IMG/VR virus record: IMGVR_UViG_2886410390_000001
Span: 11,210 to 75,209 of that record
Length of the DNA: 64,000 nt
From: a virus
Taxonomy: Duplodnaviria; Caudoviricetes
Direction: 5' to 3' (one strand)
Shown: positions 1 to 64,000 of the stretch, piece after piece
How positions within the stretch are numbered: position 1 is the stretch's first letter
Layout: every line of letters starts with the position of its first letter
Position numbers and translations under genes: made by a program
Notes under the pieces: model-generated
Seen by the model: the letters and a program-made list of their open reading frames with translations, nothing else
What the model was told of the DNA's origin: nothing
Database searches by the model: none

Positions 1-222
1 GTGCGCCTCGTCCTGACGTACCCGGCCAGCGACGGAGCGCGCTGAGCGTCCGTCTGTGAGACCGGGGGCGACATGCCCTCCACATCAACTTGAAGGGCAG
101 TCGGAGTGGCTCCCCGCCGAAGAGTGGAACGTCACCGTGCTTCATGCCATCAGCGCATGCTGCGCTGGCGCGTCGGTGCAGTGGCGCGCTCGGCTCACGC
201 TTGAGCTGCATGGAGGTGCATC

Positions 223-570
223 GTGACAGCCTGTGCCACCCGGACCTACGGCCAGCCCCGCTTCATCCGCCGCCTGCGCGAATCGGTGGCGGCGGGGCGG
301 TGTGTGTACTGCAAGGGCCCGCTCAGCCCGCGCCAGCGCTTCGTGTGCGGGAAGAAGGAGTGCCGTGCTGCGTACGGAGCGGACTACCGGCGTGAGACTG
401 AGGGCCACGGCGTGGTCGGGTGGCACGAGGACAGCCGCGCGACCGTCGTCGAGGCTGAGCTGGTAGCGGAGCTGCGCGCGAGCACCGCCCGCCTGGCCGT
501 CCAGCTCGACGGCTTCCGGGCCCGCGTCCTCGAGTTCTGCGCACAGGTGTCCTCGGGAGGTGCTCGATGA
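223..570 (+). CDS. Hypothetical phage protein with putative Zn finger
   Basis: CVYC...CGKKEC motif; stop overlaps next start (ATGA). Confidence 0.55.
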   Translation: MTACATRTYGQPRFIRRLRESVAAGRCVYCKGPLSPRQRFVCGKKECRAAYGADYRRETEGHGVVGWHEDSRATVVEAELVAELRASTARLAVQLDGFRARVLEFCAQVSSGGAR

Positions 571-1124
571 GCTGCCGACGAGACGCAGACGTCCGCCCTG
601 GGCTGGTGGCCCGCCTGCGCGCTGCTCACCCTGGGTCGCAGGTGCTAGAGGAGATGGGACTCCATCACGGGCATGTGCGCGTGGACGTGGCCGTCATCTC
701 GGCGGACTGCCTGCACGGGTACGAGGTGAAGGCGGACGCGGACACGCTGAAGCGCCTGCCTGTCCAGGTGTGGCGCTACGGTGAGGTGATGGACCGGTGC
801 ACGCTGGTCGTGGGCCTGCGGCACCTGGACGCGGCGCTGCCGCTGCTGCCCGCCTGGTGGGGCATCGTCATCGCCAGCCGGGACGGCTTCCATGCAGCCC
901 GGCCCGCTCTCCCCAACCCAGACCCCTGCGCCCACAACACCTGTCGCCTGCTCTGGCGCGAGGAGTCGCTGGCGTTGCTGGACGAGGTTGGCGCCGCGCG
1001 GGGAGTTCGCGGCAAGGCGAAGAACACGCTCTACAGGCGGCTGGTGGAAGTGGTGCCCGCCGCCGAACTGCGCGCCCACGTGCGCCGGCTGGTGGTGGCC
1101 CGGGGCGACTGGAGGCAGCCATGA
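567..1124 (+). CDS. sce7726-family / PD-(D/E)XK nuclease-like protein
   Basis: RVDVAVI...LHGYEVKADADTLKRLPVQ motif. Confidence 0.7.
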   Translation: MSCRRDADVRPGLVARLRAAHPGSQVLEEMGLHHGHVRVDVAVISADCLHGYEVKADADTLKRLPVQVWRYGEVMDRCTLVVGLRHLDAALPLLPAWWGIVIASRDGFHAARPALPNPDPCAHNTCRLLWREESLALLDEVGAARGVRGKAKNTLYRRLVEVVPAAELRAHVRRLVVARGDWRQP

Positions 1125-1651
1125 CGTGCTCCCGCATCACCTTCGAGGTACCGGTGGTGACGAAGAACCCCACCAACCAGCGCGAGCACCCCATGGCCCG
1201 GCACCGCCGCGCGCAGGGGCAGCGCGACACCACGGGGCTGCTCTGGCCCGGGTGGATGGGGCCGGCCCTCCTGGTGGTCCGCCTCACCCGCGTCGCGCCC
1301 CGTCGGCTGGATCGGGACGACAACCTCCCGTCGGCGCTGAAGTCCGTCCGCGACGAGGTGGCCCGGCAGCTCCGCGTGGACGACGCCTCGCCTCTCGTCC
1401 GGTGGGTGTACGCGCAGCTGCAGGGCGAGCCCCGCGTGCTGGTGGAACTGGCCTGGGGGGACGACGAACTCGCCGTGGCCGTCCGAGCCCAGGATGCTCT
1501 GGCACCGCCTCCGCCACCCGCCCCGCTGGAGCCCCGTGCCGCGCGTCCGACCCGGCCGCGTGCTGCGAAGAAGGCCCCGCAGACTGGCGGGCTTCCTCGC
1601 TCGCTCGCGGACTTGGTGAAGCCTGCCTTCCGGAAGGGCGGTGTGCCATGA
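1121..1651 (+). CDS. RusA-like Holliday junction resolvase (putative)
   Basis: VVRLTR..PRRLDRDDNL...KSVRD.VA..L.VDD pattern; ATG at 1121 after GGAGG; position upstream of terminase. Confidence 0.55.
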   Translation: MTCSRITFEVPVVTKNPTNQREHPMARHRRAQGQRDTTGLLWPGWMGPALLVVRLTRVAPRRLDRDDNLPSALKSVRDEVARQLRVDDASPLVRWVYAQLQGEPRVLVELAWGDDELAVAVRAQDALAPPPPPAPLEPRAARPTRPRAAKKAPQTGGLPRSLADLVKPAFRKGGVP

Positions 1652-2004
1652 CCTCCTGTGCGGGTCAGCCACTGTGCTCGGAGGGCTGCGGCCGTCCCGC
1701 GGCACCACGGCACAAGCGGTGCTGGGGCCACCTCAAACGCGTGACGCGTAAGCAATCCCTAGAGACGCCCCTCGCCGAGGCGTACTCCTCCCCGTGGGAA
1801 CGCCTGACGGCTGCTGCCCTGGCGTACGCGGATGCGGATGACGGGGATGATGAGTCCTTCGCGCGGGCAAGGGACAGGCTGCGCAAAGCAGCTGTGGCCT
1901 ACGGGCGAGCGCTGCTCCTGCGCCCCGAGTTGGCGCCCGCGCCCCGGGCCCGGAAAGACCGCTCAGGAGCGCAGCTCGAGTTCTGGCCAGAGGTGTGCCC
2001 ATAG
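1648..2004 (+). CDS. Hypothetical phage protein (Cys-rich N-terminus)
   Basis: ATGA coupling with previous gene; phage-like codon usage. Confidence 0.5.
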   Translation: MTSCAGQPLCSEGCGRPAAPRHKRCWGHLKRVTRKQSLETPLAEAYSSPWERLTAAALAYADADDGDDESFARARDRLRKAAVAYGRALLLRPELAPAPRARKDRSGAQLEFWPEVCP

Positions 2005-2223
2005 GCGACAAGTCAGGCAGAGCATCGACTTGCGAGGGCGAAGAGCGGGCGCTACGGTTATTTCAGCGCGTCCACCCACGCGTAACCCCAGACGGCCATC
2101 CCATGCGTGGCCATTGCTTGCGGGGCAAAGGGGAGTCTTCTTCTCGGGCTGGGTATTGCGGTGCCTCCTGCGCTGTGAGCGAGGAGCATGGGTCCGTCGC
2201 GCACAGCGTCAAGGACGGCGACC

Positions 2224-3003
2224 ATGACCAAGAAGAAGGACCTCAAGGACCGGATTCGCGCCCACATGGCGAAGACCGGCAAGTTGTATGCCGCTGCAAG
2301 AGCGGATGTTCTGGCCGCGGGGCTCCCCTCGCCCGAGAAGAAGGCTCTGGGCCAGCAGTCGGGTCTTTCAGGCGAATTCAAGGCAGAGCCACACGATGAG
2401 AGGGTCTGTCGTGGATGCGGGGGCGTTCTCTCCCGCCGAAAGGATGGGGCTCCAGCGAGGCTTCAGGACCTGGTTGGCGACTTCGAAGAGATTGCGGAGT
2501 CGCTCATTCACGGGACCGTTAACCACGCATGGCACGGTGATGCTGCTGGATGCGAACCGTGGATGATGCGTGCCGCCACGATTGCATGGCGTGACATCAG
2601 CGCCTTCGGATGCCAAGTCGAACGGCGTGGCGCACAGTTTTTCGCATCACGGATTCCGAACAGAGGGGCTCCTGTAACGTGCACCATCTGCGGTCGGACC
2701 GGTCCGACGCCCGGTGGCACGGAGCGGGATGGGGAGAACATTGCCGATGACCTCTCTCAGGTCATCACCATGCTCGTGAACGGGGTCGTCAAGTACGCCC
2801 GCCAAGGACAGGCCGCGAGCGCGGAGAACATGATGGGACAGGCGCTCCGCCAGCTCCATCATTCCTTCGTTGCGTTGGGTACGTCGTCGCGCCTGAAGCA
2901 CCACCCGGTTTACCTCTCGGTCGTTGAGGAATGGGAGTGGGAACCCCCATTCAAGCGTCCCTCTGAGCCCGAAGACGACGACGCCAATGAGGCGCTGGAT
3001 TGA
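2224..3003 (+). CDS. Accessory hypothetical protein (moron)
   Basis: Lower-GC codon usage; N-terminal MTKKKDLKDRIRAHMAKTGKLYAAAR basic helix; CxxC motifs. Confidence 0.6.
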   Translation: MTKKKDLKDRIRAHMAKTGKLYAAARADVLAAGLPSPEKKALGQQSGLSGEFKAEPHDERVCRGCGGVLSRRKDGAPARLQDLVGDFEEIAESLIHGTVNHAWHGDAAGCEPWMMRAATIAWRDISAFGCQVERRGAQFFASRIPNRGAPVTCTICGRTGPTPGGTERDGENIADDLSQVITMLVNGVVKYARQGQAASAENMMGQALRQLHHSFVALGTSSRLKHHPVYLSVVEEWEWEPPFKRPSEPEDDDANEALD

Positions 3004-3092
3004 GTCTCTAGGGGCGCCGGTAAAAGTCCAAAGCGACTGGGAGGGGCCAGCCCCTCCGGACGCTGTCCACGCTGCCCGGGAGACTGGGCGCC

Positions 3093-3674
3093 GTGGCACG
3101 CGAGCGCACTAGGAAGCCCAGCCCCAGCTCTGACCGGACGGAACCGGCTGAGCCGGCGCGTGGGCTGACGCCGAAGCAGGCGGCCTTCGTCCGCGAGTAC
3201 CTGGTCGACTCCAACGGGAAGCAGGCCGCCATCCGCGCGGGCTACACGGAGCTCTCCGCCGAGGTGACGGCCTCGAAGTTGCTAAGGAATCCCAAGGTCC
3301 GAGAGTCCGTCGAGGCTGGAAAGGCGGTGGTTGCGGAGCGGGCCGAAGTCGAGGCCGTGGAGGTGCTCCGCGAGCTGAAGCGCATCGGCTTCTCGGACCC
3401 GGGCCGGGTGCTCGACGCGGACGGCGCCCTCCTGCCGCTCCACAAGATGCCGGAGGACATCCGCCGGGCCATCGCCTCGGTGGAGGTGGAGGATCTCTTC
3501 GCGGGCAAGGGCGAGGAGCGCGTCCAGGTGGGCACCCTCACCAAGGTGAAGTTCTGGGACAAGCCGAAGTCTCTGGAACTGCTCGGCAAGTACCTGAAGC
3601 TCTTCACCGACAAGGTGGAGCTGGGCGGCGAGCTGAAGCTCACCCATGAGGACGCGCTAGGGGCCCTGGAATGA
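3093..3674 (+). CDS. terS: Terminase small subunit
   Basis: LTPKQAAFVREYLVDSNGKQAAIRAGY HTH signature. Confidence 0.95.
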   Translation: MARERTRKPSPSSDRTEPAEPARGLTPKQAAFVREYLVDSNGKQAAIRAGYTELSAEVTASKLLRNPKVRESVEAGKAVVAERAEVEAVEVLRELKRIGFSDPGRVLDADGALLPLHKMPEDIRRAIASVEVEDLFAGKGEERVQVGTLTKVKFWDKPKSLELLGKYLKLFTDKVELGGELKLTHEDALGALE

Positions 3675-5248
3675 GCGCCGCCCGTCAGTCCCGTCCAGGT
3701 GGAGTGCGTGCACGCCTGGCCCCGCGCCCTGCGGGTGCCCGTGTCGCGAAAGCCTTGAGCCCGCGCGAGAAGGCCATCCGCCAGCGGCTGAAGGACGACT
3801 TCCCGCACTACGCCTCGCGCTGCCTGCGCATCCGCCCGAAGGAGGTGACGGGCGGGGAGCTGCCGCACCTGCAGCTCAACCGCGCCCAGGCCTTCATCCA
3901 CGAGCGGCTGGAGGCGCAGCTGAAGCGCACCGGGCGGGTGCGCGCCATCGTCCTCAAGGGACGGCAGCAGGGGTGCAGCACGTACGTGGAGGCGCGCTTC
4001 TACTGGAAGGTGTCCCACCGCAAGGGCGTGCGTGCCTTCATCCTCACGCACGAGGACCCGGCCACCGCCAACCTCTTCGAGATGGCGAAGCGGTACCACG
4101 ACAACTGCCCGGAGCTGGTGCGGCCCTCCATTGGCGCGTCCAACGCGAAGGAGCTCGTCTTCGACAGGCTGTCCTCCGGGTACAAGGTGGGCACCGCGGG
4201 CAGCAAGGGGACGGGGCGCTCCTCGACGATTCAGTACTTCCACGGCAGCGAGGTGGCCTTCTGGCCCAACGCCTCCACCCACATGCGCGGCGTGCTGGAG
4301 GCGGTGCCGAATGCGCCGGGGACGGAAGTCATTCTGGAGTCCACCAGCGACGGGCCCCAGGGCCTCTTCCACCGCCTGTGCAAGGCGGCGCAGGAGGGCG
4401 CCAGCGAGTACGAGCTGATTTTCGTCCCCTGGTTCTGGCAGCCCGAGTACCGGCTGCCGGTGTCGGAGGGCTTCCAGCGCACCTCGGAGGAGGACAGGTA
4501 CGCCACCCTCTGCCGTGAGGCGCACGGCTACGCGCTGGAGGACGAGCAACTGGCCTGGCGCCGCTCGAAGATTGCGGCCTTCGAGAAGGGCGTCCACGAC
4601 TTCCGGCGCGAGTACCCGGCGACGGTGGAGGAGGCCTTCAAAGCCGCAGCGGTGGGCGCCCTCTGGACGCAGGAGTTGCTGGACAACGCCCGGGTGCCCG
4701 AGCTGCCGAAGGACGCGGAAGGGCGCCCGCTGCCCATGGTGCGCGTGGTGGTGGCGGTGGACCCGGCTGGCGGGGACGGCCCTAGCAACGACGAGGTGGG
4801 CCTCGTCTGCGCGGGGAAGGCCACCAACGGCCACGCGTACGTGTGGCGCGACGACTCCGGGAAGTACTCCGCGGAGGGGTGGGCCACGAAGGTACTGGCC
4901 GTCTACGAGAAGGAGAGCGCGGACGCGGTGGTGGGGGAGAAGAACTTCGGCGGCGACATGGTGGAAACCACCCTGCGAAGCAAGGCGCGCGAGGCGAAGA
5001 AGCACGTGCGCGTGAAGGTGGTGACGGCCTCGCGCGGCAAGGCGAAGCGCGCGGAGCCGGTGGCCGCCCTCTACGAGCGCGGGCAGGCGCACCACGTGGG
5101 CCGCCTCATTGCCCTGGAGGACGAGCAGACAACGTGGGTACCGGGCGAGTCCACCTGGAGCCCCAACCGCATGGACGCCGCGGTGTGGGCGCTGACGGAG
5201 CTGATGCTGGGCGGCCCAGACACCTTCCAGGTGGGGAGCTACCGGTGA
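3671..5248 (+). CDS. terL: Terminase large subunit
   Basis: LKGRQQGCST Walker A, FHGSEVAFW Walker B, ILEST motif, VAVDPAG...nuclease domain, NRMDA. Confidence 0.95.
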   Translation: MSAARQSRPGGVRARLAPRPAGARVAKALSPREKAIRQRLKDDFPHYASRCLRIRPKEVTGGELPHLQLNRAQAFIHERLEAQLKRTGRVRAIVLKGRQQGCSTYVEARFYWKVSHRKGVRAFILTHEDPATANLFEMAKRYHDNCPELVRPSIGASNAKELVFDRLSSGYKVGTAGSKGTGRSSTIQYFHGSEVAFWPNASTHMRGVLEAVPNAPGTEVILESTSDGPQGLFHRLCKAAQEGASEYELIFVPWFWQPEYRLPVSEGFQRTSEEDRYATLCREAHGYALEDEQLAWRRSKIAAFEKGVHDFRREYPATVEEAFKAAAVGALWTQELLDNARVPELPKDAEGRPLPMVRVVVAVDPAGGDGPSNDEVGLVCAGKATNGHAYVWRDDSGKYSAEGWATKVLAVYEKESADAVVGEKNFGGDMVETTLRSKAREAKKHVRVKVVTASRGKAKRAEPVAALYERGQAHHVGRLIALEDEQTTWVPGESTWSPNRMDAAVWALTELMLGGPDTFQVGSYR

Positions 5249-6708
5249 GTGCCGACGTCAACACGCCCAGCAGCACCTACCGGGACATGCTTCCCGACTG
5301 GGAGTTGGTGCTGGCCCTCCTGGGCGGCACCCGCGCCATGCGCGCGGCCGGCCGCAAGTACCTGCCGCAGTACGCCCGCGAGGAGGACGCGGCCTACCGG
5401 GAGCGCCTCAACCGCACCGTCCTCTTCAACTACTTCGCCAAGGTGCTCTCCTTCCTGGCGACGCGGCCCTTCTCAAAGCCGGTGCGCCTGGGCGAGTCCG
5501 CGCCGGAGGAGCTGAAGGCGCTGGCGGAAGACGTGGACAGGCTGGGCAGTGACGTCACCTCCTGGGCGCGCGCCGTCTTCAAGGACGGCCTGGCCAAGGG
5601 ACTCACCCACGTCCTGGTGGATTTCCCCGCGGTGGACCCGGAGGCCGTCCGGACGCTGGAGGACGAGAAGCGCGCGGGCCTGCGCCCGTACTTCGTCCAC
5701 GTGCCCGCCGAGGCCCTCATTGCCGCCTACGTCGAGGTGGTGGACGGCGAGGAGCGCCTCACCCACGCGCGCATTCGGGAGTCCGAGGTGCGGCGCGAGG
5801 GCTTCGAGGAGGTGAAGGTGGAGCGCGTCCGCGTCCTCGAGCCCGACTCCTGGGCCGTGTACGAGCGCTCCGGCACCAGCGAGTGGGCGCAGGTGGGCGG
5901 CGGGCCCAACAAGCTGGGCTTCATCCCCCTCGTCACCTGGTACGCGCACCGCGAGGGCTTCCAGCTCGCCAAGCCCCCGCTGCTCGACTTGGCGCACAAG
6001 AATGTCGAGCACTGGCAGTCGTCCAGCGACCAGCGCAACGTCCTCACGGTGGCGCGCTTCCCCATGCTGGCCGCCTCGGGCGTGGCCCCTCCGCCGGGGA
6101 GCGGGGAGGACGGAGGGCAGGGCGGCGGCCTCAAGGTGGGCCCGCACTCGCTGCTCACCACCGAGTCGCCGCAGGGGAAGTTCTACTACGTGGAGCACTC
6201 CGGGGCGGCCATTGAAGCGGGCCGGAAGGACTTGGAGGACTTGAAGGAGGAGATGGCCGCGCTCGGCGTGGAGCTGCTCGTCCGCAAGTCGGGCAGCTCC
6301 ACCGCTACCGAGAAGTCCATCAACACCGCGCAGAGCCACTCCGAGCTGCAGGCCCTGGCCGAGTCCTTCGGCGACGCCCTGGAGCTGGCCTTCCACTTCG
6401 CGGCCCGGTGGCTGGGGCTGGAGGTGGAGGACGGGGCGCTGAAGGTGGAGGTGCACACCGACTTCGGCCTGTCCGAGGGCGACGCGCAGGGGCTGGACGT
6501 CCTCTTCAAGGCGCGCGCGGCCCGGGAGATTTCGCGGCAGGCCTTCCTCACCGAGTTGAAGCGCCGCGGCGTCCTCGCGCCGGACTTCAACGCCGAGGTG
6601 GACGCGGACCTTCTCCAGGCCGAGGGGCCCGCGCTGGGCACCCTGCGCCCGGCACCTGCCCCGGGCACGTCCGCCGGACAGCAGCCGTCTCCAGGAGGTG
6701 CGTCATGA
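5245..6708 (+). CDS. Portal protein (DUF4055-like)
   Basis: GTG overlapping terL stop; LGGTRAMRAAGRKYLP...YRERL; IPLV; LLDLAHKNVEHWQSSSD; position after terL. Confidence 0.9.
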   Translation: MSADVNTPSSTYRDMLPDWELVLALLGGTRAMRAAGRKYLPQYAREEDAAYRERLNRTVLFNYFAKVLSFLATRPFSKPVRLGESAPEELKALAEDVDRLGSDVTSWARAVFKDGLAKGLTHVLVDFPAVDPEAVRTLEDEKRAGLRPYFVHVPAEALIAAYVEVVDGEERLTHARIRESEVRREGFEEVKVERVRVLEPDSWAVYERSGTSEWAQVGGGPNKLGFIPLVTWYAHREGFQLAKPPLLDLAHKNVEHWQSSSDQRNVLTVARFPMLAASGVAPPPGSGEDGGQGGGLKVGPHSLLTTESPQGKFYYVEHSGAAIEAGRKDLEDLKEEMAALGVELLVRKSGSSTATEKSINTAQSHSELQALAESFGDALELAFHFAARWLGLEVEDGALKVEVHTDFGLSEGDAQGLDVLFKARAAREISRQAFLTELKRRGVLAPDFNAEVDADLLQAEGPALGTLRPAPAPGTSAGQQPSPGGAS

Positions 6709-7118
6709 CGGGGGCCCTCGTGGTGGCCGTGCTCGCGGCCCTGGTGTGTGCTGCCGGGTGGTGGCGGGCGCACAGGCGCTGGAAGGCGTCGCCGGAGCGC
6801 CCGGACAGGCAGGGCACGGTGGTGCCGGAAGACACCGCACCGGCTGCCGGCGAGCTGGCGCTGCCCGAGCAGGTGAGCGCCCTGGAGCCCTGGCAGGTGG
6901 TGGAGTTCGAGCACTTCGTCGGTGTCCGCCACGCCAACGGCGCCTGGACGCACGTCATCCTCAAGCCCACGGGCGAGACGCTGGACGTCGAAGCCGCGGG
7001 CAAGCGCGTGCAGCTCCACGGCAACGGCATCGAGTTCCTGCCCCCGGCGCCCGGGCCGGCGGCCGTCATCCCCGTCCGCCCGCGTGGGCCGGACGACTCG
7101 CCCCCGGGAGGTGCGTAG
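6705..7118 (+). CDS. Hypothetical protein with N-terminal membrane anchor
   Basis: ATG after GGAGG; hydrophobic MTGALVVAVLAALVCAAGWW followed by RAHRR. Confidence 0.6.
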   Translation: MTGALVVAVLAALVCAAGWWRAHRRWKASPERPDRQGTVVPEDTAPAAGELALPEQVSALEPWQVVEFEHFVGVRHANGAWTHVILKPTGETLDVEAAGKRVQLHGNGIEFLPPAPGPAAVIPVRPRGPDDSPPGGA

Positions 7119-8336
7119 GTGGCCGGCGCGCCCCTCACCGCCAACGAGGAGCTCCTCGAGCGCACCCTGGCGCATTCCGTCCAGGTGGAGCGCTACAAGG
7201 CCGGCGTGGTGCACCGGGTGGTGGAGTTGCTCAACGCCACCGAGGACAGCCTCGCCGAGCAGCTCACCGCCCGGCTGGAGCGGATTCTGGACGCGGGCGG
7301 CTTCGACGCCGGGCCCGTCACCACCGCGCGGCTGGAGGACATGCTGCAGGTGGTGGGTGGCCTGCGCGCAGAGGCGTACGCGGCCGCCGCCGGCTACCTG
7401 CGCGAGGAGCTGTCCGTCTTCGCCGCGTACGAGGCCCAGTGGCAGACGGCCGTCCTGCGCGAGACGCTCATCGTGGAGCTGTCCGTGGCCGCCCCCACCG
7501 CGGAGGTGCTGCACGCGGCCGTCTTCGAGAGGCCCTTCGCCGGCGCCGTCTTCGAGTCGTGGGTGGAGTCCATGCCCGCGGCTGACGTGGAGCGCATCTC
7601 CCGCGCCGTCCAGGTGGGCATGGCCGAGGGACAGACGACGCAGCAAATCGTCCGGCGCGTGGTGGGCACGCGGGCCGCCTCCTACGCCGACGGTGTCGCC
7701 GAGGTGAGCCGGCGCAGCGCGGAGACGCTGGTGCGCACCGGCCTCAACCACGTGGCCACCCAGGCCCGGGAGGAGGTGTGCCGGGCCAACGCGGACATCA
7801 TCGAGGCGGTGCGGTGGGTATCGACGCTGGACGGACGCACCACGCCCGTGTGCATGGCGCGGGACGGGAAGACATTCCCGGTGCGCGAGGGCCCGCGCCC
7901 GCCCGCGCACCCCGGGTGCCGCTCCTCCACGGTGCCCGTCATCGACGGGGTGAAGCTGGTGGGGGACAGGCCCGCCGTCACCGACGTGCGCACCCGGCGC
8001 CAGCGCGAGGTGGACTTCCGGGCGGAGGCGAAGGCCCAGGCGGGCGACGCGTGGGGGCGCATGTCCGAGAAGGAGAGGCGCGCGGCCATTGCCCGGCAGC
8101 GGGAGACGTGGGCGCAGCAGCACATCGGCCAGGCGCCCAAGGGGCTGTCCTACGAGGACTGGCTGCGCCGTCAGTCCTCGGGCTTCCAGGACGAGGTGCT
8201 GGGGCCCACGCGCGGGCGGCTCTTCCGCGAGGGCGGCCTGCGCCTGGAGAGGTTTACGGACGCCAGCGGGAAGACGCTGACGTTGGAGCAACTGCGCAAG
8301 GCGGAGTCCGCCGCCTTCACGCGCGCGGAGTTGTAG
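7119..8336 (+). CDS. Minor capsid / head morphogenesis protein (SPP1 gp7 / Mu F-like)
   Basis: WVSTLDGRTTPVC...PPAHPGCRS motif. Confidence 0.88.
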   Translation: MAGAPLTANEELLERTLAHSVQVERYKAGVVHRVVELLNATEDSLAEQLTARLERILDAGGFDAGPVTTARLEDMLQVVGGLRAEAYAAAAGYLREELSVFAAYEAQWQTAVLRETLIVELSVAAPTAEVLHAAVFERPFAGAVFESWVESMPAADVERISRAVQVGMAEGQTTQQIVRRVVGTRAASYADGVAEVSRRSAETLVRTGLNHVATQAREEVCRANADIIEAVRWVSTLDGRTTPVCMARDGKTFPVREGPRPPAHPGCRSSTVPVIDGVKLVGDRPAVTDVRTRRQREVDFRAEAKAQAGDAWGRMSEKERRAAIARQRETWAQQHIGQAPKGLSYEDWLRRQSSGFQDEVLGPTRGRLFREGGLRLERFTDASGKTLTLEQLRKAESAAFTRAEL

Positions 8337-8373
8337 GGCTACCGGCCCTCCCGGGCCGAAGGAGACGTGGCAC

Positions 8374-9126
8374 ATGGAGTTCGAGTGGCAGCCGGAAGTG
8401 GACGCGCTGGACATCGTCCCCGAGAAGTTCCGGGGGCTGTACGCGAAGGGGGAGGGCGAGGGCGCGAAGTACACCCTCGACGCGGACATGGTGAAGCGGC
8501 TGGACAACAGCAGCCTCACCACCGCGCTGAAGAAGGAGCGCGACTCCTCGAAGGAGTTGAAGGCGCTGGTGTCCGCCTACCAGAAGCTGGCGAAGACGCC
8601 GGAGGAGGCGGAGAAGCTGGTGGGCGACTTGCGCACGCAGGTGGCCGAAGCCCAGAAGGGGAAGGATGGCGCGGCCACGTGGGAGAAGCAGCGCACGGAG
8701 CTCGAGTCCGGACATGCGAAGGCGCTGGGGGAAAAGGAGGCCGCGCTGGAGTCCATGCGCACCGCCCTCCACAAGCGACTGGTGCACTCGGAGGCGCTGG
8801 CCGCAATCACAGACGCCAAGGGCAGCGCGTCGCTTCTGTTGCCTTACGTCGAGCGTTATGTGAAAGTGGTGGAGGAAGACGGCGACTTCTTGGTCCGTAT
8901 TGTCGACGCGAAGGGTGAGCCTCGCGAGCACAAGACGGGCGGCTACGTGACGACGCGAGAGTTCGTCGCGGAGCTCAAGAAAAACCCCGACTTCGCTCGG
9001 GCCTTCGAGGGCACGGGTTCCTCCGGAAGCGGGATGCGACCGGGGGGCAAAACGGGCGGGACGCCCGGCAGTGACACGCTTTCCCCCTTGCAGCGCATCG
9101 CCCGGGGGCTGGCGGACAGGAAGTAG
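8374..9126 (+). CDS. Capsid scaffolding protein
   Basis: Coiled-coil, charged; Gly/Ser tail (GSSGSG); directly upstream of major capsid gene. Confidence 0.75.
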   Translation: MEFEWQPEVDALDIVPEKFRGLYAKGEGEGAKYTLDADMVKRLDNSSLTTALKKERDSSKELKALVSAYQKLAKTPEEAEKLVGDLRTQVAEAQKGKDGAATWEKQRTELESGHAKALGEKEAALESMRTALHKRLVHSEALAAITDAKGSASLLLPYVERYVKVVEEDGDFLVRIVDAKGEPREHKTGGYVTTREFVAELKKNPDFARAFEGTGSSGSGMRPGGKTGGTPGSDTLSPLQRIARGLADRK

Positions 9127-9138
9127 CCGTCCCAGGTT

Positions 9139-9178
9139 CGCGTGACGCGGCCTGAGGCACACCGGGCGTGACGCCCGG
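9139..9178 (+). promoter_or_regulatory. Twin GCG-TGA-CGC hairpins/palindromes upstream of major capsid gene
   Basis: CGCG-TGA-CGCG (9139-9149) and CCGGGCG-TGA-CGCCCGG (9162-9178). Confidence 0.4.
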
Positions 9179-9290
9179 AGGCAGCCACTCTCTCCCAATA
9201 TCAGACGTGTCTCTCGGGCTTCAGGCAGCCTTTGCCCGTGGCGCGTCCGCACGCCGTCATTTCCCTCTCGCCGAGGAGGAAAGCCTTTCC

Positions 9291-10208
9291 ATGCCTTCCA
9301 ATCCGCTCATCGAAGCGGCCAAGCTGAGCCAGGACGACCTGGTCTCCGGCATCATCGCCAATATCGTCACCGTCGACAGGTTCTACGGCCTCCTCCCCTT
9401 TGAGCCGGTGGAGGGGCCTGCTGCCGTCTACAATCGCGAGAATGTCCTCGGCGACGTGCAGATGCTCGGCGTCGGCGGCACCATCACCGCGAAGGCGCCC
9501 ACCACCTTCACCCAGGTGACGAGCGCGCTGAAGCGCATCGTCGGCGACGCCGAGGTGGACAACTTCGTCGAGGCGACGCACTCGGACACGACGGACCAGC
9601 TCGCCGTCCAGGTGGCCGGCAAGGCCAAGGCGGTGGGCCGCAAGTACGCCAACCTCCTCCTCAACGGGACGGGCGCCAATGAGGAGTTCGAGGGACTGCT
9701 GACGCTGGCCAGTGCCGGCCAGACGCTCATCGCCGGGGCCAACGGGGCGACGCTCTCCTTCGAGCTGCTGGACGAGTTGCTCGACAGGGTGACGGCGAAG
9801 GACGGGAAGGTGGACTTCCTGATGATGCACGGGCGCACCATCCGCTCGCTGAAGGCGCTCCTGCGGGCGCAGGGTGGCGCCGGCATCGTCGAGACGCTGG
9901 AGCTGCCGAGCGGCGAGGAGGTGCTGGAGTACGAGGGCGTGCCCGTCTTCCGCAACGACTGGATGCCGACGAACCAGACGCAGGGCACGTCCACCAACTG
10001 CACCAGCATCATCGCCGGGTGCCTGGACGACGGGAGCCAGCGGGTGGGCATTGCCGGGCTGCACGCGAAGAAGGCGATGGGGATTCAGGTGAAGGACATC
10101 GGCGAGTCGGAGACGAAGGACGAGTCGATTACGCGCGTGAAGTTCTACTGCGGCCTCGCGGTGTACAGCGACCTCGCCCTCGCGGTGGCCCAGGGCGTGA
10201 AGAACTAG
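9291..10208 (+). CDS. Major capsid protein (HK97 fold)
   Basis: EAAKLSQDDLVSGII...LPFEPVEG.A..YNRE N-terminus typical of a phage MCP family; GAGGAGG RBS; synteny. Confidence 0.9.
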   Translation: MPSNPLIEAAKLSQDDLVSGIIANIVTVDRFYGLLPFEPVEGPAAVYNRENVLGDVQMLGVGGTITAKAPTTFTQVTSALKRIVGDAEVDNFVEATHSDTTDQLAVQVAGKAKAVGRKYANLLLNGTGANEEFEGLLTLASAGQTLIAGANGATLSFELLDELLDRVTAKDGKVDFLMMHGRTIRSLKALLRAQGGAGIVETLELPSGEEVLEYEGVPVFRNDWMPTNQTQGTSTNCTSIIAGCLDDGSQRVGIAGLHAKKAMGIQVKDIGESETKDESITRVKFYCGLAVYSDLALAVAQGVKN

Positions 10209-10328
10209 CCCGGCCGCAACCACGCCGGGGCGGCAGCCAGGTGCGGGACGAGTCCGCCCTGGCGAGTCCCCCGCGCAGTCCAACCACGCGCCCAGCGGGT
10301 GCTGGGCGCCTTCCATGTGGAGCATGAC

Positions 10329-10844
10329 GTGACTTCAACGACTGGAAACCGACGCGCCGTGGACGTGGTGCTGGTGGGCCCCCGAGAGGGGCAGACGTGC
10401 ACTCTCGCGGGCTTCGACTTCAAGGACGGAGTGGCACAGGTGCCGACGAATGCGGCCTCAGCCATTCACGTCCTCGGTAAGTACCACTCGGCGTACCCGC
10501 GGGACTCGCGGGAGTACGAGGAGGCCCAGGCACGCTGGGCGCGCACCCGGGCCGTGGGCGCCTCCGGGATGACGGGTGCCGCCCCCTCTGCGCCGGCCAC
10601 CAGCGCGGACGGGGCGAAGGCCCAGGCCGTGGAGGAAGAGCGAGCGGCCGCCGAGGCGGAGATGGCACGCCTCCGGGCCGAGCTGCGCGCTGCCCGGGAG
10701 GCGCAGCGCACGGCGGAGGCGAAGCTCGCCGAGTCCGCCAAGGCGCAGGAGGGGAAGCCGGCCGGGACGCCGCCCGCGCCCCAGGAGGAGGCGCCGAAGG
10801 GGGAGAAGGGCGGTAGGGCCAAGGCCAAGGCGCACGGCGAGTAG
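10329..10844 (+). CDS. Hypothetical virion-associated protein
   Basis: Between MCP and head-tail adaptor; short beta domain plus Ala/Glu-rich helix; start uncertain. Confidence 0.55.
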   Translation: MTSTTGNRRAVDVVLVGPREGQTCTLAGFDFKDGVAQVPTNAASAIHVLGKYHSAYPRDSREYEEAQARWARTRAVGASGMTGAAPSAPATSADGAKAQAVEEERAAAEAEMARLRAELRAAREAQRTAEAKLAESAKAQEGKPAGTPPAPQEEAPKGEKGGRAKAKAHGE

Positions 10845-10872
10845 CACGCGCACTCCACCGGAGGACACCCTC

Positions 10873-11364
10873 ATGCCTCTCGACGCAACCCCGGGCGGCC
10901 CGGCCGCGGACTCGTACTGCACCGTGGCGGAGGCCGACGCCTACCACTCGTCGCGCGGGCACAACACCGCGTGGCGCACCACCGACGTCGCCGCGAAGGA
11001 GCAGCACCTGAAGTGGGCGACGCGTCTCCTCGACGCCCACTTCACCTACGTGGGGGCCCGGGCGAGCGCGGAGCAGGCGCTGGCCTGGCCCCGGCGTGGC
11101 GTGGTGCTGGACGGCTGCCCCGTCTCCTCCGCCAGCGTGCCCCTGCAGCTGAAGGGCGCGGCGGCCGAGTTCGCCTTCCGCCTCCTCCAGGAGGACTGGA
11201 CGGCGGGCCTCGGCCCCGTGGTGGACGAGGGCGTCCAGGTGGGGCCGCTGCGGACGTCTCCGGAGAGGCACGTGCCCATTCCGGCCCAGGTGGCGACGCT
11301 GGTGCGCCGGCTGGTGCAGGGCGGCACGGCCGGCCTCGGCAGCGTAGAGGTACAGCGCGGATGA
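10873..11364 (+). CDS. Head-tail adaptor (DnaT_2-like family)
   Basis: ADSYCTVAEADAYHSSRG...QALAWPR...VPLQLKGAAAE motifs. Confidence 0.8.
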   Translation: MPLDATPGGPAADSYCTVAEADAYHSSRGHNTAWRTTDVAAKEQHLKWATRLLDAHFTYVGARASAEQALAWPRRGVVLDGCPVSSASVPLQLKGAAAEFAFRLLQEDWTAGLGPVVDEGVQVGPLRTSPERHVPIPAQVATLVRRLVQGGTAGLGSVEVQRG

Positions 11365-11741
11365 GCGCCCAGGCGGACAGACTGGCCCGCAAGGCCCTCG
11401 AGCTGCTGAAGCGCTACGGCGAGGAGGCCTCCCTCACGCGCCACGTGGTGGGCACCTACAACCCCGCCGAGTCCGCGCCCTCGGCGAGCACCACCTCGCA
11501 CTCGGTGCAGGTGCTGGTGCAGGCCGACAGCGGGCAGGACGGGGACGCCCTGGCCAAGGGCGCGGCGGTGCAGGTGGGCCTGCGCAAGCTGCTGGTGGCC
11601 GCCAGCGGGCTGGCGGTGGTGCCGGCCCCGGGCGACGAGGTGGGGCCGCTGGAGGGGCGCACCTGGCGGGTGCTGAGGACGGAGCCGCCGGTGCAACTGC
11701 AGGGCACGCCCGTCCTCTACGTGCTTCGGGTGGCCTCATGA
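11361..11741 (+). CDS. Head closure / head-tail joining protein
   Basis: LLKRYG...GTYNP...P.PGDEV...WRV; synteny. Confidence 0.7.
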   Translation: MSAQADRLARKALELLKRYGEEASLTRHVVGTYNPAESAPSASTTSHSVQVLVQADSGQDGDALAKGAAVQVGLRKLLVAASGLAVVPAPGDEVGPLEGRTWRVLRTEPPVQLQGTPVLYVLRVAS

Positions 11742-12187
11742 CTCTCAAGCAGACGGACTCCCGCGTGCGGCGCGGGGCCAGCTTCAGCCGGCAGGTGGAG
11801 TCCTTCGTCACGGCGGCGGCGGGGAAGGCGGGCCAGGTGGTGCGCAAGGCCGCCCTCGGCGTGCTGGCCAACGTCGTCACCGCGTCCCCGGTGGACACCG
11901 GCCGCTTCCGGGGCAACTGGCAGGTGGGCGTGGGCGGCCGTCCCTCCGGCGAGGTGGAGGGCGCGGACAAGGACGGCGCTGCCACGCTGGCCGCGGCGAA
12001 AAGCGTGCTGGACGGCGCCGAGGTGGGCGACACCGTGTACCTCACCAACAACCTGCCCTACGCCCGGCGGCTGGAATTCGGCCACAGCCAGCAGGCCCCG
12101 CGCGGCATGGTGCGCACCACCCTCGCCAACCTGCGCGAAATCCTCGAGGAGGCGGTGAAGGACGCGAAGGGAGGGGAGGGCACGTGA
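11738..12187 (+). CDS. HK97 gp10-like tail completion protein
   Basis: SPVDTGRFRGNW...NNLPYARRLEFGHSQQAPRGMVR. Confidence 0.85.
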   Translation: MTLKQTDSRVRRGASFSRQVESFVTAAAGKAGQVVRKAALGVLANVVTASPVDTGRFRGNWQVGVGGRPSGEVEGADKDGAATLAAAKSVLDGAEVGDTVYLTNNLPYARRLEFGHSQQAPRGMVRTTLANLREILEEAVKDAKGGEGT

Positions 12188-12606
12188 GCACCGTCCTCCT
12201 CGACATTCAGCAGGCGCTGGAGCTGCACGCCCAGGCGGTGCTGGCGCCCGTGGTGGGACAGGCGGTGGCTTACCCCAACGTCCCCTTCACCCCGGCCGAG
12301 GGCACGCCCTGGGCGAAGGTGGACCACCTGCCCGCGCGCACCGCGCCGGCCGGCGCCGGGGTGGACTCGCAGACGCGCCGCCCCGGCGTCTTCCAGGTGT
12401 CCCTCTACTTCCCCTACGGGCAGGGGACGAAGGCGTGCACGGACGCGGCCCAGGCCGTGTGCGACGGCTTCAAGCGCGGCACCTCGCTGACTCGCGGCGC
12501 CACCACCGTCCGCGTGCAGTCCGTCTCCCCGGGGCCCGGCGGGCGCGAGGACACGTGGTGGGCCGTGCCCGTCTCGGTGTGGTGGTTGGTGCACTCACAG
12601 GATTGA
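12184..12606 (+). CDS. Tail terminator protein (DUF4128-like)
   Basis: VAYPNVPFTP...GVFQVSLYFPYGQG; synteny. Confidence 0.8.
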   Translation: MSTVLLDIQQALELHAQAVLAPVVGQAVAYPNVPFTPAEGTPWAKVDHLPARTAPAGAGVDSQTRRPGVFQVSLYFPYGQGTKACTDAAQAVCDGFKRGTSLTRGATTVRVQSVSPGPGGREDTWWAVPVSVWWLVHSQD

Positions 12607-12637
12607 GCCGCCCGCGTGGCGGACGGAAGGAGAAGTC

Positions 12638-13786
12638 ATGGCTTCAGCTTCAGGGCAGCGCACGGCGGTGCGGTACGTGGCCGAGTCCGCCTTCGGCGTG
12701 GCGGCGGGTACCACCTTCAAGGCGCTCCGCTTCACGGACGTGGGCCTCAACCTCGCGAAGGCGACGTACCAGTCCAACGAGATTCGCGCGGACAGGCACC
12801 GCGTCGACTTGCGCCACGGCATGCGCAGCGTGGGAGGAGACTTGGGCTTCGAGCTCTCCGTCGCCACCTTCGACGACTTCCTGGAGGCCGCGCTGGGCGG
12901 CACCTGGCAGTCCGTCACCTCCGGCGCGCTGTCGCTGGAGGCCGACGCGGACGGGGACACCTACCTTCGGACGGCGGGCAGCTTCCTCACGGACGGCTTC
13001 CTGCCGGGCGACGAGGTGGCGGCGAGCGGCTTCACGCAGGCGGGCAACAACGGCCGGGCCCGGGTGGTGGCCGTCACCGCCCTGGCCCTCACCGTGGATA
13101 AGGCCCTCACCGACGAGGCCGCCGGTGCCGGCCGCACGGTGGCCCTGGTGGGCAAGCGGCTGAAGTCCGGCACCGTCCTGCGCACCTTCGCCGTGGAGCG
13201 CGCTTTCACGGACGTCAACCAGTACCTCCTCTACCGCGGGTGCGCGGTGGACGACTTCAAGCTGTCGGTAAAGCCGGAGGAAATCGTCACCGGCACCTTC
13301 ACCTTCCTCGGCAAGGACATGGTGCAGGCGGGCGCCTCGCACGCGGCCAGCGTCACCCCGCCCGGCACGCACAGCCCCTTCGACGCCTTCACCGGCAGCC
13401 TCATGGAGGGCGGGGCCGTGGTGGCCAACGTCACCAGCCTGGAGCTGGACGTCTCCAACGGCCGCAGCGTGAAGGGCGTCATCGGCCACAACAGCCCCCA
13501 GGAGATTCACGAGGGCGGCTTCGAGGTGTCCGGCAGCCTCTCCGCGTACTTCAGCGACGCGACGCTCCTCAACCGCTTCCTCGACGAGGAGGAGTCCAGC
13601 CTCGAGCTGCTCCTCCTGGACTCGAATGGCACCGACTTCCACCGGCTGCGCGTGCCCCGCCTGAAGTACACGGGCGGCGACTTGGACAACCCGAAGGAGG
13701 GCCCCGTCGTCCAGACGCTGCCCTTCACCGCGCTCCTCGACGCGGCCTCGGGCGCCGCCCTCGTGTACCAGCGCAGCAACCCGTAA
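12638..13786 (+). CDS. Major tail tube protein with inserted accessory domain
   Basis: YQSNEIRADR...GGDLGFELS...FDDFLEAAL; size and position. Confidence 0.85.
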   Translation: MASASGQRTAVRYVAESAFGVAAGTTFKALRFTDVGLNLAKATYQSNEIRADRHRVDLRHGMRSVGGDLGFELSVATFDDFLEAALGGTWQSVTSGALSLEADADGDTYLRTAGSFLTDGFLPGDEVAASGFTQAGNNGRARVVAVTALALTVDKALTDEAAGAGRTVALVGKRLKSGTVLRTFAVERAFTDVNQYLLYRGCAVDDFKLSVKPEEIVTGTFTFLGKDMVQAGASHAASVTPPGTHSPFDAFTGSLMEGGAVVANVTSLELDVSNGRSVKGVIGHNSPQEIHEGGFEVSGSLSAYFSDATLLNRFLDEEESSLELLLLDSNGTDFHRLRVPRLKYTGGDLDNPKEGPVVQTLPFTALLDAASGAALVYQRSNP

Positions 13787-13837
13787 CCCCTCCCGCGCGG
13801 GCAGCCGCGCACCCCTCGCAGCCCCTGAAGGAGCACC

Positions 13838-14278
13838 ATGGACACCCCCGGTTTCGACTTGAGCAGCCTCCAGCAGCGCGACACCGTCACCCTCGACATC
13901 CTCCACCCGCTGACGGGCGAGGCCACCGGCACGCGCGTCGAGGTGGCGAGCACCGACTCCACCACCTACCGTGTGGCGGAGCGCGAGCAGCGCAACCGCC
14001 GCCTCCAGCAGCTGCAGCTCGGCAACCGACGCGTGGCCCTCACCGCCGAGGAGTCGGAGTCGGACGCGCTGGAGATGCTGGTGCGCTGCACGGTGTCCTG
14101 GAGCGGCGTGCGCGAGGGCGGGGTGGCGGTGCCCTTCACGCCGGAGAATGTCCGCCGGGTGTACACGGCCTACCCGTGGCTGCGCCGCCAGGTGGACGAG
14201 GCCATGGCGGACCGCGCCCGTTTTTTCGAGAGCTCGCCGACGAGCTCCTCGGCTTCGCACGCCACCACTTCCGCCTGA
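13838..14278 (+). CDS. Tail assembly chaperone (gpG-like)
   Basis: LHPLTGEATG...PFTPENV..VY...PWLRRQVDE; slippery site near C-terminus. Confidence 0.85.
   Translation: MDTPGFDLSSLQQRDTVTLDILHPLTGEATGTRVEVASTDSTTYRVAEREQRNRRLQQLQLGNRRVALTAEESESDALEMLVRCTVSWSGVREGGVAVPFTPENVRRVYTAYPWLRRQVDEAMADRARFFESSPTSSSASHATTSA
14221..14227 (+). promoter_or_regulatory. -1 ribosomal frameshift slippery heptamer T TTT TTC
   Basis: In-frame CGT TTT TTC; -1 frame is open to 14580 and encodes a gpT-like peptide. Confidence 0.8.
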
Positions 14279-14580
14279 GCCGGGAGGACGCGTCTGGCGT
14301 CTCGCTACGCGCGCACCTGCAGCAGCTCGCGAAGTCGACGGGGCAGGTGCCGCCCGCGCTGGTGGGTGAGCACTCCCTGCCGGAGCCGCTGGCCCACGTC
14401 TGGGCGTGGTTCTGCGAGCTGAGCAACGCCCGGACTCCGGGTGCCTTCGCGGTGGCCTCCATCTCCTACCAGGACATGGAGGCGTGGGCCCGGCTCACCG
14501 GCCACCGGCCCACCGCGGCGGAGGTGGCGTTGCTGCGGGAGTTGGACGCCGCATTCATTGCGTCCCTGCGAAAAGAGTGA
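14221..14580 (+). CDS. gpT-like portion of frameshifted G-T tail chaperone
   Basis: HVWAWFCELSNARTPG...ISYQDMEAWARLTG...EVALLRELD, typical phage tail chaperone C-terminal domain. Confidence 0.8.
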   Translation, partial: FFRELADELLGFARHHFRLSREDASGVSLRAHLQQLAKSTGQVPPALVGEHSLPEPLAHVWAWFCELSNARTPGAFAVASISYQDMEAWARLTGHRPTAAEVALLRELDAAFIASLRKE

Positions 14581-14598
14581 CGGGTGGAGGTGGCGACG

Positions 14599-15009
14599 TC
14601 AGGGGGCGGCGGGGACGAGAGCATCCAGCTCAGCTTCGCTGCACTGCTCGCGGCGTCGAAACTCCGTCACCGGCTTGACGACTTCTTCCCCCGTGTCGAT
14701 GTCGCGCACGGCGATATGCGTGTAGCCATCGTCGATGCGCGTCTGGATCGCGCAGTCGAAGAGGGAGAACTGCATCTTCAGCTCCGCCGCGTGTGCCGCA
14801 ACATCACCGTGCGGGAGGCGCACGACCCGGACGAAGGTGGTGTTGTACCGGCCGGCCGTCTCCATGCGGAAGTCGGGGCCTGCGGACGTCTTGTTGTTCT
14901 CGCGGACCTCCTCCACCCGCATCTTCTCCTTCGCCTTCTCCTCGTCGGAACGCAGGTCACACCCAGCCACGGCGACGAGCAGGAGCGAGGACACACATAG
15001 CGCACGCAT
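14599..15009 (-). CDS. Accessory lipoprotein (moron), antisense to tail operon
   Basis: MRALCVSSLLLVAVAG|C lipobox. Confidence 0.7.
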   Translation of the reverse strand: MRALCVSSLLLVAVAGCDLRSDEEKAKEKMRVEEVRENNKTSAGPDFRMETAGRYNTTFVRVVRLPHGDVAAHAAELKMQFSLFDCAIQTRIDDGYTHIAVRDIDTGEEVVKPVTEFRRREQCSEAELDALVPAAP

Positions 15010-15115
15010 GGGGCGAAGCCACCACATGCCCGGCGCCTCGTGCCACTACTCATGCTTTCAGTGCTTGGCCGGCTGTCTGCTTTCGCCGCGCCGCATCTCG
15101 TGAAGGGACTCGTCC

Positions 15116-18100
15116 ATGTCCGAAGGCGTTGACCTCGCCACGCTGTCCATCCGCATCGACTCGTCTGACGCGAAGGCGGGCGTGGAGTCCCTCACGAAGC
15201 TCAGCGGCGCCGCGGAGAAGACGGAGACGGCGACGAAGAAGGTGGAGACGGCCACCGAGCAATACCTGAAGGGGCTGGAGCGGATGGTGCGGGAGGTCGA
15301 GGAGACCAACCGAGCCCTGGAGCGTATGCGCACCGTCAGCAAGGACCTGGAGCTGGTGACGGCTGCGGCTGGAGGGCTTCAGGCCGCGCTCGGCGACACG
15401 GCGGGGCTCCAGCGCTTCAACACGCAGCTCGGCGCCAGCGACGTCGCCATGGAGCGCTTCCAGAAGTCCCTCATGGACACGGCTGCCGTGGGCCGCTTCA
15501 TGGGGGATTTGGAGCGGGCGTCCCTGAAGCTGAGGGACATGCACGCGGCGCAGGAGAAGGCGGCCGCCGCCGTCCGGGACGTCCAGCAAGTCACCGAGGC
15601 CGCCGAGCCGCCCGTCACGCGCCTCGCGCGCGGCCTCGGCGGGCTGGTGAGCCAATTCGTGGGCGTGGCCGCTGCCGGCGCGGCCCTTCGCAGTGCCACC
15701 ACCGAGGCCCTCGGCTTCGGGACGGCCATGGCGCAGGTGAGCACGCTGCTGGACGGGGAGCAGCTGAAGATGATGGGCACCCTGGCCGAGCGCGCGAAGG
15801 CCCTGGGCGCCGAGTTCGGCCGCATGCCCACGGACCAAGCGAAGGCCCTCTACGACATCATGAGCGCCGGCGCGTCGGACGCCGCGCAGGCCACCGAGAT
15901 GCTCCGCGTCGCCAACCAGCTCGCCATCGGTGGCGTCACCGACGTGGGCACCGCGGCGGACGGCCTGACGAGCATCATGGCCACGTACGGCAGCAGCCTC
16001 CGAAGTGCCACCGAGGCGGCGGATGCCATGTTCGTCTCGGCGGCGGACGGGAAGACGTCCATCGAGGCCATCGCCCGCCACATCGGAAAGGTGGCTCCCA
16101 TCGCGTCCCAGACGGGCGTCTCGCTGCAGGAGTTGTTGGCGGCCAACGCGGCGCTGACGAAGTCCGGCATCAAGACGGAGACGGCCATGGAGGGCGTGCG
16201 CAGCATCCTCGCACAGGTGGCCAAACCCTCGGAGGACGCGGCGAAGCTGGCACGTGCCCTCGGCGTCGACTTCACCACGGCCGGGCTGCGTGCCCGTGGC
16301 TTCGCTGGCTTCATGGAGCACGTCCGGGAGCGGACGCATGGCAACACGGAGCAGCTCGCCGTCCTCGTGGGAGGCGTCGAGGCGCTGCTCCCCGCCATGG
16401 CCCTCACCGGCACCGCTGCGGCGGACTTCGCCGCGTCGCTGGAGCACATGAAGGACTCCGCGGGCCGCACCGAAGTGGCCTTCAACAAGATGGCCGAGAC
16501 GCCGCAGTTCAAGTTGGACCAGCTCCGCGCGCGCTTTGCCTCTCTCCAGGTGGACGTGGGGGACGGCTTGCTGTCCGCCATGGGCCCCTCCATGGACGGC
16601 CTCCTGCGCCACTTCAACGAGGTGACGACGGCCGCGCGCTACCTCGGCGAGGGGCTCGCGGTGCTGGCCACCGTGCGCGCGGCGGGGTGGGCCCAGGACT
16701 GGACGAAGGCCCTGGCAGACAAGGCGGGTGCCGCGCGCCAAGCGCGCGACGCCATGACGAATGCTGCGCTCGCGGATGCGGCGTACTCCCGCCGGGTGAC
16801 GGAGAGCCGGGCGGCGGCACTGCGCAATGCGCTGGCCATGCTCCAGCAGCGCCAGGCCGCCCTCGAAACGGCAGCCGCGCTGGAGGGCCCCTTCACGGTG
16901 GCGCACACGCGCGCGGCCATCGCCTCCAACGCGCTGGCGCAGGCGAAGGTGAAGGAGGCGCTGGCCATCGAGGGGGCGTCCTTCGCGGCGCGGGCGGGCT
17001 CCGCCGCGCTCAGCGCGCTGGGAGGCCCCATCGGCATCATCACCACGGCCCTGGGGCTGGCGGCGTCGGCCTACTTCGAGTTCGGCCGGGCGGCGGAAGA
17101 GGCCAGCGAGAAGGCGAAGCAGGCCATCCGAGAGAGCGGGGCCGCTGCAGACCGGGCCAGCCAAATCATCACTGACCTCCAGGCCCGGCTGAAGGTGGAG
17201 AAGGACCTGACGAAGCAGCAGGAGGCCTACAACCTCGCCCGGCTGGAGTTCATCAACCTGGGCCCGAAGTACGAGAAGGCCCTCAGCGCTGGGACGGGCA
17301 CCATGGAGGGCCTGCGCGCCGACTTCGAGCGCATGGTGAAGGCCGACCTCGTGGACGCGCGCTTGGAGCAGGAGCGCCTCAAGAAGTACTGGGCCAACAT
17401 GGAGAAGGCGATTTCCGTTGATGCCAAGGGTGACACGCTCCACCAAACCCGGGAGGAAATTGTTGGCACCAAGAAGTACAAGATGCGCTCCGAGAAGGAC
17501 CTGAAGCCTATCGAGGAGGAACTCCGGGCTCAGCGCGAGCGGGAGGTGCAGCTTCTCAAGGCGCAGCAGCGACTCGACGACGCGGCGAAGGCGTCCAACA
17601 CGCTGACGGCGGAGGAGGAGAAGCGCGCGGCCGCCACGACGAAGGTGAATGCCGCCACGTCGCAGTCCGCCCAGTCCCTCCTGGACGACGTGAAGGCGAA
17701 GGAGGCGGCGGAGAAGAAGGCCACGGCGTGGCTGGCTCGGCTGGAGGAAGAGGCGCGCGCGCTCGGGAAGACGAAGGGCGAGGCGTTGGAGTTGAGCGAC
17801 GAGTACGCGGCCCTCACCGCCGAGCAGAAGCGGCAGGCGGACGTGGCCATCGCCAAAATCAAGGCAGCGGAGGAAGCCAAGGCCGCGGAGAAGGCGGCAG
17901 CCAAGGCCGAAGAGGAGCGCACGCGCATCCTCCAGGAGTTGAACCGCGAGCTGGGCAACCCCGGGGCGGAGAAGTACGCGCAGGCCCAGCGCATCCTCCG
18001 TGAGGAGCTGGACCAGGGGCGCGTGTCCCTCTCGGCCTACCAGGCGCAGATGGCCAAGGCGCGCAGCCTCTGGACGGAGGAGGGGAAGGCGGAGGCCCAG

Positions 18101-18835
18101 CTGGCGAAGGAACTGGAGCAGCTCGAGCGCCAGCTCAACCCGCTCCTCGAAGCCCAGAAGCGCATGGACATGGTCAACCGCCTTTTCAACGAGGGCAGGC
18201 TGGGGGCCGTGGCCTACCGGAAGGAGGTGGAGCGCCTCCAGGAGCAGCTCTCCACCGGCTTCGCGCTGGCGAAGGACTCCATGGTGGCGGCCACCCAGCA
18301 CATGGAGGACGCCTTCGTCACCTTCGCCACCACCGGCAAGCTGGAGTTCGGCACCATGGTGGACGGCATCCTGAAGGACATCGCCCGGCTCATGGCCCAG
18401 CGCGCCTTCGTCGCGCTCCTGGACTCGGCGACGTCAGCGCTGGCGGGTGCGTGGGGTAGTGGAGGCGGTGCGGTGGTGGGCGGCGCGGACCTGTCCGGCA
18501 TGTTCGGCGCCATGGTGGGCGGTGCGCGTGCAGCCGGCGGGCCGGTGCGGGCCGGCCATGCCCACGTGGTGGGCGAGCTGGGGCCGGAGCTGTTCGTCCC
18601 CAGCAGCTCCGGCACCATCGTCCCCAACAAGGCGCTGGGCGGTGGCGACGTCCACATGTCCGTGCAGGTGGTAGTCAACGCGGACGGCTCCTCGTCCGTC
18701 GACGTCCAGTCGCAGGGCGGCCGCGAGGACGCACAGCGCATGGGCCGGCACCTGGCGGACACCATCCGCAAGGTGGTGGGCGAGGAGCTGCAGCCCGGCG
18801 GCAGCATCTACAACTTTACGTGGAGGCGGCGATAG
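15116..18835 (+). CDS. Tail tape measure protein (TP901-type core)
   Basis: 1239 aa Ala-rich helical; ALYDIMSAG...SKELGKVAP-like core; C-terminal ARAAGGPV...VVGELGPELFVP. Confidence 0.95.
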   Translation: MSEGVDLATLSIRIDSSDAKAGVESLTKLSGAAEKTETATKKVETATEQYLKGLERMVREVEETNRALERMRTVSKDLELVTAAAGGLQAALGDTAGLQRFNTQLGASDVAMERFQKSLMDTAAVGRFMGDLERASLKLRDMHAAQEKAAAAVRDVQQVTEAAEPPVTRLARGLGGLVSQFVGVAAAGAALRSATTEALGFGTAMAQVSTLLDGEQLKMMGTLAERAKALGAEFGRMPTDQAKALYDIMSAGASDAAQATEMLRVANQLAIGGVTDVGTAADGLTSIMATYGSSLRSATEAADAMFVSAADGKTSIEAIARHIGKVAPIASQTGVSLQELLAANAALTKSGIKTETAMEGVRSILAQVAKPSEDAAKLARALGVDFTTAGLRARGFAGFMEHVRERTHGNTEQLAVLVGGVEALLPAMALTGTAAADFAASLEHMKDSAGRTEVAFNKMAETPQFKLDQLRARFASLQVDVGDGLLSAMGPSMDGLLRHFNEVTTAARYLGEGLAVLATVRAAGWAQDWTKALADKAGAARQARDAMTNAALADAAYSRRVTESRAAALRNALAMLQQRQAALETAAALEGPFTVAHTRAAIASNALAQAKVKEALAIEGASFAARAGSAALSALGGPIGIITTALGLAASAYFEFGRAAEEASEKAKQAIRESGAAADRASQIITDLQARLKVEKDLTKQQEAYNLARLEFINLGPKYEKALSAGTGTMEGLRADFERMVKADLVDARLEQERLKKYWANMEKAISVDAKGDTLHQTREEIVGTKKYKMRSEKDLKPIEEELRAQREREVQLLKAQQRLDDAAKASNTLTAEEEKRAAATTKVNAATSQSAQSLLDDVKAKEAAEKKATAWLARLEEEARALGKTKGEALELSDEYAALTAEQKRQADVAIAKIKAAEEAKAAEKAAAKAEEERTRILQELNRELGNPGAEKYAQAQRILREELDQGRVSLSAYQAQMAKARSLWTEEGKAEAQLAKELEQLERQLNPLLEAQKRMDMVNRLFNEGRLGAVAYRKEVERLQEQLSTGFALAKDSMVAATQHMEDAFVTFATTGKLEFGTMVDGILKDIARLMAQRAFVALLDSATSALAGAWGSGGGAVVGGADLSGMFGAMVGGARAAGGPVRAGHAHVVGELGPELFVPSSSGTIVPNKALGGGDVHMSVQVVVNADGSSSVDVQSQGGREDAQRMGRHLADTIRKVVGEELQPGGSIYNFTWRRR

Positions 18836-19168
18836 GGGCTGGCAGCGTGTTGTCACGTCCAAGTCCTGACGACAGAACCGGGCCAAGGCCAACGAGGCGC
18901 GCTTGCGCGGTGAGGGCCTCAGGCGCTTCCTGCGGCGCGCTGCGCGCGCCATCATCGAGAATTCGGGAACCGCCACGCTCTCGAAGAGACAGGACTGACG
19001 TCTGCTTCATCCGTGCGGCTGGAGCGGGCCAACCCAAGGCCGGGACGGAGCAGGACGCCCTTTACGATGATCTGATGGGCGTGTAGCGGCTCCGCCGGTT
19101 GACCCATGCCTGCTCACGGGGCGAGCATTCCAGGGGAAGACGCGTGTACCCGCCCCTGGAGGATGCCA

Positions 19169-20392
19169 ATGCCGCTCCATGTGTCAAACCGGACGCGCCT
19201 GTCCCAGTCTCACGTAATCAGTAGAGTGCTGTGGCTCATGGCTGGCTGCCTCTGGGGAACAGAAGCAGCAGCGCAGGCTTCTGGCAGCAACAATCCCACT
19301 CCGCTCACTACGCCGTGGTGGATTGCGCTGTTGCTAGGGCCGGTAGTCGTCTCGGCCATCGTCAGCGGCATCATCGGATATTTCACCAGCCGCCATATCG
19401 AGCAGGTGCGGGGGAAACTGCAGAGGGAAGTCGAGCAGGTGCGTGGGGTTTTGCAGCAGGAAGTCGAGGCTCGCAAGGCCGACTTGGTGGATCGCAACAG
19501 CGACCGCGCTGCCCGCCGAGACTACGAGTATGAAGCGCGTAAGCGGCTCTATGCGGAAATCGAGCCCTTGGTCTTCCAGCTACATGACGCGGTGGAGGAA
19601 GCCTACTACCGGGTAATCAGCCTTGCCCGAAGCTCGCGCTCGGGGAACCTTGGCGTCGGCGCGCAGAGTTGGATCAACACCGAAGACTACTACCTCTACT
19701 CTACGTGCCACCGGCTAACTCAGCCGGTGGTTATGTACCGCCTCTTGCAGCGGCGCATGACCTTCGTCGACCTCACGCTCGATGCGTCGATTCGTGTCCG
19801 GTATTACCTGCTCAAGTATTACGCCTACTCCTTCACGGATGACTTTGTTCTCGCACGTGCCGAGCCGGGTCTGCGGTACGACCCCAATGCCAATGACCCC
19901 TCCAGTCGGCGAGAGGAAGAGATCGCCGTCTACAAGCACCAGGGCCTTATGGTGGGAGAGGTCGACAAAATGCTCGATGCGATGCTCGTCAAGGACGACG
20001 AAGCGGGGCTACGCCCGATGACTCTGGGTGAGTTCGAGTCGGCTGCAATCCCCAGTGGAAAGCATCGTGCGTCGCTCGAGCCGCTCCTCGATCTCCTCAT
20101 CGCCTTCTCGTCGGAGACCCAGCCTGTCCTCGCACGCATTCTCCTGGTCCAGGCTTGCTACTGCAGGCTCATCCTTGCCACCTACAGTGGGGCTATCACT
20201 GCGGAATCGCTCGGTAAGGGACTCGATGAGTTCCTCGCTGATCCGGAAACGGCTAGGCAGTTCGCTTGGCGCGCCGGTGAGCCCGTCGAGGCAGAACTCG
20301 CCGTCGCCGGCCGCTATGTAAGGGAGCGGCTCGGATGGATTTCGAAGCTCCTCGAGCAGACCTCGGGTCCGACCGCATCCGTTCAGCAGTAA
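19169..20392 (+). CDS. Accessory membrane-anchored hypothetical protein (moron)
   Basis: Lower GC; signal-like segment plus TM (WWIALLLGPVVVSAIVSGIIGYF), coiled coil, helical C-terminal domain; start uncertain (19106-19169). Confidence 0.7.
   Translation: MPLHVSNRTRLSQSHVISRVLWLMAGCLWGTEAAAQASGSNNPTPLTTPWWIALLLGPVVVSAIVSGIIGYFTSRHIEQVRGKLQREVEQVRGVLQQEVEARKADLVDRNSDRAARRDYEYEARKRLYAEIEPLVFQLHDAVEEAYYRVISLARSSRSGNLGVGAQSWINTEDYYLYSTCHRLTQPVVMYRLLQRRMTFVDLTLDASIRVRYYLLKYYAYSFTDDFVLARAEPGLRYDPNANDPSSRREEEIAVYKHQGLMVGEVDKMLDAMLVKDDEAGLRPMTLGEFESAAIPSGKHRASLEPLLDLLIAFSSETQPVLARILLVQACYCRLILATYSGAITAESLGKGLDEFLADPETARQFAWRAGEPVEAELAVAGRYVRERLGWISKLLEQTSGPTASVQQ
19398..19463 (+). repeat. 33-bp imperfect tandem duplication (EQVRGKLQREV / EQVRGVLQQEV)
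   Basis: TCGAGCAGGTGCG...GGAAG repeated at 19398 and 19431. Confidence 0.8.
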
Positions 20393-20564
20393 GGGCGCGC
20401 CCAGCGTGGCCGAGCGTGGGAGGGTAGATAGCCCGCGCGGAGCTGACTGTTCGGCTAATCGGCGTCCACGGTGCGGGAGAGCGACCCCGCACAGAAAGCA
20501 ATGCCACAACGTAGTGGTGGGGCGTGGGCGACAGAGTCGGACGGCGTCCACGGCTCCGTAGACG

Positions 20565-21155
20565 ATGTCGAACATGGAGCGCTTCCCCTTCACCCCCGAC
20601 TACGGCGCGCAGCTGGAGAGCCAGCTCCGCGTGCGCAAGGCCCAGTTCGGCGACGGGTACTCGCAGCGCTCGGAGGATGGCGCGCGCGGGCTCCTGCAGC
20701 GCTGGTCCGTGCAGTTCACCGCGAGGAAGAAGACGGAGGCGGACGCGCTGGACGCCTTCCTGCGCACGCACCGTGGGGTGGCCGCCTTCGAGTTCGTCGT
20801 GCCGGACAGCGCGTGGGCCGTCACCGGCTTCCGCTTCGGCACGGGGGACGGCGCGCGCACGCAGTACCTCCTGCAGCGGCCATTGTCCCCCGACGTCCCC
20901 GGGGAGCTGGTGCCCGCGACGGGGTGGGGCGCGGCCCCGCTGGTGTACCGCGACGGCGTCCTGGTGGCGGGGACAGGCTACGCGCTCTCCAGCTCCGGGC
21001 TCATCACCTTCACCGCCGCGCCTGGCGCCGGCGCCATCCTCACCTTCACCGCGTCGGGCGCGCAGGTGCTGCGCGTCGTCTGCGAGAGGTGGACGTCCGT
21101 GGTGAAGGGCTTCAACGCGTACGACGTGTCCGTCGAGTTTGAGGAGGTGGCGTAG
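20565..21155 (+). CDS. Distal tail protein, lambda gpM-like with DUF2460-like insert
   Basis: AQFGDGYSQR..DG...LDAFL..HRGV.AF; insert FGTGDGARTQY. Confidence 0.85.
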   Translation: MSNMERFPFTPDYGAQLESQLRVRKAQFGDGYSQRSEDGARGLLQRWSVQFTARKKTEADALDAFLRTHRGVAAFEFVVPDSAWAVTGFRFGTGDGARTQYLLQRPLSPDVPGELVPATGWGAAPLVYRDGVLVAGTGYALSSSGLITFTAAPGAGAILTFTASGAQVLRVVCERWTSVVKGFNAYDVSVEFEEVA

Positions 21156-21851
21156 GTGAGCATTGCAGAGGACATCCAGAAGCTGGAGCCGGGTGCGCTC
21201 GTGGAGTTGTTTGTCCTCGACGCTAGCGCGCTGCCGGGAGGCGGCATCAACTACTTCCACGCGGGCACCAACGGGCTTGGAGGGCCGGTGGTGTGGCAGG
21301 GCGCGGAGTACCAGCCGTGGCCCGTGCAGGCCCGGGGCTTCGACAAGTCCGGCACCGGGCGGCTGCCACGGCCCACCCTCACCCTGGCCAACGTGCTGGG
21401 CACCGTGGGCGCCCTCGCGCGGGACTTCAATGACTTGCTCGGCGCGCGCGTCATCCGCAAGCGCACCTTCGTCCGCTACCTCGACGCGGTGAACTTCCCC
21501 GGCGGCACCAACCCCTCCGCGAGCCCGGTGGACGCCTTCCCGGACGACGAGTTCGTCGTCGACCAGAAGACGACGGAGAACAAGCACCTCATCGAGTTCA
21601 CCCTTGCGGCACGGTGCGACCTGGACGGCGTCCGCATCCCCTTGCGCGTCATCACCCAGATGTGCGGCTGGGAGTACCGGGGCGAGGGCTGCGGCTACGC
21701 GGGCCCGCCCGTCGCGAAGGTGGACGACACCCCGACGGCCACCCCGGCCGAGGACCGGTGTGGGAAGCGCCTCGCGAGCTGCAAGCTGCGCTTCGGGGCC
21801 ACCGCAGTGCTTCCCTACGGGGGATTCCCGGGAGTGGGGCTGTTGATGTAA
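21156..21851 (+). CDS. Minor tail protein L (lambda gpL-like)
   Basis: VWQG.EYQPWPV...PRPTLTLAN...C.WEYRGEGCGY...DRCGKRLASCKLRFG Cys cluster. Confidence 0.92.
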   Translation: MSIAEDIQKLEPGALVELFVLDASALPGGGINYFHAGTNGLGGPVVWQGAEYQPWPVQARGFDKSGTGRLPRPTLTLANVLGTVGALARDFNDLLGARVIRKRTFVRYLDAVNFPGGTNPSASPVDAFPDDEFVVDQKTTENKHLIEFTLAARCDLDGVRIPLRVITQMCGWEYRGEGCGYAGPPVAKVDDTPTATPAEDRCGKRLASCKLRFGATAVLPYGGFPGVGLLM

Positions 21852-21881
21852 CCGCGACTTCTCCGTGTGCGTCGCAGGACG

Positions 21882-23579
21882 TCATCGCGGCTCCGCATCG
21901 GCAGTTGGAGTGAGTGGCTTCCCTGCACGGGCAAACTCACGCACGACAATGCCTGCAAGGCGAGACTTCGGCTCCTTCGCTACAATCCGCTGGCACGCCT
22001 CTCTGAATGTTCTCGAAATTGCATGAAGCGAATGCGATGGATCGTCATTCCAGAGATGCCGCGAGAGTACGTCAAAAGCGGCTTGGCGAGCCTCCGAGCT
22101 GCATGTGCGAATGAAGCCTTCAATCTCTTCGACGGACGCTCCACCGAGTCGCGTGATGTGCCCGTACTCCATGCCCTTATTCGTTTCGAGAAAGTCAAAT
22201 GATTGATCGAGAGTCGGGATGGGAAACGCCGCGTGTCTCTCGGTCTCGATGGCGGACAGGATTAGCTCGTGAAATCCATCGATGTTGTGTCGATAGTGGA
22301 AGCTGTCCAGGCGTGCGAATGCTGATATTTCTCTCGCGTGACTGGAGATCCATTTGCTTGCAATGGAGGCCCCCATCGCCTTCGATGCGTATTCGTCGGC
22401 GAGTTTGATTGCTGCATTGGCAGTCCCGCTGTGGATGATTTCTGCATTTTCAAGAATAGATGACAGTACATTGTTCACAGTCGCGTGCGGATGATTTGCT
22501 TCCCATCGAATTCTCTGGTGGGCCAGTCGAAGAAGTTCTTCCATCTCGAAGTTGCGCTGCCTGCTGTCGAGGAGTTCGCGGTAGTTTGCTAGGGCGGTTC
22601 GGTCGAGGAAGCCACGCTCAAGGTATGGTACTAGCACTTGGGTCTCAAACTCGTCAGGATGGCCGAGTTTGTACTCGTCCAGCAGTTGCTTGGCCGCCTT
22701 CTGGTCGTCGGTTAGTTTCTCGGGATTCTCAAATTTGATCAAGAATGGGTTAAGCGCTTGCTCGAGCGTGAGCGGATTCTTGTGTGTTCCTTGATGAATC
22801 GCAACAAACAGCACGATGCTTGGAATGAGATAAGGCCAATGGTGCGGCAGAATGACTCCTGCGTCATCAAGGGCCTTATATGTGCGGCGCATTCGTTGTA
22901 TTGTTCTGATGTTAGTGATCTTGAGTTTGTTGATGCATGATTTGAACGTCTCGAAGTGCTTCTCGGGCATTTTGCCTAGGCCGATTGAGATGGATTCGTC
23001 CGTCGTTATTGCCAGAGAAATCTCCATGCTTATCGTTTTCTCTCTCAGTTCGTTCCATTTGGGGTCTTTCTCCAATCTTTCTTTGTTTGCAATTAAGAGT
23101 ATTCGTGTTTCGGAGAGTGTCGCGAGGTGGGTGATGAATCCTAGTATTTCCGTTGCGTCAATCTTATCGGCGGCACGCTCGATATCGTCGAACGCGATCA
23201 CTGATTTTTTAGGGAGCACGTCCCGTAAGGCGGGAAGGAACGACTGAAGATCAGCGAGAGTTGCGGTAATCTTCAGTTCATCTGGGAGTTGGCTGTTGGC
23301 GACGGCAACCACTGCCCGGGTAGCTTTTGCTGCGATTTTTGACTTCGTTGATTGCCCAATTAGTAGTGCGCCGAATGTGGCTGACTTTAGCGCATCAATT
23401 GAGCTGTGATTCAGGCATGAGATGTAGATCGGAGAAAAGCCTAGTGGCTTCAAGTCGGGCAGGATGTCGTTCCAAAGATGCGTCTTCCCTGTTCCCCAGT
23501 CGCCGTGAAGGGCAATTACCGGGGTTTCGGGTAAGCGAAGGGCGTCAAGGAGGGCGGTTCTGGCCTGGGCGAAACTCAT
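21882..23579 (-). CDS. KAP-family P-loop NTPase (moron)
   Basis: IALHGDWGTGKT Walker A, IAFDDIER Walker B, LIAN; low GC; GAGGA RBS before ATG 23579. Confidence 0.85.
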   Translation of the reverse strand: MSFAQARTALLDALRLPETPVIALHGDWGTGKTHLWNDILPDLKPLGFSPIYISCLNHSSIDALKSATFGALLIGQSTKSKIAAKATRAVVAVANSQLPDELKITATLADLQSFLPALRDVLPKKSVIAFDDIERAADKIDATEILGFITHLATLSETRILLIANKERLEKDPKWNELREKTISMEISLAITTDESISIGLGKMPEKHFETFKSCINKLKITNIRTIQRMRRTYKALDDAGVILPHHWPYLIPSIVLFVAIHQGTHKNPLTLEQALNPFLIKFENPEKLTDDQKAAKQLLDEYKLGHPDEFETQVLVPYLERGFLDRTALANYRELLDSRQRNFEMEELLRLAHQRIRWEANHPHATVNNVLSSILENAEIIHSGTANAAIKLADEYASKAMGASIASKWISSHAREISAFARLDSFHYRHNIDGFHELILSAIETERHAAFPIPTLDQSFDFLETNKGMEYGHITRLGGASVEEIEGFIRTCSSEARQAAFDVLSRHLWNDDPSHSLHAISRTFREACQRIVAKEPKSRLAGIVVREFARAGKPLTPTADAEPR

Positions 23580-23891
23580 GTGGTCCTCTTTCTTGAGATG
23601 CTGTCGGAAGGCCATCGAAGGCTTGCAGGAGAGTGTAAATTTACTTCGGCGCCGCGCTTGTGAACTGAGCGCCATGGAGCATCATTTGGGGTCCCGATTG
23701 CGAATCCTAGAGTTTGAGTTCCGGTGCGTGACTTGTTCGGTCTAAAGCCGTTTGCGCGTGAGAACATCGAGCTTCGATAGGTCGTGTCGCTGGCTCCGTC
23801 GACCTACTCATGTAGAGGTCGGACGGCGTCCACTCTTGCAGGCATTCGTGCAGATGGCATGGAACTGCATGATACCTCTTGGGAGGTAGTG

Positions 23892-24623
23892 ATGGCCCCA
23901 GGCGACGTGGCGGCGTTCTCTCAAGATGTCATTTCCGCGTCGCTCGAGCACGCGCAGGACGAGTACCCGCGCGAGGCGTGCGGTCTCGTCGTGCTGGTGG
24001 CTGGCGCTCAGCGGTACGTGTCGTGCCGGAACCAGGCGGAGGGGCAGTCCCACTTCGTCCTGCATCCGGAGGACTACGCCCAGGCTGAGGCGGAGGGCGA
24101 GGTGCTCGCCGTCGTTCACTCGCACCCCAACGCCGCGCCGGAGCCGAGCGAGGCGGACCGCGTCATGATGGAGCGCTGGGGCCTGCCCTGGCTCATCATC
24201 AACGTCCCCGTGGGGCACTGGCGTCTCTGGTACCCCACCGGGTACCGGCCCCCGCTCATCGGACGGCCCTTCAGTCACGGCGTGCTGGACTGCTTCTCGC
24301 TGGTCCGCGACTACTACGCGGAGCGGCTGGGCCTGGAGTTGCCGGACTTCCACCGCCCTGACGCGTGGTGGGAGAAGGGCGGCAACCTCTACCTGGAGGG
24401 GTACGCCGAGGCCGGCTTCGTCGACGTCACCGGCAGCGCGCTGCGCGAGCACGACGTCCTCCTCATGCAGCTGCGCTCGCCGGTGCCCAACCACGCGGGC
24501 GTGTACCTGGGCGCGGACGTTGTCCTCCACCACCTCCAGAATCGGCTCTCCGGAAGGGAGACGTACAGCGGCTTCTGGGAGCGAATCACCCGGAAGGTTG
24601 TGCGGCACCGCAGCCTATGCTGA
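23892..24623 (+). CDS. Tail tip assembly protein K (JAB/MPN + NlpC/P60)
   Basis: YPREACG...VVHSHP...SEAD JAB motif; DCFSLVRDYY...NHAGVY...LHH NlpC/P60. Confidence 0.92.
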   Translation: MAPGDVAAFSQDVISASLEHAQDEYPREACGLVVLVAGAQRYVSCRNQAEGQSHFVLHPEDYAQAEAEGEVLAVVHSHPNAAPEPSEADRVMMERWGLPWLIINVPVGHWRLWYPTGYRPPLIGRPFSHGVLDCFSLVRDYYAERLGLELPDFHRPDAWWEKGGNLYLEGYAEAGFVDVTGSALREHDVLLMQLRSPVPNHAGVYLGADVVLHHLQNRLSGRETYSGFWERITRKVVRHRSLC

Positions 24624-25684
24624 CGACGGTGGTACTGGGCGGCCCGCTGGGCCGGCGCTTCGGGCGGGTGTGGCGGCTGGACTTGGGCGTGCCTTCCCCG
24701 GCGGAGGCGGTGCGCGCCCTGTCCGCGGTGTGCGAGGGCTTCGCCCGGTACCTGGTGGACAACAGCGAGCCGGGCTTCCACGTTTTCATCGGCAAGCAGG
24801 ACGTCGGGGCTGAGGAGCTGGCGACGCCGGCCAGCGGCTCGCGCGTCATCACCGTCATGCCGGCCTTGGCCGGGGCCAAGTCGGGCTGGTTCCAGGTGGT
24901 GCTGGGCGCGGTGCTCATTGCCGGTGGCGCGGTGCTCTCCGTCTACGGCTTCGGTGCCGGCACGCCGCTCATCACCATGGGCGCCTCCCTCGTGGTGGGT
25001 GGCGTCTCGCAGCTGCTCTTCGCTCCGCCCACGCCCCTGGCACCCGTGGAGCGGCCGGAGAATCAGCCCTCGTACACCTTCAACGGGCCCGTCAACACGC
25101 TGGGCCAGGGCCACCCGGTGCCCCTCTGCTACGGGGAGCTGGAGGTGGGCAGCTGCGTCATCTCCGCCGGCATCGTCACCGAGTGGAATGCCGGGGGCGG
25201 CTTCGGCGGCGCTGGCGGCAGCGGACAGAGCGGACCGAGGGGCGAGCCGGCGGGTGGTGGCGGCTGCCCCGCGCCGTGGGTGCCCGTCCTCCTGGCAGAC
25301 GGCCGCGAGGTGCCCGCGGGCGAGCTGCAGGTGGGCGACTGGGTGCGCACCCAGCACGATGCGACGCTGGCGTGGGGCGACTTCCCCGTCACCGGCGTGG
25401 CCCACCTCGAGGCCGACTGCTGGCGCGTCGAGCTGGACGACGGGAGGGCCTTCGTGGGCACGTACAACCACCGCGTGCGCACGGAAGAGGCCTGGGTGGA
25501 GGTGCGGCACCTGGTGCCCGGCGCGCGCCTCGTCGGTGCATGCGCGGGCGTGGTGCGGCAGGTGGCGCCGTGCGGCCGCGGGCCTGTGGTGCGCGTCACA
25601 GTGGAGGACGCGCACACGTACCAGACGGCCGGCTTCCTCTCGCACAACGTGAAGCAGGCGGACCCGGAGGCGCCGGATGTCTGA
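24617..25684 (+). CDS. Tail tip assembly protein I (lambda gpI-like) fused to C-terminal Hint domain
   Basis: LGGPLGRRFG...AEAVRAL; SYTFNGPVNT..QGHPVP.CYGE..VGS.VISA; then Gly linker and Hint. Confidence 0.88.
   Translation: MLTTVVLGGPLGRRFGRVWRLDLGVPSPAEAVRALSAVCEGFARYLVDNSEPGFHVFIGKQDVGAEELATPASGSRVITVMPALAGAKSGWFQVVLGAVLIAGGAVLSVYGFGAGTPLITMGASLVVGGVSQLLFAPPTPLAPVERPENQPSYTFNGPVNTLGQGHPVPLCYGELEVGSCVISAGIVTEWNAGGGFGGAGGSGQSGPRGEPAGGGGCPAPWVPVLLADGREVPAGELQVGDWVRTQHDATLAWGDFPVTGVAHLEADCWRVELDDGRAFVGTYNHRVRTEEAWVEVRHLVPGARLVGACAGVVRQVAPCGRGPVVRVTVEDAHTYQTAGFLSHNVKQADPEAPDV
25265..25648 (+). other. Hint (intein-like) domain 1, 128 aa
   Basis: Starts C-PAPW...LADG...L.VGD; block B TYNH; ends HTY...LSHN; next residue Val. 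Confidence 0.85.
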
Positions 25685-28184
25685 GAAGGGCCCCCTCATC
25701 GGCTACGGCGGCAACAGCGGCGGCAAGGGCGGCAGCGAGGCCCAGCGCTCGCCGGTGGAGCGCCCAGACACGCTGAAGTCGTCCGCGCACGCGCGTGTCC
25801 TCGACTTGCTGTGCGAGGGCGAAATCGAAGGACTCGTGGACGGGCTGAAGTCCGTCTACCTCGACGGCGTGCCGGTGCAGAACCCGGACGGCAGCTTCAA
25901 CTTCCGCGACGTCACCCTCTACGACGTGAAGGGCACGCAGTCGCAGGAGTACATCCCCGGGTTTCCTTCGGCGGAGGCTGAGTACGTCGTCAACACCGAG
26001 GTGAAGAAGGACACGCCGGTGGTGCGCACCGTCACCGACGCCAGTGTGGACGCGGTGCGCGTCACCGTGCAGGTGCCGCAGCTGTCCCAGCAGCAGCCCG
26101 TCACGGGGGACCTCGGCCCTGACCTCGTCGCCATCGCCATTGACGTGCAGAGCAACGGCGGCGGCTACGTTGCCCAGGACTTGAAGGGGGCGGGCACCAT
26201 TTCTGGCAAGTGCACCAGCCCCTACGAGAGGACGTACCGCGTGGAGCTCACCGGCAGCCCGCCGTGGGACATCCGCGTGCGGCGCCTCACCGCGGACAGC
26301 AGCTCCGCCACGCGGCAGAACAAGACGTACTGGAAGTCCTACGCCACGCTGGTGGACGAGAAGCTCAGCTTCCCCAACAGCGCGCTGTGTGCGCTGCAGG
26401 TGTCCGCGCACCAATTCCAGTCCATTCCCACGCGCAGCTACCGCATTCGCGGGCTGAAGGTGCGGGTGCCCTCCAACTACAACCCCACCACGCGGGCGTA
26501 CACCGGCACGTGGGACGGCACCTTTCAGGTGGCGTGGACGGACAACCCGGCCTGGTGCTTCTACGACTTGCTGACGACGAAGCGCTACGGCCTGGGCCGC
26601 TTCCTCAACCCGGCCCACGTGGACAAGTGGGGGCTGTACACCATTGCCCGCTACTGCGACGAGTTGGTGCCGGACGGGAAGGGCGGCATGGAGCCGCGCT
26701 TCCGCTGCAACCTCTACCTCCAGACGCAGGCGGACGCGTACCAGGTCGTCAACAACCTCGCCTCCGTCTTCCGCGGCATGACGTACTGGGCGAGCGGCGC
26801 GGTGTACGTCGCCCAGGACGCGCCCCGGGACGCCGAGTACCTCTTCACCCCGGCCAACGTGGTGGACGGCCTCTTCACCTACTCCAGTAGCGGCCGGCGC
26901 GCGCGCCACACCGTGGCGCTGGTGACGTGGAACGACCCGGCCAACCACTACCAGTCCGCGAAGGAGTACGTGGCCGACGAGGAGGGCCTCGCCACCTACG
27001 GCTACAACCCCACCGAGGTGGTGGCCCTGGGCTGTACCTCGCGCAGCCAGGCGCAGCGGGTGGGCCGGTGGTTGCTGTACACCGAGAGGCTGGAGACGGA
27101 GACGGTGGTATTCCGCACTGGCCTCGAGGGGGCGCTGCGCAACCCCGGCGCCGTGGTGAAGGTGCTGGACTCGCACCGGGCCGGCCGCCGCTGGGGCGGG
27201 CGCGTGGTGGCCGCCACCGCCTCCCTCGTCGAGCTCGACTCGGACGTCACCGTGGAGGTGGGCAAGGCGTACACCCTCTTCGTGGTGCTGCCGGACGGGA
27301 AGGTGGAGGAGCGGCCCCTGGCGACGCTGCCCCCGGCGCCGTACCGGGCCCTTACCGTCGCCACGCCCTTCTCCGCGGCGCCGACGCCTCAGGCCGTCTG
27401 GGTGCTCGCCGCGTCCGACTTGGCGCCCACCACGTGGCGCATTCTCAGCGTCAGCGAGGTGGAGCCGCACCTGTATGAAGTCACCGCGCTGCGCCACCAC
27501 CCCGGCAAGTACGCGGAAGTGGAGTACGGGGTGAAGGTGCAGCCGGTGCCCACCTCGGTGCTTCCATCCTCCGCGCCGCCCGCGGGGCTGGTGCTGGGGG
27601 AGAGCCTCTACAAGACGACCAACGGAGGGCTGAAGGTGTCCCTCAACGCGCGGTGGACGCAGCACCCGGGCGCCACTGAGTACGTGGTGCGCTGGCGGCA
27701 GGCCGGGGGCAACTGGGCCACGGAGAGGGGCGTGCAGGTGCACTTCTGGGAGCTGCGGGACATTGCCCCCGGCCCGTACAGCGTGCAGGTGGCCGCCGTC
27801 CTCAACGGCCTCGTCACCGCCTTCTCCGAGGCCTCGTACACGGTGCTGGGCAAGGCCGCGCCTCCGTCGGACGTCACCGGTTTCGCCTACAGCCTCAACG
27901 GCAACACGGCCACGCTGCGCTGGGCGGAAATCGCCGACTTGGACAGGGACATGTACGAGCTGCGCTACGGCGGACTCGCCTGGGAGAGCGCCACCTTCAT
28001 CGCCAAGGTGCGCGCCACCGCGCACGAGTGGCCGCTGCCGTCGCCCGCCAACTACACGGTGTGGCTGAAGGCCGTGGACACCTCGGGCAACCCCAGCGCC
28101 AACGCGGCGTCCGTCACCGTGCTGGCCGCGCCCACCACGCCGGCCTCCGTCACCATGACGGTGTCCTCCACCCCGCCAGCCTGA
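25677..28184 (+). CDS. Central tail fibre / host specificity protein J (short, 835 aa)
   Basis: DLLCEGEIEGL; WTDNPAWCFYDLL...RYGLG; EPRFRCN; GCTSRSQAQR.GRW; C-terminal FN3 domains. Confidence 0.93.
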   Translation: MSEKGPLIGYGGNSGGKGGSEAQRSPVERPDTLKSSAHARVLDLLCEGEIEGLVDGLKSVYLDGVPVQNPDGSFNFRDVTLYDVKGTQSQEYIPGFPSAEAEYVVNTEVKKDTPVVRTVTDASVDAVRVTVQVPQLSQQQPVTGDLGPDLVAIAIDVQSNGGGYVAQDLKGAGTISGKCTSPYERTYRVELTGSPPWDIRVRRLTADSSSATRQNKTYWKSYATLVDEKLSFPNSALCALQVSAHQFQSIPTRSYRIRGLKVRVPSNYNPTTRAYTGTWDGTFQVAWTDNPAWCFYDLLTTKRYGLGRFLNPAHVDKWGLYTIARYCDELVPDGKGGMEPRFRCNLYLQTQADAYQVVNNLASVFRGMTYWASGAVYVAQDAPRDAEYLFTPANVVDGLFTYSSSGRRARHTVALVTWNDPANHYQSAKEYVADEEGLATYGYNPTEVVALGCTSRSQAQRVGRWLLYTERLETETVVFRTGLEGALRNPGAVVKVLDSHRAGRRWGGRVVAATASLVELDSDVTVEVGKAYTLFVVLPDGKVEERPLATLPPAPYRALTVATPFSAAPTPQAVWVLAASDLAPTTWRILSVSEVEPHLYEVTALRHHPGKYAEVEYGVKVQPVPTSVLPSSAPPAGLVLGESLYKTTNGGLKVSLNARWTQHPGATEYVVRWRQAGGNWATERGVQVHFWELRDIAPGPYSVQVAAVLNGLVTAFSEASYTVLGKAAPPSDVTGFAYSLNGNTATLRWAEIADLDRDMYELRYGGLAWESATFIAKVRATAHEWPLPSPANYTVWLKAVDTSGNPSANAASVTVLAAPTTPASVTMTVSSTPPA

Positions 28185-28197
28185 GGAAGAAGACGTC

Positions 28198-30312
28198 ATG
28201 CGAGCTCGCGAGAGAGAAGGCGTCGGCGGCGTCATCGAGGACGGCACCCCCACCAACCGGACGCCCCGCATCCTCAAGCCGAAGTACCTCGACATCCGCT
28301 GGGCGCACACCGAGGTGCTGCCGGCCCACCTGCTGGTGGGCTTCCAGGTGGCCGTCTTCACCGGCAATGACCCGAACAACACCGACGCCTACCTCGTGGA
28401 GCCGGTGCGGGTGGGGCCTTCCGAGAGGCGCGCGGTGGTGTCGCTGCGGGTGGCCACCACGCAGAATGTCCGCTGTGCCGTCCAGGCCCTCTACTCCAAC
28501 GGCAACCAGAGTAGCTGGCGCGTCCTTGGCGGGGCGGTGGCGACGGACCCGGACACCGTCACCATGGCGGTGCAAGACTTGTCCAACGTCACGGCCGGCG
28601 CGGTGAAGCCGGCGCACCTGGCCGCCGCGGCCGTCACCAGTGACAAGGTGGCTGCCAGCGCCATCGCCACCCAGCACCTGCTGCTGCCGCCGTCGGACAA
28701 CCTCGTGCCCAATGGCTACAGCGAGGCGGGGACGGCGGCGCTGGGTAAGTCGCCAGAGGGTAGCTACCTCGTCAATGACCCGGCCAACGCGCGCGAGGGC
28801 AATTGGTGTCGAAAGCTCCCCCTCGTCGCGGGGGCATACTCGGCCATCGCCTTCGCTGGAGAAATTCCGTGCGCCAGCGGGGACCAGTTCTACGCCGAGG
28901 CGTGGGTGAAGCTTTCCGCGGCGCCCTCCGCGCCGCCTCCGTGGAACCTGTACCTGCGCTTCTTGGACAGGACGGGCGCCCTTGTCGGGTTGCCGCTGAC
29001 GACGCTGAGTACCGTCACCGCCACCTACCAACGCTTTAAGGTGACGGGCACTGCTCCGGCGGGTGCGGTGTCCGTCTCGCTCATCCTCGACACCTCAGGC
29101 ACCCCGAATTCGGTGCCGGCGGCGGACGGAGGGAAGTCCCTCTTCATCGACGCCGTCTCCATGCGGAAAATGGTGACGTTCGACTTGCTGTCGGCCAACA
29201 CCCTCAAGACGAGCAACTACGCGGAGGACGGCAACGGCATCCCGACGGCGGGTGCGAAGCTGGACAACGTGGGCACGGCGCTGAAGGTGGCGTCGGGCAA
29301 CCTCCAGGTGGGCCGCTACCCGCTGGAGGCCATGTTCTACAAGAGCCTCGTCACGCTCGATGGCCCGGGCCCCGGCAACCGCTGCTTCTACCGGGGCAAC
29401 AACAACGGGGCGGTGCGGGGTGGGGCGCCCAATATCGACAGGGTGCGCGTGGAGTGCGCGGACAACATCTCCGGCGCGTCGCTGTCCTGGGCGAAGTGGC
29501 AGCTCTTCCTGGAGCCGCAGTCGCTGGACGACAACTTCGACGGCATGCGCCACGCGCGCGTGGAGTTGTGGGTGCGGCAGACGGCCAACCTGGGCTTTCG
29601 CCACCAGGTGCTCTACGCCCCGCTGGCGGACAGGGTGTACCGGGACGCCGTCGACGCCACGGCCAACAACGCCGGGGCCACTTCCTTCGAGTACATGTAC
29701 GCCGGCAACATCTCCGGGCTGGCCGCCTCCAACGTGTACAACTGGTACCTGCTGGTGTCCGTCGTCAACGTGTATGGGGCGAGCGCCAGCAAGTGGTTCC
29801 TCCCGAGTGCCAGCCGCAACACGGCCTTCGCCTCGCAGTACGCGGCGCCTTTCTCCGGGGCAACGGCCGGTGGAGGTGGAGGTGGAGGAAGCGACGGGGA
29901 CGGGTACTGCCCGGCGCCGTGGGAGCCGATTCTCCTCGCGGAAGGCGGCGAGGTGCCGGCGGACCTGGTGCGCCCCGGCATGCGCGTCCTCACGTGGCAC
30001 GAGGCCTCCCTGAAGCCGGACGTGTACGAGGTGGCCGGTGTCTCCAGTGCGCGGGCGCAGCGCTACCGGCTCGTGCTGGAGGACGGACGCACGGTGGTGG
30101 CCTCGCGGCCGCACCCGCTGTACGCGGAAGGCCGTGGCTGGACGGCACTCGCTGACTTGCGGCCCGGCGACGTCCTCCTGGGCACGCGCCCGGGCCGCGT
30201 CCGGCGGGTGGAGCCGGAAGGGGAGGGCGACGTCGTGAAGCTCTCCGTCCACGGGGCCCGCACCTACCAGGTGAAGGGCCTCCTTTCCCACAACGCCAAG
30301 CAGCGCGAGTAG
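28198..30312 (+). CDS. Receptor-binding tail-tip protein (FN3-like + CBM-like + unique domain) with C-terminal Hint domain
   Basis: Follows gpJ with GAGGA RBS; DNLVPNG carbohydrate-binding-module-like start; poly-Gly linker then Hint. Confidence 0.75.
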   Translation: MRAREREGVGGVIEDGTPTNRTPRILKPKYLDIRWAHTEVLPAHLLVGFQVAVFTGNDPNNTDAYLVEPVRVGPSERRAVVSLRVATTQNVRCAVQALYSNGNQSSWRVLGGAVATDPDTVTMAVQDLSNVTAGAVKPAHLAAAAVTSDKVAASAIATQHLLLPPSDNLVPNGYSEAGTAALGKSPEGSYLVNDPANAREGNWCRKLPLVAGAYSAIAFAGEIPCASGDQFYAEAWVKLSAAPSAPPPWNLYLRFLDRTGALVGLPLTTLSTVTATYQRFKVTGTAPAGAVSVSLILDTSGTPNSVPAADGGKSLFIDAVSMRKMVTFDLLSANTLKTSNYAEDGNGIPTAGAKLDNVGTALKVASGNLQVGRYPLEAMFYKSLVTLDGPGPGNRCFYRGNNNGAVRGGAPNIDRVRVECADNISGASLSWAKWQLFLEPQSLDDNFDGMRHARVELWVRQTANLGFRHQVLYAPLADRVYRDAVDATANNAGATSFEYMYAGNISGLAASNVYNWYLLVSVVNVYGASASKWFLPSASRNTAFASQYAAPFSGATAGGGGGGGSDGDGYCPAPWEPILLAEGGEVPADLVRPGMRVLTWHEASLKPDVYEVAGVSSARAQRYRLVLEDGRTVVASRPHPLYAEGRGWTALADLRPGDVLLGTRPGRVRRVEPEGEGDVVKLSVHGARTYQVKGLLSHNAKQRE
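29908..30294 (+). other. Hint (intein-like) domain 2, 129 aa
   Basis: C-PAPW...LAEG...PG; block B SRPH; ends RTY...LSHN; next residue Ala. Confidence 0.85.
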
Positions 30313-30332
30313 CCCGCGCCAGGAGTCGCCGC

Positions 30333-30866
30333 ATGCCTCTCACCGCTGAAGAGGTGTACCAGCGCAACGCCATGGAGGCCCGGAGGCGCGAGCTGATGAC
30401 GCAGTTGGCCCGAGTTCGCGGTTACCTCGACGCCTCGGCCGCGTCGTCGAAGTACTTCGCGCGCATCAACCAGGACACCCAGGTGCAGCGCGACGAGCTG
30501 GAGCGGCAGTTGCGCGAGCTGGACGCCGGCGGCACCGCGGGCCTCACCGACGACTGGGGGAAGTACTCCGCCCTCGAGCTGGCCGCCCAGGAGGATCGCT
30601 ACGCCGCGAAGGCGGGGTGCTACGACTGGCTGGTGGCGCACCCCATGGCCACGCTGGCGGAGGCCGCCGCGGAGCTGGAGCGCCTCATGCTGGAGGCCCG
30701 CAGTGCGGCGGGCCGGCCCTGGCTGCTCTTGCGTGGCGAGGGCCTCGTGCGTGAGTGGCAGGCCAACGCCTTCGCGCGCGGGCTCATCCCAGAGGACGAC
30801 TGGGCCGTCTTCCGGGACTGGCTCCTCGTCATCGGCAAGGACGCGGCGCTCGGCCGCGCGCTGTGA
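30333..30866 (+). CDS. Hypothetical helical protein (possible tail fibre chaperone/partner)
   Basis: Immediately after RBP; GGAG RBS; phage-like codon usage. Confidence 0.65.
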   Translation: MPLTAEEVYQRNAMEARRRELMTQLARVRGYLDASAASSKYFARINQDTQVQRDELERQLRELDAGGTAGLTDDWGKYSALELAAQEDRYAAKAGCYDWLVAHPMATLAEAAAELERLMLEARSAAGRPWLLLRGEGLVREWQANAFARGLIPEDDWAVFRDWLLVIGKDAALGRAL

Positions 30867-31161
30867 GGCTCCATAGGCTGAATTGGGGCCCGATGAACGG
30901 GGGCAGATCAATGCACCGAGTTGCTGGGGCCGACAGGAGGGCCATTGGCCCAGCACCCTCCATGGGTACCACCAGGACAACATCCGCTGAGATGCCGCGC
31001 GTCACTCGATCCACGCGGCAACCAGGAAGGGCATAGGGTGTTTTCGTTCCAGGGTGTATTAGCCTGCTGGCTATCTGCCGCGTCTGCCCACTTTTCCAGA
31101 GGAAAAACCACAAAGTGCGGGAGAGTCACGGAAGCAGGGGACTCTCGCTACGGGGAAAGAA

Positions 31162-32676
31162 TTACTTTGTGGACATACCCTGTGCCCCAGCCTTGTTCGA
31201 ACCCTTGGTCTTGTCGGTAACTGCCTTTCGCAACTCAACAGGCATGAACATGCCCCTTGGCCATGCCGCAGCGTTCGCGCCCCATCCGATGTATTGATAT
31301 TGATAATAAGGCCCCAGTGGGTGGTCTGGATCAGAACGCAAAAGAAGCAATGGTTTTCGGTTCTCACCAACCTTGATAGTTTCTGATTTACCATCAGTTG
31401 CGACGATGAGGTCACCGCTCACATCTCGCGGAATATTGAACTCGAAAGTATTCCCGAGCGAGACAGGCCAAATCCTGGCCTGTTGGGGTGGCTTTGGCAC
31501 TGTTCCCGTGACGTTGATGGTCCCGCACAAGGCAACAGAAACACTGCGAGAACCTAGTTGCTGACAAGCTCGGACATGTTGAGGTTGTGATACCTCCCAT
31601 GTGAGGCGACCGGGGTCGCCCACGGCGTTCCAACCGCATGAACCATCGTTGTCCCGCGCGCACGTATACTGGGGATTGGTGATAGTCTCGCTGGCGTTGG
31701 TGGTTCTTAACTCAGCACAGACTCTATAGCGCAACCACCTATTATCAACGCAGTCATAGCCTGGTTCTTTTGCTCGGTTGACGGGAAACGTGAACTTGCC
31801 TCCAGTGGACACCTGTTTTATGCAGCGCTCATTGTGAAGATTGAGTGAGTCGACTATTGGCCCGCATGCTCGGTACTGGTTTGTTACACCGGTGGTGGTG
31901 GCGACAACATTGAGAACAACGGTTCCCTCAGGCTTGGGGTTCGGCCGGGTCGCAGATACGACGGAAGTCCCACGACTGTGGTTGATAGCCACAGTGCCAA
32001 CTCTTGATTCGGCATTCCAACTGCAGACGACGGCATTGCCCTCTCCCTCGAAGGATATGGCCGAATTCTGTGGAATTGGGGCCTTCGGGCACGCAAGTCC
32101 CGTGGCATCAATGCTTTGGAAGTTCGGTGCACCTGCATCTGGATTGACGTTCCTATCCCATCTAAATGTCACAGTAACTGTCTCAAGCGTACTGGCCTTT
32201 ACGTTGGCCTTGACAGGCGCTGGGGCTGCGGAATTGTGAGTGGTGGAATAGAGATTCATACACGCCTGCCATGCCTGAAGCGCCTCAGGTGTGGTATAGC
32301 GTTGGAAGATAGAGAGCGAACTGCGCGACGAGACGTAAAGGCCTACATCGCTGCAATACGCCTTATTAGTCACCTGTCGTGCTGTGGATTTCCCGTTTGC
32401 AGCGACATCAATGACCCATACTGACAAGTCTCCATTGCCTTCAACAGCACTAGTCTCGTCGTGAAAATAGTTTTCGCAGGCGATCTTGCGAAAAGCAGTG
32501 TCTGCGTTCTCATTGCTCGTTGCACGAAGTTCATTCGGGAGCAAACTTAGAGCGCAGGCTCTTCCAAATGCCTCTATGTCATCAGCCTCTGCCTCGGCCA
32601 CTATAGGCAGTAGTGTTAAAGTCATAGCCATAAGCAGAGGAAGAAGAACGCCACTTCTCACCACTAAAGTCGGCAT
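31162..32676 (-). CDS. Secreted Cys-rich accessory protein (moron, ~504 aa)
   Basis: Low GC; GGAGG RBS; signal peptide MPTLVVRSGVLLPLLMAMTLTLLPIVAEA. Confidence 0.7.
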   Translation of the reverse strand: MPTLVVRSGVLLPLLMAMTLTLLPIVAEAEADDIEAFGRACALSLLPNELRATSNENADTAFRKIACENYFHDETSAVEGNGDLSVWVIDVAANGKSTARQVTNKAYCSDVGLYVSSRSSLSIFQRYTTPEALQAWQACMNLYSTTHNSAAPAPVKANVKASTLETVTVTFRWDRNVNPDAGAPNFQSIDATGLACPKAPIPQNSAISFEGEGNAVVCSWNAESRVGTVAINHSRGTSVVSATRPNPKPEGTVVLNVVATTTGVTNQYRACGPIVDSLNLHNERCIKQVSTGGKFTFPVNRAKEPGYDCVDNRWLRYRVCAELRTTNASETITNPQYTCARDNDGSCGWNAVGDPGRLTWEVSQPQHVRACQQLGSRSVSVALCGTINVTGTVPKPPQQARIWPVSLGNTFEFNIPRDVSGDLIVATDGKSETIKVGENRKPLLLLRSDPDHPLGPYYQYQYIGWGANAAAWPRGMFMPVELRKAVTDKTKGSNKAGAQGMSTK

Positions 32677-33332
32677 GGATACGCCTCCGTGGGCAGCGAA
32701 AAGACCGCGAACTGCAGTAAGACGCTTCCCTACTCGAAGCGAAAAGTAAAGCCCCCCAAATAGCAGCCAGTGGTTTCCGAGCCAGCAAGCGCATGATGGT
32801 AGAGATCTGAACTCGCGTTCGTCCTCGCCCCGCCCGCGAATAGAGGCGCTCTCTCGGTTCTCATGGCGCCTCCGCGCCGTGCAGCCCGACCAGGAGCCGG
32901 CCGGGGAACCCCAGCACTGATTTTCCCAGTAAGTCTCTGGAACGCCGCCGGGTGAACGCGGGAGAGCGCATCCGGCTCCGACATGTGATCTCAGGACGAG
33001 GGGCGGGAGTAGCTTCAGAAGTGGAGCGATAACAGGGTCCTTGCGGCAGTGACGCATGAAGAGTCGGTGCGGCAGGCGGAGGCGTTGGGCTGGCATGCCA
33101 GGAGCGGGGCCCAGGCATGAAGGGCATGGCGGACCTGCTGCGCCTCTACTGGCTTGCCCTGCACCACGGCTTGGTGGTGCAGGGCGACAACCACGCCCTG
33201 CGCATCAACGTGGACGCGGGCTCGGTGGTGCTGGAAAAGAAGCCGGTCGCGTAGGCTCCCCGGCTGAGGCCACCGGAGGTTTCCTCACGGTTTGGGGTTG
33301 CATCCTCAAAGTTCGAGGTTACTATCTCCGGC

Positions 33333-33650
33333 ATGGACTCTCCAGTGACGGCGAAGGCGGCCATCTTGTCCGTGCTGATGAGCGGCAAGAGCTTCGGCCT
33401 GGAAATCATCGACAAGGTGAAGGAGCGCACGGGCGGGAGCGTCGTGCTCAACGAGGGCAGCGTGTACCCGGCCCTCAAGGCGATGGAACGAGAGGGACTC
33501 CTGCGCAGCTTCGACGGCGAGCCCATGCCAGAACGGGGGGGGCGCCCGCGGCGCTACTACGAACTGACGGGCGAGGGGCGACGCGCAGCGACGGCGCAGC
33601 AGAGGGCCGTGTCGGGGCTCTGGGGGCTGCGGCCGGCGGAGGGGGGCTAG
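33333..33650 (+). CDS. PadR-family transcriptional regulator
   Basis: FGLEII...LNEGSVYPALKAMEREGLL...RPRRYYELTGEG. Confidence 0.9.
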   Translation: MDSPVTAKAAILSVLMSGKSFGLEIIDKVKERTGGSVVLNEGSVYPALKAMEREGLLRSFDGEPMPERGGRPRRYYELTGEGRRAATAQQRAVSGLWGLRPAEGG

Positions 33651-33653
33651 GCA

Positions 33654-34127
33654 ATGACGCAAAGGTCAATAGTGTTGGTTCGGAACCTCGCTGCGCCCTC
33701 CGTGTTTGTCGCGGTGACCGTATTGAGCTACGCCATCACCAGTACGGTGGAAGACCAGGACCTCGTGCGGTCCATCCTCGCGGGGCTCGTGCTCCTTTGT
33801 GGGGCGGTCTTCTCCGTGGTGCAATTGTGGAAGTTCATCGGGCGGGCTCGCTCCATTTCTACCCGAGCAGCAGGCCCACAGACCATCAAGCTGGCAACGA
33901 ATGCTCTCGACGCGCTGGCGGCGATTGTCCCCAGCCGCATCGCCAACGAAGAAATCGGAGATGCTCTGGAATTCATGCTCCGCATGAAGAAGGCAAAGCG
34001 ACCGAAGAGCCTCATCTACGCGAAGGTTGCCACGACGTACGCATATGTCCTCGTTCACACGGGGCTCCACTACGCCGAGCGCATCGCCGGCATCATCGGC
34101 AAGGCGACGGGCGGCAAGGGCGACTGA
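33654..34127 (+). CDS. Membrane protein paired with PadR
   Basis: Two N-terminal TM segments and a C-terminal hydrophobic helix; directly downstream of PadR. Confidence 0.7.
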   Translation: MTQRSIVLVRNLAAPSVFVAVTVLSYAITSTVEDQDLVRSILAGLVLLCGAVFSVVQLWKFIGRARSISTRAAGPQTIKLATNALDALAAIVPSRIANEEIGDALEFMLRMKKAKRPKSLIYAKVATTYAYVLVHTGLHYAERIAGIIGKATGGKGD

Positions 34128-34153
34128 GTAGCCCCGCGCCGTGAGCAACTCCT

Positions 34154-34185
34154 GCGGCCCGCTACCAACTCCGGTGGCGGGCCGC
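34154..34185. terminator. Stem-loop between convergent genes (putative terminator)
   Basis: GCGGCCCGCTACC / GGTGGCGGGCCGC 13-bp stem, one G-T pair, 6-nt loop. Confidence 0.55.
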
Positions 34186-34204
34186 TGCGTTTCAGGGCGT
34201 CCCG

Positions 34205-34414
34205 TCACGCCGCAGCCTGCTGGGCCTCCGCAGGCGCGTCCCGGGCGCCCAGCACCTTGAGGACGAGTTCGTCCATCTCGAGGTGCGCGGCGCGGGCCTG
34301 CTGGTACCTGGTCCGCGCGGCCGGGCTGCCGTCCAGGTTCTGCACGGCCTGCTGCATATCCTCCTCCACCTCTTCCAGGCGCTTCGCGAGCGCCAACCTC
34401 TGCTGGATGTCCAT
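34205..34414 (-). CDS. Small hypothetical coiled-coil protein
   Basis: 69 aa helical ORF with coding-like composition. Confidence 0.5.
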   Translation of the reverse strand: MDIQQRLALAKRLEEVEEDMQQAVQNLDGSPAARTRYQQARAAHLEMDELVLKVLGARDAPAEAQQAAA

Positions 34415-34502
34415 GCCTGCGGCGTAGAGCAGGAGGCGTGCCGCAGGCTTCAGTCCTCACCCGCCGCGTCGAGGTCCATCAGCCCGGACTTGTCCACCGC
34501 GC

Positions 34503-34847
34503 TCAGCGGTCGCCACAGGGCGGGCGGTACCGGAGGCGCAGCGCACGTTCGAGACGCAGCCGCAGCGTTTGCGGCAGGGCCGACGTCGGGGTGTAGTGGA
34601 TGGCCACCCATAGGTTGCCGGTGACGGATACCCGCTCCCAATCCTGCCGCCTGTCATGGTGAGCGTGCCGAGTCCTGGCCTGCCCTGACTCGCCAACGTC
34701 CAGCACGGGCGGCATGGCGAATTGGAACAGGCGCGGCTCTCCATCTAGCACCAGGTACACGCACGCCTCGTCCCGGCAGGCCACATGGTCAAGGGGGAAG
34801 CAGTCGTAGGTCAGCCCGTCCATGGGCACAGTCACAGGACACGTCAT
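34503..34847 (-). CDS. GIY-YIG-like nuclease-fold protein (degenerate)
   Basis: CVYLVL...VLDVGES...R.R..HH...W...LERAL..RYRPPC pattern; AAAGGAG RBS. Confidence 0.45.
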   Translation of the reverse strand: MTCPVTVPMDGLTYDCFPLDHVACRDEACVYLVLDGEPRLFQFAMPPVLDVGESGQARTRHAHHDRRQDWERVSVTGNLWVAIHYTPTSALPQTLRLRLERALRLRYRPPCGDR

Positions 34848-34903
34848 CTCGTTCTCCTTTGAGGCGCCCACCATGGGCGCGACTGCGGCCATCCTCCGGC
34901 GTG

Positions 34904-34994
34904 CCGTGGACATTGTTCAGTGGAGCGCCGGAATCCAACGCAACCATGTGGAAGGACGTCGGTTTCCCCCGTGGAGTCCGTGGACAATTTTCAG
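34904..34994. repeat. Two near-identical 17-bp sites (CCGTGGACA.T.TTCAG), putative operators
   Basis: CCGTGGACATTGTTCAG at 34904-34920 and CCGTGGACAATTTTCAG at 34978-34994 (15/17 identical). Confidence 0.55.
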
Positions 34995-35055
34995 CGGGCC
35001 CGCCAGTGACGGCCGTACGGGACTCGTACCCCACCCGTCCCACAGCCCCACCTGC

Positions 35056-35271
35056 CTATTCTTCCAGGGGCTCCCGGTCTGCCAGGCAACTGCGGCACCG
35101 CCCTCGCGTGCCGAGGTAGCGCTCAGGCGTCACCCGGCTGCCGCAGTGCGGGCAGGGCCCTGGCGTGTGCGGGTGCCATGGGTTGAGGCAGCGGATGTGG
35201 CTGCCTCCGCCCAGGTAGCGCGTCTCCTCCAACGGGAATCCATCCTCCGGACATCGGCCAGCTCGGCTCAT
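35056..35271 (-). CDS. Small zinc-ribbon protein
   Basis: CPEDG, CLNPWH, CPHC, CRSC; AAGGAG RBS. Confidence 0.5.
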   Translation of the reverse strand: MSRAGRCPEDGFPLEETRYLGGGSHIRCLNPWHPHTPGPCPHCGSRVTPERYLGTRGRCRSCLADREPLEE

Positions 35272-35502
35272 CGTCGTCTCCTTGCCCAGATTGGGCTGCG
35301 GTTTCAGAAGAGAAGGAGCGGCCACGGGCCGGCACCGCTCCATGCTCAGGACGGTGTTGGAGTGCGCTGAAATGAGTCAAGGCGGGGCCGTCCCAGCGGT
35401 GACAATGGCACTGGAGGCCCCGTAAAGCGGGCCCGGACGCCGTCCTCGCCTGCCGTGACGATGCGGCGGCATGAGCGCCCCCATCCATGCGCGGTGCGTC
35501 CC

Positions 35503-35889
35503 GTGACGCCCACCCCCGAAGTCGCCATCCTCTTCTTGGCGGTGAGCCAGCTCATCGTGCCGCTGCTGAACGGGCTCCTGGCCCGCCGAGCGACGAAGCA
35601 CGAGAGCGCGGTGGACCAGGTGCCCCTGCTGGTGGAGCGCATCGGGACCGTCGCGGCGGACGTGAAGGACATCAAGGCGGACCTGCGGCGCGTAGCCGAG
35701 CACGAACTGCTGCTGCGCGAGGTGGACCTGCGCCTGAAGGCCTTGGAGTCGTGGCAGATGGAGGCCCGTCCTCAGCTCGCCCGGGCCGCGAGCGATGCAC
35801 ATCTGCTGATGGGCGAGCGCAGCGCCCGGCAGATGCAGCACGCCGCCAACGTAGTGGCCGCGCGCGACACCGGCCGCGACGGCACCTGA
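35503..35889 (+). CDS. Holin-like/XhlA-like single-TM coiled-coil protein
   Basis: N-terminal TM (AILFLAVSQLIVPLLNGLL) plus coiled coil; start of lysis region. Confidence 0.5.
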   Translation: MTPTPEVAILFLAVSQLIVPLLNGLLARRATKHESAVDQVPLLVERIGTVAADVKDIKADLRRVAEHELLLREVDLRLKALESWQMEARPQLARAASDAHLLMGERSARQMQHAANVVAARDTGRDGT

Positions 35890-35945
35890 GCTTCACCGCC
35901 GTGCGCTCGGCGCCGGCTCCACCCGCAGCACCCTACGAGGCACCC

Positions 35946-36602
35946 GTGCCGAAGACGATGTCCCGAGACGAGTTGCTGGCGAAGTTCCGTGTTCAGGTCC
36001 GAGAGGAGATGGCCCACGGCCATACGCACAAGGCCAACGTCGCCATTGCCCTGCGCCATTACGTCCACCCCAGCGGGTACGACCTCGCCTTCGACCTCAT
36101 GCGCATCTGCGCGGAAGAGACGGGCGACGTGCTGACGCCGGACGGCGTCTGGGAGTACGGCGCCCGCAGCGAGCTGTGGCTGCCCAAGGCGTTGCAGCTC
36201 CGCCAGCAGGCGTCCGCGCCCCTTCTCCCGGGCGCTGTCACCTCGAAGCACCAGGAGAACCCGATGAGCGGACCTCGGGACCCGAAGCGCGCAGGCTTCC
36301 TCGGCTTCACGAAATACAACGACGTGCCCGGGCCGCATGGCCCCTGGAAGACGTTCGACGGGCGGGACGTGCCCGGCTGGGACGCGGTGGGGCCGCTGAC
36401 GCAGGCGCGCTGGGTGGCGGCCGGCGAGGCCGAGCGGGACGTGGCCTTCAGCATCGCCGGGCACGCCGCGGTGCAGGCGCTGGAGATGGCCGGCATCACC
36501 GACGAGGAGACGCTCAACCGGGTGCAGGTGGCCATCCTCCGGCACCAGTCGACCAGCATCTCCCCGCCGGACCCGCTGCCCCCTGGCGCCGTCATCGGCT
36601 GA
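35946..36602 (+). CDS. Hypothetical phage protein in lysis region
   Basis: GC3-rich coding frame between holin-like gene and endolysin. Confidence 0.55.
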   Translation: MPKTMSRDELLAKFRVQVREEMAHGHTHKANVAIALRHYVHPSGYDLAFDLMRICAEETGDVLTPDGVWEYGARSELWLPKALQLRQQASAPLLPGAVTSKHQENPMSGPRDPKRAGFLGFTKYNDVPGPHGPWKTFDGRDVPGWDAVGPLTQARWVAAGEAERDVAFSIAGHAAVQALEMAGITDEETLNRVQVAILRHQSTSISPPDPLPPGAVIG

Positions 36603-36642
36603 GTCGGCCGCTCTCCACGACAACCGTCAGTCCGGAGTCCCC

Positions 36643-37098
36643 ATGCCCAGCTCGCAGCGCGCCGCCTTCCTCGCCCTCGTCCTCCAGCAGATGCACTCCC
36701 CCTACCGGTGGAATGCGAAGGGCACCCGGGACGCCACCACCGGGCAGCGCGTCTTCGACTGCTCCGGGCTGGTGACGTGGACGCTGCACCAGGTGGGCGG
36801 GCCGGACTGGCGCGCCACCCACAACACGGACCGACTCTGGGCGGCGTGCGCCCCGGTGGACTTCGCCGCGCTGCTGCCCGGGGACCTGGTGCTGTACCAC
36901 CGCGCGGGCGCGCCCGCCGACGCCGAGCACGTCATGGTGCACGTGGGCGGGGGCGTCGTGGTGGGCGCGTCAGGTGGCGGCCGGGCCACCCTCACGCTCG
37001 CCGACGCCGCAGCCCATGACGCCCGCGTGAAGGCCCTCCCTCACCTCGGCTACCGGCCGGACCTCATGGGCTTCCGCCGGCTGCCCTTCGCCTCGTAG
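36643..37098 (+). CDS. NlpC/P60 (C40) endopeptidase, putative endolysin
   Basis: PYRW...FDCSGLV...LLPGDLVLY...HVMVHVG. Confidence 0.85.
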   Translation: MPSSQRAAFLALVLQQMHSPYRWNAKGTRDATTGQRVFDCSGLVTWTLHQVGGPDWRATHNTDRLWAACAPVDFAALLPGDLVLYHRAGAPADAEHVMVHVGGGVVVGASGGGRATLTLADAAAHDARVKALPHLGYRPDLMGFRRLPFAS

Positions 37099-37129
37099 CT
37101 GTCCCCTCGCAGTCCCCCAGGAGTACTCC

Positions 37130-37747
37130 ATGAAGAAGCGCTTCGCCCTCGCCGCCGTGCTCGCGGCCGTCCTCACCGCGCCGGTGGCTCTGGCCCAGGA
37201 CGGCACCTCGCCGCCGGAGCCCACGCTGAAGTCCATCATCCTGTCCGCCGCCGTCACGGCCACGCCCGTGCTGGCCACCGCGCTCGCCGGCCTTGTGGCG
37301 GCCGCGCTCGTCGCCCTCACGAAGAAGCTCCATGCCCAGGCCGGAGAGTCGAAGCTCGCGCAGGTGGCCACGCGCGCCAGCATGCTGGCCGAGGGCGTCG
37401 TCCGGGACATTGAGGTGACGCTGAAGCCGAAGCTCGAGGCAGCGTCTGCCGACGGCACCCTCTCCGACGCGGAGCTGCAGAGCATCAAGGCCGCCGCGCT
37501 GGAGCAGCTCAAGGCGAGCCTGGGCCAGCGCGGCCTGGCCGAGTTGCAGCAGGTGCTCCAGCTCACCGCCGGCAGCGTGGGCACCTTCCTCTCCGGGCTC
37601 ATCGAGGCGGCCCTGGACCGCATGAAGGCGAGCCGTGCGCCCGCGCTGGCGGACGAGGTGGTGTCGGCGGCGCTGTCGCTGGGCGCCCTCGGCAGCCAGG
37701 CGGCGCTCGCCCCGGTGACGGCCTCCCCTCAGATGCCCCGCGGTTAG
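37130..37747 (+). CDS. Membrane protein with signal peptide, LL-H-holin-like or spanin-like
   Basis: MKKRFALAAVLAAVLTAPVALA signal; TM segment; ADGTLSDAELQSIKAAALEQL helices. Confidence 0.55.
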   Translation: MKKRFALAAVLAAVLTAPVALAQDGTSPPEPTLKSIILSAAVTATPVLATALAGLVAAALVALTKKLHAQAGESKLAQVATRASMLAEGVVRDIEVTLKPKLEAASADGTLSDAELQSIKAAALEQLKASLGQRGLAELQQVLQLTAGSVGTFLSGLIEAALDRMKASRAPALADEVVSAALSLGALGSQAALAPVTASPQMPRG

Positions 37748-37770
37748 CTGTCGCCGCGGGGCTCTCCCGA

Positions 37771-37962
37771 GTGCTGTCTGACGTACCGGTGCGGACCGGC
37801 TACGTGGAGGCCCAGGCCGGCGTGTCCTCCCTCACGGGCGCCTACGCGCGCCTGGAGGCGGGGGCGCGGCTGCGCAGCAACCTGGGGCTCTTCGCCTTCG
37901 CCGAGGCCAACCAGCGCGAGCGCATGGCCGGCGCCGGCATGCGGTGGACGTTCGGCTGGTGA
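37771..37962 (+). CDS. Small beta-strand-rich ORF ending in aromatic residue
   Basis: GYVEAQAG...AYARLEAG...GLFAFAE...GAGMRWTFGW alternating pattern. Confidence 0.45.
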   Translation: MLSDVPVRTGYVEAQAGVSSLTGAYARLEAGARLRSNLGLFAFAEANQRERMAGAGMRWTFGW

Positions 37963-38154
37963 CACGCCAGCGGTGACGGGCGGCCCGCCCCGGAGATCTT
38001 CAGGGCGGGCTGCTTCCTCTGCGTGGGACGAGTCTTCAGGCAGGAACGTGCAGGCGCTGGCGCTGACGCAGTCCTGGGACTCATTGCATCGAATGCCAGG
38101 ACCGCTGGGGACGCGTCTAGGATGAGCGCCCATTGGGCGGCAGGGCAATGCCAG

Positions 38155-38870
38155 CTAGGAGCGTGTTGGGGGTAACCGCAAGAACCTACTCAAAGCGTAG
38201 GCAAGGACATGATGCGCTTTGCCTATCTATGAGCAAGGTCTTCCGCCCCTACGCCCCTGAACAGTCGGAGTTGCTGCCGCCCTCGCCCCGAGACTGGCTG
38301 CCGGCCGGGCACCTGGCGTACTTCATCCTGGACGCGGTGGCGGAGCTGGACCTCAGGCCGCTGCTGGCCCGCGATGCCTGCCGCTACTGGAGCAGGTGGT
38401 GGAGAACTGCGGCGGGGTGCCCGGGGCGGTGACAGCCGACAGCGGCTACTTCTCGGAACAGAACGTGGCACGTGCAGCGAGCATTGGCATCCACGCGTAC
38501 ATCGCCACCGGCAGACTCAAGCATGGGGAGCAGCCGCCACCGGTGCGAGGGCGGATGCCACGAGACTTGAGCCTCAAGGAGTGGATGGCGCGCAGGCTCA
38601 AAACGAAGAAGGGACGCGAGGTGTACGCCCGACGCAAGGTGGCAGCCGAGCCGCCCTTCGGCCAAATCAAACAGGCGCGAGGCTTCCGGCAACTGCTGCT
38701 GCGCGGGCTGCAGAAGGCGAAGGGGGAGTGGGCGCTCACCTGCCTCACCCATAACCCGCGCAAGCTCTTCCACGTGGCGGCCGCATAGCGGTCTGCCGCA
38801 GCAAAGCAGGGGGCGGCAATCATGCCGTCCGGTACCTGCTCCTGAGCCCGTTACCACGCCAGGCTCCTAG
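38155..38870. mobile_element. Internally deleted IS1182-family element
   Basis: CTAG at both ends (38155-38158, 38867-38870); imperfect IRs CTAGGAGC...GGTAAC; transposase N- and C-terminal fragments inside. Confidence 0.75.
38229..38788 (+). pseudogene. IS1182-family transposase remnant
   Basis: N-terminal MSKVFRPYAPEQSELLPPSPRDWLP.GHLAYFI (DUF772-like) joined out of frame to ADSGYFS...YARRK..AEPPFGQIK...GF. Confidence 0.85.
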
Positions 38871-40759
38871 TTGACCACCCAGACCAGCTCCTGCTTTGCG
38901 CGCGTAATCGCAACATACTCGATATTGCATTCTTCCGTTCCGGTTCGGCTGAACGTGGCCTTGAGGAGGAACACCCTCTCGCGCTCCAACCCCTTGGCCT
39001 TGTGGACGGAACTGCAAATGATGAGAGGCTGGGCGCTTTCGGCGGCATCGTCGAAGAGGTTCTCGATGCGGGCCTCCAGCTCCTTCGTCGTGAGGAGGTC
39101 CTCGCAGAGTGCCACGAGCATTCCGGCCTGGTCTGCGATGCGCTCGATGACCGGCTCTGGGTCCTTCGCCACCAGGCGAGCGCGCTGCGTCTCGCGCCCT
39201 TCCCAGGCTGCGAGCTTGGAGAGGAAGCTCTCGATGGTCGTCCCGCCGAGCTTCTTGACGATGGTCAGGAGGCTGCGCCCGATGTCCTTCCCCTCGACCT
39301 TCGCCCTCTTGCCCCGCTTGAGGAGCTTGATGCACGTCGAGACAAGCGGCGCGTTCTTGCGGCTGAGGATGAAGCAGCCGGGCGTGGCTACCTCGACCAG
39401 CTTAGATTCCGACACGTCGCGAATGATGCCCGCGGGGGCGGTGTCTGCTGCCTTGTAATCGGGCACAAGCTGCTGGGCGAGGGCCACTACTTTCTTCGGG
39501 CAGCGGTAGGTCGTCGTGAGGGGAAACTCGACCGCGCTCAACTCGCTCTTGAGCCGGTCAAGGCTCTTCGAGTCGGCGCCGCGGAACCCGTAGATGGCCT
39601 GTCGGTCATCGCCCACGACCACCGTGCGCCCACCCTTGCGGACCAGCTTCTGGGCAAGCAGGAGCTGGGTCAGGTTCATGTCCTGCGCCTCGTCGATCAC
39701 CACGAGGTCGTACCTCGGGTGGACCATCTTCATCGCCACGGGGACGAAAATCATGTCGTCGAAATCCACGGTGCCGTCGCGCTGCGTGGCAAGCCTCATG
39801 GCTTCGTGGGCGCACCGGGCGACCGTCTCGGTGTCCCAACCGCTCTCGCTCCATTCCGCGTCGGGTTCGACTTCGAACTGGATCGCCAACTCGACCAGGT
39901 CGGCTACGGAGCCGAACGGAGCGACGTTCTTGCCGAACGCAGCGAGCTTCCTGACGAGCTTGACCATCGGGTCGGGACTCTCGTGCCCGGCTGCCCGGCG
40001 GGCGAGAGTCAACCCCCGGTCCTTATCGAGCGCAGTGCCCTTCCAGTACGTCTTCACCGCAGCGAAGCCGAGCGCATGCAGGGTCTTCGCCGTGGCGGCG
40101 GGGTTCTTCAGCTTCGTCACTAACTCGTCCGCGATTCGCTTGTTGAACGCCGCAAGCACGATGTCCTTCTCGGGTGCGTAGGTGATGCCCTCCAGGATGG
40201 TGGTGGTCTTGCCCGTGCCCGCCCTCGCGCGAACGACCGCGTTGCCCTTCCCCGTGGCAAAGAAGTCGAAGATGGCGTTCTGCTGAACCGACCATCGTGT
40301 CCCCGCCGGAGCTCCCGAGAGGGGGGCCTGTCCTGGCTGCTGTTCGCCCGCCGGGGACGCAGGCACCCCTGGCACTACGGCTGGCGGAGGAGCCAGAGGA
40401 GGTACGGGGGCGGCGGTGGGGGCTGCCTTCACGGGGCTCTTGTCGCGCTGTCCCTGGGCGGGACCCTGGGGAGTCACACCGTGGACGCCGGCGGCGCCGA
40501 TACCGAGGTCGATAGTTTGGGGCTTGCGCTTGATGGGGACGGCCGCCTTGGGGGGCTCTGGCGGAGGGTTGGAGCGCTTGAGCCCGCCGTAAGTGACCCA
40601 GATGACGAGCAGCTGCACGGCGATGAGCGGCGGCCAGAACAGGTTGATGACCGTCAACGCCGTCCAGACCAGCGCGGCCCCTTGCAAGTGCCTTGGTGAG
40701 ATGAGGCGAACCAGGACCAACGTGACCACGATCGCCAACTGGTACCCGAGCACCGCCAT
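38867..40759 (-). CDS. UvrD/Rep-like SF1 helicase with N-terminal membrane segment
   Basis: ARAGTGKTT, LAAFNK, VIDEAQD, VGDDRQAIYGFRGA, YRCP, SSVHKAKGLE, YVAITRAK; ~60-aa hydrophobic N-terminus plus Pro-rich linker. Confidence 0.92.
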   Translation of the reverse strand: MAVLGYQLAIVVTLVLVRLISPRHLQGAALVWTALTVINLFWPPLIAVQLLVIWVTYGGLKRSNPPPEPPKAAVPIKRKPQTIDLGIGAAGVHGVTPQGPAQGQRDKSPVKAAPTAAPVPPLAPPPAVVPGVPASPAGEQQPGQAPLSGAPAGTRWSVQQNAIFDFFATGKGNAVVRARAGTGKTTTILEGITYAPEKDIVLAAFNKRIADELVTKLKNPAATAKTLHALGFAAVKTYWKGTALDKDRGLTLARRAAGHESPDPMVKLVRKLAAFGKNVAPFGSVADLVELAIQFEVEPDAEWSESGWDTETVARCAHEAMRLATQRDGTVDFDDMIFVPVAMKMVHPRYDLVVIDEAQDMNLTQLLLAQKLVRKGGRTVVVGDDRQAIYGFRGADSKSLDRLKSELSAVEFPLTTTYRCPKKVVALAQQLVPDYKAADTAPAGIIRDVSESKLVEVATPGCFILSRKNAPLVSTCIKLLKRGKRAKVEGKDIGRSLLTIVKKLGGTTIESFLSKLAAWEGRETQRARLVAKDPEPVIERIADQAGMLVALCEDLLTTKELEARIENLFDDAAESAQPLIICSSVHKAKGLERERVFLLKATFSRTGTEECNIEYVAITRAKQELVWVVN

Positions 40760-40840
40760 CGGTCACTCCCGTTTCGCCCGCCAACGTGGGTGCGGGGAGG
40801 GTAGCACCGCAGGCGCCCGCATCGGCGCAGCGCGGGGCGA

Positions 40841-41110
40841 GTGAGGCCGCCTGTCTTGAGCACGGGGCCGGCCCAACAGCGCACGCACCCCACCGAGAAG
40901 CCGGTGCCGCTGCTCGCGCACCTGGTGGAGAAGTCCTGCCCCGTGAGCGGGCTCGTGCTGGACCCCTTCGCGGGCACGGGCGCCACGCTGGTGGCGGCGC
41001 AGCAGCTCGGCCGCCGCGCGGTGGGCGTCGATCTCGAAGAGCGCTACTGCGAGGTGGCGGCCCATCGGCTGCAGCAGGCGCTGCGCGAGGGCTCGCAGTC
41101 TGCGGCGTGA
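40841..41110 (+). pseudogene. C-terminal fragment of N4/N6 DNA methyltransferase
   Basis: HPTEKP...VLDPFAGTGATL.AA..LGR...G.D.EERYCE.A..RL; catalytic DPPY half missing. Confidence 0.8.
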
Positions 41111-41252
41111 TGCCAGGGCGGCACGTGGTGCAGTGCCGCTGCTCGCGCCAAGCCGCCCCTCCTGGCGCTGGCATCGCTGCCAGCGTCCTTTGTCTTCTGT
41201 GCAACCCAGCTCTGCACTTCCGTCTATAGGGCGGTTTGATCGTCTTGGCGCA

Positions 41253-42008
41253 ATGTCCGGGACTATGCCGGTCATCATCCGCGCAGGTGGGCGAGTCCGA
41301 TTCGAGAAGTCGGGGCCTGGAGACGGGCCGAAGCCTCCGAAGAGGCCACCGTGCGAGTACTGCGGGAGGCCCGAGCACCCCTTTGCGGCAGAGTGGGGCA
41401 GCCACATCGGCAGCTCTTCGGTGCTGCGCGACAACATTCTCAATGGAGCCGAGGCGGACGCTCACCCCTGGTACACCGGGCGCTGGTCCATCGCCGCGCA
41501 CCATCTCATCTGCTCCGAGGCAATGGCGGACGATGAGGTCTGGGCGCGGTTCTGTCGCAAGTTCGGCTACGACATCAACCGGGCGCGGAATGGCGTTATC
41601 CTCCCCATGGTGCTGGCCGTCGCATGCGAGCTGCACGTACCCGTCCACGTCGGGCCCCACGCCGGGGGCTGGGCATTCGACATGGACCTGTCGTACCCGG
41701 AGGCGGTGAAGGCCCGCCTTGTGAAGGTGGCTCGCGCAGTCGGAGCGGGCGGTTATTGCTCCAACCCATCAGCGCTGACGGACGAGCTGGACAGACTCAG
41801 CGCAGAGATTCTGGGGCGCATCGTGGCCGGCCGCTGGACGCTTACCGCTGATGGGCTGGACTACTTGCCGGGGGGCGTCGGCTGCGCCGGCGCGAGGAGC
41901 CTTGAGGGCAAGCCGCGCCATCCCTGCCCGCAAGGCCGGCGTCACGGAGCCCGGCACGCGCGCACCGGGGCGGCGCTTCATCGTCGAGCGCCCCAGGTGG
42001 GGACGTAG
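41253..42008 (+). CDS. AHH-domain (HNH/EndoVII-fold) nuclease toxin
   Basis: IAAHHLI, YDIN...NGVILP, H.GPH; CEYC motif; no signal peptide seen. Confidence 0.85.
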   Translation: MSGTMPVIIRAGGRVRFEKSGPGDGPKPPKRPPCEYCGRPEHPFAAEWGSHIGSSSVLRDNILNGAEADAHPWYTGRWSIAAHHLICSEAMADDEVWARFCRKFGYDINRARNGVILPMVLAVACELHVPVHVGPHAGGWAFDMDLSYPEAVKARLVKVARAVGAGGYCSNPSALTDELDRLSAEILGRIVAGRWTLTADGLDYLPGGVGCAGARSLEGKPRHPCPQGRRHGARHARTGAALHRRAPQVGT

Positions 42009-42011
42009 GCC

Positions 42012-42593
42012 ATGCAACGCGACTACTTCGTCCTCATGCGCGCGCGCTCCCAGCAGCATCCGCTGCTGGCATGGGACCAGGACTACCTTTCGTTCCTGAA
42101 GCCCATGCCCGTGGACACGTGCGAGCCGGTGAAGCTGAAACTCGGGGAGCCGGTGCCCCCCAGGCCCGTCATGGTGGACCACCACAGCCTGCCTGCACCG
42201 GTCGTCTCGCCTCGGCTGAAGGATGCGCTCGCACCACTGGAGCTTCACGGCGTGCAGTGGGTTCCGGCAGACGTCCGTGTGAGTGACGGGGACGTGCGTC
42301 GATACTGGCTCATGCACATGTGGCGGCAGATTCGCTGCATGGACAGGGAGCGCTCCGACTTCACGGCCCCGCCGAGCGGGCTGTTCCTGTTGAGCCTCGA
42401 CCGCCTCGTACTCGACGAGGCGGTGTTGGACGCGATACCCCTCCAGGAGCGACTCGCCTTCCTGCTTGAGGAGGACACGGTGCACCTCTTCCACCGCATC
42501 GTGGTGGACCGGGTGATGGGCCTCACCCCTTCGCCAGAGGGACTGCGCTTCATCCCCGTGCCGGACTGGAGCGACTCGTCCGGCTTCCGCTGA
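42012..42593 (+). CDS. Imm11/DUF1629 immunity protein
   Basis: PVVSPRLKDAL..LELHGVQWVPA...YWLMH...CMD.ERS...L.LD; directly after toxin. Confidence 0.8.
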   Translation: MQRDYFVLMRARSQQHPLLAWDQDYLSFLKPMPVDTCEPVKLKLGEPVPPRPVMVDHHSLPAPVVSPRLKDALAPLELHGVQWVPADVRVSDGDVRRYWLMHMWRQIRCMDRERSDFTAPPSGLFLLSLDRLVLDEAVLDAIPLQERLAFLLEEDTVHLFHRIVVDRVMGLTPSPEGLRFIPVPDWSDSSGFR

Positions 42594-42789
42594 GCCGACC
42601 GCGGCGTCAGTTCGGCGACGAGCTTCTGCACGCGGGCGCTCACTGCGGGTTCGGACGTCCAGGGGAGCGCTGGCGCGTACCACGTGGGCGCCTCACCGCC
42701 AGGCCCGTCGAAGACCTCCAACCGGGAGGCTGGGGGGCCTGATACACCACGCGGAGCCGCCCGGACTGCGGCCGCACCACAGCGCCGCC

Positions 42790-43248
42790 GACGTCCTGGT
42801 CCATGCGCAGCCAGAGGAACGTCTCGCCCGCGAGGTCCAGGTGCAGTTGCGCCAGCTTGCGCACCTCGCGCCCGGGGAACTCGGGGTGCGAGGACTCCAA
42901 GAGGCACAGCACCTCGTGCGCCGGCAACTCCACCAGTTCGCCGGCCTGGGTGGCGTCCTCCAGCGCCTTGCGCCGCTCGAGCCTATCGAGGGACTTCCAG
43001 CGCGGGTCCATCCACAGCTTCGCGCCGCCGCTCACGCGCTTGTAGGCCGTCCACCGGGGCGTAGCCACGGCGTCCGCAACCGTGTCCACCACGGCGCGGA
43101 GCCAGCCATGCTTCCGATATGCAGCGAGAACCTCGCGCGTGCCTCGACGCGGGGAGAAGGACGCGACGGGCATGGCATGGACGAGAGGGCCCCGGATGGT
43201 GGGCAATAGGCCCAGGGCTTTCAGGGTACGGCGGACGAGAGAGGCCAT
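42790..43248 (-). pseudogene. N-terminal fragment of a second, unrelated phage portal protein
   Basis: AAYRKHGWLRAVVDTVADAVA...HEVL.LL...LHLDLAGETFLWL; homology breaks near 42790 (ORF runs on to 42640). Confidence 0.65.
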
Positions 43249-43317
43249 GCCCCGGAGAAGGGGCGCCTGTACATCGAGGCGCTCCGTCGCCAGCAAAGCG
43301 ATTACCGCACCATCAGT

Positions 43318-44310
43318 TCATTTCTGATCGAGAAACCCTAGCGCGCGAATAGACGAACCATACGTGGTCTTTTCGTACTCGCATGCAGCCTCCAGCTCTC
43401 GCTGGAGCGCATTATTCGACACCAGATCTGGGCGAAGAGGAATGGCAGCTTCGCCAACAAGCCTCAACCCATGGGTGACTGGGTCGGCGACAATCTCCCC
43501 TAGCGATACGGTTATGGATGCATGCAGGTGATCCTCGGCACTCCTTTGGCCCGGACTGCCCACCAATGCGGCGTACGCCGAGTTATGGGCAACCAACCCG
43601 CGGCCTTTCATGCCATGGAGATCAAGCCCCAATGTATATCTTGTTGATAGATCGATGGCGAAATACTGAGCCATCCTGACCAAGAAGTGCGTTGTGGCGA
43701 GTGCGATGGTGAGCAAAGAGGAAATATGAAGGTTCCCTCCCGTAGCCCCGGTAGGGTCTGCCTCCCAGCATTTCTCGCGGGAGAGGAATTCGCCGCTCCA
43801 TCGCAGTGTCCAGATGTACCCTGGTGGGTGGTCCAGCGACGTTGGAACCATGCCGGTCCATCCCGATGGGCCGATGCTGTGGACGGGGCCACTCACGTCG
43901 ACAATCGGGAACCCGTGCGTGACCTGGCGTGCAGGTATCGAGAGCGAAGGGAACGCGTTGGCAAACTTGGTACGCTCCAACTGAAGGGGCCTCTCAGCGA
44001 CGGCAGTGACTTGTCGCCACATGGTGTATTTCTGCCCAGCCCGCTCCCAGATTAGATCAATATCTCTCGTGAGCGCTGCTATGTCCATGCTCACTGAGTC
44101 ATCCCCCAACAGCCGGAGAACGAGCTCAGCGGCAGGTCCTTCGCATTTGGAACTACCATTCTCCCAGGCTGAAATGGTCGCTTCCCCGCCACGAACTCCA
44201 ATTCGGTGTGCGAGTTGGCCCTGCGTGAGGTGGTGTTTCTGCCGCAGGTCGCGAATGAGTGAGCCCGGGAGCGGGTCACCAGGCTGCCGCGTTGGTGTGT
44301 TCTTCATCAA
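43318..44310 (-). CDS. XRE-family HTH fused to uncharacterised ~250-aa domain
   Basis: IRDLRQKHHLTQGQLAHRIG...TISAWENG; low GC. Confidence 0.8.
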   Translation of the reverse strand: MMKNTPTRQPGDPLPGSLIRDLRQKHHLTQGQLAHRIGVRGGEATISAWENGSSKCEGPAAELVLRLLGDDSVSMDIAALTRDIDLIWERAGQKYTMWRQVTAVAERPLQLERTKFANAFPSLSIPARQVTHGFPIVDVSGPVHSIGPSGWTGMVPTSLDHPPGYIWTLRWSGEFLSREKCWEADPTGATGGNLHISSLLTIALATTHFLVRMAQYFAIDLSTRYTLGLDLHGMKGRGLVAHNSAYAALVGSPGQRSAEDHLHASITVSLGEIVADPVTHGLRLVGEAAIPLRPDLVSNNALQRELEAACEYEKTTYGSSIRALGFLDQK

Positions 44311-45111
44311 GATCCCCCAGTTAACCTCGACCGATTCAAGTCACCCTAGATCAAATTTCCATAGTTCAAAAGCCAGTCGATCATGCCCCACACGCGCGTG
44401 ACAGCCTGTCAGTCCTCGTTGTCGCTATCTGCCGCAGCCTCCGCTCGCTAGGCCGCGTCGGCGTTCTGCCGCTTCTTGACCACGTACTTGTAGATGGGCT
44501 AGGCGAAGGCGTCCGCGAGGGCTGATACCGGGGCAGCGCGCTCGCCCTTTGACTGGCGTGCGGGCTTCGTCTTCACCTTCACCTTCGCGACGCCGCAGAT
44601 GGTGGGCTTCACCATGCTGCGGCCCGTGTTCGTCTCGGCGAACGCCCACGCGCGCGTGCGTCCGCGGCTGTCCTCCTTCCCGAAGGTCTTCCACGCGCGG
44701 AGAACCTCCACCGACTTCTTCGCCAGGCGCAGGGCTCCGGGGGACTGGAGCGAGAGGGTCGCAAGCACGGACGCGTGGTCCAGCCCGTCCGCGCAGATTC
44801 GCCGTCCGCCCAAGAGCAGCAGCGCGACGCCGCATCTGCAGCGCTCATCGGGCGCGAGCTTGCGCGGAGGCGCGAGCTGCTCCTCGGGCTCACTGCGCAG
44901 CATGCGCAGGTCGCGGGCGAAGTCCTCGCGGACGCGTCGACGGCGCAGTTGCTCCGGCGTCTGGGCTGGGGGACGGGCTCTCCGCACGTGGACACCTCCA
45001 CGCAGGAGAAGGGGCGGTGATTTTGCTGGGACGCGCCGGGGACGAGCGGCCGCCACACTCAGAAACAAGAAAGAGAGGGGGCCAATGATGCTCTCCAGAG
45101 GGATACAAGCC

Positions 45112-45333
45112 ATGAACACCAAAGAAGAAATTACGATTGGATTTACATTGCAGCACACCGTTTCAACGGACACGGGCGACGGCTTCATCCGAGGCGTCGA
45201 ACGTTGGTTGAACCCGTCCACCTTCGAGTGGCTGGAGTTCGACCTGAGCAAGCGACGCCGCTTCCGACGAATCATCGCGGACGCAACGACACTTGGTCCG
45301 TGGGAGAGACTTGTTTCTCTTGAACAGGAGTGA
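45112..45333 (+). CDS. Small hypothetical protein
   Basis: 73-aa low-GC ORF with purine-rich upstream region. Confidence 0.4.
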   Translation: MNTKEEITIGFTLQHTVSTDTGDGFIRGVERWLNPSTFEWLEFDLSKRRRFRRIIADATTLGPWERLVSLEQE

Positions 45334-45623
45334 TGCGTTAGCACGGTGAGACCGCGAAGCCCTGCACCTCGTGCTCGGGGTGGGCGTCCTGGTAGGCCAT
45401 TGCGCTGGCGGAATTCCCAGCCCGGCCTCCACAGGTGGCGCAGCGGCAGACGTAGCAGCCGCCGGCGCTGAGTGGCTCGGCGAAGTCCGGCTGGAGGACC
45501 ATCAGGTCCAGCGGACCGGAGTGATGAGCGGCGGGGCAGGCCGGACCCGCTGCCCGACACGTGGCCTCACGCGCTACCATCAGGTGGTGCCGTGCCGGAA
45601 GCGGCACGTGGAGGGGGAGTCCC

Positions 45624-46271
45624 ATGTTCTTCAGGAAGCGTGAGCAGCAGCCTGAGCCTGTGGCCACGCGTACCGGGCGCCGTCCGGGCCAGAGCGCACG
45701 GGAGAAGCAGCAGGAGCTGGCGGACGCTGCGCCCATCAAGACGTTCTTCACGCGCCTCTTCGACATCCACACCGACGAGCGGGCGTGGCGGCTCGGCGCG
45801 GACGGTGAGGAGCGCGTGGGGGGGCTGCTTGAGCAGCTCCGGCCCCACGGCTGGCACGTCGAGCATGACGTCCGAGTTGGGCGCCGTGGCGCGAACTTGG
45901 ACCACCTGGTCATCGGCCCGCCCGGCGTCTTCGTCGTCAACACGAAGGCGTTGACCGGGAAGGTGTGGGTGGGCGGGGACAACGTCATGGTGGACGGGCG
46001 CCGCAGAGACTACGTGGAGAAGCTGGAGGCGGAGGCCCAGCGCGTCCGCGAATGCCTCCTGGGGGCCACGCGTCGACGGACGTTGTGGGTGCAGGGGCTG
46101 CTCGTCCTCGCCCACCGACAGCCCGTCGTGAAGCAGCAACCCCGCCACGTGGCCGTCCTCCACCACTGCGAGGTGGTGCCCGGCCTTCTGCAGCAGCCGG
46201 TGAAGCTCGGCCTGGAGGAGGTGGCCGAGCTCGTCGAGGCTACGCGGCGCGAAGCGACGTGGGCCGAGTGA
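45624..46271 (+). CDS. NERD-domain nuclease-related protein
   Basis: GADGEERVG..L...GW.V.HDV...NLDHLVIGPPGVFVVNTK. Confidence 0.85.
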   Translation: MFFRKREQQPEPVATRTGRRPGQSAREKQQELADAAPIKTFFTRLFDIHTDERAWRLGADGEERVGGLLEQLRPHGWHVEHDVRVGRRGANLDHLVIGPPGVFVVNTKALTGKVWVGGDNVMVDGRRRDYVEKLEAEAQRVRECLLGATRRRTLWVQGLLVLAHRQPVVKQQPRHVAVLHHCEVVPGLLQQPVKLGLEEVAELVEATRREATWAE

Positions 46272-46304
46272 CGCAGGGGAAGGGGCGCCCCGGCTCAGCG
46301 GAAA

Positions 46305-47159
46305 CTACCAGCTATTGCGCATCGCCTCCCGTCGGGCTTCGTCGCGACGGGCGTCCTCGCGCTGCTGCCGGCGCCGCTCCTCCTGGCGAGCCTCCTCGCG
46401 TCGCGCGTCCTCGCGCTGCTGGCGACGGGCCTCTTCCTGGCGCTGTGCCTCCTTGCCCCAATTGACTTCACGCCAGATGGCAGCTTCGCCGCGCTCCTTC
46501 GTCGGGGAGGGCGGCGAGGCGGGGGACTCGCTGGTGTCCTCCGCGGAAGCTGCGCGCTGCCGCGAGGCCGCCTCGTGGAGGGTGACGTTGTCGATGCAGA
46601 CGCCGCTCACGCAGGTGTTGCCGATGTAGCAGGGCGCCTGCGGGCCGCACGCCTCGCCCACGTCGCGGTAGTGGGTGACGGGAGCCGCGCACCGGCCCGC
46701 GGTGCAGGTGAGGCCGAGGCAGCATGCCTCCGAGCCTCCGCACGCGGCGCCGGCAGAGCCGCACGTGCGAGCACCGGCGGCGGAAGGATGGACGCACGCG
46801 CCTTCACGGCACACGAGTCCCTCGCAGCAGGACGCGCCGGCACCGCATGGCGAGTCCATGGGGACGCACGAGGAGGAGGCAGTGCAGACCCCCGTGGGGA
46901 AAGGGGAGTTGGGGTTTCCACCCGCGCAGGTGAAGCCCGGACAGCAGGTGGCGGAGGTGTCGCAACGTCCACCTCCACGGCTGCAGAAGAGGCCAGTGCC
47001 AGGTGCGGAGCGGCACACGCCCTGAGAACAGGCATTCGCCGATGAGCAGCAGTCTGCGTTGGTGGAGCACGGCCCGGAGCTGTTGCTGCACTGGGGTGGA
47101 TTGGCGAAGGCTGGGAGGGAGGAGAGGAGAAGGGCGAGAAGGATGGCAGGGCGGGACAT
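46305..47159 (-). CDS. Secreted Cys-rich repeat protein with charged C-terminal tail
   Basis: Signal MSRPAILLALLLSSLPAFA; about five C-x6-C-x5-CC-x4-C-x4-C knottin-like units; RQQREDARR repeats. Confidence 0.8.
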   Translation of the reverse strand: MSRPAILLALLLSSLPAFANPPQCSNSSGPCSTNADCCSSANACSQGVCRSAPGTGLFCSRGGGRCDTSATCCPGFTCAGGNPNSPFPTGVCTASSSCVPMDSPCGAGASCCEGLVCREGACVHPSAAGARTCGSAGAACGGSEACCLGLTCTAGRCAAPVTHYRDVGEACGPQAPCYIGNTCVSGVCIDNVTLHEAASRQRAASAEDTSESPASPPSPTKERGEAAIWREVNWGKEAQRQEEARRQQREDARREEARQEERRRQQREDARRDEARREAMRNSW

Positions 47160-47304
47160 GGTGACTCCGTGCAAGAGATGCCCGTGAGGGGCAGAGAGAG
47201 GCCAGAGGCGGGTGGGTAGACCGGCGGCCTGCGTGCCCCTGGATGAAGGATGCGAGTCTCGGGAGTGGACGGCGCCGCGCAGGCGCAGCCCCGCCGCAAA
47301 CTCC

Positions 47305-48456
47305 TCAGAACCCGCAGGTGTGCGTGTTGGAAGCCGCGTAGTACCGGCAGTCGCTCGGCCTCGCGCAGAGCGGCGAGCACTGGTTGTTGCTGCCGGCAGG
47401 CAGGGAGCAGGTGTTGCAGAAGCACCCCGTCTGGTGGCCGAACGAGGTGACAAAGGTAGAGCAGAGGCCCGCCGACGAGCCGGTGCTGGCGACGCAGTTG
47501 TTGGCCAGCAGGATGCCCAGGCTTTCAGCGCACGCGAAGTGCACTTTGGGCGTGGGGACGCTCGCGCCGTCGGCGGACGCACACACGCCGTTGGCGTCGA
47601 TGCTCCCGCAGGTGCAGGCACCGTTGCCCGCGGAGTCGATGGTGCGGCACTTCCCCGCGCCACAGGCCATGGCGACGATGCCCTGCTGCGCGTCGCACCT
47701 CACCCAGGTGTCACTGGCGCAGTAGCCGTACTGGCTCACCCCTTGGCAGGCGCCACCGATTTTGATGCACGTCTCGCCGGCTTGGTCCGGCACGTAGCCC
47801 GGGTTGCAGCCGCAGGTGTCAGCCTTGGCGGTGCACGTGGAGTTGGACGGGCACGTGCCACAGGTGCCACCGCAGCTGTCCGGGCCGCACACCTTGCCCT
47901 GGCACTGAGGGACACAGACGCACGCGCCGGCGGCGTTGCAAGTGGTGCCCGAGCGGCACGTGCCACAGGTGCCACCGCACCCGTCCAAGCCGCACTGGCG
48001 GCCGTCGCAGCGAGGCACGCACACGCACCGCCCGGACTGGCAGGCCTGCCCCGAGCCGCAGGTGCCGCACGAACCGCCGCACCCGTCATCTCCGCACGTC
48101 TTGCCGGTGCAGGAGGGCGTGCACGTGGCCATGCACTGCCCCGTAGACGTGCACACGCTGCCACCGGAGCAGGAGCCGCAGGTGCCCCCGCAGCCGTCCG
48201 CACCGCACTGCCGGCCCGCGCAGTTGGGCGTACAGGTGCTGGCGTCGCCCGGCCCGGTGCCGGCATCCGCGCGAGTGCCGGCGTCCCCAGGGCTGCCTCC
48301 GTCCACGGTGGAGGTGCCCCCGTCCCGGGCCACCGCGGGCCGCTGCTCCTCCTCGTCGACTTCGCCGTCCGTCGGGCCGCACCCCACCACGGCCGAGGCG
48401 GCGAGCAGCGTCAATAGGAAGAAGCGGAGGCGGGCGCTACGAGGGCGGGGCGGCAT
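47305..48456 (-). CDS. Cys-rich lipoprotein of myxobacterial type
   Basis: Lipobox VVG|C; four C.P.C.G..CG.DGCGG.CG.C repeats. Confidence 0.85.
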   Translation of the reverse strand: MPPRPRSARLRFFLLTLLAASAVVGCGPTDGEVDEEEQRPAVARDGGTSTVDGGSPGDAGTRADAGTGPGDASTCTPNCAGRQCGADGCGGTCGSCSGGSVCTSTGQCMATCTPSCTGKTCGDDGCGGSCGTCGSGQACQSGRCVCVPRCDGRQCGLDGCGGTCGTCRSGTTCNAAGACVCVPQCQGKVCGPDSCGGTCGTCPSNSTCTAKADTCGCNPGYVPDQAGETCIKIGGACQGVSQYGYCASDTWVRCDAQQGIVAMACGAGKCRTIDSAGNGACTCGSIDANGVCASADGASVPTPKVHFACAESLGILLANNCVASTGSSAGLCSTFVTSFGHQTGCFCNTCSLPAGSNNQCSPLCARPSDCRYYAASNTHTCGF

Positions 48457-48904
48457 GGGCGTGTCCTTTCAGGGCCGCAGGCGCGGCCGGGCGGGGAGAT
48501 ATCGGACGCCGCCCGTAGCAAGCAGGAGGCCGTGGGCGCTGGACATGTCGCCAGAGGATGGCGGCCCTGCCATGGCGGCCGAGCCCGTCCACCACCCGGG
48601 ACGGGCGTCCTGGCCCGAGATGCCGCTCTGGAAGCAGGAGGGGCGGGTGCGCAGCAAAGCACGCCGATGACTCGTGCCTATGGCGACCCGTAGCCGAGCT
48701 GTGTTAGCCCCTCGCCGACGCAGCCAGTGACGAGCTTGCTGAGGCCGCTCGCCAGAGTCCACGCGGTCTCATCGCTGTTGCGCGCGGTGCCACGGCCGCG
48801 ATCGTGGTACCGCGCGCGAGACTGCGGAGAGCGTCACCCACTGCAATTCCGGGTTGCGTTTGACCTAGCGGACAACTCCTTCACGGAGAGGGTATCGTTC
48901 CGAC

Positions 48905-49168
48905 ATGGTCATATGTTGCGCTGAACCGACGGGGGCGCTTTCGTACAAAGGCGCATATTGCCGATGCTGTGGTGAGAAGTTTAAGGATGAATCCATCGCC
49001 TATTGCGACCGTGGTGAAGGCAACCCGTGCTCGTTTTGCGGCCGCCGTAGCTGCGGTCCGCACTACTGCCCAGGTCGTGAAGGACCGACCCGTCGCTTCT
49101 GCGAAACCTGTGGTTCAAGATGCGCCTCTGGCGGGAAATGCCCGCAGGGGCACGGGTGCATTCCCTAG
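48905..49168 (+). CDS. Small Cys-rich putative metal-binding protein
   Basis: 87 aa with multiple CxxC pairs; low GC. Confidence 0.4.
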   Translation: MVICCAEPTGALSYKGAYCRCCGEKFKDESIAYCDRGEGNPCSFCGRRSCGPHYCPGREGPTRRFCETCGSRCASGGKCPQGHGCIP

Positions 49169-49242
49169 TCTGACTGCACTCAAAAGCCCAAAGGGCTTTC
49201 GGAATGGGCAGCAACCCACAATATTGATCCGCAGGGGACGCC

Positions 49243-49854
49243 ATGCCTCAGGACTATTTGAAGGGCCGCAACTACCTGAAGTGGATACGAGACGGCGCAA
49301 AGAAGGCTGGCGAGAATGCATCTTCGGAGTCTGAGCGAATATTCTGCATGTCGCTTGATGCGAGCCTTGGTGAGCGGCTGAAGAATGCGATTGCCCCAGG
49401 CGACAGGCGTGTGATTGAGCAATCAATATCGACGGCGGTTGTCGATGGACTCAAGGCCATTGGAAGGAGCTGGGTGGTAAGAAAGTCGTATTCCCTTGAG
49501 CTTCCCCAGCTCTCCTTGGGAAAGAAGGAGATAGATATTGCGATCGAAAGCAACGGCAGGCTCTATCTGATCGAGCAAAAGACAATTCTTAACTTCAACT
49601 CCCTTGGGGAGGTGGCATTTGAGGGGTGGTGCATAAAGAGGGGACTCCGTTGGCAGCGTGGCCCATACCGATTTGTGGGCCTCTTTCATCACATGTACAG
49701 CGTGAATGAGCAGAAGATCCTCGACTTGGCTGAGGAGGCGCGGCAAGACGGATTGTTGGATGCGGTGTTCGTGCTTAGAGCGGAAGAGGGCCGTCAAGGT
49801 GCGGTTTTTAAGTCTCTGATCACAGACATCAAGACGTTTTTCCAGCAGGGCTAG
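49243..49854 (+). CDS. PD-(D/E)XK nuclease / restriction-endonuclease-like protein
   Basis: KEIDIAI...LYLIEQK motif; low GC. Confidence 0.65.
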   Translation: MPQDYLKGRNYLKWIRDGAKKAGENASSESERIFCMSLDASLGERLKNAIAPGDRRVIEQSISTAVVDGLKAIGRSWVVRKSYSLELPQLSLGKKEIDIAIESNGRLYLIEQKTILNFNSLGEVAFEGWCIKRGLRWQRGPYRFVGLFHHMYSVNEQKILDLAEEARQDGLLDAVFVLRAEEGRQGAVFKSLITDIKTFFQQG

Positions 49855-50086
49855 CGCGGCGATGCATAATACAGAACCCCGTGCTCTTGCGGCATGTGAA
49901 TCCGGTGTTACCGGTCACGGCCGATACCTCCTTCTTGGGAATGACTCTGACGTCCGGGCCGTCCGGCAGGCGAGACGGGGGTTCAATCTTCGGACGATGG
50001 CGCTGGTGTAACCTACTGATCAGAAACGTCCAGGCGTTGGCGGTCCGCCTGCAGCGCCTCCCGGAAACCTCAACCGGGAGCACCCC

Positions 50087-50959
50087 GTGGACCCCATTCG
50101 CAGCACCACGCAGACGCCGGCCTGTTTCCCTGAAGGCACCACCTCCCTGGAGGGCTCGACGGCCACGTCGTCGGTGATGCCCGCCAGCTCCGCCACCACC
50201 AGCCGTCCGGAGACGGGCGGCGGTAACCAGGTGGAGGAGTACGTTTGCCGCTTCCCGGTGTCGTACGCCCCGCCGCCCCCGGCCGCTTCCTCCGGGCCGA
50301 GCTTCTCCGCAGCGACGCTGGCCCTGCTGGGCGGCACTCCGCCAGCGGCCGCTCCGGCCGGGAGCTTTGCCCGCGCGGACGGCACGCCCTTCCCGACGTC
50401 CATGGACGGGACGCCCATGTACAAGCAGTCGGACGCGGAGTGGGGAGAGTCCCGCCTGGGCGCCTCCGCCACGGCGCCCACCCTGGCCAGCCGCGGGTGT
50501 GCCGTCACCTCCATGGCCATGGCGCTGTCGAAGCTGTCCGGGGAGACGCTCACCCCGGGAGCGCTGGATGCGCACCTGGATGCGAGCGCAGGGTACGTGG
50601 GCAGCGCTCTCGTGTGGGGCACCGCAGGGACTGCCACCGAGAAACCCGTCGCCGTGGAGAAGACGACGACCTGGAGCCTCGACAAGGTGACGAAGGAGCT
50701 GGAGTCGGGCCGGCCCGTAGTCCTGGGCGTCGACTACAAGGAGGGCGGCAGCGGCGGCACACTCGGGACGGACCACTGGGTCTGCCTGACGAGGAAGGAG
50801 GGCAACCTCTTCTTCGCGAACGACCCGGCCACGGGGGACGAGGTTCGCTTCAAGGTGGAGGGCGGCGCCCTCAAGCAGGTGCCGAAGTCGACGGAGTCCA
50901 TTCAGGGCTACAAGTCCTCGGGCGAGTTCACCACCTTCCAGCCAGTGGGTGCGGCGTGA
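50087..50959 (+). CDS. C39-like (Peptidase_C39_2) cysteine peptidase with low-complexity N-terminus
   Basis: YKQSDAEW...GCAVTSMAMAL...GRPVVLGV...DHWVCL. Confidence 0.8.
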   Translation: MDPIRSTTQTPACFPEGTTSLEGSTATSSVMPASSATTSRPETGGGNQVEEYVCRFPVSYAPPPPAASSGPSFSAATLALLGGTPPAAAPAGSFARADGTPFPTSMDGTPMYKQSDAEWGESRLGASATAPTLASRGCAVTSMAMALSKLSGETLTPGALDAHLDASAGYVGSALVWGTAGTATEKPVAVEKTTTWSLDKVTKELESGRPVVLGVDYKEGGSGGTLGTDHWVCLTRKEGNLFFANDPATGDEVRFKVEGGALKQVPKSTESIQGYKSSGEFTTFQPVGAA

Positions 50960-51903
50960 GACCCGCGTCCATGCTGCTCCCGGCGCGACGGTGGGCGGTG
51001 CTCGCGGCGGCGGTGTGCCTGCTTGCGGCCACGCGTGCCGGCGCGCAGCCGGTGCGGTGCAATGCCGAGGTGGACCAGGCTCTCGCACGCGCTAATGGCG
51101 CGCCGCAGAAGGACGTCGCCGCCGAGTTGGACAAGGCCCTGGCCGTGCTCGACAAGGCTGTGGGTGACGATGAGTCCGCCGAATGCCACCGACTCCTGGG
51201 ATTCGCGCTCAAGTGGCGAGCGCACGTGGGAAGGCTGCCGGAAGGCGCCCAGCGAGGCCTCCTCCGCTTCGCGCTCACCCAGCTCGAGCTGGCCATCGAG
51301 AAGGACCCGGGCGACGTGCGCGCGTGGGAGCTCAAGGCGGAGGTCGAGGAGGAACTCGGGCTCTACCTGGAGGGTGCGGGCACCTACAACGCGCTGGCAT
51401 GGGCGCGGCCGAAGCACCCCTTCGCCCGCGGCGCGCGCGTGCGGCTGCTGGTGAAGGCCGGGAAGTTGGAAGAGGCCCTCGCTGCCGCGCGCGAGTGGGT
51501 GGCCGCGCAGCCGAACGACTGGGAGGCGCACCTCGGGCTCGGACTTCGCCTGGAGGCCCTCGGTCAGACGGAGGAGGCGATTGCCGCGTACTCGCGCGCC
51601 ACCGCGCTCGACGAGGGCATCGACACCGCGCCTCTCGCCTTGGGCGCGCTGCTCGCGCGGCTGGGCCGGTGGAAGGAAGCCGAGGCGGCCTTCGAGAAGG
51701 TGGCCGCCGTCGAGTACCTCCTCGGCTGGTACAGCCAGGGCGTGTGCCGGGTGAAGCAGGGGGACGCGAAGGGTGCACGCGCCTGGGTGACGAAGCTGGG
51801 GAGCGAGGATGGTGGTGGGGCGCTCGCCCGTCGACTGAAAGCGCTCATCAAGTCACCGGGCACCTCGCCCGTGCTGGGACTGCCCGCGTATGCGGAGCCG
51901 TGA
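50956..51903 (+). CDS. Exported TPR-repeat protein
   Basis: Signal peptide (RRWAVLAAAVCLLAATRAGA); multiple TPRs; start overlaps peptidase stop. Confidence 0.8.
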   Translation: MRPASMLLPARRWAVLAAAVCLLAATRAGAQPVRCNAEVDQALARANGAPQKDVAAELDKALAVLDKAVGDDESAECHRLLGFALKWRAHVGRLPEGAQRGLLRFALTQLELAIEKDPGDVRAWELKAEVEEELGLYLEGAGTYNALAWARPKHPFARGARVRLLVKAGKLEEALAAAREWVAAQPNDWEAHLGLGLRLEALGQTEEAIAAYSRATALDEGIDTAPLALGALLARLGRWKEAEAAFEKVAAVEYLLGWYSQGVCRVKQGDAKGARAWVTKLGSEDGGGALARRLKALIKSPGTSPVLGLPAYAEP

Positions 51904-52096
51904 TGCCCCGACTACGGCTATCGCTTCGGCACCACCAGTTGCGTGACGCCCGGGCCCACCCAGCGCCACCCGCTCCGTGTTGGTCATGCGACCGGCGCAG
52001 GGCAGGAGGCGTGCCGAGCATCCATCAACGCCGGGCCCTCTGGCGGCGCCACGCACCTCCGCGTACGCTTCTGGGATAACGCGGGGGATGTCAATT

Positions 52097-52627
52097 ATGG
52101 CAGTGTCGAAGCAGGGTATTTGCGGAACGCACATCGCTGTCGCGCTGATGGTGCTCTTCTTTCCGAGGATTTCGCGAGGGGATGAGCCTCGGCGACCTGA
52201 CTTTTACATCGTGTTCCGCGACTGCCAGTCTATTGGTGTGGGGCCAAGCGGCGGCAGCGTGAAGACCATGGATGCTCCAGAGAGCTCCCTTGCATGCTGG
52301 CGACGCTCTGAAAAAGTCCCCTGCATCATGACGAGCGGCGAGGAGCAAAAGGAAATCATATTCACTGTAGATGCTGACATTCCGCCGCTCTTGACGCTAG
52401 TTCAGGGCGAGCATGCGGGAGATTTTGTAGCTGTCGATACTGTGCAGCACACTGCGACCCTTCTTACTCGGGTACTTCTGGGGGGCAGTGGCGTCGTTGC
52501 AAAGGTTTGCTCTGGCGTGTTCGCCACGGCATTCGAGGTTGACCAGATAAAGTTCGAGCAGGAGACGCCAGCGCCGAAGAGTGAGAAGCGTACCAAGTCC
52601 ACTGTTCGACGGACGCAGGCCCAGTGA
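52097..52627 (+). CDS. Exported hypothetical protein (beta-rich, Cys pairs)
   Basis: Hydrophobic N-terminus; lower GC. Confidence 0.55.
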   Translation: MAVSKQGICGTHIAVALMVLFFPRISRGDEPRRPDFYIVFRDCQSIGVGPSGGSVKTMDAPESSLACWRRSEKVPCIMTSGEEQKEIIFTVDADIPPLLTLVQGEHAGDFVAVDTVQHTATLLTRVLLGGSGVVAKVCSGVFATAFEVDQIKFEQETPAPKSEKRTKSTVRRTQAQ

Positions 52628-52711
52628 GGCTTGGAGGGGCGGGTCACACAGCGCCCAGGGGGCGGAAGTCCGCTCAGGGGCCGCCGGTCTGAGAAGAGGC
52701 ATTTCTCGGGC

Positions 52712-53734
52712 TCATCCCCCCGGCCACGCGGCGTACCAGCAGCTGCCCTGGCCATCACCGCGGAGCGCGACGGGCACCTGGTGGGCGTCCGGCGGGCGCG
52801 GACTGCCACCCCAGCAGGTGACGCGGTACACGCGCTCGAGTCCCACGGCGGCGTGCACCTCCGCCAACGGGTGCCAGTCCCCGTCCGCGAGGAGCGCCCG
52901 GAGGTGCTCGGCCACCGCGCGCAGGTCCTCGACGGGCTCGTCCTGGAGCACGGGAGGGAGCGCCTCGGGGGCTGGCCCCGGCGGCGCTGCAGGTGCTGGC
53001 CGATCCACAGTGGCCGCCATGCCGAAGAGGCCGAGTTGCTCAACGTGGAGCATGGGCGGTACCGGCCGGTCATCCACCACGGGCGGCGAACGGGCAGGGG
53101 GCACGGGCGGGGCTGGCGGCTCCTCGCGGCCCGGCGCGACCACGGGGAGCTCAGCGGGCACCGGGTACACCTCGGGCCGCCAGATGCCGTTGCGGGCCAG
53201 CCGCGCCCGCTCGCGTAGCTCCGGCAGCAGCCCCACGTCCACGGGCGCTAGGCGCTGCGCGGGTGCGGCCGGCAGCGGCTCGAACACCTGCACCTCCTCC
53301 AGCCACCACGCCACGGTGCCTCGGCTTTCGACGCCGCAGGGCCACCACCACGCGTCCCGGCCGAAGGCCCGGGAGTCGTTGCCGACGGTGGACACCTCGG
53401 CGAGCCGGGCCACGGCCACGTAGCAGCCAGCCGGGAGGACGTCGCCCGCGGGCGCCTCCAGGCCGTGCGCCTTGCGCAGCCACTCCACGGCAGCCGCGTC
53501 GTACTCGCGCGTCGCGTAGATGGCGAGCCAGCACCCCAGCACCGCGTCTGGCGGGAGGACGGAGTGCCTCCGCTCCGGGACGCCAGCGCGTGCCGGCTCC
53601 ACGTCCTGGACGAAGACGCTCCACATGCCGTGATGGGTAAGGGCCCACGTCCACGGCCGGGCGAGGGGAAGGTGGAAGACGCCGCGTCCCTCGCGTGTGT
53701 AGCGGTAGGGGCCTCCGAGGCGCGCGCAGGTCAT
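52712..53734 (-). CDS. ASCH-domain protein with Pro-rich linker and C-terminal small domain
   Basis: L.RPW.WAL...LAIYA...G.YVAVARL.EV...WW...WWLEEV. Confidence 0.65.
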   Translation of the reverse strand: MTCARLGGPYRYTREGRGVFHLPLARPWTWALTHHGMWSVFVQDVEPARAGVPERRHSVLPPDAVLGCWLAIYATREYDAAAVEWLRKAHGLEAPAGDVLPAGCYVAVARLAEVSTVGNDSRAFGRDAWWWPCGVESRGTVAWWLEEVQVFEPLPAAPAQRLAPVDVGLLPELRERARLARNGIWRPEVYPVPAELPVVAPGREEPPAPPVPPARSPPVVDDRPVPPMLHVEQLGLFGMAATVDRPAPAAPPGPAPEALPPVLQDEPVEDLRAVAEHLRALLADGDWHPLAEVHAAVGLERVYRVTCWGGSPRPPDAHQVPVALRGDGQGSCWYAAWPGG

Positions 53735-53859
53735 GGCCGGAAGTCCTCCGGACAGACCGGGCGCTCGGAGTCGGCGCGGGCCCGTCCGACGATGGCGACG
53801 CCCGCGCCCAGCAGTGCGGCAGTGATGAGGAACAGGACCCGACGGACGCGATGGCTCAT
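53731..53859 (-). CDS. 42-aa single-TM peptide
   Basis: MSHRVRRVLFLITAALLGAGVAIVG...; ATGA coupling to ASCH gene; not in supplied ORF track. Confidence 0.5.
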   Translation of the reverse strand: MSHRVRRVLFLITAALLGAGVAIVGRARADSERPVCPEDFRP

Positions 53860-53941
53860 GGGCACCTCACGGATTGCGGAAAGAAGCGCGGGCGGCCCAT
53901 GCCGTACCGCCCGCGCGCACGTCAGGGGGCTACGGCCGCCG

Positions 53942-55615
53942 TCACTCGAAGCAGGTGGAGTCGGACCAGAGCGGCCGGCCCTCCACCACGGTGAGACAGG
54001 ACTTGAGCGAGGGGAGTGCCTCGGCGGGCACCGCGAAGGGGTCCGCGTTGGCGACGAAGAACGTCGCGCTCTTCCCTCGCGTCAGGGTGCCCAGGTACGG
54101 CAGCAGGCGCGCCTTGGCGGCCTCACGCGTGTAGGCGCCCAGCACCTGCGCGCGGGTGAGCGCCTCGCTGGGCCGGTACGGGCTCAGCGTCGCGAGGTAG
54201 AGCCCGAGCCATGGGTTGGGGGCGGCCGGGCCGAAGGCGTCCGAGGCGAGGGCCAGGGGGATGCCCTGCTCCACGAGGATACGCAGGGGCTGCGCGTGCT
54301 CGTACAGCTCGGACGCATTCCGCTCCCGCATCATCGCCCCGATGAGCACCAGGTGCGTCGGGTTCTGCACCACCGTCACCCCGAGCGCCTTCGTCCGCTT
54401 CACCTGGCCCGGCTGAGCCATGTCGAAGTGCTCGATGGACACCTTCCCCCTCCAGTCCACATCCGGGCGAGCCTCCAACCGGGAGAGCGTCTGCTCAATG
54501 CCGGCGTCGCCGATGGCGTGCACCAGCAGCTGCCCGCCCCGCGCCAGCGTGTCCTCGAGCGCCCAGTCGAGCTGCACGTCCGTCAGGTTGCGCAGCCCGA
54601 CATCCCCGCCGAAGCCTGCCGGGCACGTCTCCGGGGCGAGGTACGGCACGGACACGTGCGCGCTGCACGCTACGTGGGTGCCGTCCGAGAACACCTTGCG
54701 GCGCACCTCCCCGTCCGGCCCCGGCGCGCACTGCTGGCCCGCCGAGGTGATGATGCATACCGGCTGGAACGCGTTGGGCCTGGGGAGCGCGCGGCGGATG
54801 CGCTCGGCTCGCTCCTCGCCGAAGACGAAGCGCACGTCCGACGTGAGCGTGGTGCCGTAGGCCAAGCCGCCCTGGTCGTAGTAGTCGTACTGCGCGACGT
54901 ACTCAGCGTCGGAGATGCGCCGGGAGAGCTGCTCCACTGCGGGCAGCACGGCGAACTCCTGGAGGACGCCCGTCAGCCGTCCGAGCTCGTCACGCCCCAG
55001 CCATCCGCCGTAGGGGTTGGGCTGGTAGTCGCGGAGCCCCGCCTCGTCGAGCGCCGCCGAATTGATCGCCTGGGCGTGCCCGCTCCACTCCAGTCCATAC
55101 ACCGGATGCGCGGTGGTGGCCGCGTCGAGCAGCGCACGCGCCGTGACGCCCTGCGCGTTGAGGCTCGCATAGAGGCCGGCGCCATAGAAGACGACGATGG
55201 GCGTGCCGGGCGGCACATGCGCGGCCCGCTCCGCCACGAGCTGCTGCACCTCGGTGGCCGAGGGCCCGGGGCCGGGCGCCCAGGTGTTGGGGTCCGCGCC
55301 CACCACCCATTCGGGCCGGACGAGCTGCGCCACGTGGCTGTGCCCGTCGATGAGGCCGGGAAGCACCACGCGCTCACCGAGACTGACGCGGCAATACCCG
55401 TGGCTCGCTAGGCGCTCCACGCCGCGAGCGGGCCCGACAGCGACGACACGGCCAGAGCGCAGGAGCAGCGCTTCCGCGAACACCGGGGCGTCCACCTCGC
55501 CCGTCCAGATGCGGCCGTACACGACGGTGTCGCGAGTGCCGCAGGACGTCAGCGTGTCCGCAGGGGAACTGCTGGGCACGGCGCTCAACAACGACAACAA
55601 CAACGGCATCAACAT
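53942..55615 (-). CDS. Exported amidohydrolase family 3 (YtcJ-like) metallo-hydrolase
   Basis: VLPGLIDGHSH, SGHAQAINSAAL, TGVLQE, VHAIGD.G, IEH, ASD; signal peptide. Confidence 0.9.
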   Translation of the reverse strand: MLMPLLLSLLSAVPSSSPADTLTSCGTRDTVVYGRIWTGEVDAPVFAEALLLRSGRVVAVGPARGVERLASHGYCRVSLGERVVLPGLIDGHSHVAQLVRPEWVVGADPNTWAPGPGPSATEVQQLVAERAAHVPPGTPIVVFYGAGLYASLNAQGVTARALLDAATTAHPVYGLEWSGHAQAINSAALDEAGLRDYQPNPYGGWLGRDELGRLTGVLQEFAVLPAVEQLSRRISDAEYVAQYDYYDQGGLAYGTTLTSDVRFVFGEERAERIRRALPRPNAFQPVCIITSAGQQCAPGPDGEVRRKVFSDGTHVACSAHVSVPYLAPETCPAGFGGDVGLRNLTDVQLDWALEDTLARGGQLLVHAIGDAGIEQTLSRLEARPDVDWRGKVSIEHFDMAQPGQVKRTKALGVTVVQNPTHLVLIGAMMRERNASELYEHAQPLRILVEQGIPLALASDAFGPAAPNPWLGLYLATLSPYRPSEALTRAQVLGAYTREAAKARLLPYLGTLTRGKSATFFVANADPFAVPAEALPSLKSCLTVVEGRPLWSDSTCFE

Positions 55616-55741
55616 ACGGTGACTCCTACTGGGGACTGCGGGCTGGGCCGAGACCGCGTGCCGGAGTTGCACCGGCGCGCACGGGGTGACGTGCGCTGCT
55701 GCTCCGCGGTGGTGCCGGATGCGTTCCGGCGAGGGGGCGGG

Positions 55742-56017
55742 CTACGCCGGGCGGAACGGCTCGCCGTCGTGCTCGGCGACGCGGGCCAGCATGGCCACGT
55801 AGTTGCCACCGTCGGTCAGCGCAATCAGCGCGGCGACGGAGTCACCGCGGGCCTGCGCGTGCTCCGCCTGGGCGAGGTGCCGCTTCAGCTCCAGCCAGAG
55901 GTCGGCCGGCTGCGCATCGAGGAACGCTTCCCCGGGCCCGCGCTCCGGTACCTTCGCGTCCAACCTCTCCGCCATGCGCTGCGTGTGCTTCACCAGGTGC
56001 GGCCACTTCGTGTCCAT
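55742..56017 (-). CDS. Small helical phage protein (possible MazG-like fold)
   Basis: L..EL..HL...D.GNY.AML pattern. Confidence 0.4.
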   Translation of the reverse strand: MDTKWPHLVKHTQRMAERLDAKVPERGPGEAFLDAQPADLWLELKRHLAQAEHAQARGDSVAALIALTDGGNYVAMLARVAEHDGEPFRPA

Positions 56018-56047
56018 GCATCCTCCGGGCATGTTGCGAGAGAAAGA

Positions 56048-56089
56048 GCGGGCCCGGCCCAGTCAGGGGGGAAACCGAGCCGGGCCCGC
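56048..56089 (-). terminator. Putative intrinsic terminator on minus strand
   Basis: GCGGGCCCGGC / GCCGGGCCCGC 11-bp inverted repeat followed by TCTTTCT on minus strand. Confidence 0.45.
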
Positions 56090-56312
56090 GGTGGCGCACG
56101 ACGAGCGCGCCGTGAAGGACTGCCCCGCCGGGCCCAATGCCCGGCGGGTGTGGAGGTGAGCAGGGTTGATCGGCCCAGCCGGAGCAACTGCTGCTGGCCC
56201 GCCCACCACCACGAGAAGGCCCCGCCCAGCCGGGCGCGGGGTGCCGCCAGAAGGCGGCGAGTGCGCGAGCGTGGAGCTGGGGCCGCAGCTCCACCTACTC
56301 CGCGCGTGAGGC

Positions 56313-57380
56313 TCAGCCGTCCGAGCCCGGCTCCGGCGCGGCGTCCTGCTGCAGGGGCACGCGGCAGCGCAACTCCGATTCGGCCTCCAGGAGGGCGAGG
56401 TTCTCCCGCATGGCCTTGGCCCAGCGTGCCCTCGGCTGCTCCTGGAGCTTCTCGTTCGCCATGTCGATGGTCTCGCTCAGCTCCGCGTCGGACAGCTCCG
56501 AGGCCGCCTTCCCCTTGTAGGGACCGAAGGCCACCACGGTGGAGGGACGGGGCGCGGCGGATGCCTGGGCGGCCGGAGCCTTCTCCTCCACGCGCTTCAG
56601 CATGGGCGCCGCCTCGGGCGCCTTCGCACTCACCGGCTGCGCCAGCTCCAGCGCCTCGCGGGTGGACGTCTTCGCGGGGAGCGCAGTGGCAGGGGCGGCC
56701 CGCGTGGCCTGTGCCGGCGCCGCCTGCGCGGGCGGGGTGGTGGACTGCGCCTCCTGCTCGGGCACCTCCCCAGCCTCGTCGGCGGGCAGTTCCTCGCGGA
56801 CGTACAGGCCGCCGAAGGCCTCCGGGTACGCCTTGCGCAGGGCCGCCACGCGCGCGCACTTCTCAATCATCGTCGTGGGAATCTTGGCCCACAGCGGCGT
56901 CTGCTGGACGTAGCCGCTGAAGTCCAGCCACACGACGACGGGCAGCTTCCCGTCGCGCACCACGCGGGACCAGGCCCCCACCAGGGAGCCCTTCCGCTTC
57001 GCCGGATTGAAGCGGTGCACCACCTCGCCCTTGCCCTGGTCCACGATGATTTCGTCCTCGGCGAACACCGCGCTCGCCTGGAGGCCGCGGAAGTCCGGGA
57101 AGCGCTCCGCGCGGGCGAGCATGCCGGCCTCGGAGGGCTGGAACTCGTGCTTCGTCACCCAGTTGGGGCGCTCGCGGTTGCCGATGTTGAGCCGACGCGC
57201 GACGCAGAAGGCTTCCTTGAGCAGCGGGTCCAGGCCGCTGCGCTTGCACTGCTCCAGGAAGAGGGCGAACTCGTCCTCGCTGATGCCCTTGGGGCAGATG
57301 GTGCGCCGAATCAACTCCCGGCGCTCCGACGTCCAGCCACTGCTGTTGTTGCCCGGCACGTTCCCGTCAGCCATGGTCAT
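56313..57380 (-). CDS. bet: Phage single-strand annealing recombinase (Bet/RecT family)
   Basis: EFALFLEQCKRSGLDPLLKEAF; W.KIPTTMIEKCARVAALRKAYPEAFGGLY..EE; GGGGAG RBS. Confidence 0.9.
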   Translation of the reverse strand: MTMADGNVPGNNSSGWTSERRELIRRTICPKGISEDEFALFLEQCKRSGLDPLLKEAFCVARRLNIGNRERPNWVTKHEFQPSEAGMLARAERFPDFRGLQASAVFAEDEIIVDQGKGEVVHRFNPAKRKGSLVGAWSRVVRDGKLPVVVWLDFSGYVQQTPLWAKIPTTMIEKCARVAALRKAYPEAFGGLYVREELPADEAGEVPEQEAQSTTPPAQAAPAQATRAAPATALPAKTSTREALELAQPVSAKAPEAAPMLKRVEEKAPAAQASAAPRPSTVVAFGPYKGKAASELSDAELSETIDMANEKLQEQPRARWAKAMRENLALLEAESELRCRVPLQQDAAPEPGSDG

Positions 57381-57387
57381 ACTCCCC

Positions 57388-57594
57388 TCAGTCCTCGTAG
57401 CGCTCGCCGGCTTCCTGCTCAGCGCGGCGCAGCAGTTCGCGTAGCTCGGCGGTCCACTCGTCCGCCGCGTCGTCCCACTCCAGGTCCCCGGCCCTGTGCC
57501 GTCCCTCGTGCCGGTCCTCGCGCTCGCACAGCACCCATGACTTCTCCGGGTGCTCCGTGAATGCGTGACAGAGGTAGAAGAAGGTCGAAGGCAA
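57388..57594 (-). CDS. Small hypothetical protein
   Basis: 68 aa, acidic; operon spacing. Confidence 0.5.
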   Translation of the reverse strand: MPSTFFYLCHAFTEHPEKSWVLCEREDRHEGRHRAGDLEWDDAADEWTAELRELLRRAEQEAGERYED

Positions 57595-57637
57595 TGGAAC
57601 CTCGCAAGTTCCATTGGGTACACCCTACGTCTGACAT

Positions 57638-58036
57638 TCATTGTGTCTCGCGCTCTTGCGCGTTGAGCGCCGCGACGCCCGCCGCCCACTTCGCCTTGAG
57701 GGCCCACCACGACTCCACGTCGAGGAAGGACAGCAGGGCCACCTCGCTCGCGCGGAGCGCCACCGCCTCACTGCGGTAGCGCGTCACCGCGCTCTGCTCC
57801 TCGTGCCACAGGTGCTGTGTCGCCCGAGTGCCGTCGGGCGTCAGGCGGGCGCGCGCGTCCTGGGCGGCGCGGAGTGCCTCCATGGCCTGCGCCTGGCGCG
57901 CCGGCAGGGCCGCTGCCTCGGCCATGGCCTTTCGGATGGCCTCCACCTGCTCCGGCCTCCACCACGCCGTCAGGCCGCGAAGACGGCGGCACACGTCGCC
58001 CAACTCGCCCACGGGCTCAGGAGTCGCGCATGTCAC
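57638..58036 (-). CDS. Hypothetical coiled-coil protein
   Basis: Coding-like frame in leftward operon; start uncertain. Confidence 0.5.
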   Translation of the reverse strand: MTCATPEPVGELGDVCRRLRGLTAWWRPEQVEAIRKAMAEAAALPARQAQAMEALRAAQDARARLTPDGTRATQHLWHEEQSAVTRYRSEAVALRASEVALLSFLDVESWWALKAKWAAGVAALNAQERETQ

Positions 58037-58073
58037 GACGCGTCCTCCGAGCTCCGCTTCAGGGGCTGACCGT

Positions 58074-59003
58074 TCACGGCGACACCGCCCGTCCCTGCTC
58101 GCGGTAGTACTCAACGTCGGCCGGCCGAAGCGGGAAGCGCACCGCGTCCCAGACCTGGTGGTGCCCCTCGACTCGCCAGCCGTCGGCGTCCCACGCCGCA
58201 AGAGCGGCCTCGCGCGAAAGGACTCCGTCGACCGGGCACAGCACCTGCTGGCCGTCCCACAGCACCCAGTGGCCGCTCCCGGCCTCGTGACGGAGCAGGA
58301 TGAAGGCGCGACCGATGCGCGGAACGTCCGGCTCGCATGATGGGTCGAGGTCGAGCCCCGCGGCCTGGACTGCAATCCGAAGCCCGTACGCTCCGCACTC
58401 GCCCGTCCTCCCCATCAGCTCGCACACCGTCTCCACCGACTGCCCCGTGAGCATGGCGACGCAGGTTTGGCCGCACTGCGCTGGCTTCTGTGGATGCCAC
58501 CGGAGCCGGCCCAGCGGACGGCGGGCCCGGTACCAGCGGCGCCAGTGGGGGTAGGCGGTGCGCCAGCCGAGCGCGACGGCCCCCACCCACCCGAATGCCG
58601 CTGCCAGTGCCACGAGCCCCAGCCAGGGCAGTAGCGCGCGGAGCTGCGCAGCGCGCGGGGAGCACTCCACGCGCACCGGCTCGCGCCCTTCCGCCTGCGC
58701 CTGCTCACGCTCCCGCGCGGACACCGAGTCCAGCTCGGCGCCGTACAGCAGCAGCGCGAGGGAGGCGGCCAGGGCCACCGCGCTGCGCAGCGACTCCCAC
58801 GCGGGTGTGGCACCCAGCGTCGCGCCGTACTGGGCCACCACGGCACCCAACAGCAGCGCCCCGTAGACGGCGCGCTCCACGTGCCACGTGCGCAGCCCGG
58901 CAGCGTCGACGCGGGCCCCCAGGGCCAGCAACGCCCGGCGCAGCCAGGGGCTCGGCTCCGCGCGCTCTTCGACTACTTGGCAAAGCTCCGCCAGCAGCGT
59001 CAT
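58074..59003 (-). CDS. Multi-TM membrane protein with C-terminal C39-like peptidase domain
   Basis: 3-4 hydrophobic segments; Q...QCGQTCVAML...GHWVLWDG..V.CP. Confidence 0.65.
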   Translation of the reverse strand: MTLLAELCQVVEERAEPSPWLRRALLALGARVDAAGLRTWHVERAVYGALLLGAVVAQYGATLGATPAWESLRSAVALAASLALLLYGAELDSVSAREREQAQAEGREPVRVECSPRAAQLRALLPWLGLVALAAAFGWVGAVALGWRTAYPHWRRWYRARRPLGRLRWHPQKPAQCGQTCVAMLTGQSVETVCELMGRTGECGAYGLRIAVQAAGLDLDPSCEPDVPRIGRAFILLRHEAGSGHWVLWDGQQVLCPVDGVLSREAALAAWDADGWRVEGHHQVWDAVRFPLRPADVEYYREQGRAVSP

Positions 59004-59083
59004 GGACGCCTCCTGCAACCGGTGAGAGGGAAGGGGCCGGGATGCGCTCCCGGCGGGCGGCCTCGCGCAAGAGGCAGGGCAGC

Positions 59084-59296
59084 CTACGCGTCCGTCGGGT
59101 CGTTCTTCACCGCGAGCTGGAGCAGCTCGTAGAGCCCCTCAGGCCAGTCCTTCGGCTCGCCGTAGCACTCCACCGACGCCAACAGATCCTTCGCCAGGGC
59201 CCGGGGCCACTTCGCCGGACGCTGCTTCCGCTGCGGACCCTCGAAGAGGGAGTTCACCGCGTCCTGCTTCTCCTGTTCCGTCATCTCTCCAGCCAT
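59084..59296 (-). CDS. Small hypothetical protein, first gene of leftward operon
   Basis: 70 aa; divergent from regulator. Confidence 0.5.
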   Translation of the reverse strand: MAGEMTEQEKQDAVNSLFEGPQRKQRPAKWPRALAKDLLASVECYGEPKDWPEGLYELLQLAVKNDPTDA

Positions 59297-59512
59297 GTGC
59301 TGCCCCCTGGTTGCTGGTGCTGCGCCTCGACGTCCTCGCGGCCCGTGCCGCTCGCGCCCGCCCGTCGTCCCTCTCCCTCCCGGGAGCCCCGTCCGTCCGC
59401 CGTCACTTCGGAAACAACTTATAAGCGCAATGATAGCAGTTTGCAAGCGATTGGTTTACCGTATGCGAGCGTTGACCGGCACGCTGCCGGACGCCTACAT
59501 GGAGGGATTCCC

Positions 59513-59866
59513 GTGACGCGAGGTGCCGCCGTGGCGCAGTACAAGAGGCCGGAGAAGCGTGAGGAGCCGCTGGGCCTTCGTCTGACGAAGACGGAGAACG
59601 AGGAGTTGTTGAACGCCCTGGCCGAGGAGAAGAAGGACTCGGCCAACAAGGAGATGACGCGGACTGAGCTGGGCCAGCTCATCTGGACGGACGGGCTCGA
59701 CCTGTACGCTGCGCGACAGGTCGCCGGCCCGGAGCGGGTCCGAGCCTTGGCCGCTCGCGCCTACGCAGGTGACGAGCGCGCCCTTCTGGCGGAAGCGCTC
59801 CGTCGCCTGCTGGAGTCCGCTGAGTCGCCCGTGCCGGAGAAGTCGGCGAAGAAGGGCGGCAAGTAG
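59513..59866 (+). CDS. Putative ribbon-helix-helix regulator (candidate repressor)
   Basis: EEPLGLRLTKTENEELL...TRTELGQLIW.DGL strand-helix-helix pattern; divergent from leftward early operon. Confidence 0.5.
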   Translation: MTRGAAVAQYKRPEKREEPLGLRLTKTENEELLNALAEEKKDSANKEMTRTELGQLIWTDGLDLYAARQVAGPERVRALAARAYAGDERALLAEALRRLLESAESPVPEKSAKKGGK

Positions 59867-59901
59867 ATGGGCAGCCGAGCGGCCGAGCGCGAGAGGGCCT
59901 C

Positions 59902-60714
59902 ATGAATAAGGGCACCCGCAGAACGTCAGGGGTAGGGCAACGATCGGACGGGACCGAGCAGCACCACTACGTCTCGAAGCTGCGCGATCTACCGGGCTTC
60001 GGCCGGGTGTACCTCGCGTTTGCTCGCGACACTGAAGCACCGGCCATCGTGCAGGCGTACACCGGCCGCCAGCAGCCTCTCCCCGCCGGGCTGGAGCTGC
60101 TCGTGAGCACGGGTGATGAGCCGCGCAACCTGACTGTGGAGGTCCGCGGCACTGGCGGCCCGCTGGTGGACGCACTCGAGGACGCCAGCAACCTCCTGGA
60201 CGCGGCCCTGTCGCGTCCTGAGACGATGACGCACCTGCAGCGCAGGCGGCGCGCGCGTGGACGCACGCACCGGACGGCCTGGCTTGGGTGGGCCAGCGCC
60301 GGTGTGAGCCTCTCCCTCGCAGCGGGCTTGGCGCTGTGTCTGCTGTCTCGTGACGCGCAGCCGCCCGGCGAATCCCACGAGCCGATAGCCCAGGCCTCGG
60401 TGCCCAAGGAGGCCGTAGAGGACGTGCCTCTGCCGACGGAGGTTGCGAGCTGGGCCAACGTTCTCGGTAGCAGTAGCGATCGCGAGCCACTCACCATCCG
60501 GAAGCGGTATGTCATTCCGGACAAACCGCTCAAGGGGCAGGACACGCCGCCGTGCCTGCGCGGGCACGTAGCCATCAACGGCGGGTGCTGGGTGCGCCTG
60601 AAGGATGACGCGCCGAACTGTCCTGAGGGGAGTGCCGAATACAAGGGAGGCTGCTACCTGCCTGTGAAGGGGGAGAAGCCGGGATCCGTGAGCATCGACC
60701 GGAGCCGGCCGTGA
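59902..60714 (+). CDS. Membrane protein carrying the Cys-rich C-terminal domain of myxobacterial Ser/Thr kinases, lacking most of the kinase domain
   Basis: GFGRVYLA loop remnant; TM; PDKPLKGQ..PPC....AINGGCWV.L...PNC.EG..EYKGGCYLP. Confidence 0.7.
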   Translation: MNKGTRRTSGVGQRSDGTEQHHYVSKLRDLPGFGRVYLAFARDTEAPAIVQAYTGRQQPLPAGLELLVSTGDEPRNLTVEVRGTGGPLVDALEDASNLLDAALSRPETMTHLQRRRRARGRTHRTAWLGWASAGVSLSLAAGLALCLLSRDAQPPGESHEPIAQASVPKEAVEDVPLPTEVASWANVLGSSSDREPLTIRKRYVIPDKPLKGQDTPPCLRGHVAINGGCWVRLKDDAPNCPEGSAEYKGGCYLPVKGEKPGSVSIDRSRP

Positions 60715-60995
60715 CCGTTCCGGCTGTGACTCTCGGACAGGTGCGCGAAGGGAAGACCGCGAAGCCGTTCCCGCCTCGAGTCGAGCGCGTCAGCATCGCC
60801 GGCGAAGGTAACGGTACCTTCCGAGTGCTGCGCCCTGGTCATGCCCCCGCGTGGCTCAAGCCCGGAACCATCGCCCGCCGCTGGCCCGTCGTCGTCAAAG
60901 GTGGCGCCACGGCGAAGGCGCCCGCTGTGCGATACGAACTCGACCCATCGGCCAAGACGAAGCAGCAGCGCACCGGGAAAACAGGAGGCAAGTGA
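60711..60995 (+). CDS. Small basic hypothetical protein (paralog A)
   Basis: Coupled start/stop; similar to next ORF. Confidence 0.55.
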   Translation: MTVPAVTLGQVREGKTAKPFPPRVERVSIAGEGNGTFRVLRPGHAPAWLKPGTIARRWPVVVKGGATAKAPAVRYELDPSAKTKQQRTGKTGGK

Positions 60996-61381
60996 TGGGC
61001 GTCAATGCCAGGGGAGTCCAGGAGGGGCAAACGCGGCAGGACCCGAATGCAATCGGGCGCTACACCGTTACCGTCACCATCGGAAAGAGGGAGGCTGACG
61101 GACGGTTCCGGGTCATCTACCCGAGCGGTGCCGTAAAGCGCCAATCGGCCGCTACCATTGCCTCACGGTTCCCGGTCGTGGTCGTGACGAGGCGGGCCAT
61201 CCTTGAACGGGAGCCGACAGCGGAGGCGCTGGAGACAGAGGTGCAGCGCCTGCGCGCGTGGCAGATAGAGGCGATTGCCCTGCTGAGTACGGCTGTCACC
61301 TACGTCCCCCAGAACAAGCCCACGCTCCGGAAGCGGATTGCGGACTGCATTGCCAGCGCCGCCAAGGAACCCACGCCGTGA
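60995..61381 (+). CDS. Hypothetical protein (paralog B plus helical extension)
   Basis: TGATG coupling, GGAGG RBS. Confidence 0.6.
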   Translation: MGVNARGVQEGQTRQDPNAIGRYTVTVTIGKREADGRFRVIYPSGAVKRQSAATIASRFPVVVVTRRAILEREPTAEALETEVQRLRAWQIEAIALLSTAVTYVPQNKPTLRKRIADCIASAAKEPTP

Positions 61382-62430
61382 GCCGTAGGCGGATGGTCCT
61401 CGGCAAACTGCTGGGACTCATCGTCTGGATCCCCATCGCAGGCGTCATGTACATCGTCGGCTAGCGGGTATTCGCCGAGAAAGGCACTCCCCTGGAGCGG
61501 TGCTTACGCGGCAAGACTCCGAGCGAGTTCTCCGACCAAGACCAGCGCTCCCTGACGGTGCTGTTCAGGATGTACGCCATCGTGAGTGCGCTGCAGCTGC
61601 GGAGAGGAACTCGAAGCCATGATGCCCCAGTCCGCCGCGCCACCTGCGTGTCCATGCGCGCCAAGCCCGGCCTGTCCGCGCCCGCCGTGACGCAGGCACG
61701 TGCTGTTCCGCCGCTGTGCGCCTGGCGTGCAGTTGCGGCAGCGCATGGGGCTGCGACGACCACGGCGAGCATCACGGTCAGCATGAGGACGCGGGCACCA
61801 AGGTGCTCCATTCGCTCGGGCTGCTTACGTGTAGCAGTCGGGCTTGACAGCGCCCGCACAGCGGGTGCACCTTGCATGGTGAAGCACGTAGTACCTCGCT
61901 GGGGCTTCGGCTCAGGTAAGCAGCGAGACACCAACCCAGACTTCTGAGCGCCGGTGGCACCACTGCGGTGGACCACTCGCGTTCCGGCTCCCGCTGCCAG
62001 TCTTACCTCTGTCAGCGCGGAGCCGTCTTTCCGGGGTTACGCAGTGCTCGCCCAGCTAGAACCAGCACAGAGCCGAGTCGCCGAGCATGGCGCCCCCAGC
62101 CCGCAGTCCGCCTCTGGAGGGGCTATGGCTACGTCGCGCGTCGCCGTCCGACTATGCAGCCCGCCCGCGCATGCGGCATTGAGCGCCACCCCGGTGCCTC
62201 CCGCTCTCCGAAGCTGGACGGTGCGTCCAGCGTCTGCACTGTCCGCGCCCTCGCAGCACGCGCTCGTGCGCGTGCCTGCGGGCGCCTGTCACCTCACTTC
62301 CGCACTCGACGTCGTTGGGCATGCTCAACGCCCATGCCCGCCGTGAATTGGCGCGGTGGTTGCTGATGTAGGCGCGCACGCGCATGGCGGAACCGCGCCC
62401 GCCCCGTAGGGTTGTCTTACGACGTTGAAC

Positions 62431-62446
62431 CTGATAGGTTGTTCAG
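62431..62446. promoter_or_regulatory. Putative Myxococcus-type LexA (SOS) box upstream of xis-int
   Basis: CTGATA-GGTT-GTTCAG vs recalled consensus CTRHAM-RYBY-GTTCAG (14/16). Confidence 0.4.
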
Positions 62447-62477
62447 TGGGGTGGCAATGAGGAGCGGGGGTGAGGAT

Positions 62478-62735
62478 ATGGGCAACTGCGATGGTGGTTC
62501 CAACAACTCCGGTGCCTCTGGCAACGCGCGCCCTTCGCTCGTCGTCGTGCCCGAGGGAGGACTGTGGACAGCGGCTGACGTGGCCGCCTACCTCAGCCTC
62601 TCCGTCGACTGGGTGTGGAAGCAGGTGCGGTGCAATTCGGGCCTGCCCTTCATCCGCCTCGGCCGCAACGTGCGCTTCGACCCGGACAAGGTGAAGGCAT
62701 GGCTGGCAGCTCAGCCGCAGGGAGGCAAGCAGTGA
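62478..62735 (+). CDS. xis: Excisionase-like HTH (HTH_17)
   Basis: LWTAADVAAYLSLS..WV......LP.IRLGRNVRFD...V.AWL; directly upstream of integrase. Confidence 0.85.
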   Translation: MGNCDGGSNNSGASGNARPSLVVVPEGGLWTAADVAAYLSLSVDWVWKQVRCNSGLPFIRLGRNVRFDPDKVKAWLAAQPQGGKQ

Positions 62736-64000
62736 AGCCCGGGGCGTACTTCAGGCCCAACAAGGAGGGCAAGGCGGTGCTTGCCGCGAGCAAGCGCCTG
62801 CAGCGGCGCGCGCCGGAGTACGGCACCTGGTGGGTGCGCTACACCGACTCGGCCGGGGTGGTGCGCCGTGAGCGGTGCAGCGAGGTGATGCAGGAGGCAG
62901 CGCATAAGCGCGCCATGGAACTGCACCTCCTCGCCGAACGCCGTCGGAAGGGGCTCGAGGTAGACGCCCTCAACATCATCCCCTGCCGGAGGATGCACGA
63001 GCTCTACTTGGAGGCGCACGCGCACCTGAGCAGCCAGGCGCCGATGCGCAGCCAAGTGAAGAACTGGTTCGACCCGCACTTCGGCAGCACCCCCACGGCG
63101 GACGTCACCCCGGCCGACTGCGAGGCGCTGCTCACCAAGGCGCGGAAGGCGGGGCAGAAGCCCGCCACGGTGCGGCAGCTCCACATCCGCGGGCGCCTCA
63201 TTTGGAAGTACGCCGTCAACCGGCTCCGCGCGGCGAAGGAGAATCCGTGGAACAGCGTAGTGCGCCCCACGGTGCCGAAGGTGCCCGTCGTCTTCCTCTC
63301 ACGAGAGCAGGTGAACGGCATCCTTGACGCGGCGGGCCCGTTTCGCTTCCTCCTCCTCCTGGCGGTACTAACCGGCGGGCGGCGTGGCGAATTCGGGGGG
63401 CTGCGCTGGGATGACTTCCACCTGGACGAGGGCCCGACGGGCACCGTCCACTACCGGCGCAGCTGGGCGCGAAGCACCACCAAGGGCAGCAAGGCGCGGG
63501 TGGTGCCGCTGCACCCGGTGCTACTCCCGGAGATTGAGCGCGCACGGCGGGCGGCTACGTCGGAGTTCGTTTTCCCGGCGCCGCGCAAGGGCGGCATGCG
63601 GCACGAGGCGTGGCACACCGCGAAGCTGGTGCGCAGCATCGCCCGGCGCGCGGGCGTGGAGTTGCCCAGGGGCACGACCTTCCACACCCTCCGCAAGACG
63701 TTCCTGACGCACCTGATTCGGGACACAGGCGGGGACATCGCCACCGCGCAGCAGCTGGCCGGGCACTCCACGCCGGCCGTCACCGCCACGTACTATGTCG
63801 GGCGAGACGTCGAGCACATGGCCAGCCGTGTCGCCGCGCTGCGCCTGGTGGGCGTGGCGGCGGCTGAGCACACCACGGACACACGGGCGGCAACTGGCAC
63901 CGCCGATGCTTTAGGAAACAACGAAAAGGAGGAGCAAATGCAGGGGGTTACCTACTCGGAGCGCTCGCGCCGCAGTCCCAGCGCCTTCATCTTCTTGTAG
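62732..64000 (+). CDS. int: Tyrosine recombinase / phage integrase
   Basis: Catalytic set: TGGRRGE (R), TTKG (K), FHTLRKT (HxxR), LAGHS (H), TATYY (Y); arm-binding-like N-terminus. Confidence 0.95.
   Translation: MKPGAYFRPNKEGKAVLAASKRLQRRAPEYGTWWVRYTDSAGVVRRERCSEVMQEAAHKRAMELHLLAERRRKGLEVDALNIIPCRRMHELYLEAHAHLSSQAPMRSQVKNWFDPHFGSTPTADVTPADCEALLTKARKAGQKPATVRQLHIRGRLIWKYAVNRLRAAKENPWNSVVRPTVPKVPVVFLSREQVNGILDAAGPFRFLLLLAVLTGGRRGEFGGLRWDDFHLDEGPTGTVHYRRSWARSTTKGSKARVVPLHPVLLPEIERARRAATSEFVFPAPRKGGMRHEAWHTAKLVRSIARRAGVELPRGTTFHTLRKTFLTHLIRDTGGDIATAQQLAGHSTPAVTATYYVGRDVEHMASRVAALRLVGVAAAEHTTDTRAATGTADALGNNEKEEQMQGVTYSERSRRSPSAFIFL
63952..64000 (-). CDS. 3' end of a convergent gene with Fis-type HTH (probably host sigma54/NtrC-family regulator); likely att region
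   Basis: Minus strand reads ...YKKMKALGLRRERSE* (TAG at 63954-63952), resembling the LYKK.K..G. end of the Fis HTH. Confidence 0.55.
   Translation of the reverse strand, partial: YKKMKALGLRRERSE

What the first reader, a model, noticed from the sequence alone, without database searches (positions are those of the whole stretch)
24617..30866. Twin C-terminal Hint (intein-like) domains on two different tail-tip proteins: candidate autoprocessing/ligation system
Seen: gpI (24617-25684) and the protein after gpJ (28198-30312) each end in a Gly-rich linker (..EPAGGGG|C; ..GGGGGGSDGDGY|C). Each linker is followed by a 128/129-aa domain starting CPAPW and ending TY...LSHN. Domain 1 has block B TYNH and domain 2 has SRPH. 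Both have a basic residue (R/K) where block F usually has Asp. The +1 residues after Asn are Val and Ala, and the tails are short (VKQADPEAPDV, AKQRE). The two copies are clearly homologous but diverged, so this is a maintained feature rather than a fresh duplication. Established: Cys1 plus the block B His drive the N-S acyl shift. Without Cys/Ser/Thr at +1, canonical splicing cannot occur. Hedgehog and bacterial intein-like Hint domains instead cleave, or transfer the N-terminal part onto another nucleophile. Lambda gpI has no such domain, has a beta-grasp (ubiquitin-like) N-terminus, and sits next to JAB/NlpC gpK. Inference: both tail-tip proteins are made as precursors whose C-terminal Gly is activated as a thioester. 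This could be used to (a) release a folding/trimerisation chaperone, as an alternative to S74 chaperones, (b) covalently join gpI or the RBP to each other, gpJ, or a lipid/small molecule, or (c) mask tail-tip sites from host ubiquitin-like anti-phage conjugation. The 177-aa gene just downstream (30333-30866) may be a partner.
Basis: partly seen in the sequence, partly recalled or inferred. Interest (0 to 1): 0.88.

Follow-up and report, generated by a model that had tools for sequence, protein, structure and literature searches.

The report
Self-cleaving Hint caps on tail proteins
Two tail-tip proteins of a Myxococcus-type prophage each end in an intein-like "Hint" domain that probably cuts itself off, and this domain belongs to a large, apparently undescribed family that caps phage tail fibres and tip proteins.

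Summary
The gpI homologue (24617-25684) and the 704-aa fibre after gpJ (28198-30312) each end in a Gly-rich linker, a 128/129-aa domain and a short tail. The two domains are 44% identical (E 7e-34). Both are true Hint folds: pLDDT >90, Z 19.8 to the Npu DnaB intein, 19.6 to Tetrahymena BIL2, and profile E 8e-10 to inteins.

They belong to a large family (4,080 cluster representatives at E<=1e-3). Cys1, the block-B His and the terminal His-Asn are essentially invariant, and a Lys sits at +1/+2 in 157 of 164 domain ends. The tail is usually 4-6 residues. Carriers are gpJ-like proteins, fibres and a minority of gpI proteins.

The closest named kind is the A-type BIL / Pfam PT-HINT branch, but the window copies score below Pfam's threshold. 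No paper describing Hint on tail proteins was found.

The "twin system" reading is not supported. Each Hint occurs without the other in relatives, and the 177-aa gene is not coupled to either. By contrast, the fibre's tip domain was always followed by the Hint (15 of 15 matches).

Best reading: a cis-acting, self-removing maturation cap. Whether the conserved Lys accepts the activated C-terminus, as in BIL2, is open.

The scan has noted other C-terminal Hint cassettes on other DNA, but not this family.

The parts
23784..24623 (+). gpK homologue (context): Prok-JAB + NlpC/P60 tail-tip protein, directly upstream of gpI
   Evidence: Pfam PF14464 5e-18 and PF00877 6e-13; phrog_30 3e-116
24617..25186 (+). 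gpI (tail assembly protein I) body, residues 1-190 of P0001. This is a complete gpI.
   Evidence: phrog_32 E 7.4e-54 over residues 2-189, profile positions 4-198 of 203. PF06805 scores 21.2 bits, below its cut-off. Ordinary homologues end here.
25187..25264 (+). Gly-rich linker 1 (residues 191-216, ends GGGG)
   Evidence: Translation. pLDDT <50 over 179-214.
25265..25648 (+). Hint domain 1 (Cys217-Asn344): CPAPW start, block B TYNH, end LSHN
   Evidence: pLDDT >90. Foldseek: BIL2 6y75 E 7.8e-13, mini-inteins, Cth BIL, hedgehog. Invariant C217/H285/H343/N344 in alignment A2.
25649..25684 (+). C-extein 1 (VKQADPEAPDV) plus stop. Lys at +2. Overlaps the gpJ start.
   Evidence: x-K-x-x-D-P-E is conserved in the gpI-Hint orthologues.
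25677..28184 (+). gpJ homologue (835 aa, short form), lying between the two Hint-bearing genes
   Evidence: phrog_31 E 3e-291; PF24801 and PF13550
28198..28545 (+). Fibre P0002 N-terminal beta-sandwich (about residues 10-116), probably the anchor to gpJ
   Evidence: AF2 model. The first 166-175 residues are conserved in relatives whose fibres are otherwise different and lack a Hint.
28675..29175 (+). CBM-like beta-sandwich of P0002 (about residues 160-326)
   Evidence: VIA Z 13-14 to CBM4/16/22/61 and to phage tailspike/fibre domains. Foldseek CBM16 E 1e-7.
29380..29856 (+). Fibre tip domain (about residues 395-553), always found fused to the Hint
   Evidence: pLDDT about 90. All 15 matches in 201 genomes are directly followed by a Hint match. 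The same domain precedes the Hint in many viral-contig fibres.
29857..29907 (+). Gly-rich linker 2 (residues 554-570)
   Evidence: Translation. pLDDT <50 over 560-568.
29908..30294 (+). Hint domain 2 (Cys571-Asn699): CPAPW start, block B SRPH, end LSHN
   Evidence: VIA Z 19.8, rmsd 1.8 A, 131 residues aligned to the Npu DnaB intein; Z 19.6 to BIL2; Z 18.9 to Cth BIL; Z 18.2 to hedgehog. Invariant C571/H639/H698/N699.
30295..30312 (+). C-extein 2 (AKQRE) plus stop. Lys at +2.
   Evidence: K701 is conserved in at least 90% of alignments A3 and A5.
30333..30866 (+). 177-aa helical protein of unknown family. A neighbour that is not shown to belong to the feature.
   Evidence: No Pfam, PHROG or NCBIfam family. 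No Atlas lead. Present downstream of only 3 of 8 related fibre-Hint genes.

Best explanation
Each domain is a cis-acting, self-removing Hint module of the A-type-BIL / PT-HINT kind, fused through a flexible Gly linker to the C-terminus of a tail-tip protein.

Inferred sequence of events:
1. Cys1 attacks the Gly-Cys peptide bond, helped by the block-B His, and converts it into a thioester.
2. The terminal Asn, helped by the penultimate His, cyclises and cuts the bond before the short C-extein.
3. The thioester is resolved by water, or by the nearby amine of the C-extein.
4. The 14-kDa Hint leaves. Mature gpI or fibre ends at the Gly linker, with or without the 5-11-residue peptide.

The Hint would serve as a temporary cap. 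For the fibre it would be a built-in maturation or folding aid for the tip domain. For gpI it would keep the C-terminus, which has to fit inside the tail tip, blocked until assembly.

Shown here: the fold, the conserved catalytic residues, the architecture and the distribution. Inferred: that cleavage happens, when it happens, and what it is for.
For: Fold:
- Both models have pLDDT >90 over the domain.
- VIA Z is 19.8 to the Npu DnaB intein, 19.6 to BIL2, 18.9 to Cth BIL and 18.2 to hedgehog.
- Foldseek gives E 7.8e-13 and 2.3e-10.
- A 17-sequence profile hits inteins at E 8e-10, with the terminal HN aligned.

Catalytic residues:
- Cys1, the block-B His and His-Asn are invariant across 19 short and 45-52 long carriers.
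- Cys1 is present in 142 of 143 full matches. S-H-N is present in 142 of 164 domain ends.
- A +1 nucleophile (C/S/T) occurs in only 10 of 164. BIL domains without one give mainly N- and C-cleaved products (PMC7664689).

Architecture:
- 73% of carriers have at least 3 Gly in the 10 residues before Cys1.
- The domain is terminal, with tails mostly 4-6 aa.

Action in cis:
- The fibre tip domain was followed by the Hint in all 15 matches in 201 genomes.
- The same cassette closes many otherwise unrelated long fibres on viral contigs.

Carriers are tail proteins:
- 17 of 45 long carriers have Phage-tail_3 and 5 have Rcc01698_C.
- 7 of 19 short carriers are gpI.

The Hint is an add-on: gpI is complete without it, since more than 100 homologues of 195-235 aa lack it.
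Against: - No experiment or virion proteomics shows cleavage.
- The block-F Asp of class-1 inteins is Arg or Lys here, and residue 2 is Pro. The effect of either on activity is unknown.
- Plain removal by N-terminal cleavage would not need the terminal Asn. It also would not need the near-universal Lys at +1/+2 (157 of 164) or a tail that is never shorter than 2 residues. These features suggest the C-terminal junction does something more.
- Most gpI proteins work without a Hint, so any benefit to gpI is not general.
- The tip-plus-Hint linkage was measured among related genomes with a single query.
Confidence: 0.6

Rival explanations
1. Lys-directed ligation. The Hint's product is a new amide bond, not a cut. 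The activated C-terminal Gly of gpI or the fibre is passed to the epsilon-amine of the conserved Lys at +1/+2. This would be a splice through an isopeptide onto the protein's own tail peptide, or a transfer to a Lys of a neighbouring tail-tip subunit. The chemistry would match that reported for Tetrahymena BIL2.
For: - Lys sits at +1 or +2 in 157 of 164 domain ends, and no ORF stops at the Asn.
- His-Asn is invariant although the C-extein is only 2-11 residues.
- Rhs-type PT-HINT domains in the same bacterial order lack the Lys.
- BIL2 is the best or near-best structural match. It is reported to form a Lys(epsilon-NH2)-C-terminus isopeptide without ATP (PMC8616854).
- Tail motifs are conserved within lineages: A/L-K-P/Q-R-D/E on fibres and x-K-x-x-D-P-E on gpI.
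Against: - Nothing shows that the Lys is a nucleophile. It could instead position the scissile bond or assist Asn cyclisation.
- Sequence identity to BIL2 is only 14-21%.
- The -1 residue is not a fixed Gly-Gly (G 48, T 26, S 21, A 15, Y 13 of 143).
- BIL domains mostly cleave (PMC7664689).
Confidence: 0.2
2. Selfish or variability element. Like other BIL domains in hypervariable proteins, the Hint is kept mainly because its conserved DNA acts as a 3' recombination handle for swapping fibre modules. It must excise itself only so as to do no harm, and it plays no positive part in assembly.
For: - BIL domains are described as lying in hypervariable regions of non-conserved proteins and as contributing to variability (PMC7765530).
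- P0002 has a conserved N-terminal anchor, a variable middle and a conserved 3' Hint.
- The Hint sits on many different carriers, and carrier labels are scattered on the domain tree: gpI needs 6 changes for 7 rows (quick tree, weakly resolved).
- Tandem arrays exist.
Against: - The tip domain was followed by the Hint in 15 of 15 matches, which points to a functional dependence.
- gpI-Hint and fibre-Hint orthologues have been stably inherited as separate lineages.
Confidence: 0.1
3. Retained structural or receptor-binding domain. The Hint stays on the mature tail tip and its conserved residues serve binding rather than catalysis.
For: The domain is distal on a receptor-binding fibre that also carries a CBM-like domain. 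No direct evidence of cleavage exists.
Against: - The invariant positions are exactly the four catalytic residues of inteins, while surface positions vary.
- The same domain sits on gpI, which is not a receptor-binding protein.
- The linker is disordered.
Confidence: 0.07
4. Two-partner system. The two Hints, perhaps with the 177-aa protein, work together to join gpI, the fibre and gpJ.
For: Both Hints lie in one tail-tip module. The same pair recurs in prophages of G200 and G129 and on three viral contigs.
Against: - gpI-Hint occurs with a Hint-less fibre in G138 and G168. Fibre-Hint occurs in loci where tblastn with the window's gpK/gpI/gpJ found nothing in at least five genomes.
- The 177-aa gene is missing from 5 of 8 related fibre-Hint loci, even at E 10.
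- The twin cases all belong to one Myxococcus/Corallococcus prophage lineage.
Confidence: 0.03

Closest known systems
A-type bacterial intein-like (BIL) domains / Pfam PT-HINT (PF07591)
   Same: - Hint fold (Z 18.9 to the C. thermocellum BIL 2lwy).
- N-terminal Cys, block-B His and C-terminal His-Asn, with no +1 Cys/Ser/Thr.
- Carried by variable, non-conserved proteins.
- Tandem and internal relatives of this family score above the PT-HINT threshold.
   Different: - The window copies score below the threshold (18.6 bits against 27.7 for domain 2; no hit for domain 1).
- The signature differs: C-P-A-P at the start, S-H-N-x-K at the end.
- The domain sits at the very C-terminus with a 2-11-aa tail, rather than in front of a toxin domain of about 100-140 aa.
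- The carriers are phage tail proteins.
BIL2 of the Tetrahymena thermophila BUBL1 locus (PDB 6Y75/6TMM)
   Same: - Best Foldseek match for domain 1 (E 7.8e-13) and Z 19.6 for domain 2.
- No +1 nucleophile.
- A Lys amine is reported as the acceptor (PMC8616854).
- It is linked to a ubiquitin-like domain, and gpI has a ubiquitin-like N-terminus.
   Different: - Identity is only 14-21%.
- In BUBL the ubiquitin-like domain's C-terminal Gly abuts the BIL. In P0001 about 130 residues of gpI body lie between.
- BIL2 is internal, between two domains. Here the C-extein is a peptide.
Peptidase S74 intramolecular chaperone of tail spikes and fibres (K1F endosialidase, T5 pb1)
   Same: C-terminal position on phage fibres. 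It is expected to be released by self-cleavage after it has helped the preceding domain mature (background in PMC12403621).
   Different: The fold and chemistry are unrelated: S74 is a trimeric chaperone with a Ser-Lys dyad, whereas this is a Cys/His/Asn Hint. No S74 family was detected in P0002. The Hint also occurs on gpI.
Hedgehog C-terminal autoprocessing (Hog) domain
   Same: Hint fold (Z 18.2). C-terminal position. A thioester at the junction releases the N-terminal part.
   Different: Hog has a sterol/adduct-recognition region after the Hint and no catalytic terminal His-Asn. Here there is no such region and His-Asn is invariant.
Class-1 mini-inteins (Npu DnaB, gp41-1, Mtu RecA)
   Same: Fold (Z 19.8, rmsd 1.8 A), blocks A, B, F and G, Cys1 and the terminal His-Asn.
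   Different: - No +1 nucleophile.
- The block-F Asp is replaced by Arg or Lys.
- The domain is not inserted in a conserved site of an essential protein.
- The C-extein is a 5-11-residue peptide.

Membership tests
Hint (Hedgehog/intein) superfamily | Hint fold | tested here: met
   VIA Z 19.8 / rmsd 1.8 A / 131 aligned to 4o1r. Z 18-19.6 to BIL2, Cth BIL and hedgehog. Foldseek probability 1.00, TM 0.77-0.87 normalised to the target.
Hint (Hedgehog/intein) superfamily | Significant sequence-profile similarity with aligned catalytic blocks | tested here: met
   Profile of alignment A4 against PDB: E 8.1e-10 (Npu DnaB intein), 1.3e-8 (RecA intein), 6e-7 (Cth BIL), 2e-4 (hedgehog), with the terminal HN aligned.
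Hint (Hedgehog/intein) superfamily | N-terminal Cys/Ser nucleophile and block-B His | tested here: met
   C217/H285 and C571/H639 are invariant in alignments A2, A3 and A5. Cys1 is present in 142 of 143 full matches.
Canonical (class 1) intein | Cys/Ser/Thr at +1 for transesterification | tested here: not met
   +1 is Val (P0001) and Ala (P0002). C/S/T is at +1 in only 10 of 164 family ends.
Canonical (class 1) intein | Insertion within a host protein with two functional exteins | tested here: not met
   The C-exteins are 11 and 5 residues. The family's commonest tail length is 4-6.
Canonical (class 1) intein | Block-F Asp | tested here: not met
   Arg (domain 1) or Lys (domain 2) aligns with the Asp of the RecA and DnaB inteins. 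The position is variable in the family.
A-type BIL / PT-HINT (PF07591) | Cys1 plus C-terminal His-Asn without a +1 nucleophile, in variable proteins | tested here: met
   Definition taken from PMC7765530 and PMC9185962.
A-type BIL / PT-HINT (PF07591) | Score above Pfam's gathering threshold (27.7 bits) | tested here: not met
   Domain 2 scores 18.6 bits and domain 1 has no hit. None of the 17 members of A4 reaches the threshold. Tandem or internal relatives do (28.5-43.7 bits).
A-type BIL / PT-HINT (PF07591) | Autocatalytic N- and C-terminal cleavage | not testable with these tools
   Needs expression of the wild type and of C1A / Asn-to-Ala mutants.
B-type BIL / Hint_2 (PF13403) | Intein motifs but no C-terminal His-Asn motif | tested here: not met
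   His-Asn is invariant here. Hint_2 matches only 2 of 17 members, below threshold.
C-type BIL (Bdellovibrio; Dori-Bachash 2009) | Association with the PPS-1 domain; C-type sequence motifs | not testable with these tools
   The paper and reference sequences are not held. The family was not found in the 151 Bdellovibrionia genomes searched, but an empty search proves nothing.
Hedgehog Hog domain | Sterol/adduct-recognition region after the Hint | tested here: not met
   Only 11 and 5 residues follow the Hint.
Peptidase S74 intramolecular chaperone | S74 domain with a Ser-Lys dyad at the fibre C-terminus | tested here: not met
   No S74 family in the Pfam scan of P0002. The C-terminal domain is a Hint fold.
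Lambda gpI (tail assembly protein I) | Homology over the full gpI length, in gpK-gpI-gpJ order | tested here: met
   phrog_32 E 7.4e-54, residues 2-189, profile positions 4-198 of 203. Flanked by gpK and gpJ. Pfam PF06805 alone is below its threshold (21.2 against 23.8 bits).

The most novel reading that the evidence does not exclude
The near-universal Lys just after the terminal Asn is the acyl acceptor. These Hint domains would then carry out an ATP-independent, isopeptide-forming splice. That splice would staple the C-terminal Gly of tail-tip proteins either to the protein's own tail peptide or to a Lys of a neighbouring subunit. Tail-tip maturation would then involve covalent, BIL2-like conjugation chemistry. 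For gpI, a ubiquitin-like protein lying next to a JAB peptidase, this would be a phage counterpart of the ciliate BIL-ubiquitin-like system.
Probability: 0.2. Interest if true: 0.85.

Novelty: new variant of a known kind. Interest (0 to 1): 0.6.

Why it matters
Self-cleaving C-terminal chaperones of phage fibres are so far known only as the S74 type. A second, chemically different module on tail fibres, gpJ-like proteins and gpI would be a new maturation step for phage tails. Such a module works through Hint thioester chemistry and is found here in thousands of protein clusters.

It would also change how these receptor-binding proteins should be expressed and engineered, because the precursor is not the mature form. 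The compact 128-aa domain could be of use for protein engineering: it has no +1 nucleophile requirement and has a fixed Lys at +1/+2.

The family is almost absent from cultured-phage records and is not captured by Pfam at threshold. It is therefore invisible in routine phage annotation.

Tried and rejected
- Megablast of the region against 50,697 phage records found nothing.
- tblastn of each domain against phages found only true terminase inteins and one unannotated faecal-metagenome record, MT835519.
- The search for related loci failed with alignment A4 because no stretch was conserved enough. With domain 1 alone it found nothing.
- The pattern scan of genome contigs was almost all chance. 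It says nothing about taxonomic breadth.
- The listing of cluster members returned mostly unnamed metagenomic proteins.
- The region search with the tip domain in the search for homologous proteins was too insensitive, giving 5 hits. I replaced it with the whole-genome scan.
- The C-type BIL paper is not held. The family was not found in 151 Bdellovibrionia genomes.
- Ten literature searches found no paper describing Hint or BIL domains at the C-terminus of phage tail proteins. The library covers open-access papers only.
- The 177-aa protein has no Pfam, PHROG or NCBIfam family and no Atlas lead.
No complex was predicted.
- The tip domain's own fold was not identified, because the VIA and Foldseek hit lists were filled by the Hint and CBM-like domains.
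- The careful tree search did not finish. Only the quick tree is reported.
Full report
**What is there.** The window lies in a 13.4-Mb, 68% G+C genome. Its closest protein relatives come from Myxococcus and Corallococcus.

Positions 3-31 kb hold a complete lambda-like siphovirus prophage:
- small and large terminase
- major head protein
- tape measure protein (15116-18835)
- gpM and gpL
- an antisense 597-aa gene inserted after gpL
- gpK (JAB + NlpC/P60, 23784-24623)
- a gpI homologue (24617-25684)
- a short gpJ (25677-28184)
- a 704-aa protein (28198-30312)
- a 177-aa protein (30333-30866)

P0001 is a complete gpI (phrog_32 E 7e-54 over residues 2-189), followed by a 26-residue Gly-rich linker, a 128-residue domain (C217-N344) and an 11-residue tail. 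P0002 ends in a 17-residue Gly-rich linker, a 129-residue domain (C571-N699) and a 5-residue tail.

The two domains are 44% identical over their full length (E 7e-34).

**It is a Hint domain.** Single-sequence searches gave only weak, though consistent, intein hits. A 17-sequence profile hits mini-inteins at E 8e-10, the C. thermocellum BIL at 6e-7 and hedgehog at 2e-4, with the terminal His-Asn aligned.

AlphaFold2 models of both full proteins give pLDDT >90 across the domain. Structure matches:

| Search | Match | Score |
|---|---|---|
| Foldseek, domain 1 | BIL2 | E 7.8e-13 |
| Foldseek, domain 2 | Npu DnaB intein | E 2.3e-10 |
| VIA-align, domain 2 | Npu DnaB intein | Z 19.8, rmsd 1.8 A, 131 residues |
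| VIA-align, domain 2 | BIL2 | Z 19.6 |
| VIA-align, domain 2 | Cth BIL | Z 18.9 |
| VIA-align, domain 2 | hedgehog | Z 18.2 |

**It is one member of a large, sharply defined family.** A profile of the two domains found 4,080 cluster representatives at E<=1e-3 and 584 at E<=1e-10 among 1.84 billion.

In the best 150:
- The domain starts with Cys in 142 of 143 full matches.
- At least 3 Gly occur in the ten preceding residues in 73% of cases.
- The domain ends S-H-N in 142 of 164 ends.
- C/S/T is at +1 in only 10 of 164.
- Lys is at +1 or +2 in 157 of 164.
- About half of the ends have 10 or fewer residues after the Asn. Among the short tails, 4-6 residues dominate and none is shorter than 2.

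Cys1, the block-B His and His-Asn are invariant in alignments of 19 short and 45-52 long carriers.

Rhs-type PT-HINT domains in the same bacterial order look different. They start CF[VI]AGT, end WVHN with no Lys after it, and are followed by domains of about 100-140 aa.

No Pfam Hint model reaches its threshold on the window copies or on 17 close relatives. Tandem and internal relatives do reach PT-HINT. NCBI names some close homologues only "Hint domain-containing protein".

**Who carries it.**
- Of 45 long carriers, 17 have the gpJ-type Phage-tail_3 domain and 5 have the GTA-type Rcc01698_C domain. Others have FN3, CBM or collagen-type modules.
- Of 19 short carriers, 7 are gpI fusions and most others match tail or fibre PHROGs.
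- A motif scan of viral contigs gave 37 stretches. Nearly all were confirmed by HMM, on gpI or on long fibres.
- The family is all but absent from 50,697 deposited phage records.
- gpI-Hint fusions are a small minority: about 15 clusters against more than 100 ordinary gpI of 195-235 aa.

P0002 itself is a receptor-binding-type fibre. It has an N-terminal beta-sandwich, a CBM4/16/22-like domain (Z 13-14; similar domains occur in phage tailspikes and fibres), a tip domain and then the Hint.

**Are the two Hints a pair?** No.

The full module (gpK, gpI-Hint, gpJ, fibre-Hint, 177-aa gene) recurs in prophages of G200 and G129. gpI-Hint and a P0002-like fibre-Hint also lie together on three viral contigs. 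All of these belong to one Myxococcus/Corallococcus lineage.

In G138 and G168, gpI-Hint is followed by gpJ and by a fibre that shares only its first ~170 residues with P0002 and has no Hint. In G102, G108, G134, G020 and G051, fibre-Hint lies in loci where tblastn with the window's gpK, gpI and gpJ found nothing.

Orthologues are 73-75% identical while the paralogues are 44-50% identical, so the two copies are old, separate lineages.

The 177-aa gene follows only 3 of 8 related fibre-Hint genes. It has no recognisable family.

**What is coupled.** The fibre's tip domain (residues 395-560) gave 15 matches in 201 genomes of the order. Every one is followed, after a ~25-35-nt gap (the linker), by a Hint match. 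The same tip-plus-Hint cassette closes many otherwise unrelated fibres of 685-2,149 aa on viral contigs. These genomes are related and only one query was used, so this is a strong hint rather than proof of dependence.

**Mechanism.** Established chemistry of the superfamily says three things. Cys1 and the block-B His make a thioester at the upstream junction. His-Asn cuts the downstream junction by succinimide formation. Without a +1 nucleophile, BIL domains give mostly N- and C-cleaved products (PMC7664689; PMC7765530).

The best reading is therefore a cis-acting, self-removing cap on tail-tip proteins (confidence 0.6). It would be analogous in position and purpose to the S74 intramolecular chaperones, but built on different chemistry.

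Simple removal leaves three things unexplained: the invariant Asn, the 96% Lys at +1/+2, and the fact that no ORF stops at the Asn. BIL2, the closest or near-closest structure, is reported to make a Lys isopeptide with the activated C-terminus (PMC8616854). The rival reading, that the Lys is the acyl acceptor, therefore gets 0.2.

The other rivals rank lower. They are a purely selfish or recombination-handle role, a retained structural domain, and a two-partner system.

**Novelty.** The fold and chemistry are known, and the domain is generically annotated in some records. The family signature, its strict C-terminal placement with a Lys-bearing mini-extein, and its use on phage tail proteins were not found in any paper searched. 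The library is open-access only, so a description in a subscription journal cannot be excluded, including a link to C-type BILs.

Earlier agents of this scan reported other C-terminal Hint cassettes on surface proteins of gut Clostridia. Those are a different family, consisting of a Hint plus an ~85-aa tail.

**Caveats.**
- The tally of 45 of 201 genomes includes one unpublished genome (G162, a weak match). No claim here rests on it.

Noticed in passing
window 21882-23675 (- strand): A 597-aa antisense gene (phrog_4740, function unknown; another first-stage note calls it a KAP NTPase) sits between gpL and gpK. Relatives also have gaps of differing size between gpL and gpK (about 0.8 kb in L022, about 2.4 kb in L029). 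This looks like a hot spot for cargo insertion in the tail operon.
   Followed up: partly
window 28198-28700; L022:9617-10114; L023:9406-9948: Only the first 166-175 residues of P0002 are shared (56-59% identity) with the fibres of G138 and G168, which are otherwise different and have no Hint. This suggests a conserved gpJ-docking N-terminus with an exchangeable distal part. gpJ itself is a short 835-aa form.
   Followed up: partly
window 28675-29175: P0002 residues ~160-326 form a CBM4/16/22/61-like beta-sandwich (Z 13-14). Similar domains occur in the CBA120 TSP4, Klebsiella Kp7 fibre and phi812 baseplate structures. The receptor is therefore likely a polysaccharide.
   Followed up: partly
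proteins P0003, P0006, P0009, P0010, P0012, P0022, P0030, P0125: Metagenomic proteins carry 2-5 tandem copies of the same Hint family, each ending S-H-N-K and often separated by Pro-rich spacers. P0125 combines several copies with a Tim44-like domain. Their function is unknown.
   Followed up: no
L035, L041, L045, L046, L049, L053, L055, L056, L059 (viral contigs): A subgroup of long fibres (up to 2,149 aa) has Cys instead of Ser before the terminal His-Asn (L-L-C-H-N-x-K). This places a second Cys next to the C-terminal junction.
   Followed up: no
L015-L021 (genomes of the same order): Giant ORFs of 2,000-2,900 aa carry a classical PT-HINT (CF[VI]AGT ... WVHN) followed by ~100-140-aa C-terminal domains. 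These are probably Rhs-type polymorphic toxins of myxobacteria.
   Followed up: no
G200 contigs C21 and C24: One genome holds two near-identical copies of the whole gpI-Hint / fibre-Hint tail module at almost the same contig offsets. This could be two related prophages or an assembly duplication.
   Followed up: no
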